From Synechococcus sp. (lineage in GTDB: Bacteria > Cyanobacteriota > Cyanobacteriia > Thermostichales > PCC-7336), in contig JBFRWN010000001.1 in NCBI GenBank assembly GCA_051439605.1, positions 1 through 24,483 on the forward strand: a stretch of DNA of 24,483 nt, read 5' to 3'. Positions within the stretch are counted from its first letter, which is position 1, and each line of letters starts with the position of its first letter. Both the position numbers and the translations under genes were made by a program. Shown here piece after piece: positions 1-24,483 of the stretch. The notes under the pieces were generated by a model that saw only the letters and a list, made by a program, of their open reading frames with translations, did not search any database and was not told where the DNA came from.

Positions 1-234
1 GGTCGCTTGTTCAAACCAGGGGTCCTGGATGGGATGCATCAGGCGCTGGGCTATGCTCTATCGCAACCGGGGGTTCACTGCGCGATCGTTGCTGCAAATA
101 CGATCGCGCAACTGAAAGAAAATGTGCGCGTTGCGAGAGAATTCCAGACTTTGGATGCGATCGCTCTGGCCGAAATTGAACAGCGCACGGCAGCAGCTTG
201 GCAAGACAGCACCTTCTTCCGGGCTTGGTCGTGA
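1..234 (+). CDS. Aldo/keto reductase, C-terminal fragment (5' end outside the window)
   Basis: Frame is open from position 1. YALSQPGVHCAIVAANTIAQLKENV resembles the AKR C-terminal NADPH-binding segment. TGA ends at 234. Confidence 0.75.
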   Translation, partial: GRLFKPGVLDGMHQALGYALSQPGVHCAIVAANTIAQLKENVRVAREFQTLDAIALAEIEQRTAAAWQDSTFFRAWS

Positions 235-285
235 TCCTTTTAGCGTTGCCATGACACGATAAGCAGGAGTAAACCATCCAGATCG

Positions 286-323
286 ATGTCCAATGGTGAC
301 GACTCATGCCCAATGGTGACGAC
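286..323 (+). repeat. 18-bp direct repeat (20-bp period) that duplicates the start of the 104-aa gene
   Basis: atgtccaatggtgacgac (286-303) versus atgcccaatggtgacgac (306-323); 17/18 identical. Confidence 0.85.
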
Positions 324-620
324 AAAAATTGGATTCAGCTTTGTGCTACGATCGACGGGTTTCGCGTCCGCTACGATCGCTGGCCCACCCGCGTCCGCCT
401 ATTCCCTGGGGCACTGAACAAAATCCGCAACCAACTTTTCACACCTGAAGACTACGCAAAAATTACCGCCAAGTTAATGCTGATTGCCGATGATGCACCG
501 ATGGTGGCAGAAGATGACTTGGGAGGTCGCTACAGCTACGGTCAGGAGGGGTTCTCTTCAGAGCGTCAGCCTCCACGAGCATCTAAATGGTTGGGCGTGA
601 AGCCAAGTGCGCTCCATTGA
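306..620 (+). CDS. Hypothetical protein (104 aa)
   Basis: ATG-started ORF with globular composition, co-oriented directly after the AKR gene. No family recognised. Confidence 0.65.
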   Translation: MPNGDDKNWIQLCATIDGFRVRYDRWPTRVRLFPGALNKIRNQLFTPEDYAKITAKLMLIADDAPMVAEDDLGGRYSYGQEGFSSERQPPRASKWLGVKPSALH

Positions 621-1132
621 GAGTGACGCAGATTCTCAAAAGCATCAGTGCACGAGAGAAGTTTCATCGTTTTCCAAGGATCCGATAGCAGCTATAGGGA
701 GCAGGATTTTGGCATAACGGTGGTTCTATCGGGACAGTGGGAGATGGAGTCCCCAGTGAGATTGACAAAAAATAGGTTCGCGAACAGGGGAGTCGAGAAG
801 TGAAGGAGAACGAGTATCAAATTCAGCGATTTTAGCTATGACTTTCCCTGTACCCCGTAGCTTTCTGCCGGGTCAACGTTAGTCAGGGAATGGGCTCATA
901 CCCAAATTTCTGACTGACTAGGCGATCTCCTACTAGATGGCTAATCGGTTCTGACACCAAATCCGGATATCCATGACCTCGAAACAAGACGTTCAATCAT
1001 AATGCTGTTATTAGGAGAAATTAAGGGTTAGAGAGCTAATAGTGATTAGGGGGGATATATAAAGGATTAAGACTTAAAAAGCTCTTGAATAGCAACAGAT
1101 TTACAAACTTAGATGATTGAGTAGGCTTCAAC

Positions 1133-1279
1133 TGAAGGGGCTAGGATCGTTCTTTGCGTTCGCACCAGGACACACTAGTGGATCGGTATCTTGACTAACG
1201 ATCTATTTGCTACAATTCCTACGGAAAGATTGCCGATTTCACTAATGAACGGCTCGTAAATTTTACCTCCAACTGAACC
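1133..1279 (+). repeat. Copy 1 of a ~147-bp diverged non-coding direct repeat (upstream of the precursor gene)
   Basis: Aligns with 6309-6456 at about 107/148 positions with one gap (manual alignment). Shared blocks include tgaaggggct..gatcgttctttgcg.tcgcac and acggaaagattgcc. Confidence 0.85.
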
Positions 1280-1380
1280 GCACCATTTTTTCATTCTATG
1301 AAGACTTCTAAATCTTAATAAACTCAACTGATAAACTGTATATATCAAATAGATGACGTTTTGCTTTGGGAGACGTATCA

Positions 1381-1644
1381 ATGGAACTCATGAAACTCGA
1401 TAACCTCTCTCTCGTTGAAGCTATGGATGAAGAGATGGCTGAGAAAATCATTGGTGGCGAAGATATTCCTACACAAACTGTTTCGGTCACTTTTCCTACA
1501 CAAACTGTTTCAGCTCCTGGTCCTTTTTTAGGCGGTCTAACGTTTTGCTTTGGTGCGGATGAATTTGGCCGGTGTCAATTATTCTTGGGTACTGAAGAGC
1601 AATGTGAGAGTGTGAATCCATGTACTTTCAGTGTTTCCTTGTAA
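1381..1644 (+). CDS. Double-glycine-leader secreted peptide precursor (bacteriocin/microcin-like), 87 aa
   Basis: GGAG at 1369-1372, 8 nt before ATG 1381. The 26-aa leader ends in EAMDEEMAEKIIGG, matching the ELS-EE-L--I-GG type. The 61-aa core has 4 Cys. It lies upstream of a C39 transporter and HlyD. Confidence 0.85.
   Translation: MELMKLDNLSLVEAMDEEMAEKIIGGEDIPTQTVSVTFPTQTVSAPGPFLGGLTFCFGADEFGRCQLFLGTEEQCESVNPCTFSVSL
1466..1511 (+). repeat. Perfect 19-bp direct repeat (27-bp period) inside the precursor core, encoding PTQTVS twice
   Basis: ttcctacacaaactgtttc at 1466-1484 and 1493-1511. Confidence 0.9.
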
Positions 1645-2565
1645 CTATTGGAGCGCAATATATACAGGGTAAGCGCAAGGAACTTTGAAGGACAGTGTAA
1701 TTTATAGGCACGATCTCGAACGAATCAGGTAGGGAGCACTTAGTCTTGATGCGTTTATTCTCAGCACTAAATGAGAATAAAATGACCTTATTGATTCTGC
1801 GCTTCCCCTGGCAATATCTCTAGAGAATTTTCGGTTGCTTATTGTGTGATACGAATACAGGTGGCACTGAATACTCTCATGGTTACTAACATTACATTGC
1901 AAATAAAGCAACTTTATCATTTGTAAGGCTTGATGGGTATCTTCACAGAGCTATTGCACCTTCTACTCTCCTTGGGTTGAGTATTTGTAACAGCCTCAAT
2001 GTGGGTTTTCACTGTTTGAGTGGTATATATTTTCCCCTCTTCTTTCGTTTGTCGAGATCGACTAAGATGATGCCAGGTTTAGATTGAGATGGTTATACAA
2101 AACTTCTAGCTTTGAATGTTTATTTTTGTTTCTCATATTTTGTCATCAATGCTTAGATTTATCAGCATTTCTTTTGGATTTTTCATGCAATAGTGTCTAT
2201 TTGATGCTATCTGAAAAGTTTTGGAATGCAGCTCCCAATGCATTCTTGACGGTTTAAAAATTCATTCCGATGTGGAACCAGCCCAAGATGCAATTAAGCT
2301 TGTGGCAATGCGGTTCCAGACTAGAGATAACAGACCAGCAATCTATTGCTCCATCCGATAGGGAGATTACGTTGGCATTCTAAAGCAGTTCTTGTTTGAG
2401 GATTGCATTGAGCAAATAACACTTAATGGTGACCATCTCATCAACTTTCGCTGTGACAGCACAGCTTTTGTTGTTAATCTCCCGATGTTTCCTGTCGAGC
2501 TCCTTCTAAGACATACATAACCCATATGTTTATGTTTGGTGGGAAAACTTTGTCTCATTGAGCCG

Positions 2566-4725
2566 ATGCAATATCCAGTCGTACGACAGCAAAGTAAAGA
2601 AGACTGTGGAGCTGCCTGTTTGGCGACAGTAGCGAAGTTTTACGGGCGGACGTTCTCCCTCACTCGTACCCGCGAAGCAGTGGGAACGGGCCATAAAGGT
2701 ACAACCCTACTTGGTTTGAGGCGGGGGGCGGAATCATTAGGATTCAATGCCCGTCACGTCAAAGCTAGCCCCGAATTGGTTGATCGAATCGAAGAAGCTC
2801 CTTTGCCGGCCATGCTCCATTGGAAAGGTCGTCATTGGGTAGTGTTGTACGGAATGAAACGACAAAAATACATCGTAGCGGACCCCGCTCACGGTCTGAT
2901 ATATCTCTCTCGTCAGCAGTTCATGGATGGTTGGAGAAACTACGCCATGTTGCTGCTAGTTCCCGACGAAGAGCGATTTTACCAACAGCCCAATGACACT
3001 GTTGGAACGATAGGTCGTTTCTTAAGGAGGGTAAGGCCATATCGCAACATTCTTTTGGAGGCGATCGCCATCAACGTGGCGATTGGGCTGCTGGCTTTAG
3101 CTATGCCTGTGGCTATGCAGCTCCTAACTGACGATGTCCTGGTTCGTCGTGACAAGCAACTGCTCTTCACAGTAGCCACCGTCATTATTGGTATGAACGT
3201 GTTTCGTACGGCGATTGGTTTAGCTCAAGCGCACCTAATCGGACAGTTCGGTCAGCGTTTGCAATTGGGGTTAACCCTCGACTACGGCTACAAACTGCTG
3301 CGACTCCCCCTATCCTATTTTGATGCCCGCCGCAGTGGAGAAGTGGTCAGTCGCTTAGCCGATGTTCGACTCGTCAACCAATTTTTAGCTCAGTTGGTCC
3401 TCGGTTTACCCAGTCAACTGTTCATTGCCCTCATTTCTGTTGGTTTAATGTTCCTCTACAGCTGGCAACTGACATTGGCTTCTATGCTGGCCTTTGGATT
3501 GGTGGCCTGTCTCAACCTGCTTTTTTTACCGGTATTGAGACAAAAGAGTCGTCAACTGATTGTCGAGAGTTCCGAGAACCAAGGATTTCTCGTGGAAACC
3601 TTTCGGGGGGCGATGGTACTCAAAACCACCTCTGCCACTCCTCAAGCTTGGGACGAATACCAGCTCAACTTTGGTCGATTGGCCAACATTCAGTGGATAA
3701 TAACGAAGATCGGTCTTTACAGCGCTACACTAACCCAATTTGTTTCCAGCTTGACCACCATTGGTTTGCTGTGGCTCGGTAGCTATTTCGTAATTGGGGG
3801 ACAACTCAGCATCGGTCAGCTGATTGCCTTCAATGGGATGAGTAGCAACTTCCTTGGGTTTCTTGCCCTTGCAGTGAGCTTGATTGACGAATTTGTCACT
3901 GCCCAAGTAGCCGTTCAACGGTTAAGCGAAGTGCTCGAGGCCAATCCCGAAAACTCCAATGATGACCCTGGTGCCCGAGTCCGGATTGCCGATGATGGAA
4001 ACATAACCTGCTCAAACCTGAACTTTCACCATGCTGGTCGAGTTGACCTTCTGAAGGACTTCAATCTCGTTATTCCCGGAGGAAAGGTGACGGCTCTAGT
4101 GGGACAGTCGGGATGCGGTAAAAGTACGTTGGCTAAGCTATTTGCTGGGTTGTACGAACTGCAGTCCGGTAATATCCGCTTCGGTCTGTTCAACCTAACC
4201 GACCTCGAACTGAGCAGTCTCCGCAAACAGGTGGTGCTCGTCCCTCAAGAGCCCCATTTTTGGAGTCGCAGTATCCTGGATAATTTCAGATTTGCTTACC
4301 CCGGCATCTCTTTAGAAAAGGTGGTAAGAATGTGTCAGATTACCATGGCAGATAATTTTATTAGCGAATTGCCGGATAAATACCAGACGGTATTAGGAGA
4401 GTTCGGTGCCAACTTATCAGGGGGACAAAAGCAACGGTTGGCAATTGCGAGAGCTCTGATTGCTAATCCACCGATTCTCATCTTGGACGAAGCTACTGGT
4501 GCTCTTGACCCTATCTCTGAGTCTCGACTGTTAGACCGTTTGCTCGAGTTTCGATATGGGAAAACAACCATTCTCATCAGTCATCGCCCCAGTGTAGTGC
4601 AGAGAGCTAATTACATCCTGTGGTTAGACAAAGGAGAACTCAAACTCAGTGGCACCCCTGAAGAGTTGGGGAGTCAACCGGGTGACCATCTTGCCTTTTT
4701 ACCTGGAGGCAAGGATGGAACATAA
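2566..4725 (+). CDS. Peptidase C39-containing ABC transporter (PCAT; SunT/HlyB/HetC-like)
   Basis: C39 motifs QQSKEDCGAAC, HWVV and ADPA; multiple TM helices; Walker A GQSGCGKST, signature LSGGQKQR, Walker B ILILDE and H-loop ISHR. Start placed at ATG 2566 (MQYPVV) rather than the track's 2536. Confidence 0.95.
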   Translation: MQYPVVRQQSKEDCGAACLATVAKFYGRTFSLTRTREAVGTGHKGTTLLGLRRGAESLGFNARHVKASPELVDRIEEAPLPAMLHWKGRHWVVLYGMKRQKYIVADPAHGLIYLSRQQFMDGWRNYAMLLLVPDEERFYQQPNDTVGTIGRFLRRVRPYRNILLEAIAINVAIGLLALAMPVAMQLLTDDVLVRRDKQLLFTVATVIIGMNVFRTAIGLAQAHLIGQFGQRLQLGLTLDYGYKLLRLPLSYFDARRSGEVVSRLADVRLVNQFLAQLVLGLPSQLFIALISVGLMFLYSWQLTLASMLAFGLVACLNLLFLPVLRQKSRQLIVESSENQGFLVETFRGAMVLKTTSATPQAWDEYQLNFGRLANIQWIITKIGLYSATLTQFVSSLTTIGLLWLGSYFVIGGQLSIGQLIAFNGMSSNFLGFLALAVSLIDEFVTAQVAVQRLSEVLEANPENSNDDPGARVRIADDGNITCSNLNFHHAGRVDLLKDFNLVIPGGKVTALVGQSGCGKSTLAKLFAGLYELQSGNIRFGLFNLTDLELSSLRKQVVLVPQEPHFWSRSILDNFRFAYPGISLEKVVRMCQITMADNFISELPDKYQTVLGEFGANLSGGQKQRLAIARALIANPPILILDEATGALDPISESRLLDRLLEFRYGKTTILISHRPSVVQRANYILWLDKGELKLSGTPEELGSQPGDHLAFLPGGKDGT

Positions 4726-6091
4726 CGAACTGGAACGGATGGCCGTCGACAGCTCCAAGGAGCTCCTAGACCCTACAGACGAACCCGTTTTTTTGCCACC
4801 AGCTGCTCCAGGGGATTTCCTTCCTCCCATCGGTAATTGGCCTACAGTGGGGGGCATTGTCATGTTGTTGGGATTTGTGGGAGCAGTCGGATTGTCTGCG
4901 GTATTGCCCTACACGGTCACAGTGCAGGCCTCTGCAAGGATTCGGCCAGCAGGTGATTTGCGAATTGTACAGGCAACAGCAGAAGGCACGATAGAACTGA
5001 TTGCGATTGAGGAAAATCAGCGAGTAGAGAAAGGGAATGTCATTGTTGCTATTGATGACTCTCAACTGCTCACCAGACAGCGACAATTAGAGACCGGTTT
5101 GGAGCGAGGTCGAGAACAACTGGATAGACTCAACGGTCAACTGGAAACGATTAACAGACAGATTGCTGCTCAAACAAAGGCTTCCGAACGGGATGCTGCA
5201 GCTTATATGGCGGAACTGGAACTAGAGCAAAGTGACTATCGGGAACGTCAGCTAGTGACCCAAGCAGATGTGGATGCAGTAGACGCGGAAGTTGCTTTAG
5301 CAAGAGAGGAATATCAGCGTTACCAACAATTAGCAGACTCGGGAGGGATATCCCAGTTGCAAGTATTGGAAAGGGAGTCTGCTCTCAATGCTGCATTGGC
5401 AAGGTTGGAACGAGCTAAGGCATCTTTGAATCCCAGTGAAGCTCCCGTCAGTCGGGCTTTGGAACGGTTAGAGCAAATTCGATCTAGCAATGTTGCTGCA
5501 TTGGCTGCTCTAAATCGAGAGCGAGAGGCATTATTGCAAAAGCAGTTAGAGCTGGAAGAACAACTCCTTCAGGAAGAGGACGATCTGGCACAGGTGGAAG
5601 TAGACCTGCAAAACACGGTGGTAAGAGCTCCTGTTGCGGGCATTATTCAGCAGCTGAATTTACGGAATATCGAACAAGTTGTTGGACGAGGAGATGAAAT
5701 TGCCAAGATTGCTCCCATCGACACAGAGCTAGTCATTGAAGCCTATGTAGCATCACGCGATATCAATTTGGTGGAGGTAGGACAAACAGCACAGATGAGG
5801 GTGAGTAGCTGCCCTTATCCAGATTTTGGAACATTGACGGGTACTGTGTTCGCGATTGCTCCAGATGTATCGGTATCGGAGTCTGGTTCAGGTCAGCAAG
5901 ATAACAAGCTGCCAACTACTTCGGACGGTTTCTACAAAGTACAAATCAACCCTTCAACACTGGAAATGACATTGAAAGGTCGGAATTGTCTGCTTCAGGC
6001 GGGAATGGAAGGAAGGCTAGATATCGAGACAGTGCGAGAATCGATTCTTTCCTTTCTCCTCAGAAAGGCGCGGCTTTTAAGCAATATCTGA
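4715..6091 (+). CDS. HlyD-family membrane fusion protein (type I secretion adaptor)
   Basis: N-terminal TM helix, lipoyl half-motifs (VQATAEGTI, VVRAPVAGII), long coiled coil, YPDFGTLTGTV and LQAGM. GGAGG at 4705-4709 precedes ATG 4715, which overlaps the PCAT 3' end by 11 nt. Confidence 0.93.
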   Translation: MEHNELERMAVDSSKELLDPTDEPVFLPPAAPGDFLPPIGNWPTVGGIVMLLGFVGAVGLSAVLPYTVTVQASARIRPAGDLRIVQATAEGTIELIAIEENQRVEKGNVIVAIDDSQLLTRQRQLETGLERGREQLDRLNGQLETINRQIAAQTKASERDAAAYMAELELEQSDYRERQLVTQADVDAVDAEVALAREEYQRYQQLADSGGISQLQVLERESALNAALARLERAKASLNPSEAPVSRALERLEQIRSSNVAALAALNREREALLQKQLELEEQLLQEEDDLAQVEVDLQNTVVRAPVAGIIQQLNLRNIEQVVGRGDEIAKIAPIDTELVIEAYVASRDINLVEVGQTAQMRVSSCPYPDFGTLTGTVFAIAPDVSVSESGSGQQDNKLPTTSDGFYKVQINPSTLEMTLKGRNCLLQAGMEGRLDIETVRESILSFLLRKARLLSNI

Positions 6092-6308
6092 GAATTAGCC
6101 TGCTGTAATTTATCCGTCGATTAGGTATCTTGCTCGGCACAGTTTAACCATGTGGATGGGTTAACGACAACGGTGTCGAATGTCTCAAATCCTAAACATT
6201 TCATTGCTATCCTTAAAATCACTCAGAGCAGGACAAGCAAGCAATCTTCTCAACAATCAACCATCCGTAGTCATCGTCGTATCGAAGCTACACTTTCCTC
6301 ATTCGTTG

Positions 6309-6456
6309 TGAAGGGGCTGAGATCGTTCTTTGCGATCGCACTAAGTCAAATCAGTCAATCACTATCACAACTCACGTTCCACTTCCTAACAGGCCAACGG
6401 AAAGATTGCCAATTTTACCGATGCACATCGCGATGAATATCATCTGCAATTGAACC
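6309..6456 (+). repeat. Copy 2 of the ~147-bp diverged non-coding direct repeat (downstream of HlyD)
   Basis: Homologous to 1133-1279. Contains an intact HIP1 at 6332-6339, where copy 1 has gcgttcgc. Ends 6 bp before the wecB stop codon. Confidence 0.85.
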
Positions 6457-6462
6457 TGCCCG

Positions 6463-7572
6463 TTAGGTGAAAAACACCCGCAGCGACTCTAAAATTCGCT
6501 GGGTAGCTCGTCCATCCCCAAAGGGATTGCTGGCTTGGGACATTTGAGTATAAAGCTCAGAGTTAGAGAGTAACTGACTGGCTGCTTCTACGATATCTTT
6601 GGAGCCTGTGCCCACAAGGCGGGCTGTCCCCGCGGCGATCGCCTCGGGCCGCTCGGTGGTTTCTCGCAGCACCAATACCGGCTTGCCCAACCCTGGTGCT
6701 TCCTCTTGAATCCCGCCAGAATCGCTCAAGATCAGGGTGCTGTGCTGCATGGCCGCCACCAGTTCCCCGTAGCTCAGGGGTTCCACCAACCAGGCTCGTG
6801 GATGCTGGTCGAGGGCAGCCTTGAGAGGCTTGCGAACTGTGGGGTTGCGGTGCAACGGTAGGAGTAGAGCTGTATCGGGGAAGCGATCGAGCAACGTTCG
6901 ATAAGCAGCCGCTATGGATATGAGGGGATCGCCCCAATTTTCTCTGCGATGGACCGTCGCTAACAGAATGCGATGGGATCGCCAGTCAAGGTCTGGAATG
7001 GGGAACGGTAAGTTCTTATCTGCCACCTGCAACAGCGCATCGATGACAGTGTTGCCAGTCTTCACGATCCGCCCCGTGACATCCGATCGCCGGAGGTTTT
7101 CTACGGCGCGATCGGTGGGGGCAAAGTTGAGGGTGGCCAACTGAGAAATCAGCCTGCGATTGGCCTCTTCCGGGAAAGGATTGAGCAGATTGTCGGTCCT
7201 TAAACCAGCCTCTATGTGGCCGATGGGAATTTTTTGATAAAAAGCTGCTAAAGCCGCTGTAAATGCTGTGGTGGTATCCCCTTGAACGATGGTGAAATCA
7301 GGGTGCGAAGTTTGAAAGTAGCGATCTAGACCTCGCAGACTGCGTTCTGTGATGTCAGTCAAGCTTTGCCCTGCCTGCATAATGTCCAGATTGATATTGG
7401 CGCTCAGATCGAACAGATCCATCACCTGCGCCACCATTTCTCTATGTTGGCCGGTCAGGACCACTTCAACATCAAAATCAACTGCATCTTGCAACCCCTG
7501 AATAACAGGGGCTAGCTTAATCGCCTCCGGTCGCGTTCCTAAAATAACGGCAATGCGGCCAAGTACAGTCAT
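6463..7572 (-). CDS. wecB: UDP-N-acetylglucosamine 2-epimerase (non-hydrolysing)
   Basis: Motifs GTRPEAIKLAP, TGQH, QGDTTT, HIEAGLR, PFPEEANR, HRREN, DSGGIQEEAP and TERPE. Confidence 0.97.
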   Translation of the reverse strand: MTVLGRIAVILGTRPEAIKLAPVIQGLQDAVDFDVEVVLTGQHREMVAQVMDLFDLSANINLDIMQAGQSLTDITERSLRGLDRYFQTSHPDFTIVQGDTTTAFTAALAAFYQKIPIGHIEAGLRTDNLLNPFPEEANRRLISQLATLNFAPTDRAVENLRRSDVTGRIVKTGNTVIDALLQVADKNLPFPIPDLDWRSHRILLATVHRRENWGDPLISIAAAYRTLLDRFPDTALLLPLHRNPTVRKPLKAALDQHPRAWLVEPLSYGELVAAMQHSTLILSDSGGIQEEAPGLGKPVLVLRETTERPEAIAAGTARLVGTGSKDIVEAASQLLSNSELYTQMSQASNPFGDGRATQRILESLRVFFT

Positions 7573-7703
7573 GGACTACCCATTGAATCCTTCACGAATG
7601 ATGTGGCGCTGAACTGTGAGGGCTCACGATACGCGAGCTAGTAAATAAGTGGGTTAACAATAACCCTTTGTGGCTAGCAACTGCTCATTTCAAAGACAAC
7701 AGT

Positions 7704-8339
7704 CTAGCTGTCAGTTGTTATGCGCTCCTCAGCCGGTCCAAACACCACTTCCTCTAGGGCCGTTAGGGTGTCCTCTAGACGATCGTTGACGATTGTGACA
7801 TCAAATTCGTCAGTTGCCAGTAACTCGGTTTCGGCGGTCTTGAGGCGTTGGGCGATACTGTTTTCTGAATCTTGGGAGCGATCGCGCAATCGTTTCTCCA
7901 GTTCTTCCATAGAGGGAGGGCTGATGAAGATTTTCAGTGCTTCGGGCCAGCGATCCATCACTTGACGAGCCCCCTGTAGCTCGATCTCTAACAGGATGTC
8001 ATTGCCTTGATTGAGCCGCTCGATCACAGGAGAGATGGGGGTGCCGTAGCAATTTCCTGCAAATTCTGCCCATTCTAGAAACTCCCCGCGATCGCGCAGT
8101 TCTTGAAACTGTTCGCGGCTATAGAAGTAGTAGTGAACGCCATGTTGTTCGCCGGGGCGAGGGGAACGGGTGGTGGCAGAAACAGAGAACCCTAGATCTG
8201 GATGACGTTCTCGCAAGGCTTTGATGAGGGTGCCTTTGCCTACACCGCTGGGGCCAGTGACCAGAATCAGCCGCCCACGATCCGCTGCATTCACCAGTTC
8301 GGAAGACAAAGACGGAGCGGGAGGAGAAGAGATGGACAT
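7704..8339 (-). CDS. gmk: Guanylate kinase
   Basis: Motifs GPSGVGKGT, SATTRSPRPGE, FLEWAEFAGNCYGT and LEIELQGARQV. Confidence 0.97.
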   Translation of the reverse strand: MSISSPPAPSLSSELVNAADRGRLILVTGPSGVGKGTLIKALRERHPDLGFSVSATTRSPRPGEQHGVHYYFYSREQFQELRDRGEFLEWAEFAGNCYGTPISPVIERLNQGNDILLEIELQGARQVMDRWPEALKIFISPPSMEELEKRLRDRSQDSENSIAQRLKTAETELLATDEFDVTIVNDRLEDTLTALEEVVFGPAEERITTDS

Positions 8340-8511
8340 TAGAAGTTAAGTCAGCAGGTTTTGTTTCACTACTCTACTACTTTGCCTCTGTTTAGTTGGG
8401 GTTCGTTTAGAGTTGTGACTGAGTTGTGAGGGTCGCAGAGATGGGACAAAGTAATGGAAAAACCTAGAGGAGATGTCTCTCAACAGGAGGTCATGCCTTT
8501 CGGGTGAAGTC

Positions 8512-9390
8512 TTATTCCAGTCCCAAGTGCTCCATTGCTGCTTGCCGCATGATATCCACCGGTACCTCGCGACCGCCTAGCCAAAGTGAAAGGGCGATCG
8601 CCCCCTGCTGAACCAGCATCTCCAATCCATCAATGGTGACCAAGCCTAGGGAATCTGCCAACTTGAGAAAATGAGTGGGCTTGGGAATGTAAACCAAATC
8701 GTAGGCGATCGCAGACTTGGGCAGTTGTTCCAACTGCTCTTTAGATAGTGGGGTTTTGAGAATTGCATCCGGATTGCGTTCTGACTGCATCCCCAGTGGG
8801 GTGGCATTGACCACTAGGAGAGCTTGAGGTAGCCATTGGGGTAAATCTTCCCAGGTGGCGGTATGAAGTCCCGACCAAGTGGATTGGAGGGCTGCCAGTT
8901 TTTCGGGAGATCGGCCCACAACGACCACCCGTTCCAATCCCAGCTCAAAACACCCCTGAATGACCGCGCGTGCAGCACCACCTGACCCTAAAATCAACGC
9001 GGTCGACTGGTTCCAGACGCGATCGAGTTGCTTGAGGGGATGTAGAAAACCGCTGACATCTGTATTGGTTCCCCCCCATCCCCCCTGAGGCAATGGATAA
9101 ATGGTGTTGACTGCCCCCACCTTCCGGGCTGCGTCTGCGATCTCAGCCAGAAAGGGTAAAACCGCTTGCTTGTGAGGAATGGTAACGCTGAGACCCATTA
9201 CAGAAATCGATTGAAATCCAGCTAAAGCCGTGCCAACCTCAGCTGACTTGACTGGGAATGGCAAGTAGACAGCGTCAATCCCCATATGGGCAAGCGCTGC
9301 ATTATGCATTGCGGGAGATAGGCTGTGGGCTACAGGGTCGCCAATCAGCCCCAGCAATTGGGTGGAACCGTGAATGGTTGGAGCTGCCAT
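8512..9390 (-). CDS. aroE: Shikimate dehydrogenase
   Basis: Motifs HSLSPAMHN, VTIPHK, GAVNT, NTD, GSGGAARA, NATPLG and GLEMLVQQG. Confidence 0.96.
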   Translation of the reverse strand: MAAPTIHGSTQLLGLIGDPVAHSLSPAMHNAALAHMGIDAVYLPFPVKSAEVGTALAGFQSISVMGLSVTIPHKQAVLPFLAEIADAARKVGAVNTIYPLPQGGWGGTNTDVSGFLHPLKQLDRVWNQSTALILGSGGAARAVIQGCFELGLERVVVVGRSPEKLAALQSTWSGLHTATWEDLPQWLPQALLVVNATPLGMQSERNPDAILKTPLSKEQLEQLPKSAIAYDLVYIPKPTHFLKLADSLGLVTIDGLEMLVQQGAIALSLWLGGREVPVDIMRQAAMEHLGLE

Positions 9391-9495
9391 GGGTGGGTTG
9401 AGAGAGGTGATTGAAGCTGCAAGGTGAATCCGTCAGTCAAACCAGCGATCGGCTGGGCTACCGATTTCAGAAGAAAACAGGGCAAGTTGCCACAA

Positions 9496-10014
9496 CTAGG
9501 TCGGATCGACGTACATCACAACTTGACCAAACTCTACTGGCTCGGCATTTTTCACTAATATCTCGGTGACGCGACCGGAGGTTTCTGCCAGCAGTTCGTT
9601 CATCACCTTCATGGCTTCGATGATACAGACCGTTTGCCCTTCTGAAACGCGATCTCCTGGAGAGACAAAGACCGGTTCGCCCGGTGCGGGAGCAGAGTAA
9701 TAGGTTCCAACGATTGGGGCAGTAATGGGGACCCAGTGGCTGGGAGGTTCGCTAGATATAGCAACAGCAGGAGAAGGGGGAGGCGGAGCAACGGGTGCAG
9801 GAGCAACAGCCGCCTCAGCTGTTGGACTGGCAACTGCAGCAGGAAGAATCTCAGCAGGTGCTACAGGAACAGCAGGGCTGGCCATAACGATGCCACGCTC
9901 GCTTTTGCTGACCGTTAAGCGGAAATCCTGAGCCTCTAGCGAAAACTCGACTACATCAGATTGGTCGATCGCCGCAAGCAGGTTGCGGATTTCTTGCCAG
10001 TTAATCGAATTCAA
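9496..10014 (-). CDS. accB: Acetyl-CoA carboxylase biotin carboxyl carrier protein
   Basis: EAMKVMN biotinylation motif and Ala/Pro-rich linker; lies downstream of efp as in other cyanobacteria; TTG start. Confidence 0.96.
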   Translation of the reverse strand: MNSINWQEIRNLLAAIDQSDVVEFSLEAQDFRLTVSKSERGIVMASPAVPVAPAEILPAAVASPTAEAAVAPAPVAPPPPSPAVAISSEPPSHWVPITAPIVGTYYSAPAPGEPVFVSPGDRVSEGQTVCIIEAMKVMNELLAETSGRVTEILVKNAEPVEFGQVVMYVDPT

Positions 10015-10036
10015 GGGTTACCTGCTCTCCGTATTA

Positions 10037-10070
10037 TGGAACTAAACCGATGCTGGAACTAAACCGATGC
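10037..10070. repeat. Perfect 17-bp tandem duplication in the efp-accB spacer
   Basis: tggaactaaaccgatgc twice. Confidence 0.9.
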
Positions 10071-10105
10071 AATGACGTTGAGGAGACCTAACTGTTTTCG
10101 CGCTT

Positions 10106-10669
10106 CTAACTGTTTTCACGACCAAGGTAGGAATCAGATCGGGTATCTACTTTGATTTTTTCGCCAATTTTGATGAACAAAGGCACTTGGATTTCAGCGC
10201 CTGTTTCCAGCTTGGCGGGTTTGGTGCCACCTGTTGCGGTATCTCCTTTCACTCCGGGATCGGTTTCAACCACCTCTAGGGCAACGGTGTTAGGCAGTTC
10301 CACTGCGATCACGTTATCGTTCCAACGCAGAATGGCAACATCCATGCCATCTTTTAGATATTTAATTTGCGGGCCGATTTGCTCTTCAAGCAGGGGTGCC
10401 TGATCGTAGGTATCCATATCCATGAAGATATAGCTGTCGCCATCTTGGTAGAGGTATTGCATATCCACTTTTTCCAAGTTGGCTTGGGGCACCATCTCTC
10501 CCGCCCGGAAGGTACGCTCCATGGTGTTCCCGGTTTGCATGTTTTTAATTTTGGTCCGCACAAACGCAGACCCCTTACCAGGTTTAACGTGCAAAAATTC
10601 CAGTACTTTCCATGGCGCACCATCTAATTCGATGGTTGTGTTGGTGCGAAAGTCGTTACTCGAAATCAT
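10106..10669 (-). CDS. efp: Translation elongation factor P
   Basis: Motifs [31 protein letters not shown] and LETG. Confidence 0.98.
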
Positions 10670-10916
10670 GGGAAATGACTATTCCGGGGGGCGGGACCAA
10701 TTGTACCTTGCGAATGGGCGACTAACTGGAGGGGCATTGGGGCTGTTCTAGGATAGGGGTTGTGGACTTTTAAACAGGCATCTGGAGTCAAAGTCTTGAA
10801 CCCAAATGACCGCTGAAGGATAGCGATCGAGCTGGCGCTCGGAAGACCCATTCGAAATCCGACCACCCTGCACGCAAATCGTGGCAGTCTAGCAGTACCT
10901 TCACCCTGACCGACGA

Positions 10917-12041
10917 ATGCCGGAGTATTTTGCCACTGTGGCCCGTGGGCTAGAACCCCTCGCCGCTCAAGAATTAGAACACCTGGGGGCAGAGCGGATT
11001 CAACCCAACTTTTGTGGGGTGGAATTTTGGGGCGATCGCGAGCTGCTCTACCGCACTAACCTGTGGGCCAGACTGCCCTTTCGCATCTTGCAAGTACTGA
11101 GCAAATTTCCCTGCCCCGACGCCAACCATCTTTACAAAGGCATTCATGCAGTCGATTGGAGAGATTATCTCCCCTCGGATCGCACCTTTGCCGTTAACGC
11201 CACCGGTAAGACTAAGGCTCTCAACCACAGCCACTACACCGCACTGCAGGTGAAAAACGCGATCGTCGATTGGCAGCGGAAGCAATTTGGAGAACGGTCC
11301 AGCATTGACACCCGCACTCCAGACCTGCGGGTTAACATCCACCTCCATCGGGATGTCTGTACCCTCAGCCTCGATAGTTCGGGAAATAGCCTGCACCGAC
11401 GCGGATATCGCCCAGCCATGGGCAAAGCCCCCCTCAAAGAAACTCTTGCCGCAGCCCTGATCGACCTCTCCGGCTGGACCCCCGATTTACCTTTTCTAGA
11501 CCCATTATGCGGTTCTGGTACGCTGCCACTGGAGGCGGCCATGGTGGCTCTCCAAATTGCCCCCGGCAGCTTCCGCGATCGCTTCGGCTTTGAAACCTGG
11601 CCCGATTTTGACGGTAAAACCTGGGTGCGCCTGCTTAACAAAGCCGCCGATGGCGAACGTAAGGAGTTAGCTGCTCCGATCGCAGGCAGCGATCGCGATC
11701 CAGAAATATTAGAACAGGCGTATGCCAACGCCCGCTACAGCGGCCTGGATAACCACATCGATTTTGCCTGTCGCGACCTGTCCGACGTGGAAGCCCCCAG
11801 CGATCGCGGCATCATTGTCTGCAATCCTCCCTACGGTGAACGCATCGGCGATCGTCGCCAGCTAGGACCGTTCTACAAGCTATTGGGGGATGTGCTCAAA
11901 CAGCGGTTCAAAGGCTGGAAAGCTTATGTACTCAGCGGGAATAAAGAATTAGCCCTGTCCATTGGGCTTAAGTCTTCCAAACGGGTACCGATATATAACG
12001 GCACGATCGCCTGTCAGCTGCTGGAATACGAGTTGTACTGA
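10917..12041 (+). CDS. THUMP-domain class I SAM-dependent RNA methyltransferase (RlmL/YpsC-like)
   Basis: Motifs LDSSGNSLHRRGYR, APLKETLAAA, DPLCGSGT and NPPYGER. Confidence 0.92.
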   Translation: MPEYFATVARGLEPLAAQELEHLGAERIQPNFCGVEFWGDRELLYRTNLWARLPFRILQVLSKFPCPDANHLYKGIHAVDWRDYLPSDRTFAVNATGKTKALNHSHYTALQVKNAIVDWQRKQFGERSSIDTRTPDLRVNIHLHRDVCTLSLDSSGNSLHRRGYRPAMGKAPLKETLAAALIDLSGWTPDLPFLDPLCGSGTLPLEAAMVALQIAPGSFRDRFGFETWPDFDGKTWVRLLNKAADGERKELAAPIAGSDRDPEILEQAYANARYSGLDNHIDFACRDLSDVEAPSDRGIIVCNPPYGERIGDRRQLGPFYKLLGDVLKQRFKGWKAYVLSGNKELALSIGLKSSKRVPIYNGTIACQLLEYELY

Positions 12042-12296
12042 GCTGTAGCTGTTTTCCGCCCTCCATTGTGGAGATCGTCGCCTGAGGTCAGACCACCCCC
12101 ACCACTTGATAGAAATGGAACGACTTTGCATTACCCGTTCACGAAAATGATGTAGGGGGCTAGACTGAATTGGCAGTTCGAAGACCTGCATTCGCTTAAT
12201 ACATTTCAGCAACCCGGAGCCCTAACTAGACACAGACGTTTTTGGCGCTACTGAAATGGCCGCAACCATCTCTTGACACACACTTGAGCCCAGTAC

Positions 12297-13112
12297 ATGG
12301 TCGATCCGATTAATTACTCGGATATTGCTAGCAAGCAACCGCAGGAGTCCCGGTCAACAGCTCGTCCTGCGTCCTCCAGAAAAGAAGGCGGTTTGAGCTG
12401 GTGGCATCAGCTGTTGGAGGATATCGATTGCGTGTTCGAGCGGGACCCCGCCGCCCGAAATCGCTTGGAGGTTCTTCTCACTTACCCAGGGGTTCACGCT
12501 CTCTTAGCCCACCGAATTTCCCATTGGTTGTGGCAGCACCGCTACAAGTTACTAGCTCGCTATATTAGTGCGTTTTCTCGGTGGTTGACCCTGATCGAAG
12601 TTCACCCGGGGGCCAGGATTGGACGCCGCTTTTTCATCGATCACGGGGCGGGTGTGGTGATTGGCGAGACCACACTGATTGGTAACGACGTAACCCTGTA
12701 CCACGGGGTGACTTTGGGGGGAACCTCATGGGATAAAGGCAAGCGACACCCGACATTGAGAGACGGTGTTGTTATTGGGGCTGGTGCGAAGGTTTTGGGG
12801 GCTATCACCATCGGCAAGGGGGCCCGAGTGGGGGCTAACTCGGTGGTGTTTAAAGATGTGCCCGATGAAATGAGTGTGGTGGGTATTCCGGGCAGGATAG
12901 TACTCCCGATTCACTGTCGTCGCATTACCGACCATGGCATCGATCTCGATCACCATCTCATGCCTGACCCGGTGGGAAAAGCGCTATCTTCCTTGATCGA
13001 TCGCATCAGCGATCTCGAAAGTGAAATCAAAACCTTGAAAGGGGAGGAGAGTTCTCAGGACACCTTGTCCCCTGACCCCACCGAGCCATCGAGTAACCAA
13101 ATGCCGCAGTAA
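12297..13112 (+). CDS. cysE: Serine O-acetyltransferase (NifP-like subtype)
   Basis: Motifs [19 protein letters not shown]-like [21 protein letters not shown] and KRHPTL; hexapeptide repeats. Confidence 0.95.
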
Positions 13113-13154
13113 GTTCTAAATGCTTGGAAGGTAGCTTGCACAATCACCCCATTC

Positions 13155-13202
13155 TCAATCGACCTTATCAATCGACCTTATCAATCGAACTATCTTCAAT
13201 CG
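13155..13202. repeat. Short tandem repeat, 13-bp unit tcaatcgacctta (2 perfect copies plus degenerate copies)
   Basis: Units start at 13155, 13168, 13181 and (partial) 13196. Confidence 0.8.
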
Positions 13203-13219
13203 TCCCATCACAATTCAAA

Positions 13220-13243
13220 CCTCAGACCTCTGTTAGTCTGAGG
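13220..13243 (+). promoter_or_regulatory. 8-bp stem hairpin overlapping the putative ycf46 ribosome-binding site
   Basis: cctcagac-ctctgtta-gtctgagg; the 3' arm includes GAGG, 3 nt before ATG 13247. Confidence 0.45.
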
Positions 13244-13246
13244 GGC

Positions 13247-14728
13247 ATGAATACGTTTTCTGAAGAATTTAATCTCTTGCTGCGGGCTCGCTACCCCGTC
13301 ATTTACATCAGCACGGTGGAAGAAGAGCGGGCTGAAGAGGCGATCTCCGAGGCGAGCGAGGGACGCACGGTTTACCTGTGGGATTTTGTCACCGGCTACG
13401 ACTTGCAGGGAACCGATGCAGGGACTGCGCAGCGCAATCCGTTACAAGCACTGGAGTATGTGGAAAAGACGGATGACCGAGCTCCAGCGGTGTTTGTGCT
13501 CAGGGATTTTCATCGCTTTTTGAACGATATTTCTGTAGCACGAAAGTTGCGCAATCTGGGCCGTAAATTGCGCTCGAAGGCGAAAACGATTGTCATTTTG
13601 GCCCCCATGCTGGAGGTTCCAGCGGATTTGGGGGAGACCATCACGGTGTTGGAGTTTGAGTTACCGGCCTCCAGTGAAATTGAAGGGGCGATCGCCCAAC
13701 TGCTGGGCCCAGCACAATCATTACCCGTAGCCGAACGAGATGGGTTAGTGCGGGCCTGTCAGGGGTTAACGCTGGGGCGAATTCGGCAGGCGTTGGGGAA
13801 GGCGATCGCCCAGTCGGGTTCTTTGTCTGCCGATGCCATCGACTTGGTGTTAGAGGAGAAGCAACAGAAAATTCGCCAAACCCAGATTCTGGAGTTTTAT
13901 CCAGCTTCAACGGAAATTGCCGATATCGGGGGCTTAGATAACCTCAAGGCATGGCTGATGCGGCGGGGGAGTGCGCTGACGGAACGAGCCCGTCGCTATG
14001 GGTTACCGCAACCTCGGGGACTGCTGCTGGTAGGGATTCAGGGGACGGGGAAATCGCTAACGGCCAAGGCGATCGCCCATCACTGGCATCTGCCTCTCCT
14101 TCGGTTGGATATGGGTCGCCTATTTGCCGGGCTAGTCGGTGAATCTGAATCGCGCACGCGCCAGCTGATTCAAATTTCAGAAGCAATGTCCCCCTGCGTG
14201 CTCTGGATTGATGAAATCGACAAGGCATTCGGGGCCAGTGCCAGCAGCGATGGAGGCACAACCGGGCGAGTCCTCGCCACCTTAATTACCTGGATGGCGG
14301 AAAAAACAGCGCCCGTGTTTGTGGTGGCGACGGCGAACAACATTCAGGTGCTCCCTCCAGAATTGCTGCGCAAGGGGCGCTTTGATGAAGTGTTCTTTGT
14401 GGATCTGCCCACTCAGGACGAGCGGGAAGAGATCTTTGGGGTGCATCTAGGCAAGTTGCGATCGCAGACGATTCGGGACTACGACCTGCAGCGGTTGGCC
14501 TACGAAACGCCGGAATTCTCGGGGGCGGAAATCGAGCAGGCGATTATTGAAGCGATGCATTTGGCATTCAGTCAAAATCGGGACTTTACCACCGAGGACA
14601 TTTTGGAGTCGGTGGCGCAAATGGTGCCGCTGGCTCGGACAGCTCGGGAGCAGGTGGAATTGCTGCAAACTTGGGCGCAGCAGGGGAAGGTGCGGTTGGC
14701 CTCGCAGCGGGGATTATTGGCTCGCTAA
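13247..14728 (+). CDS. ycf46: Ycf46-family AAA+ ATPase
   Basis: LLLRARYPVIY N-terminus, IGGLDNLKAWL, Walker A GIQGTGKS, Walker B LWIDEIDK and LRKGRFDE. The track's upstream extension from 13124 runs through tandem repeats, so the start is placed at ATG 13247. Confidence 0.9.
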   Translation: MNTFSEEFNLLLRARYPVIYISTVEEERAEEAISEASEGRTVYLWDFVTGYDLQGTDAGTAQRNPLQALEYVEKTDDRAPAVFVLRDFHRFLNDISVARKLRNLGRKLRSKAKTIVILAPMLEVPADLGETITVLEFELPASSEIEGAIAQLLGPAQSLPVAERDGLVRACQGLTLGRIRQALGKAIAQSGSLSADAIDLVLEEKQQKIRQTQILEFYPASTEIADIGGLDNLKAWLMRRGSALTERARRYGLPQPRGLLLVGIQGTGKSLTAKAIAHHWHLPLLRLDMGRLFAGLVGESESRTRQLIQISEAMSPCVLWIDEIDKAFGASASSDGGTTGRVLATLITWMAEKTAPVFVVATANNIQVLPPELLRKGRFDEVFFVDLPTQDEREEIFGVHLGKLRSQTIRDYDLQRLAYETPEFSGAEIEQAIIEAMHLAFSQNRDFTTEDILESVAQMVPLARTAREQVELLQTWAQQGKVRLASQRGLLAR

Positions 14729-14754
14729 CGGTGACTGATTGTGGGGGGCAGCAA

Positions 14755-15492
14755 TCATCGAGTCGCTTTGGCCTCAGCCGAACGCACGCCTTCAAGCTTT
14801 TGGAAATAGGCGTTTCTGACGTCTGGATTGGCCATATTGCGGTACTGGTATGACCCGCATTTTGTGCAGGTGGGATACAGCGGCGGTTTGCGCCGAATCC
14901 AAGGGAGTAGTGCAATGAATTTAGCAGCCATTGTCTTGCGTTTCAGAAGCGCCTCACCAATATGACCGCATTCCTCACATTGGATGAAGTCATTCAATTC
15001 ATCCGGGAGGGTTAGGCGCAATCCTCTCGCAAATAGCGACCATTCGTAGTTAAGAGCGTCTTCTAAAGGCTCCAGTTCTGCTGGAGGATAGAAGCACCCC
15101 TCATGCCCGCTGCCTTTCAGCTCAAGCTCTTCTGCCATGTCGTACCAAATGGCCAAGAGGGGATCGGAATATTGAGACTGCTGGTACAGCTGAACCATCA
15201 TCTGCAGTGCTACCTCAGCGGTTATTTCTCTGAGGTCATAGGCTTTCTTTACCAGCCATGCTGTGTCTCTGGGTTCGGCAGTCTGAGGTTGAAGTTCGAT
15301 GTTGAGCTCTTGGCATGTTTTTTGAAAGTACGGTTCAACCTCGGTTGATTCAAGTTGGACGTTCAGCCCGGCAAGAATTCTCAGGCTTGGGGTATCTAAT
15401 CCTTCACCAAGACATTCCACAGCCCACAGGATGTAGTGCTGCGGAATTGCAGAGCCCATCGAGCGATGTAATAAGAGCGTGGCAGTGGTCAT
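14755..15492 (-). CDS. Hypothetical protein with C-terminal paired CxxC (possible zinc ribbon)
   Basis: 245-aa ATG-started ORF with a helical N-terminal region; CEEC and CTKC near the C-terminus. Confidence 0.75.
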   Translation of the reverse strand: MTTATLLLHRSMGSAIPQHYILWAVECLGEGLDTPSLRILAGLNVQLESTEVEPYFQKTCQELNIELQPQTAEPRDTAWLVKKAYDLREITAEVALQMMVQLYQQSQYSDPLLAIWYDMAEELELKGSGHEGCFYPPAELEPLEDALNYEWSLFARGLRLTLPDELNDFIQCEECGHIGEALLKRKTMAAKFIALLPWIRRKPPLYPTCTKCGSYQYRNMANPDVRNAYFQKLEGVRSAEAKATR

Positions 15493-15556
15493 TGCAACGA
15501 GCTGACTTTGGCAGAGGCTCGAATGACTTAAGTCAGGAATTTTGGAGAACCCAAAA

Positions 15557-16711
15557 CTAATTCGGAGACCAAAGAATCATTCCTCTGGATTCTGGTTTAA
15601 ATCCAACTGGAAACACAGTTTGACATAAATCCACTTCTTCAATTGGGCATCCCGACTCATCTGTGGTGTAGGTAGCACCCTCTAGATTCGTTTCTTCCAG
15701 ATTCGCGTCCTTTAGGTTTGTTCCTTCTAAGCTTGCACCCGCTAGACTCGATCCCTCAAGATTCGCGCCTACCATCGACGCATATCTAAGATTCGTCCCC
15801 GTCATATCGGCATACGACAGTGTGGCTTGCCTTAACTTCGCTCCTTCTAAATTGGCCCCCTGCATGAGTGCCAAACCCAGGTCTGCCAAATCCAGTTGGA
15901 TTGCCCGTAAATATGAATGGCGCAAATGGGCTCTACGCAAGTTAGTGGCGCTCAGGTCAACGCTTGATAAATCTGTATAGTCCAGATTTACGCCTTCTAG
16001 CGATATCTTCGGAGCTGGAATGGCATTCTGTTGCGGTGATTGGCTGACGAGTAGTGCCGTTATTTCCTCAGCTTGATTGTCAAAGATATCGACCTCGAGG
16101 TCGGGGGCATGACTCTGTTCGCTATCAATTTGAGCTCTAAAGAAGTTTGGCGGAATATTGGCATTGACCAGTTGAGCTTCTACTAAGAGATCGATAACTG
16201 CTCTTTTTTCAGGTATGCAAAGATTCTCTTCGCTAGCGCATTGTGTTGGATTGTTTTGGGGTTGTACTTTACTGAGAGAGAAAAACAATTTTGATGGTTC
16301 TCGAGAATTTAGACTGCTGTCCCAGTCCTCTGAGAGAGAGAGTTGCTTTAAAACGGTAGTTGTGAGTCCCCTTGCCGCAACTGCTGCGGCAGTATTTGCT
16401 GATGATGTGGACTGCTCGGGATCGACGACAAGCTTTTCAGCAATCAGAATAGACATGCTGTTCAAATAGCCCTGCAATGCCTGTTGATTCAGTGTCCGCT
16501 TAAGCTGCGATCGACTATGCTCGAGCTCTTCGAGAACATTTTTACGACTCTCCTGGATTTGCAAAGAAACCAGAATCAGACCAAATAACGGGAGTATGAC
16601 AAATCCAAAACCGGGAAGTATAACGGCAGTTAGCCAATCCCAGGGTTTTTTCTTTTTAAGATCGCGTATCCAGTGCCTATGAGCAATTCTGATAATGCGT
16701 TGATTCACCAC
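15557..16711 (-). CDS. Membrane-anchored pentapeptide-repeat protein
   Basis: N-terminal hydrophobic helix (LTAVILPGFGFVILPLFGLILV) and a C-terminal run of A(N/D)Lxx repeats (GANLEGAKLRQATLSYADMTGTNL...). Confidence 0.9.
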   Translation of the reverse strand: MVNQRIIRIAHRHWIRDLKKKKPWDWLTAVILPGFGFVILPLFGLILVSLQIQESRKNVLEELEHSRSQLKRTLNQQALQGYLNSMSILIAEKLVVDPEQSTSSANTAAAVAARGLTTTVLKQLSLSEDWDSSLNSREPSKLFFSLSKVQPQNNPTQCASEENLCIPEKRAVIDLLVEAQLVNANIPPNFFRAQIDSEQSHAPDLEVDIFDNQAEEITALLVSQSPQQNAIPAPKISLEGVNLDYTDLSSVDLSATNLRRAHLRHSYLRAIQLDLADLGLALMQGANLEGAKLRQATLSYADMTGTNLRYASMVGANLEGSSLAGASLEGTNLKDANLEETNLEGATYTTDESGCPIEEVDLCQTVFPVGFKPESRGMILWSPN

Positions 16712-17090
16712 GTCCAGTTCACAATCTGTCTATATTTTGCAGTGGGGCTTAAGAGCAAAATGTTGCCAAAAATTGGATCAAATAGGGGCTAACGGGAGAT
16801 GTACCGCGCTCTATTTTGCCCAAATGAAGCTGACTTAGTTCTAAGGTGGGTTCTACTCCTGTTCTCCAGTGAAACAGGTAAGGGGATGCGGAAGAGTGCA
16901 CGATCCCTGGCTGTCTAACGTAGGCCTTCATGCTCTCGGTTGTCGGCTCAACTAGCCAGAAAATGTGTCGTCATTGCTGGTATAAGTATTGCCCAATCGC
17001 TTTCGCGTACGACATAATTTGATGAATCCATCTGGACTCTATAGGGAAAGATGGGCAGTAACTGCACTGTGAGCGGGTCAGGAGGATATA

Positions 17091-17237
17091 TTGAAACGCC
17101 TTGAATTATCTGCTTTGGGAATAGCGGTCGTATTGTTACTGGGTGGATTGATTAGCACTCTGGGTGCAGACGCTCATCCTGGCGGTACCAGTAGCACCGG
17201 ATGTCACACTGAATATCCTTACGAGTGCCATCATTGA
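17091..17237 (+). CDS. Small secreted His/Cys peptide, YHYH-motif-like (48 aa; below the ORF-track cutoff)
   Basis: AGGAGG at 17080-17085 and TTG 17091. Translation MKRLELSALGIAVVLLLGGLISTLGADA|HPGGTSSTGCHTEYPYECHH*: a signal peptide ending in A-D-A. Confidence 0.8.
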   Translation: MKRLELSALGIAVVLLLGGLISTLGADAHPGGTSSTGCHTEYPYECHH

Positions 17238-17357
17238 CGCTTGTTGTTCATCAGTATTTTTTTCCGGTTTTGTCAGTGGAGCCACCCGGCAAGCAGGGCC
17301 AAGGGCAGAGGTTAGCTGACGCCAAGCCACGTAAGACTCTCATTGTGGCGCAATCGC

Positions 17358-18216
17358 TCATTTTGAATATTCATATCGCAGTCGGGTGATTCGCCCCCGC
17401 CAGTAGGGTTTAGGCCCCTTGGGGAGGATCCATGCCACTTCGCATTCGAAAGGGATGCGCATGCCGTCCTGCAGCTAGTAGTGACTCAATCGGCATTCCC
17501 AAGGCGTTGGAACTACATCACCTGCAACGATGCGCCCGCGAGCCTCTGCACGGATTGATTCGATTGTTCCTGATTCATTGAAAACAAACAGCATTGAAAG
17601 GCTGTTTTCTCCATCAGTTAACGTTGCCTTGGCTGATGAGTCTTCATCCGCGTCCCAACGAACACCCTGGCTTGGTAACAGTGCAGTTGGATACCATGCT
17701 GCTTCGGCAAAGAAAACTCATGAGTTGACCTCGCGCCAAATCCAGGGTTTCCCGCAGATTGACCAGCAGTATCAGACCGAATAGGACCGCATCAAGACTA
17801 CCTTCGCATGCAATATAAGAATCATGCACGTAAACCGGGATGCTACGTGAAATCTTGATGCGGGCGTTCCAGTCGAATCCGGGGGGGTGGATGATGATGC
17901 GCTGGGTGGATGCGAACGACAGCCACTGTTCGCCAGTCTCGCTCAAGTTGATGGTGCCTTGATGTTCTATGCTGACGGCTGCGATAGCGGGCTGGTTTAC
18001 CTGCAAAACGGTACGGAAGTAACGCTGCACGGGGGTAGGCAAACCTTCTAATTCTTGGGGATTGTAAGTTTTTGGGGCGATCGGTAAGCGTGCCGCTTCC
18101 AGGTTTCTCCGCCGAATTCTTGCATCCGCTTCCCAACGGAACTTTCCGTAGAGGATCGCAGGGGCAATCAGGAAAGATAGGGCAATCGCTACCAGTACGA
18201 TGATTTTCAACCCCAT
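17358..18216 (-). pseudogene. Disrupted membrane-anchored DUF6544/DUF6920-like protein
   Basis: N-terminal part has LPTPVQRYFR. A 1-nt frameshift at the run 17713-17716 leads into FFAEAAWYPTALLPSQGVRW...; there is an in-frame TAG at 17475-17477; the frame then continues as LQDGMRIPFECEVAW...YWRGRITRLRYEYSK* to 17358. Family name is from memory. Confidence 0.8.
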
Positions 18217-18863
18217 ACTCGATCTCGCTGGCTATGGTCGCAATCAGCCCCACCGATTAGGGAGAACTTTGTTGTGATAATTGAGCTTAGCAAAATGCAC
18301 AAATGGCGCGTTGTAATGGGTTTTGGCTGTATTGCCTTGCTACCGCTTGCTTCCCACACTGGCCACATAGGCCTCATGCGGCATCGAGCCCTTTTGGTAT
18401 CACGGCTACGTTTGTTTTGTCAGTTCATCAGCGAGCAACCATAAGGCGAACAATTCTATACACATTTCAATTCATCCTTTTTCGATTCCCAATTGTTTAT
18501 CTACATAATTGGTCTAAACAAGTCTAATCAGGCAATATTTATGGTTGTTCTGCAAAGATTTTTGGAGACACGATCTGAAGTGTCTGCGACTGAAGTCAAA
18601 ACACTACGCACAGTGTAGTCAATCAAACTTTGTAACTGCACAACCTAAAATACTAATTCTCCAAGAGGGTAGCGCTACTAATTGAATTATTATCAATAAA
18701 TCCGGATTCAGTGTCTTAGGTGCTAGAACCAGTAGCATAGATAACCTACTACGCCCTAGAGACTATGCGCTTCAGATATTCCTTGAATCTAATCCTCATT
18801 CCCGAGAAGCTGAGCAGTCGAATCACAGATAAAATTATCTAAAGAAGAGGTACATTTTTAGGG

Positions 18864-18899
18864 CTTAAGACTTAGTCTTAAGTAAAGAGGTATCTTTAC
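18864..18899. promoter_or_regulatory. Adjacent inverted repeats upstream of the AAA_35 pair
   Basis: cttaagact-t-agtcttaag (18864-18882) followed by gtaaaga-ggta-tctttac (18882-18899). Confidence 0.4.
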
Positions 18900-19130
18900 C
18901 TGGAGGGAAAGAGTAAAGCCCTTAACTACTATGTAGAGGCGCTTCAGCTCTGTGTTCTAGAGGTTGGCAGTGAAGCTCTCCTTTTCCTGAGAGACAGAAG
19001 GTCGTGGAAAACTGCTAGGCAACGATCGAAGCAGATCGGAGAGAGTGAATTATCGTCGCCGGAAATCACAGATTCTACAAGGATTTATTTATAAGCTTGA
19101 TGATGAAAACAGCAGCGGGGGAAGGATTAT

Positions 19131-21320
19131 ATGAGTTGCTTCAGTTGGCTGCATCTGACAGATCTGCATCAGGGAATGCAAGAACAGAACTGGCTTTGGC
19201 CAAGCGTAAAAGAAGTTTTTTTTAAGGATTTAGAGAGTCTGCATGAGAAATGTGGACCCTGGGATTTAGTCTTATTCACTGGCGATTTAACACAACGCGG
19301 TAGCAAAGAAGAATTTAATCGAATCGATGACATTCTAGAAGAACTATGGACACACTTAAAAAAGCTAGGTTCATCTCCGCAATTATTAGCTGTACCTGGC
19401 AATCATGACTTAGTTCGACCGAATTTTAAGGATCCCTGTGTTCGCTTGCTGAAACAATGGCCAGAGTTGCATGATATACAGGAAGAATTTTGGGAAGAAG
19501 CTGACTCTCCTTATCGTCAAGTCGTTACTACAGCATTTAAAAACTATGCTGAATGGTGGGAAAAACAACCCTTTAGAGCCAGGAAACTAAACGAAGGTAT
19601 TCTTCCCGGAGATTTTTCATTCACTTTTGAAAAAGAACAAGCAAAGCTGGGTGTTTTAGGTTTGAATACCAGTTTCCTTCAACTGACTAGTGATGACTAT
19701 GAAGGTAAACTTGCTATCCATGCCCGTCAGTTTCATCAAGCCTGTAGTGGAAATGGTGTTGATTGGGCAAAACAACATCATGTTTGCCTTCTGCTTACAC
19801 ATCACCCCCCTTCCTGGTTGACTACCGAGTCAAAACAAGATCTTAGGGGTGAGATTGTTGCTCACGGACGCTTTGCGGCTCATTTATGCGGTCATATGCA
19901 TGATGTTACTTTTCAAGATATTTCTGAGGGTGGCACTGAAGCAAGGCGGGTCTGGCAAGGAAGATCGCTATTTGGCCTAGAGTATTTAGGTAGTAATAAA
20001 GATGTGCAGCGTCTGCATGGCTATACAGCCGGAAGAATTGAACTCAGCGATAAAGCAGGTCAACTAATATTTTGGCCTCGGCAAGCTCTTCTGCAAGGAG
20101 GACAGAGAAAAATAGCACCAGATTACACCTTAGATTTAACAGACGATCAGCATATTAAACCTAGAAGCATTGAACTTCTGCAGCCATATGATGTTTTGAA
20201 GAGATTGAAGGAAGAAAAAGATGCTCGAAAGAAGAAAGACTCAGAATCTTTGAAACCACGAACAAGCTGCTATCCAATGGATCCAGACTCTAGATGTTTA
20301 GAGGGACCTAGAGGAAGTGTACCTTTAAAATCTGTATTTTATATTGAACGACCTGAGATTGAATCACTTTGTTATCAAGAAATCACTAATAGGGCTGCTC
20401 TCATACACATAAGAACCCCACTTGATATGGGAAAAACAACATTGTTGATAAGAATTTTAGATTATGCAAAGCAGCAGAGTTATAAAACCATCCTAATTTC
20501 ATTGGAACGTTTTGAAGAGAATACCTGCGCAGATTTAAATCTGTTCTTGCGACGATTCTGCGCTTTAGTCAGTCGTTCTTTAGGAATTTCACCCAAGAAA
20601 ATTGATGACTATTGGGATGAAGACTATTTTGGTCCTAATGATAATTGCATGGATTTTTTTGAACAATGCATCCTACCCTCAGTTGAGGAACCTTTGGTCA
20701 TGGCTCTGGATGATGTAGATGTTATATTTCCATATCAACGGAATGCCAAAGAGTTCCTTAAACTGATTCGCGTCTGGCATGAGCAAGCAAAAACAAACAA
20801 CATTTGGTCAAAGCTGCGTCTTGTTCTTGCTTACTCCACAGAACTTTATATTGAGATGGACACCCACTCATCTCCTTTTAATGTAGGAATAGAAATTAAT
20901 TTGCCAGAATTTACCTCCGATCAAGTTTTAGAAATAGCTAGGCGCTGTGGGCTGGACTGGAACGATACACAGGTCGATCGCTTAATGTCCTTAGTAGGTG
21001 GACATCCCTATTTGATTCGAGTTGCTCTCCATCAGGTTGCCTACTACAACAAGAACCTCGATCTCATTTTGCAGTCTGCCCCGACTGAAGGAGGCATTTA
21101 TGGTAACCACCTGAGACGTCATTTACGAAACTTACAACAACATCCAGAGCTCCTATCAGCTATGAGCACTGTAGTTAATTCTGAACATCCTGTGTGTTTA
21201 GATGCTAAAGCCGAATTTAATTTACATGCTATGGGACTAGTGGATTTCGATGGAAATGAGGTAAGACCACGATCTGAACTATATCGTCGCTATTTCCGAA
21301 AGCGATTAAAAGAGAACTAG
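19131..21320 (+). CDS. Calcineurin-like metallophosphoesterase fused to an AAA_35 (STAND-like) NTPase domain
   Basis: MPE motifs LTDLH, TGDL, PGNHD, THHP and GHMH. C-terminal AAA_35 motifs GSVPLKSVFYIER, MGKTT, LDDVD, SPFNVG, GGHPYL and LYRRYF. Confidence 0.9.
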   Translation: MSCFSWLHLTDLHQGMQEQNWLWPSVKEVFFKDLESLHEKCGPWDLVLFTGDLTQRGSKEEFNRIDDILEELWTHLKKLGSSPQLLAVPGNHDLVRPNFKDPCVRLLKQWPELHDIQEEFWEEADSPYRQVVTTAFKNYAEWWEKQPFRARKLNEGILPGDFSFTFEKEQAKLGVLGLNTSFLQLTSDDYEGKLAIHARQFHQACSGNGVDWAKQHHVCLLLTHHPPSWLTTESKQDLRGEIVAHGRFAAHLCGHMHDVTFQDISEGGTEARRVWQGRSLFGLEYLGSNKDVQRLHGYTAGRIELSDKAGQLIFWPRQALLQGGQRKIAPDYTLDLTDDQHIKPRSIELLQPYDVLKRLKEEKDARKKKDSESLKPRTSCYPMDPDSRCLEGPRGSVPLKSVFYIERPEIESLCYQEITNRAALIHIRTPLDMGKTTLLIRILDYAKQQSYKTILISLERFEENTCADLNLFLRRFCALVSRSLGISPKKIDDYWDEDYFGPNDNCMDFFEQCILPSVEEPLVMALDDVDVIFPYQRNAKEFLKLIRVWHEQAKTNNIWSKLRLVLAYSTELYIEMDTHSSPFNVGIEINLPEFTSDQVLEIARRCGLDWNDTQVDRLMSLVGGHPYLIRVALHQVAYYNKNLDLILQSAPTEGGIYGNHLRRHLRNLQQHPELLSAMSTVVNSEHPVCLDAKAEFNLHAMGLVDFDGNEVRPRSELYRRYFRKRLKEN

Positions 21321-21401
21321 AAAAGCATGATAAGCACAGTCTCTCAATCCAAATTCTGTCTTGCTTGACAAAAAGATATTGTTCTTAGCTGGGTTATCGC
21401 T

Positions 21402-24400
21402 ATGAATAGTAAACCTATTCCTACCCCCAAGCCAAAGCCTATCAAATATCATGTTGGCGGCAGTCTGTTGGCTGACGATTCAACTTATGTTGAGCGACAG
21501 GCAGATCGGGAACTCTATAAGTTTCTCAAGTCAGGGCAGTATTGCTATATATTCAATTCCCGCCAGATGGGTAAGTCGAGTGTTCGCGTAAGAGTGATGC
21601 AGAGATTACAATCTGAAGGAGTTGCTTGTGCAGCCATTGACCTTAGCGGCATTGGTAGTAGCAAAGAGGTTACACCTAAAAAGTGGTATGCAGCAGTTAT
21701 TAGAAACTTGATTGGTAGTTTCAATTTAACTGACAAAATAAATCCCCGTTTCTGGTTACGCGAGCGAGATTCATTTACATTTACAGAGCTCCTGGGAGAA
21801 TTCATCGAGAAAGTTCTCTTAGCAGAAGTCTCTCAACAAATTATTATCTTTTTTGATGAAATCGATAGCATCCTCAGCCTAAGAGATTTTGCTCGTGATG
21901 ATTTCTTTGCTTTTATTCGATCTTGTTATAATGTTCGGACAGATAAACCAGACTATCGCCGTTTGGCATTTGTTCTGATTGGGGTTGCCAATCCTTCAGA
22001 CTTAATGCGGGACAAAGGTCGTACCCCGTTTAATATTGGTCAAGCGATCGATCTGACTGGTTTTACGTTAGATGAAATTCGAGAACCATTAGGACAGGGA
22101 TTGGGTGAAAAAACAAACAATCCAGAAGCAGTCCTCAAAGAAATTTTATATTGGACCGGTGGCCAACCATTCCTAACTCAAAAAATTTGCGATTCGATCG
22201 TGAAATCAGAGTCACTGATTCCGGAAGGTGCAGAGAAGGAATGGGTTAAACAGTTAGTGCAAGATCGGATTTTGTATAAGTGGGAATCCCAGGATTATCC
22301 CGAGCACTTAAGAACTATTCGCGATCGTATCTTAAAAGATAATCCTCGCATCGGACGAATGCTGGGTATCTACAAGCAAATCTTACAACAGGGGAAAATA
22401 GAGGCCATTGAAAGTCTTGCAGAAATAGATTTACGTCTATCTGGTTTGGTTGTTAAGCAAGGAAATAAAATTCGGCCTCGTAACCGTATTTATCAAATCA
22501 TTTTTGATTTGGAATGGGTGGAGGGGCAATTAGATAATTTACGCCCCTATGCAGATAAAATCAATAAATGGATAGCTTCAGAATTTCAGGACACTTCCTT
22601 TCTGTTGCGAGATGAGGAATTGCAGCAGGCAAATGAATGGGCTATGGGGAAGAGCTTGAGCGTTAAAGACTATCATTTCCTTAGTGCCAGTCGTGAGCTA
22701 GAAAAAAGAAAAGTTGAAGCTGCTCTGAAAATAGAACGAGAGGCGAAAGATGCAGAGCAAAAGGCGAAAGAGTCTGAAAGAGAAGCCAAAGAAAAGATGG
22801 AAGTTGCTAACAAATATTTGTTGGAAGCCCAATGTAAGTATAGGCAGAAAGTAAGACTAGGCATAATTGTTCTGATTTTCTTTGTTATTTTTTCAGGAAC
22901 CATTTTTATAACAGCAGTTAAAATTACTGTTGCTTTGATTGCAAAACAACGACGCAATTTAGAAGATATATTTCCACTGACAGAAGCAGTGCTTGATTTT
23001 GCAGAAGATGAGGAGAATGCTTTGGCTAAGCTCTCTAATATTATAGAGGCCAATCCTGATAATGCTGCTGTATGGATTGTGCGAGGTGAATTTTTATCGC
23101 GAAAAGGAGAGCTAGAAGAAGCGCTTAGTCATTTTGAGGAAGCTATTGAGCGAGACTCCGATAACTTCGTTGCTTACTTTGGGTACGGCAATGCTCTGTT
23201 TGATAATGAACAATTTGAGGATTCTATTCTAGCCTACGATCTGGCTATTAAATATAAAGATGATTACCATCAAGCCTGGATGAACCGGGGTTTGGCTTTC
23301 GATCGACTGGAACAACCTATTGAGGCAGTCGCATCTTATAATCAAGCGCTGAAAATAGATGAGGACAATAATACAACAATTGCTGATCTAAAGCGGATGC
23401 TTGATAAGTTGATCGAGACTTTTCTAAGAGGTAGTTCTGATCAGATCTCCACTCAGCATAGAAGTTTTGGCACATTTGGTGAAGCCCAGGATTATCGTGA
23501 AGCCAAGACTCCTAGTGTAAATATCTCTATTTCTAATATCTCTATTTCTAATTTAGATCGAGATGAGGTTGAAGTCATTAAAGAAAGTACTCGTTTACTG
23601 GGGCAACTTGCAGCGGATGTCCAAGAGGAAGGGATTGGAAATGCGTTTCACTACCAAGGGTTTTCTTTCCTCTTGGCAGGGGAATATTCAGAGGCCATAG
23701 AACGATTTGATCGTGCATTGGATATTCATCCTATGTACTCAGAAAGCTACATTTTACGTGGCATGGCTCATTTATCCAATGGGTTTCGGGAGGATGCATA
23801 CGCAGATTTTATCCATGCAGTTGAGGATGCATTTGCAGATTTCAACCATGCAGTTGAGCTGGAACCTACTCTGGATACTGCTATTGTCAGACGCGGTCAT
23901 ACCCATCGCTTGAGTGAGCGCTATGAAGAGGCCTTAGCCGACTTCAACCGGGCTATCGAATTGGATAGCAAGTATTCTGAGGCATTCGCCGAGCGGGGTG
24001 AGACTTATCGCTTAACGAGGCGCTATGAAGAGGCCTTAGCCGACTTCAACCGGGCTATCGAATTGGATAGCGAGAATGCTTGGGCAATCGTTAGCCGCGG
24101 CCAAGCTTACCAAGCCATGGAGCGCTACGATGAAGCGCTAGAGGACTTTACTCGTGCGCTCGAACTGAACCCCAACTTGGATTGGGTCATTGCCGAACGG
24201 GGTGAGACTTATCGCTTAACGGAGCGCTATGAAGAGGCCTTAGCTGACTTCAACCGGGCTATCGAATTGGATAGCGAGTATGCCTGGGCAATTGGTAGCC
24301 GCGGCCAAGCTTACCGAGCCATGGAGCGCTACGATGAAGCGCTAGAGGACTTTACTCGTGCGCTCGAACTGAACTCCAACTTGGATTGGGTCATTGCTGA

Positions 24401-24483
24401 GCGGGGTGAGACTTATCGCTTAATGGGGCGCTACGAAGAGGCCCTCGCAGACTATAACCGAGCCATTGAACTTAACCCTGATG
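21402..24483 (+). CDS. AAA_35 NTPase - coiled coil - TM helix - TPR repeat protein (>1027 aa; 3' end outside the window; absent from the ORF track)
   Basis: ATG 21402: MNSKP...YHVGGSL...YVERQAD, Walker [10 protein letters not shown], Walker B IFFDEID, TPFNIG and WTGGQPFLT. Hydrophobic segment [20 protein letters not shown] at ~22860-22920, then TPRs ([25 protein letters not shown]). The frame was spot-checked at several points and is consistent. Confidence 0.92.
23918..24483 (+). repeat. Near-identical TPR-coding tandem repeats (102-bp units, 204-bp higher-order period)
   Basis: ga(g/a)cggggtgagacttatcgcttaa at 23991, 24195 and 24399; cgctatgaagaggccttagccgacttcaaccgggctatcgaattggatagc recurs at 102- and 204-bp spacings. 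Confidence 0.92.

Follow-up and report, generated by a model that had tools for sequence, protein, structure and literature searches.

Paired AAA_35 NTPases of Synechococcus sp. carrying a metallophosphoesterase and a predicted transmembrane TPR array

Gene content of the locus

The window, i.e. the whole stretch of DNA analysed in this study (24,483 nt), is the entire contig C1 of the 4.9-Mb genome (51% GC) of a Synechococcus sp. Its terminal part carries two genes on the + strand, recognised as open reading frames and separated by a gap of 81 bp. Gene 1 (positions 19131..21320; ORF and Pfam) encodes a 729-aa protein, the A subunit, composed of a metallophosphoesterase (MPE) domain, a linker and a type-A AAA_35 NTPase. 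Gene 2 (21402..24483) encodes the B subunit and is open at the contig end, its probable terminus lying at position 221 of contig C57. The co-oriented pair of AAA_35 genes described in the first-pass annotation was thus borne out: the Pfam model PF14516 (gathering cut-off 27 bits) matched aa 393-724 of gene 1 with 433 bits and aa 21-368 of gene 2 with 114 bits. Neither reading frame is disrupted within the window, and every catalytic residue is present. Repeated IS-like remnants occur in the DNA near the locus.

The N-terminal part of gene 1 (aa ~4-352; 19140..20186, + strand) is a calcineurin-like MPE domain with intact metal ligands, predicted from Pfam, AF2, Foldseek and motif columns to be an SMPDL3A/Rv0805-like phosphodiesterase. 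The Pfam family Metallophos matched aa 7-257 (E 8e-13), and all five metal-binding motifs claimed for the protein at first pass could be located (D11/H13, D52, GNHD at 90-93, H224 and GHxH at 254-257). The metal ligands are invariant across 44 aligned MPE homologues, the GNHD columns being partly fixed by the pattern used to search for them. The AF2 model (pLDDT 94) gave as its top Foldseek ranks YydB, SMPDL3A/B, acid sphingomyelinase (ASM) and Rv0805, with GpdQ also among the neighbours and Mre11 at rank 49. YydB, the top match, is presumably an ABC-ATPase-coupled effector. The domain also carries an HHP motif, a feature of class III phosphodiesterases. Its best PDB sequence matches are Mre11/SbcD, limited to the first 93 residues (E 7e-7). 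Of the alternatives originally offered for this domain, nuclease or cyclic-nucleotide phosphodiesterase, the fold ranking favours a nucleotide phosphodiesterase and makes a DNase or other nuclease less likely; a nucleotide, cyclic or linear, would be the substrate.

In NCBIfam the nearest families to the domain are DS-8 and DS-9A, with scores well under the family cut-off (DS-8 MPE domain: E 2e-21, 75.6 bits; cut-off 790 bits), and PADLOC returned an "Effector, Endonuclease" match; the matches from both sources are at domain level and limited to the MPE or TPR parts. Among the closest MPE homologues (65-70%), the fusion partners are bDLD1, EAD8, TIR or SAVED domains, and several of these homologues adjoin iSTAND genes. 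Elsewhere in the clade the partners are NACHT, NB-ARC, SIR2-TIR, caspase, dynamin or kinase-FGE modules, and EAD1 is also found fused to or beside clade members. Judged from these sequence relationships, the MPE of gene 1 falls within a clade of conflict effectors that is related to the anti-phage protein DS-8, in line with the conflict-type effector role first suggested for it. Gene 1 itself was rejected as a DS-8 member (75.6 bits for the MPE part only, against at least 790, and no NACHT match in Pfam).

In gene 2 the NTPase is followed by a charged, probably coiled-coil linker (aa ~432-482; 22695..22847, + strand), identified by eye from its abundance of E, K and A residues, and by a single predicted transmembrane (TM) helix (aa 488-506; 22863..22919, + strand) located after the basic stretch KYRQKVR. 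This helix, already noted at first pass, has a mean Kyte-Doolittle hydropathy of 2.83 and lies at the same position in most homologues; Kyte-Doolittle windows revealed no hydrophobic TM helix in gene 1 (best window 1.02). The TPR array also proved real, with eight passing stretches of TPR_1 in gene 2 (Pfam). A first TPR block (aa ~530-660; 22989..23381, + strand; Pfam/NCBIfam) is predicted to be extracytoplasmic, and a second (aa ~745 to the contig end; 23634..24483, + strand) ends in a 204-nt tandem repeat, equivalent to two TPRs, at 23983-24443 (93% matches). The GC content of this terminal repeat is 0.54, compared with 0.40-0.42 for the remaining locus. Among full-length relatives, the one nearest to gene 2 is P0140, likewise of B-TM-TPR type (62% over aa 6-507).

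An N-in/C-out topology is suggested by the lack of a signal peptide, the position of the cytoplasmic NTPase ahead of the helix and the basic residues preceding it, although four K/R among the 15 residues after the helix run counter to this orientation. Among the 120 matches listed, we chose two tail classes of nine homologues each: a TM helix directly follows B in 9/9 proteins with peptidoglycan-binding or amidase tails and in 0/9 with GAF/PAS/HisK/REC tails, a contrast in favour of a genuine helix followed by a tail outside the cytoplasm.

The frame of gene 2 contains no stop codon inside the window. The final 60 nt of C1 are identical to the first 60 nt of C57 and have one other occurrence in the genome (genome sequence search); on C57 the frame runs for 53 further codons to a stop at C57:221. 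Gene 2 most likely ends there, ahead of a SLATT_2 gene, but the join is weaker than usual, since contig-end overlaps in this assembly are mostly of 127 nt. Contigs from 3/3 sequencing runs, all of one study and one of them possibly the source sample, contain a joint leading from 24483 back by 204 nt to 24280, with a depth at the joint of 55.6 versus 20.8 in the best run. This indicates that the two-TPR repeat was collapsed in assembly, and the real TPR array is probably longer than the assembled one. One contig extends the repeat variant of the window into C57, and another covers C57:98-1666.

Two NTPase subtypes and the exchange of their partners

We use A for a C-terminal NTPase located behind an output domain and B for an N-terminal NTPase located ahead of a tail. 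The type-A NTPase of gene 1 (aa 393-724; 20307..21302, + strand; Pfam and motif alignment) has a Walker A GKT (K435), a Walker B DD, a GGHP motif and Ser580 at the place of Arg207 of B. The type-B NTPase of gene 2 with its helical extension (aa ~15-440; 21444..22721, + strand; Pfam, alignment and model) has a Walker A RQMGKS, a Walker B DE and a candidate arginine finger, R207. The two are ~20% identical and homologous over their full length (hhalign 99.9%). Among 64 paired homologues, the Walker B Glu is present in 64/64 B and 40/64 A, and R207 is Arg in 59/64 B while the matching place is Arg in 2/64 A; the Walker A columns of B were partly fixed by the search pattern, unlike Glu153 and Arg207. 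Since the A proteins that keep the Glu are 40/47 of the cyanobacterial ones (0/17 of the myxobacterial; Asp in gene 1), A is not generally a dead subunit, and its Walker A Lys is kept in 63/64 cases. The NTPase of gene 1 forms a long branch and has unusual P-loop residues (TPLD). From its position, R207 may act as an arginine finger, and B would then be the main ATPase switch and the donor of this finger.

The nearest structural matches of the B NTPase model (pLDDT 92) are two archaeal ATPases, SSO1545 (2fna) and PAB2304 (2qen), which we take to be members of the MNS clade, followed by Orc1/Cdc6, Avs3 and CED-4, with Avs4 also a neighbour. The features of MNS-like STAND proteins are all found in the pair, i.e. 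GKS/GKT, hhhhDE/DD, GGQP/GGHP and a Cdc6/STAND-like fold (modelled for B, by homology for A). The modelled fold of B agrees, as expected, with an MNS-type STAND NTPase, which supports the STAND-type assignment made at first pass.

With at most 10 or 8 candidates scored per genome in the A and B searches, and related genomes not being independent, A-level AAA_35 genes were found in 70/201 genomes of the phylum and B genes in 68/201, all 68 lying within the 70; the family is present in most larger-genome cyanobacteria sampled. We inspected 80 B-centred loci, i.e. the best 80 of 613 matches, from 9/64 parts of the scan. In 62/80 a co-oriented A gene precedes B, in 35 cases within 300 bp; in the remainder the upstream A is on the other strand (2/80), at least 3 kb of upstream DNA contains no A (12/80) or the contig is too short (4/80). 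When 30 A-centred cyanobacterial loci were considered, B was located within 1.5 kb downstream in five, and one further locus contained a fusion. A genes without a neighbouring B are thus frequent, and pairing is not strictly one to one. Single-chain fusions exist in both orders, B-A (L023, L161) and A-B (P0203). The distances within A and within B correlate (rho 0.63, permuted maximum 0.33; 48 cyanobacterial pairs), a result that linkage alone could yield.

The 53 A N-termini long enough to scan at the 80 B loci comprise TIR (13), CHAT alone (14), kinase (6), HTH (5) and no Pfam family (15), with MPE absent from all 53; other A-side parts are LuxR/sigma-r4 and adenylate cyclase. The B tails include WD40, TPR, peptidoglycan-binding, amidase, CHAT, CHASE2, PBP, GAF, PAS, HisK and CobW domains, and the WD-repeat protein Hat of Synechocystis is presumably of B type. 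An HSDR_N nuclease gene is placed between A and B in 8/80 B loci, five of them from one CHAT-A clade, and in two loci four B-TM genes stand behind one A. In tandem B arrays the NTPases are 79-90% identical and the tails 41-52% in 11/12 comparisons. B was also found on 45 plasmids. Outputs on A and sensors on B are thus swapped freely. The co-occurrence of the two genes, the exchange of effectors and sensors among homologues, and the division of labour between receptor and effector, all expected from the first reading of the locus, find support here.

MPE-A genes were identified in 26/79 MPE loci, nearly all of them in Myxococcota. A B gene lies directly downstream in 24/26, often with a 4-nt overlap, and the other two loci stop at contig ends. 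A TM helix is present in 23/24 of these B genes; of seven scanned, five contain WD40 and none TPR. The exact combination of MPE-A with B-TM-TPR was seen, among the loci examined, only in the Synechococcus sp.

Origin of this copy and its possible roles

The same genome contains a paralogous pair on contig C44, consisting of a Ser/Thr kinase-A (60% to the NTPase of gene 1) and a B-TM-WD40 (69% to the N-terminal part of gene 2), and a lone A gene on C81; no cyclase-A was found in this genome. A midpoint-rooted FastTree tree was built from 95 A domains after thinning of the myxobacterial and unlabelled rows. In it, the sister group of gene 1 is a kinase-A clade that includes the C44 copy (support 0.94), whereas the MPE-A proteins of myxobacteria lie far away. 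Therefore output and sensor were probably both swapped on a duplicated core, and A probably acquired an MPE on more than one occasion. A search of 40 relatives did not detect the MPE; among them are three congeners of 85-100% completeness, in which the A and B genes detected are not co-oriented neighbours. Matches of the locus DNA to relatives are weak and confined to the B NTPase, and its GC content (0.40-0.42) is below that of the genome (0.51).

The SLATT_2 gene is located ~640 bp past the probable end of gene 2, across repeated DNA. Its homologues lie directly upstream of the MPE clade in 2/79 MPE loci (L072/L073, from related Acidobacteria and representing one event), and SLATT_2 was detected in 0/24 other MPE-A/B loci and 0/80 B loci. 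SLATT genes accompany calcineurin effectors in GAP1-N1 systems, according to the passage on these in Kaur et al. 2020 (PMC7159879). A functional link with the gene pair is suggestive only; the SLATT_2 protein might have a back-up role.

With moderate confidence, we propose that the pair is a split NLR-like switch, in which B is a membrane TPR receptor and A an MPE effector whose nucleotide cleavage stops growth or infection. A cue, either foreign or arising from damage, would be bound by the TPRs on what is predicted to be the periplasmic side. The signal would run through the TM helix and the coiled coil to B; oligomers of B would then form and recruit A, presumably by direct binding. Clustering would switch on the MPE, and cleavage of the nucleotide would then arrest cell growth or infection. 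A role in defence, which we consider plausible, is favoured by the TIR and CHAT outputs, the HSDR_N gene between A and B, the 45 plasmids and the diversifying receptor arrays. Several points argue the other way: some members carry HTH, cyclase, GAF/PAS or HisK parts, A genes often occur on their own, and the family is widely distributed, so that in larger-genome cyanobacteria it resembles a signalling network more than a rare defence cassette.

The same receptor-output wiring might instead serve ordinary envelope or environmental signalling, with the MPE lowering cAMP or another second messenger and killing nothing. The adenylate cyclase, kinase and HTH parts on other A proteins agree with such a role, as do GAF/PAS/CHASE2/PBP on other B proteins, the HHP motif, and the fold neighbours Rv0805 and GpdQ; Hat, moreover, has been tied to the control of inorganic-carbon transport (PMC4057619, in the part concerning this protein). 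We nevertheless judge this rather unlikely for the present locus, because the remaining contexts of the MPE clade are mostly conflict systems, gene 1 is strain-patchy and of low GC, and the genome lacks a detectable cyclase-A. The MPE could instead be a nuclease of the Mre11/SbcD type, acting on DNA or RNA once the NTPase pair sets it free. That proposal can draw on the GNHD motif, the partial Mre11/SbcD sequence matches, the PADLOC label and the resemblance to YydB, but it appears improbable given that SMPDL3A, ASM and Rv0805 rank far above Mre11 in the whole-domain fold search. The closest tested relative, DS-8, is moreover interpreted as a nucleotide phosphodiesterase in the section of PMC13092281 devoted to it. 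It is more doubtful still that A and B are linked by inheritance only, acting separately or with other paralogues, and that MPE-A is a recent non-functional shuffle. The frequency of stand-alone A genes, the long branch and TPLD residues of the gene 1 NTPase and the IS-like remnants nearby fit this scenario, but it is hard to reconcile with intact frames and a full set of catalytic residues, with the independent origin of MPE-A + B-TM and its maintenance across Myxococcota, or with A/B fusions in both orders.

Our preferred split switch is one copy of a common cyanobacterial and myxobacterial module, part of which resembles ordinary signalling, and the locus is a new combination within this widespread, computationally half-recognised module. 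More tentatively, and with some doubt, A/B pairs as a whole might represent an unrecognised modular class of transmembrane signalling, the present locus being a surface-type immune receptor that acts by SMPDL3A-like nucleotide destruction with a SLATT pore as backup. If so, A/B pairs would be an NTPase counterpart of two-component systems, with a diversifying B reading the periplasm and interchangeable outputs on A, and at this locus a threat at the level of the envelope would lead to the destruction of a nucleotide. In the literature consulted, the bacterial NLR-like sensors that have been tested respond to phage proteins within the cytoplasm. A STAND pair divided over two genes, with a receptor that crosses the membrane, would extend sensing beyond the cytoplasm, and the module occurs in about one third of the sampled genomes of the phylum, as well as in myxobacteria. 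With two genes, clear catalytic residues and an assayable product, the locus is a handy test case, and could help to find the substrate of DS-8-like phosphodiesterases.

Comparison with known systems

Judged from the fold and the tandem name, AAA_35 is probably the Npun2340/2341 family, which, together with the MNS-clade STAND NTPases, was reportedly treated by Leipe et al. 2004. The family is cyanobacterial and its name implies two adjacent genes, and the likeness to the MNS clade lies in the fold of B, nearest SSO1545 and PAB2304. PMC8195603 groups the Npun2340/2341 family with NTPases whose N-terminal effectors are TIR, calcineurin, caspase, trypsin or kinase domains; the passage on it deals with single-chain NTPase-FGS proteins and describes no TM receptor/effector pair.

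The gene pair would work like the two-STAND-gene hetero-oligomer predicted for nSTAND2, a mobile two-gene operon in which the less active partner carries effectors of various kinds, as outlined in a section of Kaur et al. 2021 (PMC8195603). One eroded subunit and an arginine finger in both partners, the marks of that system, were not found in the A/B pair: Walker A is conserved in A and Walker B usually so, the candidate finger is confined to B, and B has a TM helix and a repeat sensor, whereas the nSTAND2 effectors are GT4/HEPN. Neither gene gave an nSTAND family match at E<=0.001 in the Pfam set used, which includes nSTAND1 and nSTAND6 and, we assume, nSTAND2. PCTM ParA systems, in which an NTPase with a C-terminal TM and an outside domain is coupled to an effector (SLATT, caspase) encoded upstream, are thematically similar, as far as the portion of bioRxiv 10.64898/2026.10.19.760177 describing them goes, but have a single ParA/SIMIBI NTPase unrelated to AAA_35. 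A periplasm-facing sensor has been predicted on a NACHT protein in a passage of PMC10907252, so that transmembrane STAND sensing has already been proposed. In the literature searched we found no study of the AAA_35 A/B pair.

With Avs and other NLR-like proteins the pair shares a STAND-type core, a TPR sensor and an N-terminal enzymatic effector, and Avs3 and Avs4 are fold neighbours of B. Avs, however, are single-chain cytoplasmic sensors (PMC13581612, in the part describing them), a type rejected for the present pair owing to its two genes and the TM helix before the TPRs: effector and sensor are separate chains here, with the sensor beyond the membrane helix. DS-8 is an MPE-NACHT protein of ~994 aa with an SMPDL3A-like fold, whose catalytic residues are required for phage defence, according to the relevant section of PMC13092281. 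Whereas DS-8 is one NACHT chain, the locus combines an AAA_35 NTPase, two genes and a predicted membrane-anchored sensor. Gene 1 nevertheless shares with DS-8 and DS-9A a homologous MPE N-terminal to a STAND-type NTPase, and both marks of a DS-8-like conflict MPE, the five metal-binding motifs and the SMPDL3A-like fold, are found in it, with the catalytic residues intact.

The SLATT_2 gene beyond gene 2

Approximately 640 bp past the inferred end of gene 2 (encoding a type-B AAA_35 NTPase with a TM helix and TPRs), contig C57 carries a SLATT_2 gene of 208 aa (L001:863-1489, forward strand; E 8.5e-22), the sole tblastn match in genome G000. SLATT_2 homologues also sit ahead of MPE-caspase and TPR genes in two related acidobacterial loci of the same metallophosphoesterase (MPE) clade as in gene 1 (L072 and L073).

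The sequences that flank the SLATT_2 gene (L001:330-770 and 1639-1881) comprise a stretch repeated twice, which has matches of ~70-85% on many contigs and also in congeners, and a short, ISAs1-like transposase remnant.

Arrangements of A and B genes

A paralogous pair (Pkinase-A and B-TM-WD40) is encoded on the reverse strand of another G000 contig, C44 (L002:7003-12644). The pair is preceded by a cluster of ATP synthase genes, and after it come a tRNA_edit-cyclodipeptide synthase fusion gene and a convergent FHA-PrsW gene.

In L196 (G131:C114) and L197 (G005:C25), four tandem B-TM receptors, whose NTPases are conserved and whose tails are divergent, lie behind a single A gene, the N-terminal domain of which is short; similar coordinate clusters were found in G109, G199 and G008. 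In eight loci (L127, L129, L130, L132, L139, L145, L146, L157), a same-strand HSDR_N gene (~207 aa, restriction-nuclease fold) is inserted between A and B, and similar positions are occupied by an HNH gene in L180 and a PIN gene in L147. Single chains with two to five B-type domains or part-domains in tandem were also observed (P0122-P0136, P0138-P0144). In two Nannocystis records (L063, L069) the MPE-A gene is broken across frames; it is intact in close relatives.

Neighboring genes and a possible Synechocystis link

The window also encodes a Peptidase-C39 ABC exporter with an HlyD adaptor, of the bacteriocin/type I secretion type (2536-6091, forward strand). Just upstream of the locus, a reverse-strand DUF6920 gene (17644-18253) matches only model positions 1-115 of 222, and its overlapping frames suggest that it is frameshifted.

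In an Atlas search with window positions 21402-22958, the third-ranked cluster combined AAA_35 with the N- and C-terminal helical domains of Sll1247, a combination suggesting that the family has a representative in Synechocystis.
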